This document shows positions 1 through 64,000 of a stretch of 64,000 nucleotides of DNA, in pieces. The translations under genes were made by a program, and so were the position numbers. Position 1 is the first letter of the stretch. Each line of letters begins with the position of its first letter. The notes under the pieces were generated by a model. It did not search any database. It saw only the letters and a list, made by a program, of their open reading frames with translations, and was not told where the DNA came from. Origin of the DNA: Nitrosarchaeum sp. (GTDB taxonomy: Archaea > Thermoproteota > Nitrososphaeria > Nitrososphaerales > Nitrosopumilaceae); NCBI GenBank assembly GCA_965223865.1, contig OZ245020.1:1472001-1536000 (forward strand). Direction: 5' to 3'.

Positions 1-219
1 AATTTCTTTTAATTCATCAGGAGTAATATGTCTATGATGAGTTACATGGTGATAAAGAACTGCCAGGCCTTCTATCATCCCAATAAAATGTCCGTATCTC
101 CAATCAGATTCATTAACGAAATTCCAACCCACATTTTTTTGAATTGGGTTTAGAACACTATTGTTTGCAATAATATTTGACCATCTAGAAATTTCATGAA
201 GAATAGAGTTTTGTACCAT
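1..219 (-). CDS. hypothetical protein, partial (runs off window)
   Basis: Manual translation from ATG at 219: MVQNSILHEISRWSN...DWRYGHFIGMIEGLAVLYHHVTHHRHITPDELKEI, open to position 1. Confidence 0.6.
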   Translation of the reverse strand, partial: MVQNSILHEISRWSNIIANNSVLNPIQKNVGWNFVNESDWRYGHFIGMIEGLAVLYHHVTHHRHITPDELKEI

Positions 220-330
220 TCTTTCAGTGCCATATCCTATGAACAATACAAAACTAGAATATTGTTGTGGTTTTTATCAAATTTGAAAATCATAAATTAT
301 CTAATATGGTACGATGCATTCTATTAGTAT

Positions 331-471
331 ATGGCAAATGATGAAAACAATAATGAAAAACAAAAAGAATGGAAAGAATTAGAACATGAGGAAATGAAAG
401 AAGAGGCTCATCAGCTTGATCTAAAAGAAGGTTATGAGCAAGATGAAGAATATGAAGAATCCGAAGAATGA
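331..471 (+). CDS. very acidic 46-aa microprotein
   Basis: Manual translation MANDENNNEKQKEWKELEHEEMKEEAHQLDLKEGYEQDEEYEESEE; purine-rich coding-like composition; explains the antisense 290..502 ORF. Confidence 0.6.
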   Translation: MANDENNNEKQKEWKELEHEEMKEEAHQLDLKEGYEQDEEYEESEE

Positions 472-618
472 GTAGTAGAAAATTTGTAAAGGTTTTTGTC
501 ATTCAATTAACAACCAACTTTCATCAGCAAATTCATTTGTAATACAATACTGATCTAAAATTTCAAGTGAGCATTTACAAGTAATTATTCAATCAGATTT
601 TTATCTGAACAAGTGCAA

Positions 619-870
619 TCATTTAGGAATGGATTTAATGATATCTGTTATTTCAGTCCATCAATTGCAGGTTTTGAATGCCAAAATACATTTGTCAAAA
701 TTGTAAAAACAATGCCAACGCCTCTAATTTCAAATATGTCCCTTCTAAATTATGTCGATATGAACTCAGAATCCTAAGTTTTAGCTTATGGAATTAACGT
801 AATTGTATTTAATTTGGGAATGTATTTTGAAATACATATAGCTATATGGCAGATCAAAAAACAATTCTAA
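619..870 (+). pseudogene. decayed CFI-box-CTERM C-terminal remnant
   Basis: SFRNGFNDICYFSPSIAGFECQN...TPLISNMSLLNYVDMNSES*VLAYGINVIVFNLGMYF aligns to the C-terminus of 1717..2880; TAA at 775-777 replaces Glu; no upstream domain. Confidence 0.75.
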
Positions 871-897
871 ATTTTTCATACTCAAAATAATTGTAAT

Positions 898-1110
898 TTA
901 GGGAGTAAGATTTTTAAATTCTAAACACTTTGAATCATATTCACCCAAATACTTTTTGCTGTTGAGTTTAGAATCTTTAATGTATAGTTCACAAGTTTCA
1001 GAATCTATTATTTTACTACCACTATTATCACTTGTATAATACTGTAAAGCAAGTACTCCTAACAATGCAATGATTATCACAATGGGCAATTTTTTTGAAG
1101 ATAAATCCAC
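898..1110 (-). CDS. small membrane-anchored hypothetical protein
   Basis: N-terminal TM segment, two Cys. Confidence 0.7.
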   Translation of the reverse strand: MDLSSKKLPIVIIIALLGVLALQYYTSDNSGSKIIDSETCELYIKDSKLNSKKYLGEYDSKCLEFKNLTP

Positions 1111-1191
1111 ATAGTTTTGTGGCTAATTTTGAACTTAAGCGTTTAGCATAAATTTAGAACAGTTTTATCTTGATAATTATTCTAGTTCTTT

Positions 1192-1686
1192 GTGCCAAGG
1201 AGAAAATCAAACAATAAGATCAAAATTGCAATTGCGGTAATTGTTGTAGCAATTGTTATTGGAATTGTATCTCTTTCTGGTTCTGAATCTAAAACTATTG
1301 CAAGTATCTCTCTTGGAAACAACCGAGAATTCCCAAAGGAGACATTACAAACAGAAGATGGAACATACTATGTAGATATGATTGTTGTAAACGGAGCAAA
1401 CCAAGAGGCCAAGACAATCTTTACTGTGAATGGTGAAAATGCCAAAATTAGAATTGGGACTCTGACAGGCTGGGATTACAAACATACATTGCCGTTTACC
1501 AGCGTACCTGATGGATTTCAGAAAAAATATCCTCTTTATGTAATGCCTGATGATCATACTTTTACAATCATGCTCTCACTTGAGACACCTGAAGAGTTAT
1601 CCTCTCCAGAAATCGCATTACAACATCCAAGTATCCTCACATTTGAATATGATGGACAAAATTTCGTTCTGAGTGAACAGAAATGA
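1192..1686 (+). CDS. membrane-anchored/exported hypothetical protein
   Basis: Basic N-terminus plus hydrophobic helix, beta-rich remainder. Confidence 0.75.
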   Translation: MPRRKSNNKIKIAIAVIVVAIVIGIVSLSGSESKTIASISLGNNREFPKETLQTEDGTYYVDMIVVNGANQEAKTIFTVNGENAKIRIGTLTGWDYKHTLPFTSVPDGFQKKYPLYVMPDDHTFTIMLSLETPEELSSPEIALQHPSILTFEYDGQNFVLSEQK

Positions 1687-1716
1687 CCCCATTAATTATG
1701 AAATAACAAGCAAAGA

Positions 1717-2880
1717 TTGGGTTTATTTGTATCGATTTTTTTCACAATTTTATTGAAAATTCCCTTTATTGCAGTAATTTTGTTTCTAGTAGTAGGTTTT
1801 TTCTCCTCGCCTGTTTTTGGGCAAACCACTGAATTAGATTATGATGTTCGTGGAGGAGAAGTTACAGGTATTGACATAGATAACGAAAATAATTCTTTGA
1901 TAATTTTATTGGATACTCGTACAAGAGGAGAACTTGTCATTACGTTACCACGTAGCTTAATTGATGCAAAAATTGATTCTGAAGACACAGAGTTTAAAAT
2001 TTTAGTAAGTGGGCTAGGTCTTAACTTCTTTGATGAGACTAAAACAGAAAAAGATAGAACGATAGCTATTCCATTTAGCAGATCTGATTATGAAGTAATA
2101 ATTACTGGAACTCATCTTTTCGGTCAAGAGAAGTCCCAAAAAAATACAGAAAAAGAAATCGAAGAAACAATTAAAGACGAATTAGAAATGGAGATTCCCA
2201 ACAATCAAGCAAAATTACTGATATTTTCTGATACTCAATGGTCAGGTGCATTTCAATCTTCAAGTTTTCCATTCACCGAAATAAAAGGAGATAATGATGA
2301 CAGTATTGTTTTTACTTGTGATTCATCATTTAATCGTGAAGGTATTTTTGGTGCAAAAATACAAAAATTGACTCAAGATGGATATCTGAAACTAGTAGTA
2401 ATTCAAAATAAAGAAGTGATAACTCAAGGTTCTACTCAAGAAACTTTTGGAGAAGTACTGATTAATGGCAATTGCATTTCTAGTTTGCAATTAGATGATG
2501 GGGTTGGTGGTGGATGTTTGATTGCTACTGCCACATTTGGTTCAGAGTTAGCCCCACAAGTCCAAAAATTAAGAGAAATAAGAGATAATTCCTTGCTTCA
2601 AACAGAGTCAGGCACCGCATTTATGAGTTCATTTAATGATTTTTACTATTCATTTAGTCCAATTATTGCAGATTATGAACGTGAGAATCCAATATTTAGA
2701 GAAATAGTAAAAATCGCACTGACTCCAATGATAACTTCTCTTTCAATTCTGAATTATGTGGAAATGGATTCTGAAGCTGAAGTTTTAGGATATGGAATTA
2801 GTTTAATCATAATTAATGTGGGAATGTACTTTGGATTTCCAATAGGTATGATTATGATAATTCAAAGAAACAAAAGATAG
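1717..2880 (+). CDS. CFI-box-CTERM surface protein
   Basis: Signal peptide; GGGCLIATATFGSELAPQVQ.LRE.RD motif; C-terminal TM. Confidence 0.9.
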   Translation: MGLFVSIFFTILLKIPFIAVILFLVVGFFSSPVFGQTTELDYDVRGGEVTGIDIDNENNSLIILLDTRTRGELVITLPRSLIDAKIDSEDTEFKILVSGLGLNFFDETKTEKDRTIAIPFSRSDYEVIITGTHLFGQEKSQKNTEKEIEETIKDELEMEIPNNQAKLLIFSDTQWSGAFQSSSFPFTEIKGDNDDSIVFTCDSSFNREGIFGAKIQKLTQDGYLKLVVIQNKEVITQGSTQETFGEVLINGNCISSLQLDDGVGGGCLIATATFGSELAPQVQKLREIRDNSLLQTESGTAFMSSFNDFYYSFSPIIADYERENPIFREIVKIALTPMITSLSILNYVEMDSEAEVLGYGISLIIINVGMYFGFPIGMIMIIQRNKR

Positions 2881-3181
2881 AGTATATTAATACTTTTGAG
2901 AAAGATGGTAGGTTGTATTACAGATTTGTTGTGAATAGAAACAACAGATTGAGATCTTCTATACTACAAGATTGAATCAAAGATATTAGAAAAATCAAAC
3001 CTATGACTAGAATTTAATCTGAATGCAGATAGCAAGAGGTTTTGGTTAGGGAGAATTGCAAGTATGGATAATGAAAAAATGAATGAATCTATGCTTTTAC
3101 TATTGAATTACTTTTATAAGAAAAAAATTAATTTTTTTCTGATTCGTTTAGGTTTGTTAATTTGTTTAAATCCTTATGGTT

Positions 3182-3586
3182 CTATAATCCGCCACCAAAA
3201 ATTTCGCTCAGCTCAATAACATACCCATCTACATCTACTATGTAAAATGATTTAGAATTCTCAAACGTAACTGGCCCATTATATAATATTTCAACACCTA
3301 ATTCTTTGCATTTGTCTTCTATTTGTTCGAAATTTCTAACGTGAAAACCAAAGTGGGTTATTCCTCCTTCGGGGGACATGTCTGGTACTTCGTACAAGCA
3401 AAGAAGAACTGAATCATTTCCTATTATTTTTGAAGGAACCTTCAATTTGTTTGGAAAATTGTCTTCTACCTTTACTTCAAATCCAAATAGATCCTTGTAA
3501 AACTTTATGCTTTGTTCCAAGTTTTTGACTTTCATATTGATGTGATCAATTGCTGTTGCTTTGAGATAATTACTCATAAACACCAT
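3182..3586 (-). CDS. VOC/glyoxalase family protein
   Basis: IDHINMKV..LE.SI.FY..LFGF, HFGFHV and YIVDVDG.VIEL motifs. Confidence 0.9.
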   Translation of the reverse strand: MVFMSNYLKATAIDHINMKVKNLEQSIKFYKDLFGFEVKVEDNFPNKLKVPSKIIGNDSVLLCLYEVPDMSPEGGITHFGFHVRNFEQIEDKCKELGVEILYNGPVTFENSKSFYIVDVDGYVIELSEIFGGGL

Positions 3587-3725
3587 TGATTGAAATAATA
3601 ATTAAAGGATACCAAAATTAGAAACAGCTAATTAGTTCAGACTATTAATTCTGATTCTAGACAATGAGAATGATAATTATTACCTGTCTCTAATTTGTAC
3701 TCTAATTGTCCAATTTAAATAATTT

Positions 3726-3833
3726 TTAGACATTATTGTCTTGGTTATCTGAACTTACACCTATAGCAGCAAGAATGTGTCCAGTGGTATCGGCAATAAA
3801 ATCAACAGCTACATCTAGCAAATCTTCAGCCAT
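3726..3833 (-). CDS. putative 35-aa peptide or gene remnant
   Basis: Manual translation MAEDLLDVAVDFIADTTGHILAAIGVSSDNQDNNV, downstream of fusA. Confidence 0.3.
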   Translation of the reverse strand: MAEDLLDVAVDFIADTTGHILAAIGVSSDNQDNNV

Positions 3834-3999
3834 ATTGAAAATACATGGATGATCTATTAAGCATTATTCCACGTGGGCGTTATTCCAAATACCATAACCA
3901 TATCTCCATACATGTTGTACTCCCAATCAAATTTGAACTAGAACTTACGCTTTACGACAAGTGTCATAAATCCACGCCTAATTTGGGGGATTTCTATTT

Positions 4000-6192
4000 T
4001 TACTCTTTGTCAATGAATTCATTAACTCCTGGGGGTTCAGGTGCAAGTCCTTTTCTCTTTCTAATGTCAGCAATTGCTGTAGCATGCATTGATTTTGGAA
4101 CTTCAGACCATTCCTTAAAGGAGGTATTCCAAGTTGCACGCCCTGCAGTTTGACCTCTCATCTCTTCAGATAAAGTAAATGTCTCGGAAGCTGGGATCTC
4201 ACCTGTTACGATACTTGAGGCACCCTTTTGTACCATATCAAGTACTTTGCCACGTTTACCAGAAAGCACAGTTGCAACATTTCCAACCAAATCAGTTGGA
4301 ACTCTAACCTCAATTGCTAGCATTGGTTCTAAGATTGTAGTGCCAGCAGTTAATAGTGCACCCATACAGGCACGTCTAGATGCAGGACCCAATTGAGATA
4401 AGCCCCTGTGAGCAGTATCCTCATGAGGAACAAAGTGAGTAAAGATGAATTTACAGTCCCTCATCTGTTCTTTACATAGAGGACCCTCTTTCATTACTTC
4501 TTCAAATCCAGAATTAATTGAATCAGTAGATTCTTGAACAAACTGAACACCTTTAGTGCCATTTATCAAAACATTTCCACGAGAATCAAACTTCATGACT
4601 CTTTTAATGGTATCAGTATCCCAACCTTCTTTCTTGAGAAGATCAGATACCTCTTTCTTATCTTTCATGTCGCTAATTTGACCAGTTCTAAGCATGTTAG
4701 CAATAGCAGGCTCTAAGGGTTCAACTTTCATGAATATCTTGTTGTGTCTGTTTGGAGATTTTGACATGATTGGCTCACATGTTCCTTTGACAGTTTCTCT
4801 GTAATTGATAAGTGGTTCAGATGTAATAATTTCCACTTTAGCATCTTGGATTCTATGGGTTGCAACATCAAGATGCAGTACACCCATTCCGGCAACAATT
4901 GTTTCACCGCTTTCCTCATCGATTTTAACTACCAAGTTAGGATCTTCAATGGTTAATTGTTTTAGAACTTCAACTAGTTTTGGCAAATCCTTAGGATGTT
5001 TTGGTTCAACTGCAACTTGAACAACGGGTTCTGATACGTACTTTACACCTTCAAACAAAGGCATCTCTTTAATTGATGACACAGTATTTCCTGCTCTTGC
5101 TTCAGTTAATCCCAAAAGTGCAGGGATGTTTCCAGAACCAAGTTCACCGACTTGTTCTCTTTGGTTACCCATGAAAAAGTTAACAGATTGAACTCTTCCT
5201 TCTCTTTTTGCATCAATAATGTTAATTGTTTGACCATCCTTTATTTTTCCAGAAAATAGTCGTCCTATGGCAACAGGTCCTGCTGCAGGATCCAAAACCA
5301 TATTTACAATCATCATAATTGTTGGACCATCATCACTACAGGCAAGCAATGCTTTTCCAATATCTGAATCTAAATCTCCGTGCCAAATTTGAGGAATTCT
5401 GTAACGTTGTGCCACGTGTGGTGGAGGATGATGTTTTACAACCATTCCCAATACGGCATCGGCCAATGGGGCTTTTTCTACTAGGTCAGCGACTTTTTCG
5501 TTTTGATATGCATCAATAACATCTTTGAAAGTAATTCCTCTCTCTTTCATCAGGTCAATATTGATAGCCCATCTATCTTTTGCAGAGCCAAATGTAACAC
5601 TTGCATCCTGAATAGATACTTTCCATTGTTCCTTGTATTCTGGTTCAGCATAGGTGTCAACTAACTGATTAAAGTTTGATACAACATTTGCAAGTGTTTC
5701 TTGCATTTTTTCAGGAGTTAATCGTAATTCCTTGATGAGCCTATCGACCTTGTTAATGAAGAGTACAGGTTTTACACGCTCTTCAAGTGCCATTCTAGTT
5801 ACTGTTTCAGTCTGAGTCATGATTCCCTCTACGGCATCACAAACTACTACTGCACCATCAATGGCCCTAAGACTTCGGATAACTCTACCACTAAAATCTA
5901 CGTGTCCTGGAGTATCAATCATGTTAATGACATATTCAGTTCCCTTTTGTGCAAAGTGTAAGGTAACGTTTGCCTGGTAAATTGTAATTCCCCTTTCTTG
6001 CTCCTCTTTGTCAAAATCCATTGCCAATGCCTTTCCAGCAGCTGATGGAGCAATAATTCCTGAATAAGCTAAAAGGCTGTCACTCATGGTAGTTTTTCCA
6101 TGGTCAACATGAGCAATAACACCAAAGTTTCTAATTTGGTCCTTATTTTTGATAATTTTCAAAACTTCGCCTGTCGACTTGAATTTTACCAT
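4000..6192 (-). CDS. fusA: translation elongation factor EF-2
   Basis: AHVDHGKTT, RGIT, DTPGHVDF, NKVD, diphthamide-loop HEDTAHRG; 730 aa. Confidence 0.98.
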   Translation of the reverse strand: MVKFKSTGEVLKIIKNKDQIRNFGVIAHVDHGKTTMSDSLLAYSGIIAPSAAGKALAMDFDKEEQERGITIYQANVTLHFAQKGTEYVINMIDTPGHVDFSGRVIRSLRAIDGAVVVCDAVEGIMTQTETVTRMALEERVKPVLFINKVDRLIKELRLTPEKMQETLANVVSNFNQLVDTYAEPEYKEQWKVSIQDASVTFGSAKDRWAINIDLMKERGITFKDVIDAYQNEKVADLVEKAPLADAVLGMVVKHHPPPHVAQRYRIPQIWHGDLDSDIGKALLACSDDGPTIMMIVNMVLDPAAGPVAIGRLFSGKIKDGQTINIIDAKREGRVQSVNFFMGNQREQVGELGSGNIPALLGLTEARAGNTVSSIKEMPLFEGVKYVSEPVVQVAVEPKHPKDLPKLVEVLKQLTIEDPNLVVKIDEESGETIVAGMGVLHLDVATHRIQDAKVEIITSEPLINYRETVKGTCEPIMSKSPNRHNKIFMKVEPLEPAIANMLRTGQISDMKDKKEVSDLLKKEGWDTDTIKRVMKFDSRGNVLINGTKGVQFVQESTDSINSGFEEVMKEGPLCKEQMRDCKFIFTHFVPHEDTAHRGLSQLGPASRRACMGALLTAGTTILEPMLAIEVRVPTDLVGNVATVLSGKRGKVLDMVQKGASSIVTGEIPASETFTLSEEMRGQTAGRATWNTSFKEWSEVPKSMHATAIADIRKRKGLAPEPPGVNEFIDKE

Positions 6193-6241
6193 ATTCGCAA
6201 ACCGAGTTATTCAGCTATTAAACCTTATGAGAAAATCAGGA

Positions 6242-7150
6242 TCAATAGATCATAATATCACTTACATTACGAAATTTTTTTGCCAATACAAAGTGACAGT
6301 CTTGTTGGCCTCTTTTTTTGGCTTCAAATAATGGTAACAATTGTGAAAAAAATGCATAGTAAAGTACATTTGATATCTTGTTTTTGGATTTAAAATCAGG
6401 ATGAATTACAGTCAATCCAATTTTTTTCAAGCTTTTTGCAAGTTGTATGGTGTGAAGGTTCTTTTCTTCAAAAATTATCACAGTGTCTCCTTTTTTGGCA
6501 GAAAACAACTCCATATGAGAAAATTGCTCTATTTTCTCAAAATGTACATCATGTCCCAAAATTTCATAAAATTTTGCTGCACAATACATGGCCAAAGGAT
6601 ATGTTGTTAAATTTCCCAAGACAAAGATTCTTTTTGAGAATTTTGATTTTTTTGCATCTGAATATGCTTTTTTGTAGATTTTATTACCATCAGGAATTGT
6701 GATTTTTTTTACAAGAGATATGCAGGTTAGCGCACTATCCAAGAAGCTTATGCTTCCAGCAGTAAATACATCAGAGTTTGGAGATTTTAAGGGAATTGTA
6801 TTGGTACATACATTTGACAATTTACTAGCCGAATTTGATGTAATTGCAATTGATTTTTTGGCTGTTTTTGCTACTTTGATGTTAGATATGGTTTTTCCAG
6901 AAATTGAAACAAAGTAGACAGCCTTATTTTTTGACAGATTCTTATTTTTTAACAGATCAAGAGGATCAATTGCTTTTACTTTGAAATTTGAAAAAGACTC
7001 TGCAAGCATTGCAGATGCTAATGAATCACCACTGCCTGTAAAAATTGTGTTTTTTTGCTGATTCTCAGATAGCGTTTTTTGTTTTTGAAATTTTTTTAAA
7101 AATTCAACTTGGAGTTGAATGTCATTTTCATATGCCTCTAGTGTCTTCAA
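6242..7150 (-). CDS. SIS-domain sugar isomerase-like protein (start probably TTG 7150)
   Basis: FTGSGDS, VSISGKT and EQFSHMELF tandem SIS motifs. Confidence 0.8.
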   Translation of the reverse strand: MKTLEAYENDIQLQVEFLKKFQKQKTLSENQQKNTIFTGSGDSLASAMLAESFSNFKVKAIDPLDLLKNKNLSKNKAVYFVSISGKTISNIKVAKTAKKSIAITSNSASKLSNVCTNTIPLKSPNSDVFTAGSISFLDSALTCISLVKKITIPDGNKIYKKAYSDAKKSKFSKRIFVLGNLTTYPLAMYCAAKFYEILGHDVHFEKIEQFSHMELFSAKKGDTVIIFEEKNLHTIQLAKSLKKIGLTVIHPDFKSKNKISNVLYYAFFSQLLPLFEAKKRGQQDCHFVLAKKFRNVSDIMIY

Positions 7151-7284
7151 TGATAAACTAAAACAATGTTGCATATATTAGAAAAACTATTGAGCCGATC
7201 ATTTCTTGAATTAATTTAAAGTATTGATGTAAAAAAATCAAAATAAATATTTTGATTTTTATAACCACAAAGTACGGAGAAAAT

Positions 7285-8112
7285 GTGGAAATTTCTGTAG
7301 GACATACACCTGATTCAGATGATGCATTCATGTTTTATGGTATGTTTACTGAAAAGATTTCATCGCCAGATTTTACAGTAAAACATGTTATTGAAGATAT
7401 TGAAAAACTAAACAAAAAAGCTACAAATCCAGAACTAGATGTAACTGCAGTATCTGTTCATGCATGTGCGTATATTCCTGGATACACAATTTTGAGAAGT
7501 GGTGGAAGTTTTGGTATCGGATATGGTCCAATTGTTACTTCAACAAAGCAAATGACAATTGATGAAATCAAAAAAGCAAAAATTGCAATTCCAGGTAAGA
7601 TGACATCTGCATTTTTATTATTACAACTAATGATTGGGAAATTTGATTATGTTGAGATGAATTTTAGTGATATTCCAGAGGCAGTAAAATCAGGTAAGGT
7701 TGATGCAGGTCTTGTAATTCATGAGACTCAGCTATCCTATGAACAAGAAGGCAACGTAAAGATTTTAGATGTCGGTGAATGGTGGGATAAAACTACAGGA
7801 GGATTACCTGTACCATTAGGAATCAATGTAATGAAGACAAGCCTAGGTATGGAATTAATTCATAAATTCGATAAATACCTACAAGAATCAATCGAATACG
7901 GATTACAGCACTTAGATGATGCAATAGAATATGCCATGCAATACAGTAGAGGAAAATCAAGAGATTTAATTGAAAAATTTGTAAAAATGTATGTAAACAA
8001 AGTTACTATCAACATGGGAGATAAAGGAGAAGAATCAATCAGGAGATTGTTTGAAATGGCAAAAGAGAAGAATCTTGTTCCAGAATTTGAACTAAGTATT
8101 GTCATCAAGTAA
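7285..8112 (+). CDS. mqnD: 1,4-dihydroxy-6-naphthoate synthase (futalosine menaquinone pathway)
   Basis: GHTPDSDDAFMFYG, GxSFGxGYGP, IHETQL, LPVPLG motifs; GTG start at 7285. Confidence 0.85.
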   Translation: MEISVGHTPDSDDAFMFYGMFTEKISSPDFTVKHVIEDIEKLNKKATNPELDVTAVSVHACAYIPGYTILRSGGSFGIGYGPIVTSTKQMTIDEIKKAKIAIPGKMTSAFLLLQLMIGKFDYVEMNFSDIPEAVKSGKVDAGLVIHETQLSYEQEGNVKILDVGEWWDKTTGGLPVPLGINVMKTSLGMELIHKFDKYLQESIEYGLQHLDDAIEYAMQYSRGKSRDLIEKFVKMYVNKVTINMGDKGEESIRRLFEMAKEKNLVPEFELSIVIK

Positions 8113-8138
8113 TTATATCACAAAAATTCGTCAAATTC

Positions 8139-8429
8139 ATGGGAGATGGAATTGGAGGACCAGTTATTGAGTGTCTGTCTCATAACGCATTTCAGTTATT
8201 AATAACACATTTTCGTAAAGACAATAAAGAAGAATACGGAAAAACTGAAAAGATAATTATCGCAAAAATTGATGATCCAGACAATCCTCAATATGAGGAA
8301 CCAACACATGAGGATTTGGAGAGGGCTCTGAAGGGAAAATTTGTTTCATGTAATGTACAATATAGAGATTCTAAAACAGATGCTCTGGTTTGTAATGTAT
8401 TTGTTCAAAAACCTCCAGAAGGTTTCTAG
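8139..8429 (+). CDS. hypothetical protein
   Basis: 96-aa ORF co-oriented with mqnD. Confidence 0.75.
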   Translation: MGDGIGGPVIECLSHNAFQLLITHFRKDNKEEYGKTEKIIIAKIDDPDNPQYEEPTHEDLERALKGKFVSCNVQYRDSKTDALVCNVFVQKPPEGF

Positions 8430-8486
8430 TGCCAAGCTATAGAAAATCCCTAAAATATAATAAAAACAAATTACTAGTGATAATAA

Positions 8487-8765
8487 ATGTTCTTGGTAGA
8501 TAAAAAAATTCTTTCTGGAGGAATTGCTATGTTAATTGTTGGAGGAGTAATTTTACTATATTTGAATTCAGTAGTTCCTGCAGGTCAAGCTGGAATGACG
8601 GAGGAAGAGATTCTAGAATTAATGATTAAAGAGCAAGAAAATCAAGACATGAATACCCTTGCGGGAATTCTATTTGGAGTAGGATTTTTGTTGGTTTTAA
8701 TCAGTTTTGGGGCAAGAAGAAGGAAAGGCAGTGCCAAAAAAGAAGAAAAAAAACCAGCAGAGTAA
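8487..8765 (+). CDS. two-TM membrane protein
   Basis: Two hydrophobic helices, basic tail. Confidence 0.8.
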   Translation: MFLVDKKILSGGIAMLIVGGVILLYLNSVVPAGQAGMTEEEILELMIKEQENQDMNTLAGILFGVGFLLVLISFGARRRKGSAKKEEKKPAE

Positions 8766-8859
8766 ATTAAAACCGTTTAGTTCAGAACTAATTTAATTCT
8801 AAATTCTCTGAGTGAAAATAAGCAAAACCAATAACAATAATTTCTAATTGTATAGTATT

Positions 8860-9081
8860 ATGCATTGTAATGGAATCTGTGTGAATTACAAGGCTACTAG
8901 TAATAGCTCTGAAGGAGGCAGATATGAACAGGGCCAAAAACGATGTCACGAATGTGAAATATTCATCAAATGGGAGGGTCTTTGGTGTCCATGCTGTGGA
9001 CACTTGTTAAGAACAAAACCTAGAGGTACAAAATTAAAACGCAGATTATTATTAAGAAAACGAGATAGAGAAGAAAATTAA
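8860..9081 (+). CDS. small Zn-ribbon protein
   Basis: CNGIC, CHEC and CPCCG motifs, basic tail. Confidence 0.8.
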   Translation: MHCNGICVNYKATSNSSEGGRYEQGQKRCHECEIFIKWEGLWCPCCGHLLRTKPRGTKLKRRLLLRKRDREEN

Positions 9082-9142
9082 CGAGTCATCTTCAAATGAC
9101 AATTTTAGAAATTAATGATAATTAAGGATTGAATTCAAATAG

Positions 9143-9385
9143 GTGTATTATTTTTGTTCTAGCGGGTCAGATTTGAAAATCATCATTAAAAACAGCAATC
9201 CGATCAGATTTTATCATCATCCTAGAGAGGTAACCATTCATCCAAAAACTAAAACTGTTAAGACCTTTAATGCAGATGGTTCTTTACTTGAAACATTCAA
9301 GCTTGTTAACAAAGAAACATCATGGAATGAAGATTTTGAAAATGACCAAACTGAAATCATAATCACTTTGCATGTTGAAAAATAA
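9143..9385 (+). CDS. hypothetical protein (start uncertain)
   Basis: Protein-like beta-rich ORF. Confidence 0.6.
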   Translation: MYYFCSSGSDLKIIIKNSNPIRFYHHPREVTIHPKTKTVKTFNADGSLLETFKLVNKETSWNEDFENDQTEIIITLHVEK

Positions 9386-9490
9386 AAAAAATTAGACTTT
9401 TGCTTCATATTTTGCTAGTCAAAGTCTCATCAATTACATCTAATTTGCAATCATACTAGAAGAAACAACTCTTATCAAAAGGGACAAAGT

Positions 9491-9724
9491 CTAAAATTTT
9501 AGAGTTTTTTTCTTGATAGCATCTTTGATTATCTCAACATATTGTTCTATGATGCAATCTCTCAAAGAAGTTGGCATTTCACTAACATCAAACTTTTCTA
9601 TCATCTTTGATTTCTTTCTTACCACAAATCTTACTGGACGTGGAACATTTTCAGTATATTTTTTGTTAACGTAATCTATGATTTCTTCAATATCGGATTT
9701 ATCCATCGTATTATTGTTGTTCAA
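9491..9724 (-). CDS. hypothetical protein
   Basis: Plausible ORF, likely start MDKSDIEE. Confidence 0.7.
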   Translation of the reverse strand: MNNNNTMDKSDIEEIIDYVNKKYTENVPRPVRFVVRKKSKMIEKFDVSEMPTSLRDCIIEQYVEIIKDAIKKKTLKF

Positions 9725-9790
9725 TGTTGTAAATAAGTTAACATTACAATGTCAGAATTTAGTTTTTCAAATTTTAGGGATTAAATGTTT

Positions 9791-9907
9791 CTAGTCGTAC
9801 TCTATTTTTTTACTTTCACAAATTGGACATACAATTCTAAGAACTACCACATGCAAAATCTCAGACTTGCAGGATTTACATCGAAAGTTACGCATTGTAA
9901 TTCTCAT
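9791..9907 (-). CDS. 38-aa Zn-ribbon microprotein
   Basis: Manual translation MRITMRNFRCKSCKSEILHVVVLRIVCPICESKKIEYD (CxxC...CPxC). Confidence 0.65.
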   Translation of the reverse strand: MRITMRNFRCKSCKSEILHVVVLRIVCPICESKKIEYD

Positions 9908-10495
9908 GGGATCACAGTTTCTTTTTAGAGATTAAAGAGAAGGTTATTGTGAAATCAATTGAATTTTTTTTGGACTTTGGTTTATCAACAACATTTCTAA
10001 AACTTGATTCTAACAGGGCATACATCAAGTCGTCAAAATGTTTTTGAATTTCTTTTGCTTTTTCCATTATGGTTAATTTAGAACATATGTAATAATACTG
10101 AGATTTTTCAATGTAGCTAAAAAGTTATAATTTCAGCTAATGTACATTTTTGTCTTTTGTACATCCATATTTTTTGGGAGGTAGTCTTGTTAATTGAATT
10201 TCCGTACAAGTATTCAATCTATCTCCTTCTTTTTTCCCAGATTTAATTCAAAATTGAATAAGAGCTAAATATTATTTCTCAAATGCATGGAATACAGACT
10301 CTAAATTACCACTGCTATTAGAGTAATGCAATATTTCTCCATGAGGCAGGGTAGTTTTGCCAACATACTTCATTATTCCATCCTTACAAAATTTGTTTAA
10401 AAGCTTGATGAATGATTTATCACTAACATGAATTAACGCTGAAACAAGACTATCCACGAATTCATAATTTATAAAAAAACAAATCAAAATTTGTT

Positions 10496-10578
10496 AAAAT
10501 AGAAGGTACCTGACTGCAAGACTCCCATGGCAGCCAGGATATGGTCGGTTAAACGGTATGGCAAGTGCTTAACTTAAT
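10496..10578 (-). ncRNA. candidate small hairpin RNA, copy A
   Basis: 9-bp GC-rich stem 10509-10517/10530-10538, complete only on the minus strand (G-U); conserved ATTAxGTTAAGC 5' motif and TTCTATTTT 3' end shared with copy B. Confidence 0.4.
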
Positions 10579-10879
10579 TTTGTATTAACACATATCAGAT
10601 AAAAGGGAAATGGTATGTATTAGTAATTTTTTTATGTTGTTCTACAAAGTGGTCATGGATACCACAAAAATTTTAATCCAAAATTATTATTAGATTGATT
10701 TACTTAATTTAGACATCAATAAACCGCATATACATAAATTGTAAAGAAAAATTTGATTACCCTATGAAATATTGGGGAGATCAATCCCACAGGTGGTGCT
10801 CTCAACAACATAAGGAATTATTTGAAGAGAAAAATAATTTAAAAAATAAATTACCTGAGACCTCTTTTGTAAATAAGAA

Positions 10880-11188
10880 GTGATAGTAATGGGTTTAGAT
10901 TCTGAGATTAAATTAACAAAAGAAGAATTAGATAATATTGAAAAATGTTTTGAGACAGATAGAGTAAAAATTACTCAACAATTTGGGCATGATGATAACG
11001 CTGATATGAGTCTTCAACTCTTTAAAACATTCAAACAGCAAATACTATTGAATCAAGAAATAGCTGAAAGACTTCGAGAACGACAAGATTATCACTTATT
11101 ATGTGAGGGTAAATTTGAATCAGGGTCGGATATTGCTCGATATCATCATGCCATTTGGGAAGAGCTAAATCAAATTGAGAAAGGATAA
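10880..11188 (+). CDS. hypothetical protein
   Basis: 102-aa helical ORF. Confidence 0.7.
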   Translation: MIVMGLDSEIKLTKEELDNIEKCFETDRVKITQQFGHDDNADMSLQLFKTFKQQILLNQEIAERLRERQDYHLLCEGKFESGSDIARYHHAIWEELNQIEKG

Positions 11189-11346
11189 TTCCCAATAATC
11201 ATATTTACGATTTCGTTGTTTCATCTTATAATTTTAGAAAAAAACAAAGCAGTTCAAAATATAATTAAAATAATTTTCTTATTATCTAAAGACGATCTTA
11301 TTGCAAATAAGAAATAAACGATACAAGAGATTCAGATTTGAGTTTA

Positions 11347-11422
11347 AAAATAGAATTGATGGACGCCTAGAGAATAGATGACTTGAAAGGTGGCGCCCAT
11401 CAAATCTGTGGCTTAACGTAAT
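11347..11422 (-). ncRNA. candidate small hairpin RNA, copy B
   Basis: 12-bp stem 11356-11367/11392-11403 with G-U on the minus strand; same flanking motifs as copy A; TATA-like TATATAC about 20-25 nt upstream. Confidence 0.4.
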
Positions 11423-11574
11423 AAGTTATGATTTACAAGTATATAGATTTTAGTATATACTAAATAAACAAGTACAAAATAGATAATCAAAATTATCTTT
11501 ATACGACTGTTAATGGCAAATTTCTATCAAGAGACAAACTTGTTAATAAAGAAAAAAATCAGTACCAAATAGTA

Positions 11575-11889
11575 TTGATTCATGCAGAAATCAGCATATA
11601 TCCGATGGGAACAAATTCAACTAGTGCCAGTTTTTACATTGCAAAGGCAATAGAATCAATTCAAAGTATACAAGATATAAGATATCAAATTAATCCAATG
11701 GGCACAATTTTAGAATCGGACAATATTGATGCAATTTACGAAGCATCAAAAAAAATGATGGAAGTGGTCCATAATTTAGGAGTAAATAGAGTAGAGATAG
11801 TCCTGAAAGTAGATTCTAGAAAAGATAAACAAGTAAAGATGGAAGAAAAATTAGATTCGATCAAAAAACAGATGAATTTCGAAAATTAA
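11575..11889 (+). CDS. MTH1187/YkoF-like thiamine-binding protein
   Basis: AEISIYPMG, PMGTILE and KVDSRKDK motifs. Confidence 0.85.
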   Translation: MIHAEISIYPMGTNSTSASFYIAKAIESIQSIQDIRYQINPMGTILESDNIDAIYEASKKMMEVVHNLGVNRVEIVLKVDSRKDKQVKMEEKLDSIKKQMNFEN

Positions 11890-12989
11890 AAATTTCTCAG
11901 AATATTAAAGTAAGTATCGCGTTGTGCAGGTTTTCTACCAATCTCTTTAACCATAGTTGCCAATTCATCAATAGATGAAGTGGTAGGTTTTCCAGCAGCA
12001 CGATAAATTTCCTCAGAAAATGCAGTTCCAACCAAATCATTACCGCCATTTGATAAAGCTACTTGGGCTAGTTTTTTCCCATATGCTACCCAATATACTG
12101 AAATGTTGTTTAAAACATTAGCAAGCATTAGTCTTGATAGTGCAATAACTCTCAGGTCGTAAACAGAAGAGCATTCATTATTCACTAAATGTTTCTGTTC
12201 AAGTTCTGTGTTATCAAGACTAAACTTTAGTGGAATCAGAGTAATAAATCCACCAGTCTTTTTTTGTAATTCTCTAATTTTTATTAAATGATCAACTATA
12301 TGCTCAGGTTTTTCAATATGGCCATAAAGCATTGTAACATTGCTTTTTATTCCAAGCTGATGAGCTTGCTCTATTGTATCAAGCCATTCTTGTCCACTAC
12401 ACTTTCCTCTAACTATCTTTTCTCGTATGTCTGGATGAAATAACTCAGCACCTCCCCCTGGCATAGTATCCAAACCTGCATCTTTTAGACGAGAAAGAAT
12501 TTCTTTAATAGAGTTTTTAGTGAGTTTAGAAAGATAAAAAATTTCAGCTGCTGTGAGTGCTTTTATTTTTAGTTCAGGATGATTCTTTCTAATTATTCTT
12601 ATCATATCTTCGTAATATTCTAATGGAAGTTTTGGGTGAAAGCCACCTACGATGTGGACTTCGGTTGCACCCATATCTTTGGCAATAGAGACACGTTGTT
12701 CAATTTGTTCAGGGGTTAACGTGTAAGCATCCTCTGCTCCATCTTTGCGATAAAATGCACACATTTGACAGCTAGCAGCACAAACATTTGTGTAATTCAT
12801 GTAGTATGATGCTGCAAATGATACGGTATCACCAACTAATTTTTTTCTGGAAATATCGGCAACTGCTCCAAGCATGTGTAAATTGTCATAATTCATCAAT
12901 TCTAATCCATCATTATACGACAGTTCTTCTCCAGCAATTGCTCGATCTAATGCCTGAGAATCCCCTATTAGTTGTTCTAACACATCCAA
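11886..12989 (-). CDS. mqnE: CofH/MqnC/MqnE-family radical SAM enzyme, most like aminofutalosine synthase
   Basis: NYTNVCAASCQMCAF (CxxxCxxC), EVHIVGGFHP, MPGGGAE, TMLYGHIE; likely TTG start at 12989. Confidence 0.7.
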   Translation of the reverse strand: MDVLEQLIGDSQALDRAIAGEELSYNDGLELMNYDNLHMLGAVADISRKKLVGDTVSFAASYYMNYTNVCAASCQMCAFYRKDGAEDAYTLTPEQIEQRVSIAKDMGATEVHIVGGFHPKLPLEYYEDMIRIIRKNHPELKIKALTAAEIFYLSKLTKNSIKEILSRLKDAGLDTMPGGGAELFHPDIREKIVRGKCSGQEWLDTIEQAHQLGIKSNVTMLYGHIEKPEHIVDHLIKIRELQKKTGGFITLIPLKFSLDNTELEQKHLVNNECSSVYDLRVIALSRLMLANVLNNISVYWVAYGKKLAQVALSNGGNDLVGTAFSEEIYRAAGKPTTSSIDELATMVKEIGRKPAQRDTYFNILRNF

Positions 12990-13062
12990 AGTCTTCTGTT
13001 TAAGGATATATTCCTTAACTGTTAGTCTCAAGAGATAATTAGGTAAAAAAGCTAGAAAAGAC

Positions 13063-13236
13063 ATGGTTCTTCCCCTAGTTGATGAAACCAAGCCAAAGTG
13101 TTATTATTGCCATGAGAAATTCGATAATATCGAAAAATTACGTGAGCATCAAAAAGAAGAACATAATGAACTACTTGAATCTCATGAAAATGACATTAAG
13201 AGAGAACCAGCGCCAGGAGATGTTACAGTATTTTAG
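13063..13236 (+). CDS. 57-aa C2H2 zinc-finger microprotein
   Basis: Manual translation MVLPLVDETKPKCYYCHEKFDNIEKLREHQKEEH...REPAPGDVTVF. Confidence 0.8.
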   Translation: MVLPLVDETKPKCYYCHEKFDNIEKLREHQKEEHNELLESHENDIKREPAPGDVTVF

Positions 13237-13732
13237 ATTTTTCTTCTTTAATTGATTTTAACAATTCTTGAGCAATTTTCATGCTGAAAGATGCAATATT
13301 AAAATTTTTATCAATAGATAAAGCCTTTTTGAAATGTTTTATTGCATTTGAAAGATCGCCTAATTCACCAAGAGAAAGTCCTTTGTATGCCAATGCCAAT
13401 GCCGATTTTTTATCAATCTTTAATGCTTCATCATAGCAGATGATAGCTTCTTTATAATTACCAAGTGTATGCAATGAAGAACCCTTGTTAAGTAAAGCAT
13501 CAAAGTTTTGAGAATTTATCTTAATAGCTTTATCATACAATCGAATTGCTTGTTTAACCTTACCTATGTTTTGAAGTGTTACTCCTTTATCTATAAGTGC
13601 ATTAAGATTTTCAGGGTCTAGTTTTAAAGCTAAATCATATAGTTTTAGTGCATTTTGATAATCTCCATCTTCACATAATTCATAAGCTTGCGCGAGCATT
13701 TCATCTATTTTTGTCATTGGTAGAGATAACAC
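13223..13732 (-). CDS. TPR repeat protein
   Basis: About four 34-aa TPR repeats. Confidence 0.9.
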   Translation of the reverse strand: MLSLPMTKIDEMLAQAYELCEDGDYQNALKLYDLALKLDPENLNALIDKGVTLQNIGKVKQAIRLYDKAIKINSQNFDALLNKGSSLHTLGNYKEAIICYDEALKIDKKSALALAYKGLSLGELGDLSNAIKHFKKALSIDKNFNIASFSMKIAQELLKSIKEEKSKIL

Positions 13733-14137
13733 TTTATCAATAATATAGATTCACCAATTGTAAAGTCTTGACTTTTGTTATTGTTTTAAACTAGTGCCAG
13801 TAATTCATTTAAGAGTTAATCAACATAGAGATTAAAAATAAACCTAATCCAATACCTCCCGCAATAAGCAAGATGTTTTTGGTAACTACTAAACTTCTTA
13901 CGATTTCATTGATTATCATACCTATTCAAGGCCATTTTTGACAAATAGATGCTCCGTGTAGTACACAGATAACCTAAACCCAATAACCAGCTAAATGAGC
14001 TAAATTTATCTATGTCTAATATCCATCCAGGAAAATTCTTCGAATCCTTGTTGGAACTAGAAATGGAATGATTCTTTCTTATTATGATTATTTTTTAAAA
14101 AAATTAGTGCTGTTAGTAACATGATTATTTTTTCTCC

Positions 14138-14260
14138 TTAACCACAAGTCTGTCCTTCTCTCTCGCAAGTTTGGCAATTTACTTGATCATTTGAACCACG
14201 CCAATGGTCTTTTTTTAAATGTCCGCATTTCTCACAATATTTTATTTCTTTATCATTCAT
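14138..14260 (-). CDS. 40-aa Cys/His-rich microprotein
   Basis: Manual translation MNDKEIKYCEKCGHLKKDHWRGSNDQVNCQTCEREGQTCG. Confidence 0.65.
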   Translation of the reverse strand: MNDKEIKYCEKCGHLKKDHWRGSNDQVNCQTCEREGQTCG

Positions 14261-14284
14261 TATTTCTTGTTAATTACAATTTTG

Positions 14285-17200
14285 TTATTTCTTATTCGTA
14301 AACTCTGTTATGATCTTTCTACCTCCATAAAACATCATTGCAGGTGCTGCAACATACATTCCAAGATTCATCAAAATGACACCAATACCATATCCTAAAA
14401 TTTCTTCTTCAGAGTCTGCCATTGACATTATAGAAAGAGATGACAACATCGGAATTATTCCAATCTTTACTAGTTCTTTGAATGCTGGGTTTTCTCTTTC
14501 ATAGTCTGCAATGGATGGTGAAAATGAATAGTATGCCTGGTTGAACCATGTCATAAATGATGCACCAGATTCTGTACTCATTACCTTATTGTCTCTAATT
14601 TCTCTAAGGAATTGTACCTGTGGTGCCATCTCAGAACCATACGTTGCAGTAGCAATTAGACATCCACCTCCTTCTGATTGCTCAACCAATTCACATTTTC
14701 CATTGATTAGTTCTGTTCCAGGACCACACTGTCCAATTTTTGGTTCTGGTCTTGGTTCTTCTTTGGGTTCATCTAATCCAACTGCCTGGTAAATTGAAGT
14801 GTATTCAGGATAGTTCTCATCAAACCACTCTTTGTAGCTTGGCTCATTGTTGTATCTATCAACATAGTATTGTGGATCTTGATTTGGATCTACAAAGGCA
14901 GGAATTTCTACTGGTTCTTCTAATCCAACTGCCTGGTAAATTGAAGTGTATTCAGGATAGTTCTCATCAAACCACTCTTTGTAGCTTGGCTCATTGTTGT
15001 ATCTATCAACATAGTATTGTGGATCTTTTGTCTCATCAACAAAAGGTGCAAGTCCCAAATCTTTTGATTCTGGTTCCTTTGGTTCTGTTGGTTCAGGTTC
15101 CTTTGTTGGTTCTGGTTCTTTTGTTGGTTCAGATTCTTTTACATCATTAACAGTAATTGTAACAGGTTGTTTGTCTGTCATGGCTTCTTTCTTTGCCACT
15201 ATATCAAACACATATGATTTTCCACCTTGAGAACTAGAAGGGGTCCATGTAAATTCTCCGGTCTTAGAATTTATTGAGGATCCTGATGGATTTTTTTCTA
15301 AACGAAATATAACATCTTCTAAGCTTTCTGTTGTTTTAACAGTAAATCTTAAGACTTGTTTTTCATTTATGGTAAATTTGCCCATTGGGCTTATCTCTAA
15401 TATTGCTTCTTTTGGAGTTGCAGAAACTTCAGAAGCAGTGCTTGTTCCGACTGAGTTAATTGCAGAAATTTTGTATGTGTATGTTGAATCTATTTGTACA
15501 TTAGAATCAACATACGATGTTGACGTACTCTTGGTATTTGATTCTAATATCGAAAAGGCATCAGAATCTCTTTGTACTTCTATCTTATAGCCTGTGATTT
15601 TTGAATTACCATCAGATGAGGGTGCCTTCCATGAAATTTGGATTTCAGATGAGGTTGCAACTGCATTTAGACTTCTAGGCTGTGTTGGTATAGTTACAGG
15701 GTCAGTAGATGTTGGAGGTTTTGAGTCTTCTGTCGGAGTGGCAGATGCAACATTTGATTTAGGAGTACTTCCTACAGATAGATTTGCAGTTACAACATAA
15801 CTGTATGTCTTGTCAGTTTCTAAACCACTAACAGTATATGTTGTTGTACTTCCACCTATTCTAGCTACATCTTCATAAAGGATATCTTCAATAATTTCAC
15901 GCTCTATAACATAACCTGTTATTGATTGCTTGAAGGTCTCTGTTGGAGGTAACCAAGACAATAAAATTTGATTCTTTGAAATTGGTATTGCAGTAAGTCC
16001 AGCAGGAGATTGTGTAGGACCAGGTTTTGCAGATACTGTAGATGATGCGCCACTTGTTCCCTCGGAATTAATTGCATATACTCTATATCTGTAGGTTTCA
16101 CCTTCTTCTAGTCCTGTATGTAGATATGATGTTGCAGTATTCATGGTATCACCAACAATTGTTGTGTATGATCCGCTACCTTCTCTTACCTCGATCTTGT
16201 AGCCTGTTATTTCAGATACATCCTCATCAAGTTCCGGCGCATCCCATGTTATTATAATTGAGGTTTGTGATGCTTCAGATGCCTTTAGGCCTTTTGGAGC
16301 AGGAGGAACATCATTGGAGGAGCTACCACCGCCATTACTACTAGCACCACCAGGAACTGAAAGCATTTGTATTCGATGATTATCAGTATCTGCCACATAC
16401 AACAAACCATTTGTTGTATCTATTGCTAAACCCGATGGAGAGTTGAATTTACCATCACTTGAACCAGAAGAACCAAATTCTTCTACAAAGCATACTCCGT
16501 CAATAATCTCATCAGTTCCACTTGGACATGTATTGCCAGATACTATCTCAAAGACCTGTACTCTATGATTTTCAGTATCTGCCACATACAACAAGTTATC
16601 ATCTTCATCAAATGCCAAACCTGCTGGTTCATCAAATCTACCCTCAGCTGAACCTGAAGAACCAAAATTATCTACAAAGCATACCTGATCATTGACAATC
16701 TCATCAGTTCCACTTGGGCAGTTGTCTCCATTTGTCAGCTCAAATATCTGAATTCTATGATTTTCAGTATCTGCCACATACAACATGCTATTGTCCTCAT
16801 CAATTACCATACCTGAGGGATTTCTAAATTCATCATTACTTGAACCAGTATCCCCAAAATTAAACTGAAAATCACCGTCATCATCAAAAACAGAGATAGA
16901 GTCAGTGGTAGAATCAGCCACATAGACATAATCAGATTTTTTGTGTATTGCAATTGCGCTAGGTGAACCCAGATATTCATCATCGCCGCTGTCAGATGAA
17001 CCAAACTCTAGATTATCATAGTCACCATCTGATTGGAATCTTTGAACACGGTTGTTATCTGAATCCACAACATAGATGTCTCCATTGTCTTTGTTAATTG
17101 CCAAATCAGTGGGCATGTCAAATCTGCCATCACTAGAACCAGAACTACCAAAGATTTCATCAAAACATACCTCATCGTCTATAATCTCATCATTCCCACT

Positions 17201-18475
17201 TGAACAGTTGTCTCCTCCTGTAAGCTCATACATCTTGATTCGATTATTTTCACTATCTACCACATAGAGCGTTTTGCCGTCATTACTTATTGCAAGATCT
17301 GTTGGTCTATCAAACTCATCCTCATCAGTTCCTTGACTCCCAAATTCATCAGAGAATGAAAGAACATCTGATGTATCTCCTATAACTGAAAGCATTTGTA
17401 TTCGATGATTATCAGTATCTGCCACATACAACAAACCATTTGTTGTATCTATTGCTAAACCCGATGGAGAGTTGAATTTACCATCACTTGAACCAGAAGA
17501 ACCAAATTCTTCTACAAAGCATACTCCGTCAATAATCTCATCAGTTCCACTTGGACATGTATTGCCAGATACTATCTCAAAGACCTGTACTCTATGATTT
17601 TCAGTATCTGCCACATACAACAAGTTATCATCTTCATCAAATGCCAAACCTGCTGGTTCATCAAATCTACCCTCAGCTGAACCTGAAGAACCAAAATTAT
17701 CTACAAAGCATACCTGATCATTGACAATCTCATCAGTTCCACTTGGGCAGTTGTCTCCATTTGTCAGCTCAAATATCTGAATTCTATGATTTTCAGTATC
17801 TGCCACATACAACATGCTATTGTCCTCATCAATTACCATACCTGAGGGATTTCTAAATTCATCATTACTTGAACCAGTATCCCCAAAATTAAACTGAAAA
17901 TCACCGTCATCATCAAAAACAGAGATAGAGTCAGTGGTAGAATCAGCCACATAGACATAATCAGATTTTTTGTGTATTGCAATTGCGCTAGGTGAACCCA
18001 GATATTCATCATCGCCGCTGTCAGATGAACCAAACTCTAGATTATCATAGTCACCATCTGATTGGAATCTTTGAACACGGTTGTTATCTGAATCCACAAC
18101 ATAGATGTCTCCATTGTCTTTGTTAATTGCCAAATCAGTGGGCATGTCAAATCTGCCATCACTAGAACCAGAACTACCAAAGATTTCATCAAAACATACC
18201 TCATCGTCTATAATCTCATCATTCCCACTTGAACAGTTGTCTCCTCCTGTAAGCTCATACATCTTGATTCGATTATTTTCACTATCTACCACATAGAGCG
18301 TTTTGCCGTCATTACTTATTGCAAGATCTGTTGGTCTATCAAACTCATCCTCATCAGTTCCTTGACTCCCAAATTCATCAGAGAATGAAAATTCAGCAAA
18401 AGAAAATTGAGAGTAAGCAAATACGCCTAATACCAATGAACCAAATAGCAAGCAAAATAGCGCACTTCTAACCAA
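14285..18475 (-). CDS. large surface protein: two NHL beta-propeller modules, three FN3 domains, Ig/cadherin-like domain, CFI-box-CTERM anchor
   Basis: Signal peptide; repeated F..P..LA.D...LYVADT.NHRIQ.F; W.AP....ITGY.IE...Y.YRV.AIN..G; GGGCLIATATYGSEMAPQVQ. Confidence 0.92.
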   Translation of the reverse strand: MVRSALFCLLFGSLVLGVFAYSQFSFAEFSFSDEFGSQGTDEDEFDRPTDLAISNDGKTLYVVDSENNRIKMYELTGGDNCSSGNDEIIDDEVCFDEIFGSSGSSDGRFDMPTDLAINKDNGDIYVVDSDNNRVQRFQSDGDYDNLEFGSSDSGDDEYLGSPSAIAIHKKSDYVYVADSTTDSISVFDDDGDFQFNFGDTGSSNDEFRNPSGMVIDEDNSMLYVADTENHRIQIFELTNGDNCPSGTDEIVNDQVCFVDNFGSSGSAEGRFDEPAGLAFDEDDNLLYVADTENHRVQVFEIVSGNTCPSGTDEIIDGVCFVEEFGSSGSSDGKFNSPSGLAIDTTNGLLYVADTDNHRIQMLSVIGDTSDVLSFSDEFGSQGTDEDEFDRPTDLAISNDGKTLYVVDSENNRIKMYELTGGDNCSSGNDEIIDDEVCFDEIFGSSGSSDGRFDMPTDLAINKDNGDIYVVDSDNNRVQRFQSDGDYDNLEFGSSDSGDDEYLGSPSAIAIHKKSDYVYVADSTTDSISVFDDDGDFQFNFGDTGSSNDEFRNPSGMVIDEDNSMLYVADTENHRIQIFELTNGDNCPSGTDEIVNDQVCFVDNFGSSGSAEGRFDEPAGLAFDEDDNLLYVADTENHRVQVFEIVSGNTCPSGTDEIIDGVCFVEEFGSSGSSDGKFNSPSGLAIDTTNGLLYVADTDNHRIQMLSVPGGASSNGGGSSSNDVPPAPKGLKASEASQTSIIITWDAPELDEDVSEITGYKIEVREGSGSYTTIVGDTMNTATSYLHTGLEEGETYRYRVYAINSEGTSGASSTVSAKPGPTQSPAGLTAIPISKNQILLSWLPPTETFKQSITGYVIEREIIEDILYEDVARIGGSTTTYTVSGLETDKTYSYVVTANLSVGSTPKSNVASATPTEDSKPPTSTDPVTIPTQPRSLNAVATSSEIQISWKAPSSDGNSKITGYKIEVQRDSDAFSILESNTKSTSTSYVDSNVQIDSTYTYKISAINSVGTSTASEVSATPKEAILEISPMGKFTINEKQVLRFTVKTTESLEDVIFRLEKNPSGSSINSKTGEFTWTPSSSQGGKSYVFDIVAKKEAMTDKQPVTITVNDVKESEPTKEPEPTKEPEPTEPKEPESKDLGLAPFVDETKDPQYYVDRYNNEPSYKEWFDENYPEYTSIYQAVGLEEPVEIPAFVDPNQDPQYYVDRYNNEPSYKEWFDENYPEYTSIYQAVGLDEPKEEPRPEPKIGQCGPGTELINGKCELVEQSEGGGCLIATATYGSEMAPQVQFLREIRDNKVMSTESGASFMTWFNQAYYSFSPSIADYERENPAFKELVKIGIIPMLSSLSIMSMADSEEEILGYGIGVILMNLGMYVAAPAMMFYGGRKIITEFTNKK
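14772..15027. repeat. 109-bp direct repeat pair, period 147
   Basis: 14772-14880 matches 14919-15027; encodes DPQYYVDRYNNEPSYKEWFDENYPEYTSIYQAVGL twice. Confidence 0.9.
16355..18390. repeat. 1007-bp direct repeat pair, period 1029, with a 22-bp unique spacer
   Basis: 16355-17361 matches 17384-18390; no differences seen by eye; shadow ORFs are identical at offset 1029. Confidence 0.92.
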
Positions 18476-18663
18476 TATACTTTTAAAAAATAAAATAAGA
18501 TGTTATTAAAAACTAGGATCAATTTTAACACATCATTAGAAGAATGGTCTTGACTTCTTTTATGTTGAATTTTATTTATTGAAAATTAAGATTTTAATAA
18601 ATTTTGGAATCTTGTAAATTAATATACCCGATGTTATCAGATTAACGAGTTGTCAGTAGTTAA

Positions 18664-18897
18664 TCAAGATGCAAATTTATCTTTGGGATCAATTTCTAAT
18701 GATTTGTTAAAGCATTCTAATGCTTCTTGGCATCTCCCAAGACTTCTTAATGTAACACCTTTGAAATTCCAAAGTTCAGGATCATTTTGATTCAAAAGAA
18801 TTGCTTGCTCAAAACAGGCCAGTGCATCATCAAATTTTCCTTCTTCGAGAAAAGATTTACCTTTGGTAATCAAATCATCATTTTGACCCATTAACAT
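18664..18897 (-). CDS. short TPR protein
   Basis: Two TPR motifs. Confidence 0.85.
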   Translation of the reverse strand: MLMGQNDDLITKGKSFLEEGKFDDALACFEQAILLNQNDPELWNFKGVTLRSLGRCQEALECFNKSLEIDPKDKFAS

Positions 18898-19006
18898 AGT
18901 TGGGTTCCATTTTTATTAAATTTGAACAAATTGACATTTTTAAAATTAAACAAATTTTAATTAATCGTCTTAAAATTTAAATGCATTTTTAACAATAAGA
19001 GAATAA

Positions 19007-19450
19007 ATGAATCTAGATGAAACAGATGAGAAAATTCTTAAAAATTTACTGGTAGATGCAAAACTATCAGCAAGACAATTGTCATTAAAACTTGGCATGT
19101 CAACTGTGACAGTTTTATCAAGAATAAAAAAATTAGAAAAAGAGCATATCATCAAAGGATATACTGTAATTATAGACCATGAAAAGATAGGTTATAACAT
19201 TACAGCAATAATAGAAATCGTTGCAAAAAAAGACAAAATTGTAGACATCGAAGAAGAATTGGCAAAAATCGAAAATGTGTGTGGTGTATATGACATTACA
19301 GGAAGTACGGACACTGTAATTATCACAAAATTCAAAGAACGTAATGAGTTAAGTGAATTTATCAAAGGATTATCTACAATACCTAATGTGGAAAATACAA
19401 TTACGCATGTTGTCTTAAACACAGCCAAAGAAGATTTTAGATTATTTTAG
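19007..19450 (+). CDS. Lrp/AsnC transcriptional regulator
   Basis: LDETD.KIL..L..DA..S, RIKKLE...IIKGY, YDITG..D. Confidence 0.93.
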   Translation: MNLDETDEKILKNLLVDAKLSARQLSLKLGMSTVTVLSRIKKLEKEHIIKGYTVIIDHEKIGYNITAIIEIVAKKDKIVDIEEELAKIENVCGVYDITGSTDTVIITKFKERNELSEFIKGLSTIPNVENTITHVVLNTAKEDFRLF

Positions 19451-19454
19451 AAAA

Positions 19455-20024
19455 ATGAAATATTCTACTTTTTTAATATTTGGAATAATTTTATTCGGAA
19501 CACTACAATTTGTTTCAGCACAAATGGCAGAATCAGAAAAAGAATTAGAAATGAAATTAGTTGTTTCAGATGAAGAAAAAATTATTTTGTTTGGAGGATT
19601 TGCAATTGCTATAATTGCAATTTTTTTGTTTCTTGCAAGAGATATAATTCTAAGGAAAAAGACATCTTATGATTCAGAAGATCTTGAATCGAAGAAAGAC
19701 AAAACATATGAAAAATATCATTCTGATTGGTCTGACGATTATGAAGAATTAGGAACTAGAAAAAACACAAAAGAGGATAAGGAATTCAGGGAAGCATCAG
19801 AGAATTCAACTCTTCCAAATTATTATAAAATTTTAGAGATATCTCAAGATGCCACACAAGAAGAAGTAAAAAACCAATACAGAAAATTAGCAAAGAAAAC
19901 TCATCCAGATAAGACAAAAGATAAGGAAACAGAAAACAGCATGATCGAAATAAACAAGGCATATGAAATCTTGTCAGATGAAGAACTTCGAGAAAAATAT
20001 GACAAGTATTTTAAATCAAGCTAG
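19455..20024 (+). CDS. membrane-anchored J-domain protein
   Basis: NYYKILEI...YRKLAKKTHPDK...INKAYEILSD; N-terminal hydrophobic segments. Confidence 0.9.
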   Translation: MKYSTFLIFGIILFGTLQFVSAQMAESEKELEMKLVVSDEEKIILFGGFAIAIIAIFLFLARDIILRKKTSYDSEDLESKKDKTYEKYHSDWSDDYEELGTRKNTKEDKEFREASENSTLPNYYKILEISQDATQEEVKNQYRKLAKKTHPDKTKDKETENSMIEINKAYEILSDEELREKYDKYFKSS

Positions 20025-20428
20025 TCAGAGTCCAATTTTACCAGAATCATATTCAATTCAATTTTGGAGGAATTTTGCATACTATTTATCAAGTTTGTAA
20101 ATAATGACAAATTTTTCTTCTCACCATTTAGACTGATTTGAGTGGTGATTTTGATTTCATCAAAGTCAGTGTTGGGTCCAAGCATTGTTTTTGATAGTAG
20201 AGGAACAATTGACAAGTCTTTAATAATTCCTTTAATTTTGTAAGCAAATTTGTCGGAAAAGTATGCATCTCCTCTTGTTGTAGGAGCGTTTACAGGTATA
20301 GGAGAATTCATGATTGAAACATCCTCAAGAGAATATTGTAAATTATTCAAATGTAAGTGATATCTCAGAGGGGTTTTTTCTTGTATTTTCATAAGAGAGT
20401 TTAGTAGATCAAGGTCAACTGACATCAT
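20021..20428 (-). CDS. hypothetical protein
   Basis: ORF likely starting MMSVDL; PVNAPTTRGDAYFSD motif. Confidence 0.75.
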   Translation of the reverse strand: MMSVDLDLLNSLMKIQEKTPLRYHLHLNNLQYSLEDVSIMNSPIPVNAPTTRGDAYFSDKFAYKIKGIIKDLSIVPLLSKTMLGPNTDFDEIKITTQISLNGEKKNLSLFTNLINSMQNSSKIELNMILVKLDSD

Positions 20429-20700
20429 TAAAAATAAAAACATAATTCTATTGAGTGTTTCGTAAAATGTATAATATTTCATTTTTCATATAAAATTTTC
20501 AGATGGAAGCTTTGGATTTACAATGAATTAAGAGGGATATAAAACAGGAATTACAATATTTTGGTAGTCATGAAATTATTTTATGTATATTACAATAAGA
20601 ACGATTACTTGTCTGAATTGTTAGAAAAAACCAATTTCAGCCAGAGTCAGATGTTTGATATCATCATAATTGCTAAATATTTCCATCAGTATGATTTTCT

Positions 20701-21558
20701 ATGACCAAGTTTTTTGGATATTTAATCATTGTAATTTTGTCAATGCTTCTAACTGTTCCATTATCATCTTCAATTTATGCGCAAGATTATGATATTCCCA
20801 ATATGGAGAATTTTGAAGTTCCTAGCCAAGAAGAAATTAAAGCAATGATGGAAACAAAGAGGGTTAGTGGAAAATACACCAATTTTATGCATCAAGTTGA
20901 AGTAACGTTTCCAGTAGGATGGAGCGGTATGGAGTCAAATCATAAAGATAGTGGAACTCAAACTTTGACAACCTCTGTTGCTGTAATGCATGGGGGAATT
21001 CAGGCAAACATGAACTCCATGCAAGAAAGAAAATTCAACATTATTGTTCTAAGCATAATGGACAAAATAGAAGGCGAACCGGCACCACCAGATTTTGAAC
21101 CACCAACTGAAGCTCAAGAGTATGAGTCAGGTTGTGCCATAGTAGAAACTGAAAAAATCAAAGTAAACAACATGCATTCGTATAAATCCACGATCAAATG
21201 TGAGGGGGATGGAATACCCATTAAAGCAAAGACACATCACTTCAATACTGAAGATAAATGGATAATACTTGCTTATGCAGCATCGCCTTCTTCAGAATTT
21301 GATAAAGATGCGTCAAAGTATGATTCTACTGTAAGTACAATAAAAATTGCCAATTCAATTGATATCGATTATGATTTTAAATTACCAGGAGAGGGCTATG
21401 CAGAATCTCCCACAACAAAAACTCCGATGGACAAAACTTCAGCAGTACCAGAATGGATTAAAAATAATGCATCCTGGTGGGCATCCGAACAAATTGATGA
21501 TAACGCATTCGTTCAAGGAATTCAATATCTTGTTAAAAATCACATAATTCAAGTTTAG
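20701..21558 (+). CDS. exported protein with thaumarchaeal PEWIKNNAxWW C-terminal module
   Basis: Signal peptide; PsbP-like core; VPEWIKNNASWWASEQIDDNAFVQGIQYLV. Confidence 0.8.
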   Translation: MTKFFGYLIIVILSMLLTVPLSSSIYAQDYDIPNMENFEVPSQEEIKAMMETKRVSGKYTNFMHQVEVTFPVGWSGMESNHKDSGTQTLTTSVAVMHGGIQANMNSMQERKFNIIVLSIMDKIEGEPAPPDFEPPTEAQEYESGCAIVETEKIKVNNMHSYKSTIKCEGDGIPIKAKTHHFNTEDKWIILAYAASPSSEFDKDASKYDSTVSTIKIANSIDIDYDFKLPGEGYAESPTTKTPMDKTSAVPEWIKNNASWWASEQIDDNAFVQGIQYLVKNHIIQV

Positions 21559-21990
21559 AGTTCTAAATAAGGTTTAGAAAAAAGAAAACATCACCATGAT
21601 TTTAGTAAAAACAAGAACAGTGTTTCTAACATCAAATCAACAGAAAAATTACATATAATTGATGAATTTTTTAGGTTCTTTCTTCTTGTATCAATATGAT
21701 GAATTAGTAAAGGGATTTCTAGCCTGACGGTGTATCAGATTTGTCACAACATATTAGGTAAATGTAAAACAGGTTTGTAACAAGATTATTTTTTAAGTAA
21801 AAGTGATCATCACAAAAAAGCTGATCTAAATCTCAAGGCAGTACAATTTTGAATGTTATGCAGAAATGCAAAAAATTCTATTGAATCTTTCTAGAGCAGT
21901 AAAATTCTAGTAGATTTTTCATAATTTCTCACATAGATTTTCAAAAATTAGGCATACATCTTTAAAAATAGGAAGAATAACTTTGAATTA

Positions 21991-23316
21991 TTGCAAGAAT
22001 TTGCTACGCCACACACAATGAGAAATGAGATTCTAAGTCTTATGGTGGAGAGTGGAATAGAAGAAGATTGCTTTGCTGAGATGCTAGATTACACAATAGA
22101 ATTATTTGAAACCCAGGGACTTGGAACTGATTACTATGGTTACCACAATATCAATCATGAACTAGAGGTCACATATGTTTCGCTCTTGGCTGCAAATTTG
22201 AATGATGATGGGTTGAGAAAATTCTCCAAAGAAGATTTAAAATATCTCTATACAGCTGCGTTGTTTCATGATTTTGATCCTCAAAAGAATGTAGATAAAC
22301 CACATGAAGAAAGCGTAATAAAATTTATTTCAATGGATAAAAAATTACGTGGACTTTTAGAAGAAGCAAAATTAGATTTAGAAATTATAAAAGTATTGAT
22401 TTTAAGAACAACATATCCATGGAGTGGACAACTAAAGGAAAATACTGAAAGACAGATAAAAGATTGTTTTAGGAATTCAGAATTGACAAGAAATAATGAG
22501 CAGTATCAAGAAGAAATAATGAGATTAGGATGGTTTCTATCAGTAGCAGACAGAATTAGTGGATATGCCTTGGGAGATTTTTCAAAGGCTATGGAAATAG
22601 CCAAGATGAATGCACATGCATTAGCATGGAGACCTTCATTAATTGTTAGAAGTTCCGTTGCGTATTTTGAAGAATTGCTCAATAGGGAAACAGATATGTC
22701 TAAAACAATTTTAAAAGCTCTGCCAAAACATATGAGAAAAAATTTTTTTGACACTGTGCTTTCATTTATGAATATACGACAGCAAGAAATTTCAATTCAG
22801 GCAAATTATGCATATGAAGATTTGAAGTTAATTCCAACGATAGAAAAAATGCCAACTAGAACAGACCCCCAATTTATCAAATCACTTTATTCTATATTTT
22901 TAGAATTACCAACTCCTCTGCAATTTAACAAGCAGCAATTTGAAGAATCAGTAAAAGATCCAAATGTAATTTTAAACACACTAAGAATTAATGATTGTAA
23001 AGGAGAAATAGTTGGATTTGCAAAAGGAGGCCCACTGGAAAGTTACCAGTTGAGACCAGAAATAAGAGATGAGAATTATGGTTTAAGCAACACAGTATTT
23101 CTTGAACCATTAGCTCTAAAAATGGGATACTGGGGGTTAAGGGGAGGAAGTGAGATGAGACACTTGTTTATCATGCAGGCACATTCCAAAAAATACAGGC
23201 ATCTGACAAGCTTTGCCTTAAGAGATGTTATTCGAGCCAGAGTCACTAAAGAAAATGCCGAGTTTGTAACCCTATTTGATCCTGAACGCTGGGATTACTA
23301 TAGAATTAAAATTTAA
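21991..23316 (+). CDS. HD-domain protein with C-terminal GNAT-like domain
   Basis: YHNINH, AALFHDFD, VAD; C-terminal IVGFAKGG..FLEPLALKMGYWGLRGG. Confidence 0.8.
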   Translation: MQEFATPHTMRNEILSLMVESGIEEDCFAEMLDYTIELFETQGLGTDYYGYHNINHELEVTYVSLLAANLNDDGLRKFSKEDLKYLYTAALFHDFDPQKNVDKPHEESVIKFISMDKKLRGLLEEAKLDLEIIKVLILRTTYPWSGQLKENTERQIKDCFRNSELTRNNEQYQEEIMRLGWFLSVADRISGYALGDFSKAMEIAKMNAHALAWRPSLIVRSSVAYFEELLNRETDMSKTILKALPKHMRKNFFDTVLSFMNIRQQEISIQANYAYEDLKLIPTIEKMPTRTDPQFIKSLYSIFLELPTPLQFNKQQFEESVKDPNVILNTLRINDCKGEIVGFAKGGPLESYQLRPEIRDENYGLSNTVFLEPLALKMGYWGLRGGSEMRHLFIMQAHSKKYRHLTSFALRDVIRARVTKENAEFVTLFDPERWDYYRIKI

Positions 23317-23322
23317 TCATAA

Positions 23323-24786
23323 ATGAAAATTTCACAAATTAGAAAATCTTTAAAAAAAATTATCTCAGGGACAGTTCTTTGGGAAAAAGAGATTCTGAAC
23401 TATTATTCAGTAGATGCAAGTTCGTATCAAATTTTTCCTAAAGTTGTTGTTATTCCAAAAGATGAGCAAGATGTAATATCCCTAATTAAATTTGCAAAAA
23501 AAATTAGGATGTCAGTAACTGTACGAGGAGGAGGAACCGGCTTAGTTGGGAGTGCACTAAATAATGGAATAATTTTAGACCTCCGAAATTTAAATTCTAT
23601 CAAGATAAGAAAAGATTCAGCTGATGTGGAAGCAGGAGTTTTCAAAGGAATGCTCGATGTAAAATTAAAAGAAAAGGGTAAATTTTTCCCCCCAAACCCA
23701 TCTGTTGGAGCTTATTGTTCTATTGGAGGCATGTTAGGAAACAATGCCAGTGGAAGTAGAACCATAAAATACGGTAGTGTCATAGACAATGTAGAAGAAA
23801 TTACTTTTGTGAATGGAAATGGAGAAAAGATAACATTACCTGAAAACAAGAGAATAAGCGGCAAAATTGTTGCATTATCAAAAAATATTATATTTGAGAA
23901 ATTTCCCTCTGTTACAAAAAATTCATCTGGTTATAGATTAGACATTACAAAATCAAATTACGAGTCACATAAAGTTATAATCGGTTCTGAAGGCACTTTA
24001 GGAATAATACTCTCAGCTAAACTAAAAATAATAAAAATACCGAAAAAACGGGTTTTATTTATCACCGAATATCAATCATTAAAAGAGGCTGCAAAGAATT
24101 GCAAAGAGATTTTATCGACAAGTCCTTCTGCTGTGGAAATAGTAGATAAACCAACTCTAAAACAATTTCCAAAAAAATTCAGTAAAAAAACAAAATGTCT
24201 AATTTTTGTAGAATACGATTCAGACATTAAAATTAAAAAAGAAAATTTCAAAAAAATAATCACAGGCAAAATCAAAACTCAATTATCAAAAGAATCTGAG
24301 ATTAATCAATGGTGGAGATATAGAGATTCATCATTGTATTACAGTTTAAAATCAATTAAAATGAAAAAAAGAATACCACATATAATAGAAGATGCTGCAG
24401 TATCAGTTGAAAAACTAGATCAATTATTTTCACTAATTAAGAAATTAAATCAGAAATTTGGAACAAAATCTATCATGTATGGACATGCTGGAAACGCCAA
24501 CATTCATGTCAGGTTAATTTCAGATAGAAAAAAAACCAAAGAAATCAAAGAAATGGCAAAATACTATTTTGACAATGTTATACTGATGGGCGGAACTATA
24601 ACAGGAGAACATGGAGATGGTTTGGCCCGATCCGAATTTGTAAAGGTTCAGTACGGTCAAAAAAATTACCAAATTTTTAAGGAATTAAAGAGATTTTTCG
24701 ATCCACAGAATGTGTTAAATCCAGGTAAAATCATTAGTAATAAAAGCACAATTATTGGGAATTTAGAAAATTTTGATAAAGTTTGA
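23323..24786 (+). CDS. FAD-linked oxidoreductase (GlcD/D-lactate dehydrogenase-like)
   Basis: RGGGTGLVG, SIGGMLGNNASG, GSEGTLGII, GHAGNANIH, GEHGDG, LNPGK. Confidence 0.9.
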   Translation: MKISQIRKSLKKIISGTVLWEKEILNYYSVDASSYQIFPKVVVIPKDEQDVISLIKFAKKIRMSVTVRGGGTGLVGSALNNGIILDLRNLNSIKIRKDSADVEAGVFKGMLDVKLKEKGKFFPPNPSVGAYCSIGGMLGNNASGSRTIKYGSVIDNVEEITFVNGNGEKITLPENKRISGKIVALSKNIIFEKFPSVTKNSSGYRLDITKSNYESHKVIIGSEGTLGIILSAKLKIIKIPKKRVLFITEYQSLKEAAKNCKEILSTSPSAVEIVDKPTLKQFPKKFSKKTKCLIFVEYDSDIKIKKENFKKIITGKIKTQLSKESEINQWWRYRDSSLYYSLKSIKMKKRIPHIIEDAAVSVEKLDQLFSLIKKLNQKFGTKSIMYGHAGNANIHVRLISDRKKTKEIKEMAKYYFDNVILMGGTITGEHGDGLARSEFVKVQYGQKNYQIFKELKRFFDPQNVLNPGKIISNKSTIIGNLENFDKV

Positions 24787-24852
24787 CAAAAATGAAATTA
24801 ATTATGACGTAGAAACGCTTTATTAACAAAAAATTTTCCAAAAATCACGTAA

Positions 24853-25290
24853 ATGAAATTAACGGCAATCCCGATTAGTGTTTTAATTATCATGAGTCTA
24901 ATTGCAAACCCAATTTTTGGGTTATCTTCATTAGAAAAAGTTTCACTTAGCGAAACCGGACTAGTAAATAGAAGTGGAATACCGATAGGATCAAACGTGA
25001 ACATAAACCAACAAGCACTTGTTTCCTCAAAGATAACCAACATGCAAGATACTTCGCAAGATTTTATCTACATTGTACAAATAAAAAATGAAGATGATAT
25101 AGTGATAAAGATAGGTTGGATTACTGGAAATCTCACAAAACAACAAAAGTTTGTTCCTGCAGTTTCATGGGTTCCAACAACTCAAGGAACATTTACGGTG
25201 GAAATTTATGTTTGGGATGGTTTGGATCAAAAAAGACACAATTATGAGGCGCTAACTGACGTAGTTAAGTTTACAGTAATTTCTAGTTAG
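24853..25290 (+). CDS. exported Ig-like hypothetical protein
   Basis: Signal peptide; FIYIVQI and SWVP...G.FTVEIYVW. Confidence 0.8.
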   Translation: MKLTAIPISVLIIMSLIANPIFGLSSLEKVSLSETGLVNRSGIPIGSNVNINQQALVSSKITNMQDTSQDFIYIVQIKNEDDIVIKIGWITGNLTKQQKFVPAVSWVPTTQGTFTVEIYVWDGLDQKRHNYEALTDVVKFTVISS

Positions 25291-25300
25291 ACACAAAACA

Positions 25301-26339
25301 TCATTTAAGAATAGCATTTGATAATTTTTGGGATAAATACACTCCAAAAATTCCACAAAAGATTGCAGGTATAATAGTTATCAAAAAAACAGTTTCCAAT
25401 ATTTCAAAATAAACAAAATAAATCATACTTGGAGAAACAAGTTTTCCAAGCAAAATTTCATTGAATGTATACATCACATACGGATAGTATATCATATAAA
25501 ATACCGAGCCGAGCAATCCTCCTACTATTAATAATAACTTTGGTTTTTTGAAAGAGATCAGAATATCAGAGACTACAAATGGAATTAAATTCAAAGAATA
25601 AAAAATAATTGAATCTAACAGTGCAAAATTAGGTCCAATAGCAGTTAAACCATAAATTAAAAGAAACAATCCACCTACAATGGAAACCATTCCAAATCTA
25701 AAACCAGATAATCTAGATGTCAATAATGCAGAAAAAGAAATTAAAAAAGGATATGCAGAAGTTGCCACAATAAATCCAAATGTAGGATCTGGATTAAATT
25801 CAAAATAATCTGTATTTGAAAAAGGAAGTGAAAGGGATGAAATGATGCCTGATCCTGTCAACCATATTGGCAAAATTCCTAAAACCAATAGATAAAACGA
25901 TGGAAATTTCATAGAATAATTTGAATTTAAATATTTAGTGATGCCCAACATTCCTCCAATACTACACAAAAGCATTCCAAAAATTAACGTAAGATGAGGA
26001 GGGCTTAACAAACCATCTAGACCAAAATTAGAATGCCAAACAAAATCAAAAGGGCCGGCACCAGCAAGAAGGATAATTCCAATAAATTTTATTTTTAATG
26101 ATTTTGTATAACCAAATTTTTTTTAGGTAATTTTCTCCAGGAAACAAAAGATTGTATAAATCCAAATATGGATATGACAACACCACTGTACATCAATGCA
26201 GTGGAGGAGAAAAAAAAGATTCAGGTTTATTCAAAAGATGATTTGTTATATCCCAGCTTCCTCCCACTGTCACCAATAAAATTCCAAAACTTACAAAGAT
26301 ACTTCCAAAGACAAAAAAGTTTTCTGGAGATAATTTCAT
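25301..26339 (-). pseudogene. polytopic membrane protein with two D-x3-H...SPPH motifs, broken by two frameshifts
   Basis: ATG 26339 MKLSPENF...GGSWDITNHLLNKPESFFSPP; 1-nt loss near 26200; A8 run near 26117-26124; then GPFDFVWHSNFGLDGLLSPPH joins ORF 25301..26011. Confidence 0.8.
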
Positions 26340-26390
26340 AAAATAAAGTTTTTCAGTAGTCATTTGATTTGTTAAATAAATTATAAAATA

Positions 26391-26984
26391 TTAGGGATTT
26401 ACATTTACCGTATAAACTAAAACGTGTTCATTCTGATGATCAAGTGTACCTGAATGTGGAAAGTGAGACAAGTTGCTTGTGTGTGGAATATCAATAGATT
26501 TTACATATATTAAAAATGGTCCGGTATCAGTAGGAGTTATTACCAAATCCAAATGGTATTTTTGCCCTGAAGGTATGGGTCGACTCATAGCTTCGATAGA
26601 TGGGTATTTTGCTGTTACTGTTTCTAAACCTCCACTATAATTTGAGCCAATCTCATCTCCAGGAATGAGTAATTTAGGAGAGTGGGTAAAATCATAACTC
26701 GCAATATTGACAATATTTTCAGTATTTTCTAATGTTGGAAACGCAGTTGAAACAATGTGAATGTCCCCATAATCATCTTGATTTTCTGAGGAAATATTCA
26801 TTCTAAATGATTCACCTAAAAATATTTCAGAATCTGACAATTCAACTTCTAAAAAAGGAGACGGATTAAATTGTTCTTTTGAAAGATATTGTTCCGGAAA
26901 AACAAAAAGAGTGATTGAAAAATAAGTTATCAGCAGTGCTGAAACAATTGAAATTAAAATAATTTTTTTCATAAAAGTTTTCAA
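26391..26984 (-). CDS. membrane-anchored hypothetical protein
   Basis: N-terminal TM, beta-sandwich-like remainder. Confidence 0.8.
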   Translation of the reverse strand: MKTFMKKIILISIVSALLITYFSITLFVFPEQYLSKEQFNPSPFLEVELSDSEIFLGESFRMNISSENQDDYGDIHIVSTAFPTLENTENIVNIASYDFTHSPKLLIPGDEIGSNYSGGLETVTAKYPSIEAMSRPIPSGQKYHLDLVITPTDTGPFLIYVKSIDIPHTSNLSHFPHSGTLDHQNEHVLVYTVNVNP

Positions 26985-27187
26985 TGAATTACCAGTTAAA
27001 AAGGACAGAAAAATAAGATTATGAAATTATTGCTTATTTTTTTACAAGATTCTCACTAGAGGTATTTTGGATAAATTTTTACAACAAAGAAGTAAAAATA
27101 AACAAAATTGCGTTCAACCTAGAAAGATCTAATTGTTTAAAAAGTTTAACAAGTTCTCGCTAATAGAACCTTAGGCGTAATGAAATT

Positions 27188-27331
27188 ATGACAATAGGAT
27201 ATTGTGTTAAGTGCCGAGATAAAAGAGACATCAAAGGCGCAAAACCATACACCATGAAAAATGGAAAACCTGCAATAAAAGGCACCTGCCCAACTTGCAA
27301 GACAGCCATTTTTAGAATCGGCAGGGGCTAG
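27188..27331 (+). CDS. DUF5679-like small basic Zn-binding protein (Cren7-like pattern)
   Basis: Manual translation MTIGYCVKCRDKRDIKGAKPYTMKNGKPAIKGTCPTCKTAIFRIGRG. Confidence 0.85.
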   Translation: MTIGYCVKCRDKRDIKGAKPYTMKNGKPAIKGTCPTCKTAIFRIGRG

Positions 27332-27338
27332 AAAAAAT

Positions 27339-27590
27339 TTAGTACTGCCATTCATCTGTAATGCCATTCCACAACAAACGCAATGCAGATGGATCTTTTT
27401 CTATTTCTTGAGATATTCTATTTTGTAATGCAAAAAAGAAATTTTCTAAAGCATCAATGCCACCATCAAGGTAAATTTCTTTTCCAATTTCTGTAATCCG
27501 TTTTTGTTTTTCAGATATTTCAGAAGAATTAGGATTTCCTAAACAAAAGGTCATCAAATCCATTAATTCTTCTTCAAGCATGAAGTCCAT
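27339..27590 (-). CDS. hypothetical protein
   Basis: Helical ORF ending LWNGITDEWQY. Confidence 0.8.
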   Translation of the reverse strand: MDFMLEEELMDLMTFCLGNPNSSEISEKQKRITEIGKEIYLDGGIDALENFFFALQNRISQEIEKDPSALRLLWNGITDEWQY

Positions 27591-27756
27591 TGATAAAATA
27601 TGGACTTTTTATACCTTATAACTCATTTTGGCCTAGAGTTAATTCTTTATCAGAAAAACCACCAAGTAAAACAATGTAAATGATGATTGTAAAATAGGCA
27701 TACATTAAACCGATCTTTAAACAACAGTAATATCATAATAAAATTAGCATAAATCA

Positions 27757-28023
27757 TTGAATGAAGTCACCAAAATCAAAATGAAAACATTGGAGGCAAA
27801 TATAGCAAAGTTATTAGAAACAATTAAGGAAGATATTGATCCGATTAATGCAATAAAAATTTACGAAAATTTGATAACTACAATCAAAACAGAAATTGAA
27901 AAAAATAAGCACCCTACAAAAACATGCAGTTCTTGTGGAGACTCTTTGAAAGATTGGGAAAAGAACATTTGTGGCCCCTGCAAAATAAAAGATGACAAAT
28001 ATCCCGAAGAGATGGAAGACTAG
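27757..28023 (+). CDS. hypothetical protein with C-terminal Zn finger
   Basis: CSSCG...ICGPC. Confidence 0.75.
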   Translation: MNEVTKIKMKTLEANIAKLLETIKEDIDPINAIKIYENLITTIKTEIEKNKHPTKTCSSCGDSLKDWEKNICGPCKIKDDKYPEEMED

Positions 28024-28060
28024 AAATATAGTTTATCAATTCTGTAATATTGGGCCAATC

Positions 28061-28210
28061 ATGAAAATTGAAGAAAAAGAAGAGATAATTCAAGAATTTA
28101 AAGAAATGATAGTGCACATGGATGTAAACACTCCAGATGAAATTAACGATAAGATTGCAGATATTACTAAAAGGGTCAGAAGATTATACATTACTGGTAG
28201 AGATGAATGA
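28061..28210 (+). CDS. 49-aa helical microprotein
   Basis: MKIEEKEEIIQEFKEMIVHMDVNTPDEINDKIADITKRVRRL; paralogous to 28271..28411. Confidence 0.65.
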   Translation: MKIEEKEEIIQEFKEMIVHMDVNTPDEINDKIADITKRVRRLYITGRDE

Positions 28211-28270
28211 TTTAAATTTACATTTGATGAATAAATAACTGATTTATTAAATTTCGTAAGCTCGATATTT

Positions 28271-28411
28271 CTAGACTGTATGAATCAGAGGTCTAATTTT
28301 ATGAACTATATTTTGTAAATTAGATTCAATCTCATCAGATGGACTTTTGTCAAGCTGGTTAAGTATGCATATGAAATCATTCAATATCTCATATTTTGTA
28401 GACTTTTTCAT
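28271..28411 (-). CDS. 46-aa helical microprotein
   Basis: MKKSTKYEILNDFICILNQLDKSPSDEIESNLQNIVHKIRPL; ungapped match to 28061..28210. Confidence 0.6.
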   Translation of the reverse strand: MKKSTKYEILNDFICILNQLDKSPSDEIESNLQNIVHKIRPLIHTV

Positions 28412-28586
28412 GAAATTCAGGTTGTTAGCATTGCCTAAAAAGTTCATTATTAAATTATTCTTGTTCTGTTCAAAGCTTAATTTTGAAAACAACAATACAA
28501 TCAAAAATCAGGCTCATGAGAGACATTTCACTAAAAACCGAGCATTTCTAACCTTAATGTAGAGTAACATAATAATTTTTTTTATC

Positions 28587-28844
28587 TTGGAAAGAAAACA
28601 CACAAGAAGTTGGGCATGGTTTCTACTTCCTGTATTTGTTCATATTGTAGGGGGAGTAATTGCATATTATGCACTAAAACCTGACGAACCCAGAATGGCA
28701 AAAGATTGCCTTTACATCGGAATTGTTCTTTCAGGAATTAACATTGGAGGATTTTTACTATTGTTATCAATGGGATTACTAATTGGAGAACATTCCATGA
28801 TATCTGAATTTGAGAAAGATTACAGATGGGATTTTGAAATTTAA
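28587..28844 (+). CDS. small two-TM membrane protein
   Basis: RSWAWFLLP...GGVIAYYAL..DEP.MAK.CLY.GI pattern. Confidence 0.8.
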   Translation: MERKHTRSWAWFLLPVFVHIVGGVIAYYALKPDEPRMAKDCLYIGIVLSGINIGGFLLLLSMGLLIGEHSMISEFEKDYRWDFEI

Positions 28845-28985
28845 ATTTCTAAAAACTATTGATGGTAAATAAAGAATAATTTTAAAGAACAAAATATTAC
28901 TCGTTAAAATTTGGATGAATACAAAAATAAATCGTGTTTAGCATTTCATTTTTTATCTACAGAAAAAGATTTGAAGAAAATAAAA

Positions 28986-30074
28986 TTAGAACTGATTTCT
29001 CGATTTAAAATATGTGTTTATTTTAAATCCAATTAAGGCTGGAGCTGCAATGTACATTCCCAAATTCAAGGCAATAACTGAAATTCCCAATCCTAATACT
29101 TCGGCTTCTGAACCTTCTTCAGCCAATGTCATAATAGAGAGAGAAGATATCATTGGAGTGATAAAGGCTCTAACTGCTTCTTGGAAGATAGGATTTTCTC
29201 TTTCCATGTCAGCAATTGTTGGTGAGAATGAATAATACAATTGGTTAAAGCCAGTCATAAATGAGGTTCCTGATGCAGTACTCATTACAGTATTGTCTCT
29301 AATTTCTCTAAGGAATTGTACTTGTGGAGCCAATTCTGTACCATAAGCTGCAGTTGCAATAAGACATCCTCCTCCTTTTTCATTAATCTCTTGTATGCCT
29401 TCTGACCCTTTCTCAACTATTGTCTCACCTGTTTCTGCACCCTTACTGACTACGACTTCTCCTATTACTGCACCTTTTTCAACAGCCTCAGATCCTTTCT
29501 CTATAATTACATCACCTGCTTTTTCTCCAGTTTCTACAATGACTTGGCCAGCTTTTGTACCCGTTTCTATCACAACTTCGCCTGCCTGAGTTCCAGATTC
29601 CACTATTACCTCACCTGTTTTTTCTCCAGCAATAACTATTGCCTCTCCTGCATCAGATACTTTTTCTTCTAGCGGATCAGGGTTTATGAAAAAATTTAAT
29701 TTTGTGGTTTTGTCGTCATAAATTGCTTCAACAACATAGGTAATTCCTTTTGCAATATTTGTTTTAGATGTATCTATACGAAAATCAAAAGTCCATGCTG
29801 TATTTTCAAAATATTCAACAGTAGATAAACTGGGGGTAAGACTTGCCTCCCAAAGTACATCTCCGGTTGTCTGTTCAGATAATGTTACATATACAAATTC
29901 TTCTTCTATAAGATCAGCCCCGTAAAGATATCCTTCATAATTAATTACATCACCATACTCTATGTTTCTATTATCAGAATTCAAAGCCAATTTACCTTCC
30001 CAGGCAAAAGATGAGGGAATAAAAGTAATAGATGCGATTAAGACTAGTGATAGAACTAACAAAATCTTATACAC
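28986..30074 (-). CDS. CFI-box-CTERM surface protein with 11-residue repeats
   Basis: Signal peptide; GE(V/A)(I/V)VE(T/K)G repeats; GGGCLIATAAYGTELAPQVQ. Confidence 0.9.
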   Translation of the reverse strand: MYKILLVLSLVLIASITFIPSSFAWEGKLALNSDNRNIEYGDVINYEGYLYGADLIEEEFVYVTLSEQTTGDVLWEASLTPSLSTVEYFENTAWTFDFRIDTSKTNIAKGITYVVEAIYDDKTTKLNFFINPDPLEEKVSDAGEAIVIAGEKTGEVIVESGTQAGEVVIETGTKAGQVIVETGEKAGDVIIEKGSEAVEKGAVIGEVVVSKGAETGETIVEKGSEGIQEINEKGGGCLIATAAYGTELAPQVQFLREIRDNTVMSTASGTSFMTGFNQLYYSFSPTIADMERENPIFQEAVRAFITPMISSLSIMTLAEEGSEAEVLGLGISVIALNLGMYIAAPALIGFKINTYFKSRNQF

Positions 30075-30283
30075 ATCGTATTTTGTTAAAGTAAATTACT
30101 TATTTGTTACTAGGTATGTGTATTGTAAAACCAATCACATAATGATCTCTTTAAAAGAAATACATTAAAAAATGTTAAAAAACCTTAGTTTTTCACATGC
30201 TATTAATGAGACACTTAGAAAAGGCTTCAAATAAAAACCAAAATTTCAGTTGAAAAATATATACGAATTATTAAAGATAGTTT

Positions 30284-30907
30284 ATGGTTCGCTATTTGCT
30301 ACCTAGATTAGCCTACAACTATGATGAGCTAGAACCATTTATTGACAAGCAAACCATGGAAATACATCATCAAAAACACCATCAAGCATATGTTGATGGA
30401 TTAAATAAAACTCTTGAACAGATAGGAGGCGAATCACATCCACAATACATCTCGTCTATCCTTTCAGATCTAGGAAATATTCCAAAATCTGCAAGAAGTG
30501 CAGTAAATTTTTTTGGAGGAGGTTTTGAAAACCACAAACTATTCTGGGAGACAATGTCACCTAGAAGCGACCAAAGTCCTCAAGGAAAGCTTGCTGATGC
30601 TATTGATGTTTATTTTAATAGTTTTGATTCTTTCAAAGAGATATTTACAAAAAAATCCTTGTCAATACAAGGGAGTGGCTGGTGTTGGCTAGTCTTTAAT
30701 CAAACTTTTAACAGAATTGAAATTATCACTACCCCAAATCAAGATAGTCCATGGACATTAAGAAAAATCCCACTTTTAGGTTTGGATGTATGGGAGCATG
30801 CATATTATCTAAAATATCAAAACAATAGAGCAGAATATATCAAAAATTGGTGGAATGTCATAAATTGGGAGTTTATTCAAAATCGTTTTTCAGAGTTGGT
30901 TGAATAA
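30284..30907 (+). CDS. sod: Fe/Mn superoxide dismutase
   Basis: MEIHHQKHHQAY, NH.LFW, GSGWCW, DVWEHAYY. Confidence 0.95.
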   Translation: MVRYLLPRLAYNYDELEPFIDKQTMEIHHQKHHQAYVDGLNKTLEQIGGESHPQYISSILSDLGNIPKSARSAVNFFGGGFENHKLFWETMSPRSDQSPQGKLADAIDVYFNSFDSFKEIFTKKSLSIQGSGWCWLVFNQTFNRIEIITTPNQDSPWTLRKIPLLGLDVWEHAYYLKYQNNRAEYIKNWWNVINWEFIQNRFSELVE

Positions 30908-30955
30908 TCACAATTTGGACAAATTCTTTTAAATAAAATTGAGTTTTTTTTCTCA

Positions 30956-32257
30956 ATGAGCAAGAGTCTAAAATACTTAGCATTACTGGCTCTAGTACCA
31001 TTGCTTACGGCAGGTTTGTCATCAAACTACATTATTGATGCAGATGCAGCTAAAAGTCAAGGTTCTAATGCCCCAGGAAGACTAGGTGGAGATTCATATG
31101 GTTCTAAAAACAGTAGCATTGTTTGTGGAGATGTTTTATGTAAAGACTATCCAGGAGGCAAAGCAGGATGGGATGAAGATCGAGGCAAATCACAAATTAC
31201 TATAACACCTCAATCTACAGCTACTGATACTCCCAAACCTTCTATGACAACTGAGGGTTCTGAAACTTCTGATCTTACAGAAAAAGATCTAGGTTCAGTA
31301 CTTAGATTATCAAGAGCAAATGTTCCAGCTGAGATTCCAATGCATACAGGATTCTACGATGGAGGTAAAGTTCACTAGATCATTACTGACTCTAGTGATC
31401 CAACGCATGCTGAAATAATTACAGAGAATCAAGGTTGGAAAGTAGAACTAGCTCCTCTTTTGGTCCAAACACCATCTGAAGCACTATCTAAAACATACAT
31501 GTTTACAAATGGTGTTAGTGGGGATGGCGTACATGGCTTCCAAGGAGAAGTTTTTACTAGTACTCCTGCACAACCAGAAATTTACAGTGCATTAACTTCT
31601 CACGTACATGTTACATGAAATGATGAAAGCCAATCAAGAGTACTTGATTCAGAAGCTAAAATCCTAGATGCAGCTGATAGTGGTGAAGTCTCACTTGCAG
31701 AGGTTCCAGTAGTATTGAATATGCCTCAAATTGTTTGGCCTGATGGTCAGATGATGGTCAAAGAAGACAAAACTTTAACTGATGAAACACCATATGGTGG
31801 CGGTCAAGTTCTAGATATCGATACTGAAAACAATACTGTAACATTCATAGCTCATCGTGGGTGGGGTCCAGATGGTAGAACTATCTACTATATTGTAACT
31901 GATGCAACCCCTAGTGGTCCAGCAGGAATGATGGGAGTAACTAGTGCACCTACATCAGCCAGTTTGATTGTAAATGCAGCAGCAGTAGATTTGTTTCAAT
32001 TCAAAAATGGTCTGAAAGGTTCTGGTCCTCTGGGATTCCAAGCAGGTATTGCAGCTGGAGCACCGGGTGATGCAAACTATTCACCAATGTGGAGAATCTT
32101 CATGATAGGCTGGGATGATCCTTCTAGTGCTCAATTGCTAGAAACCATCGATGACATAAATGCATACAAAGAAGCAGGTTTGATCGACATCGGTATTGCC
32201 AGACCAATGAATAGCGATCATATAGTAAACTGCCCATTCATCGACCCATTCCAATAG
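30956..32257 (+). pseudogene. exported two-repeat (DUF7482-like) protein interrupted by two in-frame stops
   Basis: Single frame throughout; TAG 31376-31378 and TGA 31616-31618 align with Tyr and Trp of the second internal repeat. Confidence 0.85.
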
Positions 32258-32363
32258 AATCACAAATTCTTTTTTCTATTTTTCAATACAATTAACATTT
32301 GTTAGTTTTTTTTAAAAAATTAAAACAAAATTAAAGGGAATTTGTAGATTCCTTTATCTTTCT

Positions 32364-32759
32364 TTGATAGAATATGATGTCATGAGTATGGCTGGATTGT
32401 ATATGCTAAATACCGATGCATATACTGAAGAGAAGATAAAGCAAGCACTAGAAATGTTGTTGATAGATAGAAGAAATCAGTTCAGAGAATTAGCAGCTGT
32501 AATACTTCCAAATCCAAAGGCCTTAACTACTATGCCTCATTGGGAGGAATTTGTTTTGAATTTTTGTCTAGATGTTGAAGAATCATTTAAGACATGGTCT
32601 GGAAAATCTTCATTGCAAAAGAGTTCGCCCCAAAAAGCTTTGACCATTTTAAGACTACTTTCACGAGATAAGACTTCGATGAATCAATTGAGTCACTTTT
32701 TGAATATCGCATACAATCTATCAACAGAATTCAAAGAAATCTATCGAAGACTGAAATAA
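32364..32759 (+). CDS. hypothetical protein
   Basis: Helical ORF, about 120-131 aa depending on start. Confidence 0.8.
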   Translation: MIEYDVMSMAGLYMLNTDAYTEEKIKQALEMLLIDRRNQFRELAAVILPNPKALTTMPHWEEFVLNFCLDVEESFKTWSGKSSLQKSSPQKALTILRLLSRDKTSMNQLSHFLNIAYNLSTEFKEIYRRLK

Positions 32760-32908
32760 CAGTCTTTAGAGATTTTAGTTTTTTTAACAGTTATAGAAAA
32801 ATTCCTATCAAGAATTTGATAGCACTACAAAAGACAAATTGAAATCGAAAAAATATCAGATATAAGGTTTTACGATCCTAACTTAATAATAACAAGAAAA
32901 AAATTTTT

Positions 32909-33172
32909 TTGGAAAATAAAATGGCAGACGAAGAGAAACCAAAGACCCTAAAAGAAGAAGTCTTAGACAAAATTGCAGCACTAGTTACTGCTGCTTTTGG
33001 TCTAGTTGCAGCCCTAGCTTGGAATGATGCAATCAAGACTATTTTTAGAGAAGTATTTGGTGAAGAGTCAACTATTGGTCCTATGCTGCTTTATGCAATC
33101 ATAGTTACAATCATAGCTGTGATTCTAACGATCATAGTTGCAAGAGCTGTGGCAAACGCAAAAAACAAATAA
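32909..33172 (+). CDS. DUF5654-like membrane protein
   Basis: LVTAAFGLVAALAWNDAIK...YAIIVTIIAV. Confidence 0.85.
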   Translation: MENKMADEEKPKTLKEEVLDKIAALVTAAFGLVAALAWNDAIKTIFREVFGEESTIGPMLLYAIIVTIIAVILTIIVARAVANAKNK

Positions 33173-33192
33173 TAAATTTTTTATTTTTTTTA

Positions 33193-33378
33193 TTACTTGA
33201 AAAATATTGCAGGTTTGTCATATGCAAACAACAATAATGAGCCCGTTAAAATTACAAATGCTGCCATGAAATAAATCACTACATGTAATATGCCAATTTT
33301 TTTGCTAAAATAGTATCCAACATACACTATGATTATTCCAAAAATAACAATTATTATCCCAAGCGTAATGTTTTCCAT
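33193..33378 (-). CDS. small two-TM protein
   Basis: Hydrophobic 61-aa ORF. Confidence 0.6.
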   Translation of the reverse strand: MENITLGIIIVIFGIIIVYVGYYFSKKIGILHVVIYFMAAFVILTGSLLLFAYDKPAIFFK

Positions 33379-33684
33379 ATTATTTTTTGTTTTCTCCTTG
33401 AACCAAATTCAAAATTAACAATTTCAAAAGGAATACAAATCATATAATTGTACTAACCGGAAATACTAAGACAAAAGTGTCGGGTACTTAAGAAAATTTT
33501 CAACTAATTTCATAAATTAAAAAATTACATTTTAGCATTTTTTTGTCAAAATAATGTCTGTAATTGAGAGAAAGGACATTGTCTTTTTAATACAATATTT
33601 CCACTGATTATTAATAAAAAAAATACCCAAAAATAATAATTTAGAATTGGAAAAGATGATAACCAGAGAAAAGAAACAGAGATT

Positions 33685-34299
33685 ATGAGTGGTATTGGAT
33701 TTGTTGATTTAGAAATATTGTTTTTAGGGGTTAAAGGAAATGGAAATTTTGATGAGAATGACATCGAAGATTCAGATTTGAAGAGATTAGGAGTGGGAAG
33801 AATTTTGGATGCTTTGGCATCATTAAAAGATAGAAAATTAATTGACTTGAATAATGATGGGTCTTTTTCAATAACAAAGTTGGCAAGGCATACTTTATGG
33901 GATGAAAAAATTCCGTTATGGGTAAGGATTTTGAGAATACTAGAGGTAAAATCATTTAGTATTGAAGAAGTTTCAAATTTTTTAAAAGAAGATGAAAAGG
34001 GAATTTATGATGAGATTGAGAAGCTAAGAAAAAATCAGCTTATTCTAATGTCCCCGCAAAGAATAGAATCAAAGATAATCAAGATTTATGAAATTCTCCC
34101 AGAAGGATTAGAAAAATTAAGAGATGTTGAAAAAGAGGGATTTGAAGAACATAATTTAGAAACCCCAAAACCCGAAGTTGAAGTTCTCTCGTTAGTTAAT
34201 CAGGTCATAAAAGAGATTAATGATTCTGAAATAGCATCAGAAAAAAAAGATGCAATTACCTCTAAATTAACAAAAATAAAAGAAAAATTAGAAATTTAG
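33685..34299 (+). CDS. hypothetical protein with tandem winged-helix-like domains
   Basis: L..LKDRKLI..DGSFSIT and IEKLRK.QLI...YEILPEG patterns. Confidence 0.75.
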   Translation: MSGIGFVDLEILFLGVKGNGNFDENDIEDSDLKRLGVGRILDALASLKDRKLIDLNNDGSFSITKLARHTLWDEKIPLWVRILRILEVKSFSIEEVSNFLKEDEKGIYDEIEKLRKNQLILMSPQRIESKIIKIYEILPEGLEKLRDVEKEGFEEHNLETPKPEVEVLSLVNQVIKEINDSEIASEKKDAITSKLTKIKEKLEI

Positions 34300-36024
34300 T
34301 TACTTTGAGCGAATTTTGTCATGTATCTGAGCTAGAATCAATTCTGCTTTGTTTTTGTTCTCATAAGTGTCGGAGGTCTCATCCATAATAGTATCAATTT
34401 CATAACTTTTGTCAACTAGAACATTAGCAACATGATCATCAAGCGTACCATTACCTATCAAATAATATGCAAATACAGTATTCATTTGACCAATTCTATG
34501 TAGTCTATCTTCAGCTTGTCTATGAATAGCAGGGCTCCAATCTAATTCTGCAAAAATCACATACTTTGCACGAGTTAAATTAATTCCAACATTTCCTGCA
34601 CGCAGACCTGCAATCATTAGTTTGGATTCACCTCTTTGGAATTTGTCAATTTGATCTTGGCGTAGTTTATCGGTTTGACCTCCAATAATAGATACGGGGG
34701 AAAATTCTGAGAGGCTCTCGTGAAGTAATTTGTGAATGACTTTGTGATGACAAAACACAACTACACTCTCCTCGATTTCCATAATGTTTTTTACAAAATT
34801 GATTACATGCGGAAGTTTGGCAATGCCTGCAATCTGTCTTTCGCTTTGAATTGCTCTCTGGTATGAAGCAGATTTATCAAATGCAGATTCTGCATCTTTT
34901 TGTTCTTCTTCTAATTTTGCCCATATTTTTTCTAGTTCTTCAAAATAATAATCAGTGTCAGAATCAATAACTTCTTTATACCGAACCTTATCTTTTAGCT
35001 CTTTTAGAACATCCGATTTTTTACGTCTTAGCATTACATGCTTTTGTAATTCATTACGAAGAGATGCTCTCTTGTTTTCAAGAACTATGGCCTTTCCTTT
35101 TTCATTTACATAACAGAAATACTCACAAAATTCCTTAAAGCTGCCTAATAGTCCGGGTTTAAGAATATCAACAATAGGCCAAATTTCAGAACCACGATTA
35201 TAAATTGGAGTACCAGATAATCCTATTCTGTAGATAGTAGATGAAAGGGCAGCTAGCTTTTTTACTGCTTTATATTTTTGAGTGGTTTTTGATCGTAAAT
35301 TATGTACTTCATCACAGACTATAGTTTTGATGTTTAATTTTGATAAATCATTCATACGTTTGTAAAGTAATTCATAATTGATTATGTAAAAATCTGTTTT
35401 TGGTAATTCGTCAGATTTTCCTGTTCGAATAATAGTAGAGGTAGGCGATTCAGATTCTAATATACGTCCATTTCTACTTTTTTTCTTTACAAATTTTGAG
35501 ATTTCTCTTTCCCAATTGTTCAGAGTTACTAGTGGAGCAACTACAAGTACAGGAAAGGTTTGTTTTTCTGTTGCGACATATGATAATGTTTGGACTGTTT
35601 TTCCAAGACCCATTTCATCGGCAAGTAAAGCATTACCAGAAGATTTTAACAGAAAATCTAATCCCTCTTTTTGAAAATTAAGTAATTTTCCTCTAAACTG
35701 CGTTCCAGGTTTTGCTTTTTTTAATTTATGTTTGACTGGAGGCAAAGCGGGTTTTGGAGCAAATGTTTTTACAATTTTTCTCTGCCAAGCAGTTTTTGAT
35801 AATATTTCAAGAGGATATCTATCCATAATCAATTTTATCTGCTTTACACTTTCAGAACTATCAGGAATAATTACTTCATTGATGTTTTCTCCATACCATG
35901 CTTCAGGCACTAGCCTGGAAATCATACTAACGGCTCTCTCTCCGGTAACTTTCCAGCTCCAAATTTTTGAATATTTATCTAGAACATATTCAAGTGTCCC
36001 AAAGTTTTCTATGGTTGCTTCCAT
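34300..36024 (-). CDS. SNF2-family (HARP-like) helicase/translocase
   Basis: LLADEMGLGKT, DEVH, LSGTPI.N, GINLT, QAEDRLHRIGQ. Confidence 0.93.
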   Translation of the reverse strand: MEATIENFGTLEYVLDKYSKIWSWKVTGERAVSMISRLVPEAWYGENINEVIIPDSSESVKQIKLIMDRYPLEILSKTAWQRKIVKTFAPKPALPPVKHKLKKAKPGTQFRGKLLNFQKEGLDFLLKSSGNALLADEMGLGKTVQTLSYVATEKQTFPVLVVAPLVTLNNWEREISKFVKKKSRNGRILESESPTSTIIRTGKSDELPKTDFYIINYELLYKRMNDLSKLNIKTIVCDEVHNLRSKTTQKYKAVKKLAALSSTIYRIGLSGTPIYNRGSEIWPIVDILKPGLLGSFKEFCEYFCYVNEKGKAIVLENKRASLRNELQKHVMLRRKKSDVLKELKDKVRYKEVIDSDTDYYFEELEKIWAKLEEEQKDAESAFDKSASYQRAIQSERQIAGIAKLPHVINFVKNIMEIEESVVVFCHHKVIHKLLHESLSEFSPVSIIGGQTDKLRQDQIDKFQRGESKLMIAGLRAGNVGINLTRAKYVIFAELDWSPAIHRQAEDRLHRIGQMNTVFAYYLIGNGTLDDHVANVLVDKSYEIDTIMDETSDTYENKNKAELILAQIHDKIRSK

Positions 36025-36365
36025 AATTTGTCGATTGGACGTTTTTTTGACTTATGAATCTTCATGTTTTAATCGATCATTGGAGATGATCAGTAAAAAG
36101 GACAATAGTTAAAATAGAACAATATTACTACGACTTTGCTGAAATTTTCAGTTCTCCATATTAGAAAATTAGATGTTTAATGAGGTTTGTCTACTGGATG
36201 AGGCTCTGTATTTTCATCATGACAATCACAACTGCAAAGATGAGTAGAATGATTATTTAAGCAATCAATGCATTCATAATGCTTTCTTGTTTCACACGCA
36301 CCGCAAATCATATCCTGTATGTAATTTGTAATAGAAAGATTTGAATTTTTTCTATGTTATTATTC

Positions 36366-37025
36366 CTAATACTCTACTTCACTTCTCTGAAGAAGGCTTC
36401 CAGTAAGATCCACATATCCTTGGGGATCTAGTTCTTTGGCGAAATTTTTGTCAATATTGATTAGATAAATTGAATGCAGATGAGCATTTAAAATGTCATC
36501 ACATTCTATGGGGGGGTTTTTGTAATATCTATCACAAAGAGTCTTTACTTTTTTGACCTCAGATTCTTTTCTGGCATTTGGAGGCAGAAGGAAAATTTTT
36601 GGAATTGGAATAAGACCTATTACAGGTGTTGCCAATGAAAATTTTGTGCAGAACTGACTATATCTGGCAATTTTACTCATGATTCTTGCAGTATAGTAGT
36701 CAATTGTATCCATTGCATGATCAGGAGGAGTAAACCCTGTTTCAATTTCAATAATGGTGTTTCCGCCACCTTTCTTTGCAAATATATCACAAACTAAAAT
36801 ATCAGATACTTGTTTTTCCACCTCTACGGCATATCCACGAGCAATAAGATTTGAGGCACATATCAATTCCAAAACAGAATGATTAATTTTTACCAGATTT
36901 TTTTGATACATTTCAATTAGTTGATGTCTCACATAATTTAGTTTAGGCAAATTGTTTTCAGATAAATTTTCTGATAACCTATCAGTGACCTCATATACAT
37001 CGTTGCGGAATTTTTCTAAATCCAT
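36366..37025 (-). CDS. hypothetical protein, PD-(D/E)xK-like fold
   Basis: VEVE...CDIFAKK....IIEIETG. Confidence 0.75.
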   Translation of the reverse strand: MDLEKFRNDVYEVTDRLSENLSENNLPKLNYVRHQLIEMYQKNLVKINHSVLELICASNLIARGYAVEVEKQVSDILVCDIFAKKGGGNTIIEIETGFTPPDHAMDTIDYYTARIMSKIARYSQFCTKFSLATPVIGLIPIPKIFLLPPNARKESEVKKVKTLCDRYYKNPPIECDDILNAHLHSIYLINIDKNFAKELDPQGYVDLTGSLLQRSEVEY

Positions 37026-37382
37026 GTATTCATGGTAATTTATCCTAGGGGTTTAAGAACTTGAATGGGTTTTAGAACTTGACAAAATATCTGAAAACAA
37101 CTAATTTACTAAATTACAGAGATGAATAATTTATCAATTCTATGCGTATCTTATAACCAAAAATACAATAATTACAGTATACAAATAGACATATCATTAT
37201 CTTATCCATCATATAGAGAGAAAATGTATTCAGTAAGTTATGAAATGACACTCAATTTTGAAGTTGACAAGTGTGCAAAGAATGTAATTTTAAAAGAAAT
37301 ACTGAAGGTTTAAAATCTCTCTGTTTTGCATGGCAGTATTTTTCAAAACAATTTTTAATCCAGAAAAAGTTCAAAAATTGAG

Positions 37383-37718
37383 TTGAAGATATACCACAAG
37401 CCTACATGTATAACCTGTAAAAAAACAATAACCGAATTTGAAAGAATGAATGCAGATATTGAGAAAAGAGACTTTTTCAAAGACCCATTTTCAGAAGCAG
37501 AACTAAAAAAGATCATAAAAATGACAGGAAAAAAGCCATCTGAAATTCTCAGAAAAAGAGACAAAATGTACAAAGAATTAGACTTAGAGAATAACAAAAA
37601 AACAGACATTCAGTTAATCAAGTTAATGGTAAAGCACCCAGGGTTAATCTTGCGGCCCATTGTAATTACAAAAGAAAAGGCATACATTGGTAAAATTGAC
37701 GCCAAGAATCTAAAGTGA
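37383..37718 (+). CDS. ArsC/Spx family protein
   Basis: IYHKPTCITCKK; HPGLILRPIV. Confidence 0.88.
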   Translation: MKIYHKPTCITCKKTITEFERMNADIEKRDFFKDPFSEAELKKIIKMTGKKPSEILRKRDKMYKELDLENNKKTDIQLIKLMVKHPGLILRPIVITKEKAYIGKIDAKNLK

Positions 37719-37841
37719 AGCAAACTAGATGGCAATTAACAGAAAAAATATCATACTATACATGAATAGTGGTCATCATCTAAAATTTGTAAAAGCATTA
37801 AATGAATTGTTTAAAGAACCAAAGCAAAAAAAATTCTAGAG

Positions 37842-38087
37842 TCACATATCAATTTCTTGTCTGAATATTCTAACTGCTTCTAGGTGAGAGCAGTTTGCTT
37901 TTAGTCCTTTACCATGGTGAAATTTATAGAAATTTTTGAATCCAGGACACTCACATGTATCAGATGTTACAAAGTATGACTTTTCAGGATCAGAAGAGGA
38001 CTTTATCTGATACAAATCCTCATCAATTTGGACAACTCCGCCACTCTCAACTAATTTTTTTGCTTTTTTGATTGTGTTTGTACTCAT
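37842..38087 (-). CDS. SWIM zinc-finger protein
   Basis: Y.V...CECP...CSH. Confidence 0.8.
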   Translation of the reverse strand: MSTNTIKKAKKLVESGGVVQIDEDLYQIKSSSDPEKSYFVTSDTCECPGFKNFYKFHHGKGLKANCSHLEAVRIFRQEIDM

Positions 38088-38100
38088 TATATCATCAAAG

Positions 38101-38388
38101 TTATTTTTTATTCTTTAATTTTTTTACAACATTTGCCCATTCACCATCTTGGGCCATGGCATTCTCATATAGTAACTCAAATGTCCACGCAATAATCTCA
38201 CTCCAAATTGCCTTGAGGGATTCATCATCGGTCCATAAAACGCTCGTTTTAATAGCATTCATTGCCATAATGTTGTTTGCGTTTTTTGTAGGGTTTTTAC
38301 TCCATTTCTGCAATACTCTGTCACAGAACTCTAAAATCTCAGATTTTGTTAAAACAAGTTTGTCAGGATCAAAGGTCTTTTTTGCCAT
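38101..38388 (-). CDS. hypothetical protein
   Basis: 95-aa ORF co-oriented with the SWIM gene. Confidence 0.75.
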   Translation of the reverse strand: MAKKTFDPDKLVLTKSEILEFCDRVLQKWSKNPTKNANNIMAMNAIKTSVLWTDDESLKAIWSEIIAWTFELLYENAMAQDGEWANVVKKLKNKK

Positions 38389-38533
38389 GAATTGTTTAAA
38401 GCAGAATTACAATATATTTAATTCCAAACCTCTTATTTTCAAAACCTTGTTTATTAAGATAAATGAATCCAAGTTTACCCCATAATATCTAATTTAAGAC
38501 ATAGTTGTAATTATTATAAACTAAATAGTTCAG

Positions 38534-39595
38534 GTGCAATTATTGACTCTAAAGCGATATGTTGCAACTAGACTTGTAACTATGTTTGGAGTTTTAATGG
38601 TGACATTACTCTTAACAATTTCTCTTGTAGGATCAAATATGGATACAATTCTAAAGCAAGGAATTGTTTTTCAGGTACGTTCTGAAATTACAGAAAATCC
38701 TGCAATTGCAGAAAGTTTTTCTACAGTTGAGGAATTTGAAGCATTCATTCAAAGTCAAATAGATCAAAGGATCAAAATTCTTGGTTTAGATGAACCATGG
38801 TACTCTCCTCAAAGAATTGGCTTGACAATGTACAAAATATTGCTTTTAGATTTTGGACATGCGACATTTCTAACAAGTGATTCAGGATCTTCAGATGTCA
38901 AAGAAATAATTTTAGAAAAGCTGCCACGAACAATTTTACTTTTTACAACTGCAACAATAATTATTTCAATAATCGGTATTTTTCTAGGAGCTTTGTCCGG
39001 AAGTAGAGTAGGCTCATTTGTGGATAGAATAACTTCAAGTTTTGCAATTGTCAGCTCTAGTTTTCCTGTTTGGTGGATTGGAATGCTTATGATCTTTTTG
39101 TTTGCATTTGTCTATCAGATATTTCCAGCAAGAGCAACTCCCTCAATTACACCATCAGAACCAGGATATGTTCTAGCGTTATTGTATCACATGGCATTAC
39201 CCTTGATTACAATTGTAATGATAGGATTTGGTTCATGGGCATACTTGGTTCGAAACTTTATGGTAGGAATAATGCAAGAAGACTTTATCATCGCAAAAAA
39301 AACTATGGGAATTAGCCAAAAGAGAGTATTATACACACATGCATTGAAAAATGCAGCTCCTCCAATTATTACCATTTTAGCACTTAGTCTATCAGGCTCT
39401 TTAGGCGGAGCAATAATTACTGAAGCAGTTTTTGACTGGCCTGGTATGGGGAGGCTCTATTTTGAGGCCATAACAGTAATGGATCTTCCAGTAATCATTG
39501 GAGCCACATATGTTTTGACGGTGTTTTTCTTAGTCAGTATCTTCATTGCAGACTTGCTTTATGGCTATTTTGACCCACGTGTGAGGACACAATAA
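38534..39595 (+). CDS. dppB: peptide/nickel ABC transporter permease (DppB/OppB)
   Basis: LPRTILL, P.WW.GM, HALKNA, ITEAVFDWPGMG, DPRVR. Confidence 0.88.
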   Translation: MQLLTLKRYVATRLVTMFGVLMVTLLLTISLVGSNMDTILKQGIVFQVRSEITENPAIAESFSTVEEFEAFIQSQIDQRIKILGLDEPWYSPQRIGLTMYKILLLDFGHATFLTSDSGSSDVKEIILEKLPRTILLFTTATIIISIIGIFLGALSGSRVGSFVDRITSSFAIVSSSFPVWWIGMLMIFLFAFVYQIFPARATPSITPSEPGYVLALLYHMALPLITIVMIGFGSWAYLVRNFMVGIMQEDFIIAKKTMGISQKRVLYTHALKNAAPPIITILALSLSGSLGGAIITEAVFDWPGMGRLYFEAITVMDLPVIIGATYVLTVFFLVSIFIADLLYGYFDPRVRTQ

Positions 39596-40962
39596 TGAGC
39601 AGTATTACACCTACTGAAATCAAACAAGAATTTCTAAAAAGCAAGATAGGAGTTGCAGGAATTGTTATTTTGACAATTTTAGCAATCACATCAATTATAA
39701 CAATAACTGCCATTCCATCTGAAACCCTCAGAGAATGGAACAATCCAAGTAGTTGGATCTCATATCCAAAAGTAGCAATTCCCGTTTGGGTAAATTATTT
39801 CACTAGTGAAAAAATACCAGAACATAAGATTTTAGATTTGCCAAACACAGATCAACAAAGAGTGGGCGAAATAGACCTAATTTCACATCAATTTGGAATA
39901 AATTTTGATTATGACGATTTTCCTAGTGATTTTATTTATGAATTTTCAACAAAATATTCGGATTCTCCACTATTACAAATATCAGTTATCCGACCAGATG
40001 AACAAAAATTGAATTTATTATCAACATCATTGCCAAATTCAGATTCAAAACAAATTCATCATGAGAGAATTTTTTCAACAGATAAAACAATCAAGAAAGG
40101 TCTTTTACTACAATCAGATAAATTTAATTTTTCTTTAGACAAACTATCAGCTGAAGATATTATTTTTTCAAAAACAACAAATCATGAACCACTAAAAGGT
40201 AACTACATTTTTTTGGTTACTTTGTATGGCGTAAATTCAGAAAATGAGATTTTAGAATCAAGAATCATCTTAGGAGGAAAGGCATTTGGAGTAATGGGAA
40301 CTGATGAGTTAAGGCGTGATCTTGCTGTTGGATTGCTTTGGGGAACGCCTTTGGCACTTTTCATAGGACTAGTAGTAGCTATAGCCTCTGTAATTATGGG
40401 ATTGTTGTATGGAGTGTATGCGGGATATCGAGGTAAAAAAACTGACGAAATCATGATGAGATTCAATGATGTAATTTATGCCCTTCCAGCACTTCCATTT
40501 CTCATTATTCTTTCAGTTACCATTAGCAATAGCATATTTTTGATGGTAGGTTTTTTGATGGTTTTTGGTTGGGTAGGGATTGCAAAAGTATCTCGGAGTA
40601 TGGCATTACAAATTAAGACTAGAGGATATGTCGAAGCATCAAAAATGATGGGTCAAAAAAATTCAAAAATAATTCTGAGGCACATATTACCACAATTATT
40701 ACCATATGCTTTTGCAAGTATTGCAATTTCCGTTCCTGCAGCAATTACAACTGAAGCTGGGCTTAGCTTTCTAGGTCTAGGTGATCCTTTGTTTCCAACA
40801 TGGGGTCAACTGCTACATGACGCAAATACTTATGGTGCTGCAGCAAGAGGATTATGGTGGTGGATAATGCCTCCAGGCGTAATGATTGCGATTACTGGAT
40901 TAGCATTTGTGTTTATCGGAAATGCACTTGATGCCATAGTCAATCCAAAATTAAAGAGATGA
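39595..40962 (+). CDS. dppC: peptide/nickel ABC transporter permease (DppC/OppC)
   Basis: MGTDELRRD, YVEAS..MG....IILRHILP, EAGLSFLGLG, TWG, NPK. Confidence 0.88.
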   Translation: MSSITPTEIKQEFLKSKIGVAGIVILTILAITSIITITAIPSETLREWNNPSSWISYPKVAIPVWVNYFTSEKIPEHKILDLPNTDQQRVGEIDLISHQFGINFDYDDFPSDFIYEFSTKYSDSPLLQISVIRPDEQKLNLLSTSLPNSDSKQIHHERIFSTDKTIKKGLLLQSDKFNFSLDKLSAEDIIFSKTTNHEPLKGNYIFLVTLYGVNSENEILESRIILGGKAFGVMGTDELRRDLAVGLLWGTPLALFIGLVVAIASVIMGLLYGVYAGYRGKKTDEIMMRFNDVIYALPALPFLIILSVTISNSIFLMVGFLMVFGWVGIAKVSRSMALQIKTRGYVEASKMMGQKNSKIILRHILPQLLPYAFASIAISVPAAITTEAGLSFLGLGDPLFPTWGQLLHDANTYGAAARGLWWWIMPPGVMIAITGLAFVFIGNALDAIVNPKLKR

Positions 40963-41277
40963 TTAATTTGAAAAATCATATTTTTTTATTAGTTCTAGAG
41001 TAGCATCATTAAGCTTGATTGTATAAACTGCTGCATTTGGATTCTTTATTTCAGCCAAGGCTTCGGCAAATTTTGTTTTTTCATGTTCAGTCTCCCCTGC
41101 CTCATGGGCACATAATGTGAATGCCTTTAGATTTAGGTTATTTTGAAGTAAATATGAAATGAATTTTTGATAGGCCTCAGTGCTTGTCCAATCAAAGTTA
41201 TTGGCATTACAGGTTGCTATCCACACATCAACAGAATTATGAAAAATTACTTTTTTGCGTAATTCCTCTAAGGACAT
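40963..41277 (-). CDS. hypothetical protein
   Basis: 104-aa ORF. Confidence 0.8.
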   Translation of the reverse strand: MSLEELRKKVIFHNSVDVWIATCNANNFDWTSTEAYQKFISYLLQNNLNLKAFTLCAHEAGETEHEKTKFAEALAEIKNPNAAVYTIKLNDATLELIKKYDFSN

Positions 41278-41288
41278 GTCAAATCAGT

Positions 41289-41612
41289 TTAGAAATCAGC
41301 ACGTTGCATTTTAGAACCACATCTAGGACATGATCCACCTTTATGCTTGTGATTACAAACCAAGCAAACATAACGTACTGCTCCTCCGCCACCACCAGAA
41401 TTCATTCCAAAAAAGCCTCCGCCGGTTCCAGTTCCAGAACCACCATAACCTCGCATGCGACTCATGTAACGTCTTCTTAGTAGCAAAGGAAACGCAATAA
41501 AAATTGCTAATGCAGCCCCTAGCCCATAGGGAAATGGCAGTACCATTTGAAGACCTATACTAATTCCTAATGATGCAAATAAGAAAATGAGATAAGTTTT
41601 GTAATTAAACAA
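41289..41612 (-). CDS. membrane protein with Gly linker and Zn ribbon
   Basis: Two TMs; YVCLVC...CPRCGS. Confidence 0.85.
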   Translation of the reverse strand: MFNYKTYLIFLFASLGISIGLQMVLPFPYGLGAALAIFIAFPLLLRRRYMSRMRGYGGSGTGTGGGFFGMNSGGGGGAVRYVCLVCNHKHKGGSCPRCGSKMQRADF

Positions 41613-41696
41613 TTCATTTAAGATACCTTGAAAATCCTTATAAAGTTTTGTCAGTATTTTGACTGTTTTCCAAAGATTATAGAGATTTTTTAAAAA

Positions 41697-42110
41697 TCAC
41701 ACAATTGAAAGGTTTACGGAATTTGCGTTACTATCCCATGCAAAGATGTCATTTTCAGAATAGGGAGACTTTACAATAAGGGATACCAATCCAAAAAAAT
41801 TATGAAGATCAGTCACCGAAGGTTTTTCAGAACCACTAGGATGAGAATGGACAATTCCAACATAGCTGAGATCAAATGGCAAAAAAGAATGAGGAAACCC
41901 AGCGAAAGTAGGGCCAGTATAATTAAAGGGTGGAATTACCAACCCATTTACCATAATATGGCCATGTTTTGATTTTCCTTTTAAAATAAGTATTCCTTCG
42001 TTTGGGTGCTTCATTTGACAATAAGACAAAATGCTATCTAAAACATCCCGTTTAAGTGAGACTTTTCTTTCAATTTTTTTCTTTTTAAATAACATGTAGA
42101 GATTTTGCAT
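41697..42110 (-). CDS. JAB/MPN+ (JAMM) metalloprotease
   Basis: HPNEG and VHSHPSGSEKPSVTDL. Confidence 0.9.
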   Translation of the reverse strand: MQNLYMLFKKKKIERKVSLKRDVLDSILSYCQMKHPNEGILILKGKSKHGHIMVNGLVIPPFNYTGPTFAGFPHSFLPFDLSYVGIVHSHPSGSEKPSVTDLHNFFGLVSLIVKSPYSENDIFAWDSNANSVNLSIV

Positions 42111-42116
42111 ACAGTG

Positions 42117-43403
42117 CTAATTAATTTTAAGATTTTTTTCCACAATATATCGTGTGTTTGAGAATTTTTGCAATTTAGATTCAATGTCCATTAACAATTC
42201 AGGAATTTTAGAACGGACCTGAATCATATCGTTTTCAAAGGTAATTATTTTTTGATTCTGATCCTCTTTTTGCTGGATTGCTTTTTCTAGAGTTTGTTCA
42301 ATTTCTAATAATTTGTGTCTATCAAATGAATTAATTTGGTTTTCAATGTTTTGAATTTTTCCTTTAAAATTATCTACTTGTTTTATGAATGAATCAAGCA
42401 TCTCAATTGTTTCTGTAATTTGAGACATTGATTTATCTACATCTTTAACAGAAATAGAACCTGAAAGAATTTCTTTTCGCACATTTTCTAGGATAATTAT
42501 TATCAAGTCTTTGTTTTTTGTTGCAAGTACGTCGATTGGATCTGCAACTAGCTTCATCAACAAATTTTTTTGTTCTTTATCTGAGGAGATATACTCGTAT
42601 CTTCCCATTGGTCGAGAAATTTTTGTAAATTGTGAATCAATTTGATTTTTAATTTGGGGTTTTTCAGAATTTATTTTTTCCAATGATTGTTTTAATTTAA
42701 GAAACTCACTGTATTCTTTTGAAGATTTTATTTTTTCAATAGATTCCTTAATAGAAATAATTTTGTTTTCTTGTGATTTCATTTCTATTTTTAATTCTGA
42801 GATTCTTTGTTCTTTGTGTTTTATTTCATTTTCAGAATTTGTAATTGATTTTATCAAATCATTAATTTCCTCAGAAGTGATTTTTGTATCTTCATAATTT
42901 TTTATTAATTGTTGAATTTCAGAATGGTAAGAATTCATTTGAGCAAGAATATCTTTGAGTTTACTGGCATATTTTTTTGCAAAAATATGAATTACTCGTG
43001 TTTGTCTTCCTAAAACATCACCAATTTTTTTTAGTGTTTGATTTAAAGTATAATTTAGATTTATTACATCTTCAAAGGTAGATACTTTTGGTAAGTTAGA
43101 TACGTCTTTTTTTATGACATTAATTACTTGTTTTTTCCCTCTTATGACAATAATTCCGAGATGCCTGTCAATATCATCAACATCAAGGTTATCTTTTTCT
43201 AAATTTTGTCCAATTTTAATTAAATCATTAATTAATGGATCTGTTTTATCTCGCAAGTATTTGATTTCAGCTAATGTTTGAGTAGTTCGCAGGTGAAGAA
43301 TTTCATCAACAACTTTAGGAACTTCGTGAAGAGAGATGTTTTTCTGTAGAGGAATTTCTTCAGGCCTCTTTTCTTCTTTCTTCTTTCCCCATCCAAAGAC
43401 CAT
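42117..43403 (-). CDS. long coiled-coil hypothetical protein
   Basis: Heptad-rich; no Walker motifs. Confidence 0.8.
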   Translation of the reverse strand: MVFGWGKKKEEKRPEEIPLQKNISLHEVPKVVDEILHLRTTQTLAEIKYLRDKTDPLINDLIKIGQNLEKDNLDVDDIDRHLGIIVIRGKKQVINVIKKDVSNLPKVSTFEDVINLNYTLNQTLKKIGDVLGRQTRVIHIFAKKYASKLKDILAQMNSYHSEIQQLIKNYEDTKITSEEINDLIKSITNSENEIKHKEQRISELKIEMKSQENKIISIKESIEKIKSSKEYSEFLKLKQSLEKINSEKPQIKNQIDSQFTKISRPMGRYEYISSDKEQKNLLMKLVADPIDVLATKNKDLIIIILENVRKEILSGSISVKDVDKSMSQITETIEMLDSFIKQVDNFKGKIQNIENQINSFDRHKLLEIEQTLEKAIQQKEDQNQKIITFENDMIQVRSKIPELLMDIESKLQKFSNTRYIVEKNLKIN

Positions 43404-43480
43404 TTGTTATAGTTTAACATTGGGGATTAAATGTGTTAGATGAATAAAATTTAAAATCAGTATATTTTATCAAAATAATC

Positions 43481-43942
43481 GTGGTAAAAAGTATCAAAAA
43501 ATCGTTTCATACAGGGACGGTGAAAAAAACTATTACAATTAATGCTCCAAAAGAAAAAGTTTGGAAAAAAATTAGTAATATTGTAGGACTGTCTTCATGG
43601 GTAATAGATGTCAAAAAAACAATTTATCTCTCAAAAAAGAAAAAAGATGTCGGATCTATAAGAAAAATTTTATTTAATGATGGAAATACCATTGAAGAGC
43701 ACATAGTTGCCTGGAAAACAGGAGAATATTTCACATATATTGCAACTGAAGGATTACCTCTAAGAGCATATGTTGCAACAATTTCAATTAAATCAAAAAA
43801 TAAAAAATCAGTTGATTTAACATGGCAATCCTACATTAACAGTAAAAAAATGTCAGAAAAACAATTTATCGAATTTTTGGCGTTTATGGGCTCGTTTTAT
43901 GAGGCTTCATTAGAAAATCTAAAGGCATTACTTGAAAAATAG
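43481..43942 (+). CDS. SRPBCC/polyketide-cyclase-like protein
   Basis: ITINAPKEKVW..I......W; VGSIR; L.NLK.LLE. Confidence 0.88.
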   Translation: MVKSIKKSFHTGTVKKTITINAPKEKVWKKISNIVGLSSWVIDVKKTIYLSKKKKDVGSIRKILFNDGNTIEEHIVAWKTGEYFTYIATEGLPLRAYVATISIKSKNKKSVDLTWQSYINSKKMSEKQFIEFLAFMGSFYEASLENLKALLEK

Positions 43943-43995
43943 CACTAGAGATCTTGTTCCTCAAAATGTAAATACAATATTGTTAAATCAAGAAT

Positions 43996-44328
43996 ATGAG
44001 TGATACAAGATTCACCATTATTGGAGTAGCATTAATTTTTGCAGGATTTCTAATTTTTGGGATATTTGGCAGTAATTATCAAACATCCAATATAGAAATG
44101 GCTGAATTTGAAAACTGTTATGAATATTCTGAAGATAAAGAACCAGTTCCCATTAATTGTTCCTACAAAGCATTTGATCAAACAGTTTTCTTTGCAATAG
44201 TAAGTGCACTAATTGGATCTGGAGTAATTGCGCTAATTAAAGGAATAAAAGGAAAATGGGACAACGAAGTAAAACCTGAGGATATGGTAGGACCAGGTGG
44301 AGATAAAAATACAAAAAAAGAAGACTAG
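43996..44328 (+). CDS. membrane protein
   Basis: Two TMs; KG.WDN.VKPEDMVGP. Confidence 0.8.
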   Translation: MSDTRFTIIGVALIFAGFLIFGIFGSNYQTSNIEMAEFENCYEYSEDKEPVPINCSYKAFDQTVFFAIVSALIGSGVIALIKGIKGKWDNEVKPEDMVGPGGDKNTKKED

Positions 44329-44616
44329 GTTTTTTATAATATGGATATCAGATCTTTTTTTCTAATTTTAATTCTTCATAGTCTTCAGGATTGTCTTGTT
44401 TCATTCTTTGAAAACAGATTTCTTCGTAGGGCATTTTGATCTTTTTCTATTTACAAAATTTGTATTTAACCTTAAGATGGATAGTGTTCAGCATATAGCA
44501 AGAATTCATAAAATATTCATTTGAAAATTTACTGATCTTTTCCATCTTTTTTGACGGATTCAGGAACAAGAGCCACAATCATATCAAAAAGATATTCTGG
44601 AAAAATGATAAAAATT

Positions 44617-44997
44617 CTACTTGGGTTTTTCAATTAATTCTTTGAGATTTTGAAATACTTGGCCAATCTCAGTCATTCTTTCATTAAATTGTTCATCAGT
44701 AATTTCTTCAGGTTTTATTAGAGTAATTATAATCTCAGATTCATCGCCACTTGAAACAACACGCATTGGGACGTTCCATTTTGATTCTTCATCAACATAC
44801 AAGTGATCTAAAATTCCCAAAGGTTTGTTTTCGTTAAATTTCAGCTTTGCATGCCCTCGAGGAGTTGTAAATGACCACCACCCATCTTTAGATTTTGTTG
44901 CATTAGGCATTATTTTCGGAGGAGAATTTAAAATGGCATCAAAGGCATCGCCTGTTTTCCTTTTGACAGTAAAAGTAAGAGTTCTAGAACGAGTCAC
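44617..44997 (-). CDS. SRPBCC-like protein
   Basis: GILDH...VPMRVV...SE....L; NLKELIE. Confidence 0.75.
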   Translation of the reverse strand: MTRSRTLTFTVKRKTGDAFDAILNSPPKIMPNATKSKDGWWSFTTPRGHAKLKFNENKPLGILDHLYVDEESKWNVPMRVVSSGDESEIIITLIKPEEITDEQFNERMTEIGQVFQNLKELIEKPK

Positions 44998-45057
44998 AAG
45001 TAAAAATTCAATTGATAGTTAAAAAGGATATAGTACAAATAGATAGCAGATTTAGAA

Positions 45058-45234
45058 TTACTTGTTTAGAAATTCTTTAATTTTTTTTAGATTCGCTACG
45101 TTTGATTCATGAAACATTTCTATAGATTCAGATACAGACTCAGGCAAGACAGTTTTGATATTTTTAACCAGATCATCACCACCTGCAATCATATCGTCAA
45201 TTAATTTTTCAATTTCATTTTTTTCATGTGGCAT
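45058..45234 (-). CDS. 58-aa helical microprotein
   Basis: Manual translation MPHEKNEIEKLIDDMIAGGDDLVKNIKTVLPESVSESIEMFHESNVANLKKIKEFLNK. Confidence 0.75.
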   Translation of the reverse strand: MPHEKNEIEKLIDDMIAGGDDLVKNIKTVLPESVSESIEMFHESNVANLKKIKEFLNK

Positions 45235-45251
45235 TTTATCTCAAATAAGAT

Positions 45252-45485
45252 CTAGTTTTCTTTTCGTATAAGAGTAGCAGTAGATCTAATTTTGTCAAGT
45301 TTTTGAATGTTCCATGAAACAATTTCACGAATTTTTTCAAAATTTTCGGCTTCTAGTTTTACCATCATATCATGGGTGCCTATGGTTTCAAAGACATCCT
45401 TTACTTGTTCTAGTTCACGTAACTTTTCAATAAGATCTACTTCTGCTCCTAAGTCACAGTTTATCAGGACATATGCAATTGTCAT
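45252..45485 (-). CDS. stand-alone Lrp/AsnC ligand-binding (RAM) domain
   Basis: AYVLINCDLG.E...G.HD..VK.E....IR..I...IRST.TL. Confidence 0.9.
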   Translation of the reverse strand: MTIAYVLINCDLGAEVDLIEKLRELEQVKDVFETIGTHDMMVKLEAENFEKIREIVSWNIQKLDKIRSTATLIRKEN

Positions 45486-45770
45486 ATCAATATTACCTAG
45501 AATTGATTATTTTTAAGTGTGGTTACCTGAGTACTAGGATTTTGAAAAGATACTTATTTTATCCATTTTTGATGTTTCAATTTTGGACTAGTAGAAGTAC
45601 CATAGATCATATTGTATCCCCATACTTAGTGATAATTCAAATAGATTAAACCCCATACACAGCTTTGATTCCTTTTTTGAAATACATTATAAAAAAGATT
45701 AACCATATCAAATCATTCATAATCTAAATTTTTTAATCATTATTTTATATCAAAAAATATCATCAACAAT

Positions 45771-45992
45771 ATGATAATAGGTAAAATCAAAAAGGATGAA
45801 AAAAGAGTAAAATTCAATTTAGATATTAAGTGTTCAAACTGTAAAACTCAGGTTCCAGGAGGAATTCAAACATCTCAAAAATATTATGGTACTGATTCTT
45901 TTTACAAAGAAATCGAACATTTTAAGAAAAACTATCTTTGTGGTAGATGTCGTGACAAAAAAAGAGTCAATTCTAAAAAAGAAAAGATTTGA
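45771..45992 (+). CDS. small Zn-binding protein
   Basis: CSNC...YLCGRCRD. Confidence 0.8.
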   Translation: MIIGKIKKDEKRVKFNLDIKCSNCKTQVPGGIQTSQKYYGTDSFYKEIEHFKKNYLCGRCRDKKRVNSKKEKI

Positions 45993-46007
45993 TTTACAAA
46001 CAAGAGA

Positions 46008-46856
46008 TTATTTCAAAAATGCCAAGCACTTTACGATGTCTGTTTTACTGATTATTCCAATTATGTTGCCATGACTTGACAATACCCCAGCTCCATTGAT
46101 ATTTTGATCCAATAGTTTTTTTCCTGTATTTGCCAAATCATCATCATAATTTACTGAGATTATGTTTTCACTCATGATTTCATGGGCCTTGGTGCTGCCA
46201 CCAAATCCAGATTCTGAAATGAATCCTTTTCTTGGGAATATTACTGAAATAACAGGATCAGTGTTGTCAAGTACATCTTCCTGCTCTCCTAGTTTGAGTG
46301 CCAGATTGAATAAATCTCTAAAGGTTATAATTCCTACTGGAATTTCATTGTGGTTTCTAAGTATAACCCTAGAAATTTTCTCATCAATCATTTTCAATAT
46401 TACTTTGTATAGAGGGGTGTCAAAATATTGCCAGGCATAATATGGAGACATATATTCGCCCACTATTCTTTCATCTGAATGTGCCTTAGAAAAATATCTG
46501 ACAAGATCAGTTTTTGTTAAAATTCCCACCACATCATCATTTGATGTTATCACCAAGGAACCAATTCCATTTTTTAACATCATTTCTGCACATTTATCAA
46601 GTTCTGTTTTTTCATCTACTGAGATTATTTTTTTGACAATTTCAGATAAGTGAATCTCATCTAGTTTTCTTTCGGTTTTGTCAGTTAGAAGAAAATATCC
46701 CAAGTCTTTTTCAGATATAAGACCGGTCATTTTGTCATTTTCAGAAACTAAAAGACGGCTTTTTTTCTCATTAATTATTTTTTTTAAGACATCTGCCAAA
46801 TTAGAATCATATTTTATTGTTCTAGGGGCATTCATGTAATCTTTAGCGTATTTCAC
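46008..46856 (-). CDS. CBS-domain protein (four CBS motifs)
   Basis: GLISEKD, GILTKTD, GIITFRD, GIISKTD. Confidence 0.92.
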   Translation of the reverse strand: MKYAKDYMNAPRTIKYDSNLADVLKKIINEKKSRLLVSENDKMTGLISEKDLGYFLLTDKTERKLDEIHLSEIVKKIISVDEKTELDKCAEMMLKNGIGSLVITSNDDVVGILTKTDLVRYFSKAHSDERIVGEYMSPYYAWQYFDTPLYKVILKMIDEKISRVILRNHNEIPVGIITFRDLFNLALKLGEQEDVLDNTDPVISVIFPRKGFISESGFGGSTKAHEIMSENIISVNYDDDLANTGKKLLDQNINGAGVLSSHGNIIGIISKTDIVKCLAFLK

Positions 46857-46954
46857 GATTTTACAAATTTAGCGAGTTATAAAAAACACCAGATAATTAC
46901 CAAGTATGAAAATCAATTTGAAAATAACAGGTTTAAAAAATTTTGTAATTAATA

Positions 46955-47135
46955 GTAGGCATTGGTTGTAGCAATACAAATCCAATGCCAACCATCGTGC
47001 TTGATGAGGAGTGCTTTCAAAATTTGTATTTAACGGCGATGAACGATTTATCAGTAGTGGTTCTAAGACATGCTTTTTAAATTGGCAATAAAGTTAGTTT
47101 CTGAATTTAATTAGCATTTTGTTATCTATGCCTAC
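46955..47135 (+). ncRNA. candidate structured RNA or leader beginning with a GNRA-capped hairpin
   Basis: GGCATTGG-TTGTA-GCAA-TACAA-AT-CCAATGCC at 46958-46989; TTTAAAAA TATA-like box at 46932; alternative pairing 46955-46962 with 47128-47135. Confidence 0.4.
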
Positions 47136-47358
47136 AGAAAAAAATTGACAATTTTAGTTTGTTTTAATTAATAGTCAGGATGTTCCATAATTGCCAAATA
47201 TAGAGTGAAATTCATCAGTATCAAACAGAAATAAAATTCAAAACTTGTCAATAACAAATGAGAAGAAATGGATGTCACAATGCATAGATACTAAACGAAG
47301 ATCTTCAGAATATCAGGCATGATAATGAAAATTTAATTGATATATTACAAAGTAATAG

Positions 47359-48768
47359 GCAATAAGAGGCAAAGTCAAAACGTCAGCAAAAACTACTATC
47401 AATCAGATAAAGAAATCAGGAGTAAAATGGATACGATTACAGTTTTGTAATCCATTTGGCTTACTTCATCAATTAAGCATCCCCGCTGAAGAATTTACAG
47501 AAGATGCATTTGTTAATGGATTTCCATTAGACGGAAGTTCAATTCTTGGCTTTACCAGTATTGATAAATCAGATATAATACTGGTTCCCGACCCTCTAAC
47601 TTTTGTTATCGTACCAGAATATTTTGATACTTTTTCAGGAGACCATAATTATTACCAAACAAAATCCGCACGAATGTTTGCAAATATACATAAAGGATTT
47701 GGGGAGGGGCAATATTCAAGAGATTCAAGACACATTGCAAATAAAGCAGAAAATTTTGCAAAGAAATGTGGATATGATAAAACTTATTGGGCATCAGAAT
47801 TGGAATTTTTCGTTTTTGATAAAATTCTAGCAACCTCAAAAATCAGTAAATCAAACAAATCAAAAATTGTTTCCGGAGAAGCACCATGGATATCTCAAAA
47901 TGAAGAATCAGCGATACAAATCAAGAAAGGATACTATCGAGATTCTCCTTCTGATACTTTAACAAATTTCCGAGATGAGGTTTGTGAAGTGCTTAGTAGT
48001 TTTGGAATAAGAACCATTGCCCATCATCACGAAGTAGCAACTGCAGGACAAAGTGAGATAGTTCTGGCACATACAAGTCTGACTAAAATGGCTGACAGTT
48101 TTGTAACTGGAGTTAAAACGATTCGTGAAGTTGCATCAAAACATGAAATGATTGCAAGTTTTAATCCAAAACCCATTCCTAACGATAATGGTTCAGCAGT
48201 TCATATCAACCAGAGCTTGTGGAAAACAAAGAACAAAAAAGACTCAAACATGTTTTATGACCCTTCTGAAAAATATGCGGAGTTAAGCCAAACAGCTCTT
48301 TACTACATTGGAGGATTATTAGAGCATGCAAAAGCTCTTTGTGCCATTACAAATCCTTCCCCTCAATCTTATAATCGACTTGTTCCAGGCTATGAGGCTC
48401 CAACAAACATTGCCTGGGGTAAAATGAATCGTTCAGTCAGTATAAGAATTCCAGCCCATCACAAAAAACGACCTGAAAACAAGAGAATAGAATACAGACC
48501 TCCTGACCCTACATCAAATATCTATCTTGCAGAGACTGCAATTTTACTTGCAGGGTTAGATGGTATAAAAAAGAAAATTCAACCTCCAGAGCCGGTGGAT
48601 GTGAATACCTACAAATTATCAGATAGAGAGATGAAAAGACTTTCAATCAAGAAGTTACCAACCTCATTAAAAGAGTCAGTAAGTGCAATTCAATCAGATA
48701 ATGAATTTTTGAAACCGGTTTTAGAGAAGGATTTTCTAGAAATGTATATTGATCATTTGATTTCATGA
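47359..48768 (+). CDS. glnA: type I glutamine synthetase; frame open from 47359 but with no canonical start
   Basis: In-frame N-domain VKWIRLQF..PFG, DGSSI.GF..IDKSD; ELEFF, HHHEVA.AGQSEI, NGSAVH, RLVPGYEAP, NRS..IRIP, RIEYR. Confidence 0.85.
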   Translation, partial: AIRGKVKTSAKTTINQIKKSGVKWIRLQFCNPFGLLHQLSIPAEEFTEDAFVNGFPLDGSSILGFTSIDKSDIILVPDPLTFVIVPEYFDTFSGDHNYYQTKSARMFANIHKGFGEGQYSRDSRHIANKAENFAKKCGYDKTYWASELEFFVFDKILATSKISKSNKSKIVSGEAPWISQNEESAIQIKKGYYRDSPSDTLTNFRDEVCEVLSSFGIRTIAHHHEVATAGQSEIVLAHTSLTKMADSFVTGVKTIREVASKHEMIASFNPKPIPNDNGSAVHINQSLWKTKNKKDSNMFYDPSEKYAELSQTALYYIGGLLEHAKALCAITNPSPQSYNRLVPGYEAPTNIAWGKMNRSVSIRIPAHHKKRPENKRIEYRPPDPTSNIYLAETAILLAGLDGIKKKIQPPEPVDVNTYKLSDREMKRLSIKKLPTSLKESVSAIQSDNEFLKPVLEKDFLEMYIDHLIS

Positions 48769-48818
48769 GATGATATTTCAGAAATAATAAGGAGTGATTG
48801 AAAAACTATTTTTGCAAT

Positions 48819-48956
48819 TTAAGAACCAGACTCCAGGTGGTCACATTTTGGACAATAATATTCCTTAGGCATATTTTCCTGTTTTTGACCTCTCCGGTTT
48901 TTTTCTATAATAGATTTGAGTTCCATCGGATGATCACATTTTTTACAAATTTTCAT
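48819..48956 (-). CDS. 45-aa Zn-ribbon microprotein
   Basis: Manual translation MKICKKCDHPMELKSIIEKNRRGQKQENMPKEYYCPKCDHLESGS. Confidence 0.7.
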   Translation of the reverse strand: MKICKKCDHPMELKSIIEKNRRGQKQENMPKEYYCPKCDHLESGS

Positions 48957-49125
48957 TTTTTATCTACAATTAATCCTTGTTAGCAGTTTTAATGGATTTT
49001 GTTTTCCATAAGTGATCATTATACGTAGATACCACCATATCCATAATTTTATCTTGGGTTAATTTTGACTTAAATTAATTGAATGATTACTGGAAAGAGT
49101 AGATCTTCAAAATCCGCAATATTTG

Positions 49126-49977
49126 TTAAAACGATTTTTTAATTTCACCGAGTATTTTGACCTGCTCAAAGTACTCTTTTTTAGTATCTGCTCGTATGTC
49201 ACAGATTAAATGATTCAAACCAATTTTTTGATAATCCTGCATTTGTGATATTATCTCATCTAAATTTCCAATCAACCTTAGCCGTAAACTTCCATCGGTT
49301 CCTGTATAATGAGATTCAATTTTTTTATTTGCTGCAAAATTAATTCTCAAAGACCAGATATAATTGCGCTTTTTCATTTTGATTATCTTTTGTATCCCAG
49401 AGGCATATTGTTGGGAAGAGATTCCAACTGGATGCCATCCATCACCAATTGATGCGGTTCTTTTTAGTGCACCATCTGATTGTCCTCCAATCAATACAGG
49501 TGGACCATTATTGGAAATAGGCATAGGATTACAGGAGAATCCTTTCTTTGAGTATTTACCTGACCACATATTTCTCATTATTTCGATGTTTTTTTCAATA
49601 GTTTTTGTTCTATTTTTAAAATTATGACCCATTAATTCAAATTCTTTTTTGTTCCATCCAATGCCTACACCAATCATCATTCTACCGTTAGATAATGAAT
49701 CAAGAGTTGCAATCTGTTTTGCCAAAACAAAAGGCTCTCTAAGAGGAGACAGAATTATTGACGTGCCTAGTTGAACATTTTCAGTAATTGATGCTATAAA
49801 TCCCAAAGTCGTCATAGTCTCAAAAACTCTTGTCCATGGATCATTTTTTTGGTACTATGATATGATCAGAAAGCCAAATAGAATCCAATTCATTTTTTTC
49901 AATCTCTTTTGCAGAATCTTGAAGAAAATTCCTAGAAGGAAGAACCCATAATTTGAAAGAGATACTCCTATCTTCAT
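49126..49977 (-). pseudogene. LLM-class (luciferase-like, probably F420-dependent) oxidoreductase with two compensating frameshifts
   Basis: MKIGVSLSNYG / VLPSRNFL...DSIWLSDHIIVP / NDPWTRVFETMTTLG; indels in a G3 run (~49945) and an A7 run (~49844-49850); LAKQIATLD.LS.GR...G.G.GW. Confidence 0.82.
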
Positions 49978-50229
49978 AATTAACTGACAATTAATCAGAC
50001 TTAATATTTTATCAGTTCAAAATGTCAAGAAAATTCAAACATCTCAAGCATCACAGAAAACATAGTTAGTATCCTAGACAAATTCCCAACAAGAAGATTC
50101 CTAGCCAAAATTAAAAATTGTCTTTGGTCGGATCGGTTTTTTTAAAACTTTGTGCAAGAATTGGTCAAACCTTGATGAGAAATTAAAATTAAAACCAGTG
50201 AACAAAATTAATTTTTAAACAAAAAATAT

Positions 50230-50511
50230 TCAAAGTTCTAATCCGAATGATTGAGCAATACTTGAGAATTTCGAGTAGGATTCTAAATATTGTCTGCCTT
50301 TCTCGGTTATAACAAATGTGTTTTTCCCATCAAATTCAATTCTGTTTATAAGTCCAGATCCAGTCAAATTTTCCAAGAATTTAGATAATCGTGAATGAGG
50401 TAAATTTGCCTTTGAAATCAGAGCAGTTGTTTTGATTCCTTCTTGGCCAGATTCTGCAGTAGCAGCTAAAAGATCCCCAACTATCTGCATACTAGTTCTA
50501 TAAGAAACCAC
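50230..50511 (-). CDS. winged-helix transcriptional regulator
   Basis: YRTSMQIVGDLL, KANL.H.RL..F...L..SGLI, ITEKG..YL; likely GTG start at 50511. Confidence 0.88.
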   Translation of the reverse strand: MVSYRTSMQIVGDLLAATAESGQEGIKTTALISKANLPHSRLSKFLENLTGSGLINRIEFDGKNTFVITEKGRQYLESYSKFSSIAQSFGLEL

Positions 50512-50541
50512 AAAAATAATGATATTTTGTATTTTATAAGT

Positions 50542-50580
50542 ATTGGTATTTGAAACCAATCATTACCAATCATTACCAAT
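50542..50580. promoter_or_regulatory. candidate operator: ATTGGT-N7-ACCAAT plus ACCAAT repeats at a 10-bp period
   Basis: Seen directly between the divergent wHTH gene and the 50612 gene. Confidence 0.45.
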
Positions 50581-50611
50581 AGTATATATTGTGGTGTCAT
50601 AACGGAGGCAT

Positions 50612-51025
50612 ATGAGCACACAAACTCAATCAAACAATGTATATTCAATGTACAAGCAAAATGTGCAAAAATACTTTGAAAATATTTCAAAAATTACACC
50701 ACAATATTTTCAATCTATTACACAATTGCAAGACGAATGTATGAAAACTTGTGAAAAAACAATAAATGCATCAGTATCTGTGCAGCAAGAATTTGCAAAA
50801 AAGACAGGAATGACAACTGAAGTTCCAAGTAGCGCAAAAACTGCCATTACAGATATCAGCAAACAAATTGTTCAAGCAAACACCCTAAACAATCAACTGG
50901 TAAAAACCACCATTGATGCAACCGTAGAAAACATCAAAACCTACAACGAAAATGTAAATGCATTTGTTGAATTGAATAAAAATATAATCCAATCTTGGAT
51001 TACCCCATTCACACTAAAAAATTAG
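50612..51025 (+). CDS. amphipathic helical protein (phasin-like composition)
   Basis: All-helical, Q/N/T/A-rich; followed by a T-rich terminator. Confidence 0.75.
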   Translation: MSTQTQSNNVYSMYKQNVQKYFENISKITPQYFQSITQLQDECMKTCEKTINASVSVQQEFAKKTGMTTEVPSSAKTAITDISKQIVQANTLNNQLVKTTIDATVENIKTYNENVNAFVELNKNIIQSWITPFTLKN

Positions 51026-51186
51026 TGTGATTGATTTTTATTTTTTTAAAATTAAAATTCAGTTAAAATATCAAAAATTTTTTGAACGCTTACACTATCA
51101 TTTTTTAGTTTTGGTTTTCATCAGTTTAGTATAAAAAAATCACTTTATCTAACCTAATGAAAATTTAATTAACTATTTTAATTATA

Positions 51187-51432
51187 ATGTTTATGAAATG
51201 TTCCTTTTGCATAATTAATGAGGCAAAACATAATCCCAAACCCAGTTGGAAAATAAGTGGAAATCTTTGTTCAGAATGTTATGATTACAAATATGCTCAT
51301 GACCCCAATTCATTCATTAACAAGCCATTCTTCAAAAAAATTTTAAAATTATCCAAGCAAAAATGGGTTATTGGTATAATTGCTTTCTTGCTACTTTTCA
51401 GTGTTCTAATGAGAATCATTGTTCAAAATTAA
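51187..51432 (+). CDS. Zn-finger protein with C-terminal TM
   Basis: CSFC...W.ISG.LCSEC; hydrophobic C-terminus. Confidence 0.75.
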   Translation: MFMKCSFCIINEAKHNPKPSWKISGNLCSECYDYKYAHDPNSFINKPFFKKILKLSKQKWVIGIIAFLLLFSVLMRIIVQN

Positions 51433-51448
51433 TTGATAAATTTAATTT

Positions 51449-51853
51449 CTATTTTCTTTTTCTCTGTTTTTCTGAAACTACCACAGAGGTACCAGTTGCT
51501 TTAGCTACTAGAATTGGTGAATCCAATACATCACAAGCACTTTCAATTGAATTATCACCACTTGAAGAAATTACTTTGTATGCTTCAAAATTCATTTTTC
51601 TGCTAGTTTTTCCTACTTCAGTAATTTTTCCTATGATTTCTATGAAATCCCCACTATAGACTGGAGCTAAAAATTCGATTTCATCATAAGCTCGAAGAAG
51701 ACCTTCATCACCATCATACCTAATTGTTAATTCAGTAGCTAAATCTCCAAAGAGATTAAGAATTCGTGCACCATCAACGAAATTTCCAGCATAATGCGCA
51801 TCACGTGAACTCATTCTTATTCGTAATTTAGATTCTGGAAAAGAATCAGACAT
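51449..51853 (-). CDS. kal: 3-aminobutyryl-CoA ammonia-lyase-like hotdog-fold protein
   Basis: [65 protein letters not shown]. Confidence 0.85.
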
Positions 51854-51908
51854 GGTAATATTCTGATCAAGTATAATGAAAGTTTTTTCATGTCAATTCC
51901 ATAGTAAG

Positions 51909-52087
51909 GTGATGTATTCATAAAACTTCGAATTAATTCTCACAATGAACAAAAGCAATTGTCTTGTATAGTATCTGAACCCTATATCCCTGGGTTATTC
52001 ATGTTAAAAGAGGCAGCCAATCTACTTACAATCAAAAAACCACAAGAAGATTTTGATTTCTTTTATTTGATACAGATCTCACATTAA
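51909..52087 (+). pseudogene. endonuclease V remnant
   Basis: EPYIPGLFMLKE at 51977-52012 (EndoV PYIP wedge plus catalytic Glu) followed by DFD; stops and frame changes upstream. Confidence 0.55.
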
Positions 52088-52128
52088 TAGAATGAAAAAG
52101 GTATTAGGTAATTTAGACAATATGTATC

Positions 52129-52446
52129 ATGGCAAAAGTAAACTCTAGCATGAGATCTATAAAAAAGAATTCAAGAACATATTCAGATTCTTCTAAAATC
52201 AAATGTCCTACATGTGGCTGTGATTCGATTTTCAATATTGATGGGGCAACATCTGGTTTTTTGTATAATTATAATTATGAATTCAAGGGCTATGGAAATT
52301 ATTCTTTTAGTCAAGAAATTATCAAAGTTCAAAAATGCCCTACATGTGACAAATTGAGATTATTCACACCGGATGGTCCTTTATCTCATTCAAAGTTCAT
52401 AGAAATAAAAAAGAAAGTAGAAAAAATAATATCAGAATACAAATAA
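52129..52446 (+). CDS. Zn-ribbon hypothetical protein
   Basis: CPTCG...KCPTCD. Confidence 0.75.
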   Translation: MAKVNSSMRSIKKNSRTYSDSSKIKCPTCGCDSIFNIDGATSGFLYNYNYEFKGYGNYSFSQEIIKVQKCPTCDKLRLFTPDGPLSHSKFIEIKKKVEKIISEYK

Positions 52447-52482
52447 TTTCTAATTTAGATAATATTTTGGTAAAATATCAAT

Positions 52483-53904
52483 TCAAATTTTTGTAAATGT
52501 GATTTGAAACCCATCTGGGGTATTACCTGAAAATTGAGTATACGAATGATTCTGTACGGTTATTACATAATTCCATGGAAGTGATCCATTTAACATTCCT
52601 TGTAATCGTAGAATCTTGTTTTGTTGATCAAATTGCCAATATCCGTTTATAATTGATCTTTGATTTAATGCCTGCTCAAGCAAATCAACATAAAATTCAC
52701 CTGCCGGACTAAATTGTACTTGTCCTACACTACCAGTTAAATTATTGATAGAGAAATTCCAACTTCCAATTGGACTAAAGACAGTGGGAGTGGGCGTAGG
52801 TTCAAATTTGTTAATTTGAGAAGGTTCAGATGTCTGTGAATCTTTAATTTTTGATATGTTATCTGCGATTTCTTCTTCTAATTTACCTCCAAATTTTTCT
52901 AACAACCCTCTTAATGTTATGCTGGGAGTTTTATTGACATCTGTTTTTCGTTTTTTGGTTTCTTGTTTGGGTGCTAATTGTTGTTTGTTCATTTGCTTTT
53001 GAACTAATTCTTCTATAATCGATTTTACTGAAGATTTATCAATCTTATTTCCCATTTGTTCCTCAACTACTTTTTTGACTATCTTTTCAATAGTATCAGA
53101 ATCAACAGCATTTCCTTGGTTTGGTTTTGCTAAACTGGGATATTCGGCAAGAAAGATATCCCCACTTCCGTCAACTTTTCTTGTAGGTCTTTGATCTTGT
53201 GAGAAATCCAGCATTTTTTCATACACATAATTTCCCAAAGAATGTGGTGTGACATAACCGTCTTTATCAACTGCCGATGAATTAGAACCATTCAAACCAT
53301 TATTGATGTGATAAGTAAAGACACTATAGGAGTTATCTTTTTTTGCAAACGACTCTTGAGAGCCAAGAGATGAGGCCAACACATAACGCCCTTCACCTTC
53401 TTGCTTGAAACTATCTTCAATCTTTCTTTTTCCAATCAGTGCCTTAGATTTTTCATCTCCTTTGCTTGGAACATCTAGCGCACCACTATAGCAGCAATCA
53501 ATGATTTTTACTATCTTTGTGGAGTTACTATTCCGGGATATTTTTGAAAGATCATCATAACTATAGCCTTCAAGATCTGGTTTATCAGCCCTTGTTTCAG
53601 AGGTTACAAAATAGTAATCATTTCGTCCATGGGGGACCCCATGTCCTGAATAATATAACAATAATGTATCATTAGAATTTACATCATCTCCTCTAAAAAA
53701 TTTCTTGATAGCTTTTGTCATTTCGTAATGATCTATTCGTCCTATTAGCTTTCTTTCAGGTGGAATTTCAAATCCTATTTTTTTGAGAGTTTTAAACATT
53801 AATTCACCATCATTTTTTACAAAATCTAAATTTGGAAAGTGATCGTATTTACTAATTGCAACTATCATAGCTTTTTTTCTGTCTTGCTTTTCTGTTTTAG
53901 ACAT
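52483..53904 (-). CDS. caspase-family (peptidase C14) protein with coiled-coil linker and C-terminal beta domain
   Basis: KAMIVAISKY, LLYYSGHG (His), IIDCCYSG (Cys), SVFT..I..GL.G...D.DG.VT...L..YV. Confidence 0.9.
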   Translation of the reverse strand: MSKTEKQDRKKAMIVAISKYDHFPNLDFVKNDGELMFKTLKKIGFEIPPERKLIGRIDHYEMTKAIKKFFRGDDVNSNDTLLLYYSGHGVPHGRNDYYFVTSETRADKPDLEGYSYDDLSKISRNSNSTKIVKIIDCCYSGALDVPSKGDEKSKALIGKRKIEDSFKQEGEGRYVLASSLGSQESFAKKDNSYSVFTYHINNGLNGSNSSAVDKDGYVTPHSLGNYVYEKMLDFSQDQRPTRKVDGSGDIFLAEYPSLAKPNQGNAVDSDTIEKIVKKVVEEQMGNKIDKSSVKSIIEELVQKQMNKQQLAPKQETKKRKTDVNKTPSITLRGLLEKFGGKLEEEIADNISKIKDSQTSEPSQINKFEPTPTPTVFSPIGSWNFSINNLTGSVGQVQFSPAGEFYVDLLEQALNQRSIINGYWQFDQQNKILRLQGMLNGSLPWNYVITVQNHSYTQFSGNTPDGFQITFTKI

Positions 53905-54022
53905 TATCTAGATCATGTTTGTTTTATCAAGAATTAATTATTTTCCAAAAAAATTCAAAATCATCATTTATGAGAGAACAAGTAAATGCTGACTTTTAAT
54001 AGTTTGATTTGGAGTCTATACT

Positions 54023-54289
54023 ATGTCTGAAGAGAACAAAGTGGAATTACTCTTCTCCAAAGAAGGAATACCCACAGACACAGGATACCAAAGTAAAGGT
54101 CTCATGGAAAATAAGTTTAAGGGATTTTCCACATCTGTTGATAAAATAATTCAGCGATTTGACAAATATCAAGTTGAATCTATAGAATTATGGATACAAG
54201 CTGCTGCAGAAACAGATGGAATCCTCAAACTTCTAGTTAGTGCCAAAGGTGAAGGAGGAATGAAAATTACTTTAACCCCAAAAAATTAG
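54023..54289 (+). CDS. Pepco/Trypco-like small beta-hairpin protein
   Basis: Helix then YQVESIELWIQAAAETDG.LKLLVSAKGEGGMKITL; divergent from the caspase gene. Confidence 0.6.
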   Translation: MSEENKVELLFSKEGIPTDTGYQSKGLMENKFKGFSTSVDKIIQRFDKYQVESIELWIQAAAETDGILKLLVSAKGEGGMKITLTPKN

Positions 54290-54364
54290 ATCAAATCTTT
54301 ATTTTTTTATTTTTCTATTAAGATATAATCACGTAAACAATATTCATTAATTTTGTTACCATAA

Positions 54365-54520
54365 CTATTCCCAGAATCTCTGGCAGTTAGCAATGCACCA
54401 AGAATAATCAGACTCCTCATTTGAATCACCCATACACTTTCCGCCTTTTTCTTTTAAATGGGATTCTAACTTGTGTTCACAGTTTTTACAAATGTTTTCT
54501 ACGGGTTTAAATTCAGACAT
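54365..54520 (-). CDS. 51-aa Cys/His-rich microprotein
   Basis: Manual translation MSEFKPVENICKNCEHKLESHLKEKGGKCMGDSNEESDYSWCIANCQRFWE. Confidence 0.7.
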   Translation of the reverse strand: MSEFKPVENICKNCEHKLESHLKEKGGKCMGDSNEESDYSWCIANCQRFWE

Positions 54521-54632
54521 AACATTTACTCAGAAACACATTCTAATAAATTTAAAAAAAATTAGAGAATATAATCTCAAAAATTGATTAAAAAATTTAC
54601 AATCTATAATTTAAAATTAATCAAATTTTCAC

Positions 54633-54863
54633 TTACCCTACTTTCTCACTGTAATGATACCTTAGAATATTTTTCATCAAAGGATAGTAAATCTCATTGG
54701 ATTTGTGAGATGATTTGCTGTGAGATAATAGCTTTTCACAGTACTGTCTCTCCTCTGCAGTTAACTGCGATGAATGCAGATAGTTTTTCTTTGCAGCCAA
54801 ATCATACAAGAATGAATAGTATTCTTGGAGTATCTCTTTTTCTTTTACTTCTAATAGACTCAT
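54633..54863 (-). CDS. hypothetical protein
   Basis: 76-aa helical ORF. Confidence 0.7.
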   Translation of the reverse strand: MSLLEVKEKEILQEYYSFLYDLAAKKNYLHSSQLTAEERQYCEKLLSHSKSSHKSNEIYYPLMKNILRYHYSEKVG

Positions 54864-54929
54864 TTGTATTTCAAAAGTGTCATTGCAGACAAATTATTTA
54901 GGACGTATCTTACTTTTTGATTATTCTAG

Positions 54930-54975
54930 GTTCAAGATTTGAATTTTTTTAACTAGTTTAGTTCAATTTTTGAAC
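54930..54975. promoter_or_regulatory. paired RTTCA-N5-TGAAY operators upstream of the Lrp-family gene
   Basis: TTCAAGATTTGAA 54931-54943 and TTCAATTTTTGAA 54962-54974, 31 bp apart. Confidence 0.55.
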
Positions 54976-55012
54976 ATCTGTGGGTATCTTTGCAATATGA
55001 GACTGAATAAAC

Positions 55013-55618
55013 ATGACTATGGCACAAACACTTTCCAAAAATAACATCATAATTGATGATATTGACAGACAAATTCTAAACTTGTTGATTTCAAATGCAA
55101 GAGATTCAACTAGAACTATTGTAAAGAAACTAGCAGGCATGGGAGTAAACATGTCTGAACGAGGCATAGGTAAGAGAATAGCACGACTAGAAAAACTAGG
55201 CATAATTCATGGCTATACCACAATGGTTGATCTCAATCAGGTAAACATGCCAATTTTGAGACTAGTTACTGTGAAATTTACATCTCCAAAAGACTTTGTA
55301 ACCAGACTAGAAGAGATGAAAGAGTATCTAAATGACGCACCATACTGTGACTTTTCAGCAAGAACAAATGGGAATATTGACTGGATTGAGCTGAAATTTT
55401 TCAACAATCACGAGCAGGCAAAACAAGAAGAGGATTTGTATCGAGCATGGTTTGGAGATATCATAGAAGATTACAGATCATATGACCTTGACATCCATAA
55501 AATGGGATGGCAGTTATTTGATGAGGATGATTTTAATCGGTTTATCCAAAATATGTGTAAAAGGGAAGGCTCAGAAACCTGTCCAAACATTAAACTCCAA
55601 ACTAGGAAAAAACACTAG
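55013..55618 (+). CDS. Lrp/AsnC-family regulator with atypical C-terminal domain
   Basis: IDDIDRQILNLL..NAR.S, KRIARLEKLGIIHGYT. Confidence 0.88.
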   Translation: MTMAQTLSKNNIIIDDIDRQILNLLISNARDSTRTIVKKLAGMGVNMSERGIGKRIARLEKLGIIHGYTTMVDLNQVNMPILRLVTVKFTSPKDFVTRLEEMKEYLNDAPYCDFSARTNGNIDWIELKFFNNHEQAKQEEDLYRAWFGDIIEDYRSYDLDIHKMGWQLFDEDDFNRFIQNMCKREGSETCPNIKLQTRKKH

Positions 55619-55630
55619 ATAGGCACACAA

Positions 55631-55675
55631 ATTCATTTTCTGAACTGCTCTAAGAGCTCAATTCAGTTTCTGAAT
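55631..55675. promoter_or_regulatory. paired RTTCA-N5-TGAAY operators upstream of the 72-aa membrane gene
   Basis: TTCATTTTCTGAA 55632-55644 and TTCAGTTTCTGAA 55662-55674, 30 bp apart. Confidence 0.55.
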
Positions 55676-55740
55676 AAAATGATACGATATAGTTTGCTCC
55701 ATTTCAAGTAGTTTGACAGCTACATATCATTTGAGAAAAC

Positions 55741-55959
55741 ATGAGTACCTATGATATACAACAAGTCTCTGAGAATACAAAGACAAAACTCGGAGTAATC
55801 GGTCTAGTTGCCTTACCGATAGTTGCAGCAATGTATTCCTCTGGAAGCATGGCCCTAGAACAAGTACCTCAAACACTCACAAGCGGAGTATTTCCAATTG
55901 GGTTTACCTTGTTCTCATGGGGTATTGCTGTGAAATTGGCAACAAAGTTGAGAAAGTAA
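55741..55959 (+). CDS. small two-TM membrane protein
   Basis: Two hydrophobic helices, basic C-terminus, T-rich terminator after the stop. Confidence 0.75.
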   Translation: MSTYDIQQVSENTKTKLGVIGLVALPIVAAMYSSGSMALEQVPQTLTSGVFPIGFTLFSWGIAVKLATKLRK

Positions 55960-56024
55960 TTACTTTTTCAATTTTTTTGTGATTAATTGTTGTGTTAATT
56001 GTCTGGAAATTATAAACAGGGATT

Positions 56025-56438
56025 TCATCCCAGATAAACTTTTTTTGGGGTATAATTAGGATCGTCTGAATATTTTTTTATAAGTTTTATAACATCGTCA
56101 ACAATTTCATGAGGTTCTAGCTCTGGTTCAGTATTTACCATGAGAAGGGCTTTAGAAGAACATGGAATTGTAAGGCGATTAATTTTACCATATTTTGTTA
56201 TTGAATACACAGGCTCTCCTACGACAGATGAATCCTGTTGGCGAGTTTTCCATCTCATGTATGAATGAATGAATGTATCTTGGGTTTTTTCTTTGTCAAA
56301 TAGTCGTGTAACCCCTTTTTGCACTTTTTCAAACAATTGCACATTTCCTGTATAATATACGCCAGAATATCTAATCTTAGAGTCTAGTTTTAGAATATCG
56401 TTATTAAGGCTGTTATAATCCACGTATGTTATTATCAT
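56025..56438 (-). CDS. DUF6659-like (roadblock/profilin-like) protein
   Basis: ILKLDSKIRYSGV...GEPVYSITKYGKINRLTIP; paralog of 60904..61272. Confidence 0.8.
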   Translation of the reverse strand: MIITYVDYNSLNNDILKLDSKIRYSGVYYTGNVQLFEKVQKGVTRLFDKEKTQDTFIHSYMRWKTRQQDSSVVGEPVYSITKYGKINRLTIPCSSKALLMVNTEPELEPHEIVDDVIKLIKKYSDDPNYTPKKVYLG

Positions 56439-56506
56439 AACTAGTAATTTAATTTTTTTATATAAAACGAAAATTTTTAAAAAATCAAATGATGATTTTA
56501 GAATAA

Positions 56507-57127
56507 ATGTTTAATCAAAAAATCCTTAGTGTAATTGATGAACTTCAAAAAAGATCAGATTATGAGGAAGAGCATAAGGAAGAATTATTAGAAAAAAACA
56601 GAATGCTGGCAATAACTCGTAATACCGGAGAATTTTATCATTTATTATTAAAGAGTATATCTGCAAAAAGAATTTTAGAGATAGGACTTTCACATGGATA
56701 CTCTACGCTTTGGTTTGCAGATGCTATTTTATCAGAAACCCCTTCAAAGTCTAGAATTGTCACTGTAGAAAATGATAGTTCTAAGATAAAATTCGCACAA
56801 GAGAATTTTAGGAGAACAGGAATAGAAAATGTTGTAATCATAAAACAAGGAGATGCAATTGAGATTCTAAATGAAATGTTAGAAGAATTTAAAACCACAC
56901 AAAAACCTTTTTTTGACTTTGTATTCCTTGATGCAGATAAAAAAAACAGTATAAAATATTTTGAAATGTGCCTACCCATGCTTAGAAAAAATGGCATAAT
57001 TGCAGCTGATAACGTTTTAGATATGAAAGAAATGGAGGAATATGCCAAGTATGTAAAAAATAGATCAGATATTCAAACGGTTACTTTGCCTATTGGATGG
57101 GGGCAAGAAGTCTCAATCAAATTATAG
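56507..57127 (+). CDS. class I SAM-dependent O-methyltransferase
   Basis: ILEIGLSHGYSTLW, GDA, FDFVFLDADK, ADNV. Confidence 0.92.
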   Translation: MFNQKILSVIDELQKRSDYEEEHKEELLEKNRMLAITRNTGEFYHLLLKSISAKRILEIGLSHGYSTLWFADAILSETPSKSRIVTVENDSSKIKFAQENFRRTGIENVVIIKQGDAIEILNEMLEEFKTTQKPFFDFVFLDADKKNSIKYFEMCLPMLRKNGIIAADNVLDMKEMEEYAKYVKNRSDIQTVTLPIGWGQEVSIKL

Positions 57128-57348
57128 TAAGAAGAGTTTGAAGGAATTCTTAGATTACAATCATAATAAAAGGGTAAGACATATTGAAAACACCATTCTC
57201 ATAATCTAAATATTTGTAAAAAGTAGTTCATAAAAATAGGAAAATTGAAAAAAAATGCTATTGGTGATAGAAGTAAAAGAAGAGTAAAATCAGATTCAGA
57301 ATTTAAAAAATATTTAAGATGGAATAATGGTTGTGAGAATCTTCAGAT

Positions 57349-58197
57349 ATGAATTTTGGTCTTAAACTTGCAATTGGGGTAATTGTAATGATTGTAGTAA
57401 TGGGATTAGGAGCAACAATATTTTCTCCATCAAATGAATATCTATTTGGAGAGGGAGCTGATTCATTAAATCCAGATCCATATCTGATGCACATAGACAA
57501 AGCCAAAGATGCAAAGTCTTGTGATGATGTATCTTGCAAAATTGATGCCATAGATCATTATAAAATGGCATTAGAGATAAACCCGGAGGGAAGAGCAGCA
57601 TTAGATGGGATTATAATTGAATTAATCAATTTGCATAAATTTAATGAAGCATATCAATACTATCAAAAATTAACTAAATTATATCCAGAAAGAAATTTTG
57701 TTGAAATCATCCATGCACCGTCTATGTTCTTAGGTTTGAAGCAATATGAAAATGCGCTAAGTAGTTCTAATGCATATTTAGAAAGAATAGAGGATAAAAA
57801 ATTAGAATTTGCATCTCAATATGCATTAGCATTAAGAGATAAAGCAAGAGCATTAATCGGTTTAGAACAATTTGATGAGGCTATTACAGTAATTGAGGAA
57901 TCCTATGAATTGGATCCATCTGGAAATACTCTAGTATACAAGGGAATAGTTCTGTCTCAGCTAGGAAAATATCAAGAATCACTTGAAATCTTTGAGAAAA
58001 GCAAAACAAATCATGATGGCAATTTCTTATTGCCCTTGCAAAAAGGGATTACCATGTGGAAACTAGATAGACATGATGAAGCCAAGGAAATATTAGAAAA
58101 TATTGAATCAAAGAATTCAGAATCCCATAAATTTATGGATTATGAAATAAATGATGCAAAAGAGGAGTTGAGAAGCCTAGTCAACGAACTAGAGTAA
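57349..58197 (+). CDS. membrane-anchored TPR protein
   Basis: N-terminal TM; several TPR-like repeats. Confidence 0.85.
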   Translation: MNFGLKLAIGVIVMIVVMGLGATIFSPSNEYLFGEGADSLNPDPYLMHIDKAKDAKSCDDVSCKIDAIDHYKMALEINPEGRAALDGIIIELINLHKFNEAYQYYQKLTKLYPERNFVEIIHAPSMFLGLKQYENALSSSNAYLERIEDKKLEFASQYALALRDKARALIGLEQFDEAITVIEESYELDPSGNTLVYKGIVLSQLGKYQESLEIFEKSKTNHDGNFLLPLQKGITMWKLDRHDEAKEILENIESKNSESHKFMDYEINDAKEELRSLVNELE

Positions 58198-58347
58198 CGA
58201 CAATCTTAGAATTATTAGATTCTATTCAAAGAGAAAAGATAACAAATGAGTTGAATCAATATTGAGGAAAAATGGTTGGCAGAAAAAAAGCATACTCAGT
58301 ATTGGAAGTGTCAAAGTGATGTTTGACCATGTACATCACATAAGAGA

Positions 58348-58390
58348 ATAGATAAATCAATACGATATAGATAAATCAATACGATATAGA
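58348..58390. repeat. 19-bp tandem duplication in the promoter region of the CBS gene
   Basis: ATAGATAAATCAATACGAT x2.3. Confidence 0.85.
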
Positions 58391-58441
58391 ATTACTCCTA
58401 ATAATTGAGAATCTTATTCATACGTTAAATAGGAAAATCTT

Positions 58442-59266
58442 GTGGATTTAACATTGCAAATCGCAGATATTGAATTAAAACAATTATTTCCTATATCATT
58501 AACGACTACTCCTGCTGTTAGTATACGCAAAGAAAACAAAATGTGGGTAGCTACAGGAATGCTTGTTCATTATCTAGAATCATTTACTGATTCTCTTGTT
58601 GTGACAGATCAGCAAGAAGAACCAATAGGAGTTTTAGGAGGATTTGAAATAATAAAAAATGTTTTTGAAAATCCGACTTCGGAATTTTTTGACGAAAAAA
58701 ATGTCAGTGACGTTATGGATGAGGAAATAGTCAGAGTATTTTCAGACACAACTCTTCGAGAATTGTTAGAGATATGGCAGAAAACACGTAGGGCATTTTG
58801 TATTTTGCCAAATTATATTGGTGGATATTCAGCGATTTCTGCAAGAAAGTTATTAGAAGTTGGTGCAAACTGCAAAACAGATCTTACAATTTCTGATCTT
58901 CCATCAAAAGAAACCATATCATTTGACTATGGAAATACAATGGGCGAGATCATAAATTCGATGATTATGAATCGTACACGAAAATTATTGCTCAAAAATT
59001 CATCTGCTTTTATTAGTGACAGAGTGATTATCCAAACAATTGCTCAAGAGTTAAACTATCTTCGTAATACTGAAAACTTTTTAGATCTAAAATTTGAAGA
59101 ATCATTTAAAGTTGAAGATATTAAATGTGTCTCAGAGGATCTCAATTTTGCGGAACTATCAAAACTAATGTTCAGTATGATGCATCCTTATGTAATTCAC
59201 AAAGATCAAGTTTATACTCCTTGGGATGTTTGCATGACATTATTATCTGATAAAGTAAATTTTTGA
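58442..59266 (+). CDS. divergent CBS-domain protein
   Basis: DSLVV....PIGVLGG.EI; FISDR.II; YTPWDV. Confidence 0.8.
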   Translation: MDLTLQIADIELKQLFPISLTTTPAVSIRKENKMWVATGMLVHYLESFTDSLVVTDQQEEPIGVLGGFEIIKNVFENPTSEFFDEKNVSDVMDEEIVRVFSDTTLRELLEIWQKTRRAFCILPNYIGGYSAISARKLLEVGANCKTDLTISDLPSKETISFDYGNTMGEIINSMIMNRTRKLLLKNSSAFISDRVIIQTIAQELNYLRNTENFLDLKFEESFKVEDIKCVSEDLNFAELSKLMFSMMHPYVIHKDQVYTPWDVCMTLLSDKVNF

Positions 59267-59551
59267 TAAAATTACTTTAGAATTTTTTGATTACATTTAG
59301 GAGAATAGAAACTAATCATCCATGTCTTTAAGGATGAAAATATTAGGACGTCAGATAAGAGAATATCCAAATCAGTTTAACACCTAATCCTCAGATTCTA
59401 CTCAATTTAGTTTGGTTTAGAACAAAGATCAGGAAGTATGAATGATGTTCTCTACTATTCCGTATATGTACCAAGAATATTAAAACCGGATTTTGGTTGG
59501 TTTGGAGAGTTTATCATGATAGGAGTGATATTGTTGATTTGACGGAGATTC

Positions 59552-60118
59552 TTAAGATGGTGCGTCTTGTTCAGAAAATAAGTTCTCACATCCATGTTTT
59601 TGTGCCCATGATGAATTAGAAAATTCACTGGAACCACAAAATCGATTACTAAGGTATCCTAGCTTTGCGTCAAGCAATTCTTTGTTTAGAATCATATCAT
59701 TACAGTGAACAACACCAATAAGTTTGCTGGGTCCTTCAGGAGGTTGCCCATCATCTTCATCAACCAGGGCTTTAGAGCCAACGGGACAAATAGTTTCAAT
59801 AAAATTTTTTGAATCTATTCCATCATATCCCTTTAGTGTAGGTGCAGATGCTAATGCAAATCGTATAGATTTATCATCCACATGAATGGTATTTCCATCA
59901 ACTATTTTGGTTACTGTTCCAATGAAGCATCGGGCATTTCCTGAACATTCTTGAAGAGAATATTGAGAAGTCTGAATTTCTAGGGGTTCAGCAGAGATAG
60001 GGATTGAATGTTCTTGCGTATTCTTATCAGAAGAGCGAGATTCAGGATCAGAAGTTGAAATGATAAAAATAAGTCCTATTATAGGAATTATTGCCAATCC
60101 AATCAATTTTTTGTTCAT
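59552..60118 (-). CDS. membrane-anchored thermonuclease (SNase)-like protein with degenerate active site
   Basis: GTVTKIVDGNTIHV...IRFALASAPT...LN.ELL...LG. Confidence 0.8.
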   Translation of the reverse strand: MNKKLIGLAIIPIIGLIFIISTSDPESRSSDKNTQEHSIPISAEPLEIQTSQYSLQECSGNARCFIGTVTKIVDGNTIHVDDKSIRFALASAPTLKGYDGIDSKNFIETICPVGSKALVDEDDGQPPEGPSKLIGVVHCNDMILNKELLDAKLGYLSNRFCGSSEFSNSSWAQKHGCENLFSEQDAPS

Positions 60119-60463
60119 AATATTTTTTACTTTTATGTGGTTAATTTTATTTTTTTTCTTTTATGTTGGATAATTCTTTGATTTCTTTTTAAGAATATGT
60201 CATGTAAGAGCATAAGGTTGATGTTATGAGCCCTTCTGTTAATAATTTTAGGAATTCAAAATATGGTTTTTTTATTTACTAATACAATTACAGTTTGAAA
60301 AAGTTTTTTAATTTTTTCTTGGTTCAAATTTGGGTGGGAGCACATTGTGCTGGGAATATGGTCAGTGATTTAATTTTAGAACCACAATTTAGTTCTAATT
60401 CACACAGATGATCATCCTTACATTCTTCAAAAAGTTTAGATATTTTGTTAAAGATGTGGGAAT

Positions 60464-60613
60464 ATGGGTATTGAAGCTAGAACTGTTGAAGAAATCGAAA
60501 CTGAAATTCAGCAGTGTATAAAAAAAATGCATGACAGTATCAATGACAAAGAGAAATTAGCATTTTGGGAAGGAAAACTTGCTGCACTGAGATGGGTTCG
60601 TGGAAGAGATTAG
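60464..60613 (+). CDS. 49-aa helical microprotein
   Basis: Manual translation MGIEARTVEEIETEIQQCIKKMHDSINDKEKLAFWEGKLAALRWVRGRD. Confidence 0.65.
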   Translation: MGIEARTVEEIETEIQQCIKKMHDSINDKEKLAFWEGKLAALRWVRGRD

Positions 60614-60903
60614 TTTGAATAATAGCTAGCCATACTGTCTTTTATTTCTGATTTCTAAGTGGTTCTCTTGGTTGAATCCCATTCAATCTTTCCACTCATA
60701 TCAAATTCTTCATTACGAGGGGTCTCACATAATACTATCAAAACCAGTGTTCAGGCATAATGAGCAATTCAACATAAGTCATCCAGCAGGACAGTCTTTC
60801 TTCCAAATTAGAAAAAGCATTTCAATCCTTCTGACACTCATGTTAGACATATTTACAATAATGCAAAGGTGTGGCACAAATCAATTTTCATCATATCAAA
60901 AAG

Positions 60904-61272
60904 TCAGTTGTCATCACAAATATTTTTGATTAAATTTAGTATTTCAGAGATAATGTGCTGATGATTATTTTCAATATTGGTATGCACCATTAGTAGGTAC
61001 TTATCATTGATAGGAAATGATATTCTTTTCATCTTTTCGTATTCACCCATAGAATACTTGGTTTTTCCAATTCTATGTTCAATATTTTTTCGTGTGTCCC
61101 ATCTCTGTACGGCATAAAAGTGCACCATCTTTAATTCATCATCTGCGAGTATTGGAGTCATCTCTTTTCTATATCTTCCAAACATCTTCTCGCCACTCTT
61201 GCTCAAAATTACAGCATAGTGAATTGATTTGTCTAAATCCATTATTTGATCATAAAACTTTTCAAAATCCAC
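60904..61272 (-). CDS. DUF6659-like protein
   Basis: IMDLDKSIHYAVI...RW.TR......GK.KYSM.EYEK.KR.SFP. Confidence 0.82.
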   Translation of the reverse strand: MDFEKFYDQIMDLDKSIHYAVILSKSGEKMFGRYRKEMTPILADDELKMVHFYAVQRWDTRKNIEHRIGKTKYSMGEYEKMKRISFPINDKYLLMVHTNIENNHQHIISEILNLIKNICDDN

Positions 61273-61517
61273 AGATTAGTTCATTTGTACTTGTTAAAAT
61301 AGGATCTTGTTTCAATTATTTATTATTTAAGAAGAAGGTATCTAATGAAATGAGGCACACATCAAATACACATTCTATAATACCAAGAATACTCTAGCAT
61401 CTCAGCTTTCTTCCAAGCCCAAATCTCATTATTGACATATTTTATGGGTGTGATCTCTTTATGCTTAAGAATATTTTTCTGACTCACTTCATCTTGATAG
61501 AAATTATTTTTAAAAAA

Positions 61518-61736
61518 TCAATATGTTAAAACAAACTGGTTTTCTAACACCTTTCTTATGGTTTCAAGATACTGTTTTCTAGTTCCCGATACTAATTTCC
61601 ATCGAGTTTGCATTTCTTGCTCAAGTGTTTCAGAGATTTCAGCAAATTCTTTTCCCGAGTCTAATTCCTCTTTTGCAATCTCCACTAATAATTGGATTTT
61701 TAGTTTTCTTCTCCAAGCATGAGAATTTTCATACAT
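61518..61736 (-). CDS. hypothetical protein
   Basis: 72-aa helical ORF with EMQTRWKLV..TRKQYL. Confidence 0.75.
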   Translation of the reverse strand: MYENSHAWRRKLKIQLLVEIAKEELDSGKEFAEISETLEQEMQTRWKLVSGTRKQYLETIRKVLENQFVLTY

Positions 61737-62369
61737 ATTGCTATTTCTGTACTAGTATGCACTAAATAAATTACTGTGTATTTTTACAATCAAAATTATC
61801 AATTAATAGAAAGAATAAAGAGCAACATATCTATCGCATACATACCACAATTGTAAATCAATAAAACATATTCAACCTGAGCAACTGTGGCGTTGAAACT
61901 CCATTATAGAGAGTTTTTTTTGACACATCAACAAAAATTATGGATGATTTATCAGTTCTACGCAGTACTATTAATTAAAAATCACATACACATAATATGA
62001 AATCAAAAATACATGATGAAGAGTCGATAACAATAACTGGTTTGTTAGATGTGCTAACATCTGTTTGGAATGAAGAAAGATAAATTGGGTTGACATCCCT
62101 CAACAATCAATTCTTCTTCATGCTTAAAGTCAAATAAAATAATGGACTTTGTTCTCTAGATTTCTTTCAAATTACCCAGATGACTTGTGTGGGTGGTTAG
62201 AATTTTGAGTTTATTGGATAAGGATTATAAAAAAATCAAAGACAATCCATACATAAGAATAGTCTGGTAGAAGAAGATAATTTCGGTATTTACAATTCTT
62301 GTATCTACTAGTATTCTAATATGAGAAACGACATGAAGTTTATCTATTTCAGTAGAAAATTTGTAAATC

Positions 62370-62843
62370 ATGTACAAAACAATCCTTGTACCTCATGCTG
62401 GAACACCCGCTGGGGATGAGGCATTAAAACATGCTATTAGTGTTGCAAAGTGTAAGTCATCAAAAATAATCATTTTACATGTAATAGAGCCATGGTCTGA
62501 TCCAAGTTTTGGTTACTGGATAGAGCAAGAAACTACAGTCAAGGATCAGATAGACTCAATCTTTTCAAATCTCGAAGAAAGCGGCAGAAAGTTTCTTGCA
62601 GAGCGAGTGTCTCGATGCAGAAAAGAAGGTCTGTCTTGTGAGGGCATATTCAGAGTCGGGAAACCATCTGACTCTATCATAAAATACGCCAATGAAGAAA
62701 AGATAGATCTCATAATAATGGGCAAAAAGAAAAGGATTCCAAACTACAAGTCCATGTTCAAGATAGGAAGCGTAACAAAAAAAGTTCAAGAAAAAGTTGA
62801 CTGTTCAATTTTACTAGTTGATACAGATGACGAATCAGAATGA
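62370..62843 (+). CDS. universal stress protein (UspA family)
   Basis: YKTILVPH.G..A...AL..A, LHVI, G.P.D.I..YA....DLIIMG, IGSVT.KV. Confidence 0.92.
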   Translation: MYKTILVPHAGTPAGDEALKHAISVAKCKSSKIIILHVIEPWSDPSFGYWIEQETTVKDQIDSIFSNLEESGRKFLAERVSRCRKEGLSCEGIFRVGKPSDSIIKYANEEKIDLIIMGKKKRIPNYKSMFKIGSVTKKVQEKVDCSILLVDTDDESE

Positions 62844-63128
62844 TACAGTTGGCACGTATCTTTCACTTGTATAACACTAAGAAGATAACAACAAAATGAA
62901 TTACATAAAAAAAGAAAAATCAAGAGATTGTCATCCCTCCCAGAACATAAAGTGGCCTATAGTACTAGCTTCTTGTATCCTTGAGCTCTTTTCTTAGTTC
63001 TATTAGTTTTCCAGCGTTCTCATTTAATTTTTACAATGATTCTTTTGCTAAAGGAGTTTCGCCTGGAAGAACGATGGTTGCAAGCTCATCATTTGTTGCA
63101 GAAATTTCTGCTTTCAAAAAATAAAGTG

Positions 63129-64000
63129 TTATGATGCTTTGATTTTTCTTTTGTTGTACAAGAGATAAAAAATGCAGCCTGCACCAATTATTCCCAATCC
63201 TACCAAAATAATTTCCAATTCAAATTGTATTGCCATATAGACAGTTACAATAAATCCAACGAGAGGCAATATGGGAAACTTTCCAATATTTACGGGAACT
63301 TTAAATGGGCGTTCCACATCTGGTTTTACGTATCTCAACAAGATTACTGCCAGGTTCACCATAGCAAATGTAATGACTATTGCAAAAACCACAATATTGG
63401 CAACAATTACAATGTCACCTACAAAAGCAAATGCGACTGACGTGAGAAAAATGTAGACTACTGCCACCCATGGGGTCCCAGTTCTTCCATGAACTCTTGC
63501 CAAAATAAGAGGTAAGGAGCCATCCTTTGCCATCCCATAAAGTATTCTTGCGCCAGCCACCAGAGTAATTAGAACGGTGCTGGCAGTGGCAAATAATGCA
63601 ATTGCAGATAGAGTAATTCCTCCTTCCATTTCCAATCCCCGTGCAGCTACATCGGCCAAAGGTGCAGTCGATTGACTCAACTCCTCCCAGTTTAGCACCT
63701 GCACAGAGGACAAAGAAACAAGAATGTAGATTACTCCCGTGATCAATACTGACAAAATTATTGCCCTAGGAAACGTCTTCTTGGGTTTTTTTACTTCCTC
63801 TGCAACATTTGCCATGTCTTCAAACCCAATAAAGGCAAAAAATATCAGAACAAATGCAAGCATTATTCCAGGTATTCCGTTTGGGGCATCAAAATAATCA
63901 ACAGAATCATTACTCTCAAAAGTAAAACCCAAGAAAATAATTATTCCAAGACCTGCAATTGTAACTAGTGCAAAAACCGTATTCATCCAAGCAGAGTGCC
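63129..64000 (-). CDS. APC-family amino acid permease, 5' end outside window
   Basis: FFAFIGFE..AN.AEEVK.PKK..PRAI, ARILYGMAKDG.LP, GTPWVA, RPFKVP. Confidence 0.92.
   Translation of the reverse strand, partial: HSAWMNTVFALVTIAGLGIIIFLGFTFESNDSVDYFDAPNGIPGIMLAFVLIFFAFIGFEDMANVAEEVKKPKKTFPRAIILSVLITGVIYILVSLSSVQVLNWEELSQSTAPLADVAARGLEMEGGITLSAIALFATASTVLITLVAGARILYGMAKDGSLPLILARVHGRTGTPWVAVVYIFLTSVAFAFVGDIVIVANIVVFAIVITFAMVNLAVILLRYVKPDVERPFKVPVNIGKFPILPLVGFIVTVYMAIQFELEIILVGLGIIGAGCIFYLLYNKRKIKAS

What the first reader, a model, noticed from the sequence alone, without database searches (positions are those of the whole stretch)
52483..54289. Caspase plus Pepco/Trypco-like pair sharing an SKG motif: candidate protease-activated defence module in an ammonia-oxidising archaeon
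Seen: a C14 peptidase with intact SGHG/DCCYSG dyad, a coiled-coil linker and an unassigned ~100-aa C-terminal beta domain. It lies head-to-head (118 bp gap) with an 88-aa protein made of a short N-terminus, a helix and a long Gly-containing beta-hairpin. SKG occurs just after the catalytic Cys (DVPSKGDEK) and near the N-terminus of the partner (YQSKGLM). Established: Pepco/Trypco/EACC small domains co-occur with caspase or trypsin peptidases in bacterial conflict systems, and prokaryotic caspase homologues typically cut after Lys/Arg. Inference: the beta domain is a sensor, the protease cuts itself and the partner at SK|G, and the processed partner oligomerises as an effector. I know of no description of such a module in Nitrosopumilus-like archaea.
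Basis: partly seen in the sequence, partly recalled or inferred. Interest (0 to 1): 0.75.

Follow-up and report, generated by a model that had tools for sequence, protein, structure and literature searches.

The report
Archaeal caspase with Pepco-like partner
An ammonia-oxidising archaeon carries a two-gene unit, a caspase-type protease and a small partner protein distantly like the bacterial pore-forming protein Pepco, which probably works as a protease-triggered cell-death or antiviral switch of a kind so far described only in bacteria.

Summary
A 473-aa C14 peptidase (His88/Cys138) lies head-to-head, 118 bp apart, with an 88-aa protein.

The shared SKG is not above chance in this pair alone: 6 shared tripeptides against 10.1 in shuffles. 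Relatives make it meaningful.
- The small gene sits beside a C14 or CHAT protease in 29 non-redundant clusters. 27 of these have [KR]-G at the aligned loop position.
- 0 of 7 clusters linked to an M4 peptidase plus metallophosphoesterase, and 0 of 15 fused to a PLD domain, have it there.
- 24 of 29 partner caspases (18 of 23 distinct) carry K-G 8-13 residues after the catalytic Cys.

The partner fails Pfam's Pepco cut-off (13.6 against 27 bits). Pepco is still its top hit, and hhalign against genuine Pepco gives 65% probability, score 31.3 against 10.7 ± 2.5 for shuffles.

The caspase's C-terminal domain is a lipocalin-like 8-stranded barrel that swaps between protease families. A sister species has deleted the unit.

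Best reading: a protease-licensed effector module, a new archaeal variant cut N-terminally at K|G. Cleavage, oligomerisation and defence are all inferred.

The parts
52483..53904 (-). Gene for a 473-aa C14 (orthocaspase-type) peptidase with a C-terminal barrel domain
   Evidence: ORF. Pfam Peptidase_C14 E 1.1e-18. PADLOC 'caspase' E 1.8e-7. NCBIfam 'caspase, EACC1-associated type' 114.8 bits, below its cut-off of 140. It is the only C14 match in this genome.
53281..53880 (-). Caspase catalytic domain (residues 9-208), with His88 (53641-53643) and Cys138 (53491-53493)
   Evidence: Pfam envelope. The SGHG and D[CS]C[YFCH][SA]G columns are kept in all 29 aligned partner caspases.
53458..53466 (-). 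S147-K148-G149, candidate autoprocessing site 10 residues after the catalytic Cys
   Evidence: K-G lies 8-13 residues after the Cys motif in 24 of 29 partner caspases, or 18 of 23 distinct sequences. That this is an autoprocessing site is an inference.
52813..53118 (-). Charged linker (residues about 263-364) between protease and barrel
   Evidence: Only weak Pfam hits below threshold. It aligns only among close relatives (casp_mid hits). Coiled-coil character was not tested.
52486..52812 (-). C-terminal eight-stranded lipocalin-like beta-barrel domain (residues 365-473), the presumed sensor or regulatory module
   Evidence: AF2 pLDDT 90.6 with 8 strands. Foldseek hits are de novo beta-barrels (E 2.7e-4, TM 0.56), lipocalin-like 4qrl, nitrophorins, avidins and Cap15 7n34. 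The same domain is 69% identical over 127 aa on a CHAT protease, P0180, and 24-25% identical on the CHAT proteases of L054, L057 and L058.
53905..54022 (.). 118-bp AT-rich divergent intergenic region (presumed promoters)
   Evidence: Sequence. My own reading finds TATA-like stretches about 20-28 bp upstream of each ATG; this was not tested. Closest relatives have a 123-bp spacing.
54023..54289 (+). Gene for the 88-aa Pepco-like partner protein
   Evidence: ORF. 26 homologous clusters. 234 family representatives at E <= 1e-3. Top Pfam hit is Pepco at 13.6 bits, below the cut-off of 27. hhalign against genuine Pepco gives 64.9% probability.
54038..54058 (+). N-terminal beta strand (residues 6-12, VELLFSK), a conserved 'ELxF' element
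   Evidence: AF2 strand 6-12. L9 and F11 are nearly invariant. It aligns to the 'VETMFP' segment of genuine Pepco.
54092..54100 (+). S24-K25-G26, candidate protease cleavage site in a flexible loop
   Evidence: K25 is invariant in A1. pLDDT is below 50 for residues 19-28. [KR]-G occurs here in 27 of 29 clusters linked to C14 or CHAT proteases, and in 0 of 22 clusters linked to M4+MPE or fused to PLD.
54116..54286 (+). Conserved core (residues 32-88): short strand, helix, beta hairpin, KGEGG loop, last strand, LxPK end
   Evidence: Invariant or nearly invariant columns. AF2 elements. This region aligns to Pfam Pepco positions 52-111 of 112.
52729..54362 (.). Segment missing from a sister species (G004): most of the caspase gene plus the whole partner gene
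   Evidence: Synteny. The junction alignment shows a short ACTA microhomology. G004 keeps the caspase 3' remnant (window 52083-52728 at 87% identity).

Best explanation
This is a self-contained two-gene, protease-licensed effector module.

The 473-aa protein is an orthocaspase-type C14 protease. Its C-terminal lipocalin-like barrel acts as the input (sensor or regulatory) domain.

On activation the protease is proposed to do two things:
- process itself at K148|G149, the classical position just after the catalytic Cys;
- cut the 88-aa partner at K25|G26, in a flexible loop between an N-terminal beta strand and the conserved helix-plus-hairpin core.

The freed 63-aa core is a distant relative of the bacterial Pepco/Trypco1 proteins. 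It is proposed to be the toxic output, most likely a membrane-active beta-rich oligomer. The outcome would be growth arrest or death of the cell, for example on virus infection.

Shown here:
- gene pairing;
- co-divergence of the two genes;
- co-variation of the site with protease type;
- modularity of the C-terminal domains;
- remote similarity to Pepco;
- accessory distribution.

Inferred:
- cleavage at these sites;
- the sensor role of the barrel;
- oligomerisation, pore formation and toxicity;
- the antiviral purpose.
For: 1. Linkage.
- tblastn finds a C14 domain next to the small gene in the window-type loci, in divergent, convergent and co-directional arrangements. Caspase identity falls as low as 36-45%.
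- All 4 non-g10 genomes of the family sample that hold the small gene hold a C14 gene beside it: G000, G189, G273 and G292.
- Pairwise distances of partner and caspase correlate: Mantel r 0.76, with 0 of 2000 permutations as high, over 25 pairs. Shared descent contributes to this.
- None of the window's flanking genes travels with the pair.

2. Variable protease C-termini around a constant partner: TPR arrays, NHL propeller, PKD/Ig/cadherin-like, SIR2_2, and the barrel. The barrel also occurs on CHAT proteases next to the same small protein.

3. Site.
- [KR]-G is at the aligned loop position in 24 of 26 C14-linked and 3 of 3 CHAT-linked clusters. The other two have K-S.
- It is there in 0 of 7 M4+MPE-linked and 0 of 15 PLD-fused clusters.
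- The loop is low-confidence, so probably flexible.
- The same [IV]-[ST]-K-G motif lies 8-13 residues after the catalytic Cys in 24 of 29 partner caspases.
- Orthocaspases cut after basic residues (PMC6426788, abstract seen in the listing).
- A defence caspase cuts its hydrolase effector at conserved R|G (Evans et al., passage of section 7).

4. Pepco relation.
- Pepco is the top Pfam hit.
- 5 of 24 close homologues give weak Pepco hits.
- Trypco1 or Pepco are the only recurring weak hits among 149 representatives.
- The Atlas neighbours at ranks 2, 3 and 7 are Trypco1 or Pepco clusters, at 0.83-0.84, which is a lead only.
- hhalign of 156 family members against 3 genuine Pepco proteins gives 64.9% probability, P 6.1e-5 and 86 colinear columns. 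The score is 31.3, against 10.7 ± 2.5 (maximum 20.5) for 100 column shuffles and 13.5 for the reversed alignment.

5. The caspase's best NCBIfam model is 'caspase, EACC1-associated type' (E 3.6e-33).

6. Accessory behaviour.
- The small gene is in 13 of 401 family genomes.
- C14 is in 16 of 401. This tally includes the unpublished G363; without it the count is 15 of 400.
- A clean 1.63-kb deletion removes the unit in a sister species.

7. Defence-flavoured relatives.
- PLD fusions resemble DrmC (E 1.3e-15).
- One small-gene locus lies beside AbiU.
- One partner caspase carries a ThsA-like SIR2 domain.
Against: - The partner does not reach Pfam's Pepco cut-off (13.6 against 27 bits), and none of 149 representatives does. 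hhalign probability is 65%, not above 90%.
- Characterised Pepco differs. It is cut in a roughly 20-aa C-terminal tail after a conserved Ile and is an oligomer before cleavage. Here the tail after LxPK is only 0-8 residues.
- No fold match to any solved structure.
- The neighbourhood in this genome holds no recognised defence genes.
- Some family members have no protease within the DNA seen. L103 and L104 have 5-kb flanks and still carry R-G. L109, L061 and L062 lie beside MarR or RibD_C genes, L117 is another case, and L056 lies beside an unknown 392-aa protein.
- Many bacterial relatives carry signal peptides, which does not obviously fit a cytoplasmic suicide effector.
- A second K-G (K33-G34 of the window protein) aligns with [KR]-G in 13 of 15 PLD-fused clusters. 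K-G as such is therefore not exclusive to protease-linked forms.
- 5 of 29 partner caspases lack K-G after the Cys.
- Clusters are related by descent, so the counts overstate independence.
Confidence: 0.55

Rival explanations
1. The caspase itself is the effector, cutting many cellular proteins. The small protein is its guard: a decoy substrate, inhibitor or trans-acting prodomain that keeps the protease quiet until it is cleaved or displaced.
For: Effector-independent defence caspases exist (Evans et al., discussion passage). An orthocaspase is known to cut an antitoxin (PMC7935541, abstract in the listing). Twelve of the 16 caspase-bearing genomes of the family sample lack the small partner, so such caspases can work without it. 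A conserved substrate-like K-G loop would also suit a decoy.
Against: The same small domain is also fused to a DrmC-like PLD, and is paired with an M4 peptidase plus a metallophosphoesterase. That makes it more than a caspase-specific inhibitor. Its best-conserved part is the beta-rich core, not the loop. Its nearest known family is a pore-forming effector.
Confidence: 0.15
2. The small domain is an oligomerisation or adaptor module that assembles or localises its enzyme partners (caspase, CHAT, MPE, PLD). It has no toxic activity of its own. Cutting the loop only tunes assembly.
For: It occurs as the N-terminal domain of PLD proteins in Bathyarchaeia, and in an operon with a metallophosphoesterase (4-bp overlap) in Nitrosotalea-like genomes. 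Small domains that couple effectors are a known theme: the EADs of Kaur et al. 2020, PMC7159879 (passages).
Against: There is only one copy in this genome, so there is no second copy for the homotypic pairing that EADs use. The K/R-G site tracks the protease type, which points to cleavage rather than mere docking.
Confidence: 0.15
3. The pair serves a non-defence process, for example stress-regulated proteolysis or a small-molecule response through the lipocalin-like barrel. Its resemblance to conflict systems is only architectural.
For: There are no recognised defence genes around it in this genome. It is absent from the viral contigs searched. The barrel fold is typical of small-ligand binders.
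Against: Its distribution is sporadic and a sister species has deleted it. The protease C-termini are hypervariable, with TPR, NHL, Ig-like and SIR2 domains. Its relatives have defence-type neighbours or fusions.
Confidence: 0.1

Closest known systems
Pepco (PF24393; also called Trypco1/Trypco2) with its linked protease
   Same: Both are small stand-alone proteins of about 90-120 aa, encoded beside a protease that carries variable sensor domains. The order of elements is the same: N-terminal 'xxLxFP' strand, linker, helix, beta hairpin, Gly-rich loop, last strand and a basic end. Pepco is the top Pfam hit, and the profile-profile score lies far above shuffles.
   Different: It falls below the Pfam cut-offs. 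It is archaeal and mostly caspase- or CHAT-linked. Its C-terminal tail is only 0-8 residues, where SsPepco has a roughly 20-aa tail cut after Ile97. The candidate site here is N-terminal, K|G. Pepco's pre-formed SDS-resistant 9-10-mer barrel is not shown here.
EACC1-caspase two-gene system (Kaur et al. 2020, PMC7159879; Evans et al. 2025)
   Same: Both are two-gene units with a constant small partner and a caspase whose C-terminus varies. The window caspase's best NCBIfam model is the EACC1-associated caspase type. EACC1 is licensed by removing an N-terminal autoinhibitory piece that forms a sheet with the C-terminal strands. That is the logic proposed here.
   Different: EACC1 has a conserved transmembrane helix with a Gly patch. 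By my own reading of the translation, the 88-aa protein has no hydrophobic stretch of that length. There is no Pfam match to EACC1 at E <= 1. The putative EACC1 cleavage site is at Asp49, not K|G. The caspase scores 114.8 bits against a cut-off of 140.
alpha/beta-hydrolase-caspase module (LcHydrolase/LcCaspase, Evans et al. 2025)
   Same: A caspase-like defence protease cuts its neighbouring effector at conserved basic-Gly bonds (R|G). Here the conserved motif is K/R-G.
   Different: That effector is an enzyme zymogen cut twice, not a small non-enzymatic protein.
Orthocaspases and metacaspases (Peptidase C14)
   Same: The Pfam match is above threshold, and the His-Cys dyad is present. A basic residue lies shortly after the catalytic Cys, where caspase-family enzymes are commonly processed; this position is recalled, not taken from a call.
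   Different: This one is fused to a lipocalin-like barrel and tied to a dedicated small partner. Most described orthocaspases have no assigned substrate.

Membership tests
Pepco (Pfam PF24393) / Trypco1 (PF19493) | Scores at or above the curated Pfam gathering threshold | tested here: not met
   Window protein: Pepco 13.6 bits against a cut-off of 27. Of 24 close homologues, 5 give weak Pepco hits (best E 0.018). Of 149 family representatives, 0 reach a cut-off; the best are Pepco 18.0 and Trypco1 17.2 bits.
Pepco (Pfam PF24393) / Trypco1 (PF19493) | Profile-profile similarity to proteins that do pass the Pepco threshold | tested here: inconclusive
   The genuine Pepco proteins used were L124 (46.6 bits), L125 (45.6 bits) and P0176. 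hhalign of A2 against them gives 26.6% probability and P 6.9e-4. The 156-member family alignment gives 64.9%, P 6.1e-5 and score 31.3, against 10.7 ± 2.5 for shuffles. This is well above the null but below the usual 90% level, and the Pepco profile rests on only 3 sequences.
Pepco (Pfam PF24393) / Trypco1 (PF19493) | Small stand-alone protein encoded next to a peptidase that carries variable sensor domains | tested here: met
   Adjacent C14 or CHAT in 29 non-redundant clusters, and an M4 peptidase nearby in 7 more. Protease C-termini include TPR, NHL, PKD/Ig, SIR2 and the barrel.
Pepco (Pfam PF24393) / Trypco1 (PF19493) | Licensing by removal of a C-terminal tail after a conserved Ile (SsPepco Ile97) | tested here: not met
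   Sequences end 0-8 residues after the conserved LxP[KR], and P0020 ends at the K itself. The conserved protease-type-dependent site lies in the N-terminal loop instead.
Pepco (Pfam PF24393) / Trypco1 (PF19493) | Constitutive denaturation-resistant 9-10-mer beta barrel | not testable with these tools
   This needs biochemistry, cryo-EM, or modelling of 8-12 copies, and the complex tool takes at most 4 copies.
EACC1 | Single conserved transmembrane helix with a small-residue patch | tested here: not met
   By direct reading of the translation, the 88 residues hold no hydrophobic stretch of transmembrane length. AF2 gives only a 7-residue helix, 39-45. No EACC1 hit in Pfam at E <= 1.
EACC1 | Partner caspase belongs to the EACC1-associated caspase type (NCBIfam NF047832) | tested here: not met
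   It is the best and only NCBIfam hit, at 114.8 bits (E 3.6e-33), but the curated cut-off is 140.
Peptidase C14 (orthocaspase type) | Caspase-fold domain above the Pfam threshold, with a His-Cys dyad | tested here: met
   68.2 bits against a cut-off of 21.4. SGHG and DCCYSG are conserved in the alignment of 29.
Peptidase C14 (orthocaspase type) | Cleavage after Lys or Arg | not testable with these tools
   This is inferred from the conserved K/R-G in both proteins and from the literature. It needs an enzyme assay.
Lipocalin-like / calycin eight-stranded barrel | Eight-stranded up-and-down beta barrel | tested here: inconclusive
   AF2 gives 8 strands at pLDDT 90.6. Foldseek TM is 0.55-0.6 to de novo barrels, lipocalin-like proteins and nitrophorins, with best E 2.7e-4. 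The Atlas gives lipocalin leads at 0.85. The fold class is likely; homology and ligand binding are not shown.

The most novel reading that the evidence does not exclude
It is licensed from the N-terminus by a clan-CD protease, by a K|G cut that frees an edge strand as in EACC1, rather than from the C-terminus. In this genome the trigger would be a small molecule bound by the caspase's lipocalin-like barrel. That would make it a ligand-gated caspase that fires a pore-forming death effector in a globally abundant nitrifier. The same core domain has been reused with M4 peptidase plus metallophosphoesterase, and fused to DrmC-like PLD nucleases.
Probability: 0.25. Interest if true: 0.8.

Novelty: new variant of a known kind. 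Interest (0 to 1): 0.62.

Why it matters
Protease-gated death effectors (Pepco, EACC1, gasdermin and others) have so far been characterised only in bacteria. Very little is known about immunity or programmed death in ammonia-oxidising archaea, which drive much of marine and soil nitrification and are heavily infected by viruses.

This module gives a compact, testable two-gene system with:
- a predicted scissile bond in both proteins;
- a natural 'knock-out' sister genome;
- a family of at least 234 representatives that current domain libraries do not name.

It would also show that the licensing position in Pepco-like proteins can move from the C- to the N-terminus as the protease class changes.

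Tried and rejected
- Foldseek against the PDB with the small-protein model: no match at E <= 0.001.
- VIA-align against 48,161 chains: best Z 2.6.
- Complex prediction with four copies of residues 26-88: the verdict was 'no answer' (score 0.29, mark 0.42). This is no evidence either way.
- RNA evidence: no RNA holder was listed.
- Viral contigs: no relative of the small protein.
- Plasmid collection searched with a genuine Pepco protein, to enlarge the Pepco profile: no match.
- Homology search from a genuine Pepco protein: only one further sequence.
- Pepco family search in the order of G722: no new members, 1 of 8 genomes.
- Pepco model against the window's own genome: only a 12.8-bit chance-level hit elsewhere.
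- The search of earlier findings by place and by sequence: nothing.
- An EAD-type homotypic pairing was considered and set aside, because the genome holds a single copy of the domain.
- C-terminal trimming after K87, as in Pepco, was considered. It is less likely because the tail is 0-8 residues and the LxP[KR] end is kept in forms without a clan-CD protease. It is not excluded.
- The weak G050 hit (E 0.004) was not followed up.
- The supplements of the bioRxiv paper are closed. I could not check whether its PSI-BLAST survey already lists these archaeal proteins.
Full report
**What is there.** The window holds two divergent ORFs 118 bp apart. One is 52483-53904 (-), 473 aa. The other is 54023-54289 (+), 88 aa. 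Residues 9-208 of the large protein match Pfam Peptidase_C14 (E 1.1e-18, 68.2 bits, cut-off 21.4) and PADLOC's 'caspase' model (E 1.8e-7). Its best NCBIfam model is 'caspase, EACC1-associated type' at 114.8 bits, below that model's cut-off of 140. SGHG (His88) and DCCYSG (Cys138) are present, and these columns are kept in all 29 aligned partner caspases. It is the only C14 gene in this genome.

**Is the shared SKG more than chance?** Not on its own. The two proteins share six tripeptides. Shuffled versions share 10.1 on average, and 94% of shuffles share six or more. The signal comes from relatives.

**The pair is a conserved unit.** The small protein has 26 homologous clusters in the 5.8-billion-protein collection. 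The only names given are 'hypothetical protein', from Nitrosarchaeum. An HMM of 29 diverse members finds 234 representatives at E <= 1e-3 among 1.84 billion proteins.
- In whole genomes of the same family it is rare: 13 of 401, and 0 of the 6 other species of the genus.
- C14 peptidases are also rare: 16 of 401. This tally includes the unpublished genome G363; without it the count is 15 of 400.
- All four genomes outside genus g10 that hold the small gene hold a C14 gene beside it.
- I examined 80 metagenome loci (the best 80 of 206 relatives) and 25 genome loci. tblastn places a C14 domain next to the small gene in the window-type and Nitrososphaera-type loci. The arrangement may be divergent, convergent or co-directional, and caspase identity falls as low as 36-45%.
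- None of the window's other neighbours travels with the pair.
- Distances between partners and between their caspases correlate: Mantel r 0.76, 0 of 2000 permutations, 25 pairs. Shared descent contributes to this figure.

**A constant partner, a variable protease.** The caspases beside the small gene end in different domains:
- TPR arrays
- TPR plus NHL propeller
- PKD, Ig and cadherin-like repeats
- a ThsA-like SIR2 domain
- nothing recognisable
- the window's own domain

The window's C-terminal domain (residues 365-473) folds with high confidence (pLDDT 90.6) into eight strands. It resembles de novo beta barrels, lipocalin-like proteins, nitrophorins, avidins and, weakly, the Cap15 nucleotide receptor (Foldseek, best E 2.7e-4, TM about 0.55-0.6). 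The Atlas gives lipocalin leads at 0.85. The same barrel sits on a CHAT protease at 69% identity over 127 aa, while the protease parts are unrelated in sequence (P0180). At 24-25% identity it also sits on CHAT proteases that again lie beside a homologue of the small protein (L054, L057, L058). It therefore behaves as an exchangeable input module. That it binds a ligand is inference from the fold class.

**The site.** I clustered the small proteins at about 90% identity and aligned 60 complete representatives.

| Context of the small protein | Clusters with [KR]-G at the column of K25-G26 |
|---|---|
| C14-linked | 24 of 26 (the other two have K-S) |
| CHAT-linked | 3 of 3 (R-G) |
| M4 peptidase + metallophosphoesterase | 0 of 7 |
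| Fused to a PLD domain | 0 of 15 |

The last two classes have Gln or Pro at that column. Nine clusters with no protease seen, mostly on short contigs, are mixed: K-G in 4, R-G in 1, other residues in 4. The loop has pLDDT below 50 in the AF2 model, which fits an exposed linker between strand 6-12 and the core.

In the proteases, K-G lies 8-13 residues after the catalytic Cys motif in 24 of 29 sequences (18 of 23 distinct), usually as [IV]-[ST]-K-G. The exceptions are L004 and L055 (K-S), L045 (K-T-G), and L005 and L046 (M-G).

Orthocaspases cut after basic residues (PMC6426788, abstract in the listing). Evans et al. report that a defence caspase cuts its neighbouring hydrolase at conserved R|G bonds (bioRxiv 10.1101/2025.11.14.688446, section 7 passage).

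Two caveats apply. The clusters are related by descent. A second K-G (K33-G34) aligns with [KR]-G in 13 of the 15 PLD-fused clusters, so K-G as such is not exclusive to protease-linked forms.

**Relation to Pepco.**
- Pepco is the top Pfam hit of the window protein, but at 13.6 bits against a cut-off of 27.
- 5 of 24 close homologues give weak Pepco hits.
- None of 149 family representatives reaches a cut-off. The only recurring weak hits are Trypco1 (two, about 17 bits) and Pepco (one, 18 bits).
- The Atlas lists Trypco1 and Pepco clusters at ranks 2, 3 and 7 (0.83-0.84, a lead only).
- I obtained genuine Pepco proteins from two bacterial genomes (46.6 and 45.6 bits) plus one homologue. hhalign of the 29-member alignment against these three gives 26.6% probability and P 6.9e-4.
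- A 156-member family alignment gives 64.9% probability, P 6.1e-5 and 86 colinear columns. These run from the N-terminal 'xLxFP' strand to the basic C-terminal end.
- One hundred column shuffles of the Pepco alignment score 10.7 ± 2.5 (maximum 20.5) and the reversed alignment scores 13.5, against 31.3 for the real one.

I read this as a probable distant branch of the Pepco/Trypco superfamily that current libraries do not capture. It is not a member by the curated test.

**How it differs from characterised Pepco.** According to Evans et al. (abstract, introduction and section 8 read), SsPepco is a 117-aa protein. It is already a 9-10-mer beta barrel before cleavage, and it becomes toxic when a trypsin-type Avs4 removes a roughly 2-kDa C-terminal tail after Ile97. 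Here the sequences end 0-8 residues after a conserved LxP[KR]. That end is kept in forms without a clan-CD protease. The protease-dependent site is N-terminal. The logic is closer to EACC1, whose N-terminal piece pairs with C-terminal strands and is removed by a caspase (section 9). EACC1, however, has a transmembrane helix (Kaur et al. 2020, PMC7159879, passage), and by my reading of the translation the 88-aa protein lacks one.

**Other contexts of the domain.**
- In Nitrosotalea-like genomes, all 12 loci have the same arrangement. An M4 protealysin-like peptidase faces divergently an operon of a metallophosphoesterase and the small gene, whose ORFs overlap by 4 bp.
- In soil Bathyarchaeia the domain is the N-terminus of a 300-340-aa protein. 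Its C-terminus is a DrmC-like PLD domain (E 1.3e-15), and the gene always lies downstream of HMG-CoA synthase.
- One locus lies beside AbiU.
- Many bacterial relatives carry signal peptides.

These contexts show that the core domain is a reusable module. They keep alive the rival that it is an assembly or adaptor domain rather than a toxin.

**Accessory status.** A sister species (G004, 87-89% DNA identity, syntenic on both sides) lacks window 52729-54362. It retains the last ~82 codons of the caspase gene, and the junction shows a 4-bp ACTA microhomology. The unit was therefore present in the common ancestor and later deleted there. The window's neighbourhood holds no recognised defence genes, and no viral contig carries the domain.

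**Verdict.** Its interpretation is largely borne out by comparative evidence, with three corrections:
- The SKG coincidence becomes meaningful only through conservation.
- The partner is Pepco-like but fails the family's curated threshold, and it differs in where it would be cut.
- Oligomerisation, toxicity and defence remain untested.

Literature searches for caspases, defence systems or Pepco in ammonia-oxidising archaea found no description of such a module. The supplements of the key preprint could not be read. I rate this a new variant of a known kind.

Noticed in passing
window 54619-55996: A 1,378-bp segment is repeated at 100% identity at G000:C1:1717710-1719087. It holds a 76-aa ORF (-), a 201-aa AsnC/Lrp-type HTH protein (+) and a 72-aa ORF (+). 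The sister species G004 also has two copies, at 88% identity to these. This may be a mobile or concertedly evolving element, and it starts 256 bp from the deletion end-point.
   Followed up: partly
window 52729-54362 versus L126 (G004:C1:172000-180000): The sister species has a clean 1.63-kb deletion of the module with ACTA microhomology at the junction. A caspase 3' remnant is left.
   Followed up: yes
L096 6003-8559; L105-L107; L006-L013: Nitrosotalea-like genomes have a conserved triad: an M4 protealysin-like peptidase facing an operon of a metallophosphoesterase and a homologue of the small protein (4-bp overlap). The small protein lacks the K/R-G site there. This may be a metalloprotease-licensed version of the module.
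   Followed up: partly
L063-L094, L110-L123 (e.g. L085 3974-4891): In soil Bathyarchaeia the Pepco-like domain is fused, through a low-complexity linker, to a DrmC-like PLD domain. The gene always lies just downstream of HMG-CoA synthase.
   Followed up: partly
L052 / L053: Here the small gene is flanked by two caspase genes. One carries a ThsA-like SIR2_2 domain, and its N-terminal part appears to lie in another frame, which suggests a frameshift or an assembly error.
   Followed up: no
P0074, P0100, P0116, P0120, P0129, P0131, P0157, P0165, P0166, P0128, P0155: Bacterial relatives of 107-176 aa begin with signal-peptide-like hydrophobic segments and carry the domain at the extreme C-terminus. 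Their genomic context is unknown.
   Followed up: no
L125 488-1812: A genuine Pepco gene (45.6 bits) overlaps by 4 bp a downstream 332-aa ORF that contains an HELGH motif. That ORF is probably a zinc metallopeptidase, so Pepco proteins can also pair with metalloproteases. The ORF was not scanned against Pfam.
   Followed up: no
L056 2799-6257: A small-protein homologue without the K/R-G site follows a 392-aa protein with no Pfam or PADLOC match. It lies next to an AbiU/AIPR abortive-infection gene.
   Followed up: no
window 52129-52446: A 105-aa protein with two CxxC pairs (weak zinc-ribbon hits only) is convergent with the caspase gene. G004 keeps it despite the deletion, and it does not travel with the module elsewhere.
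   Followed up: partly
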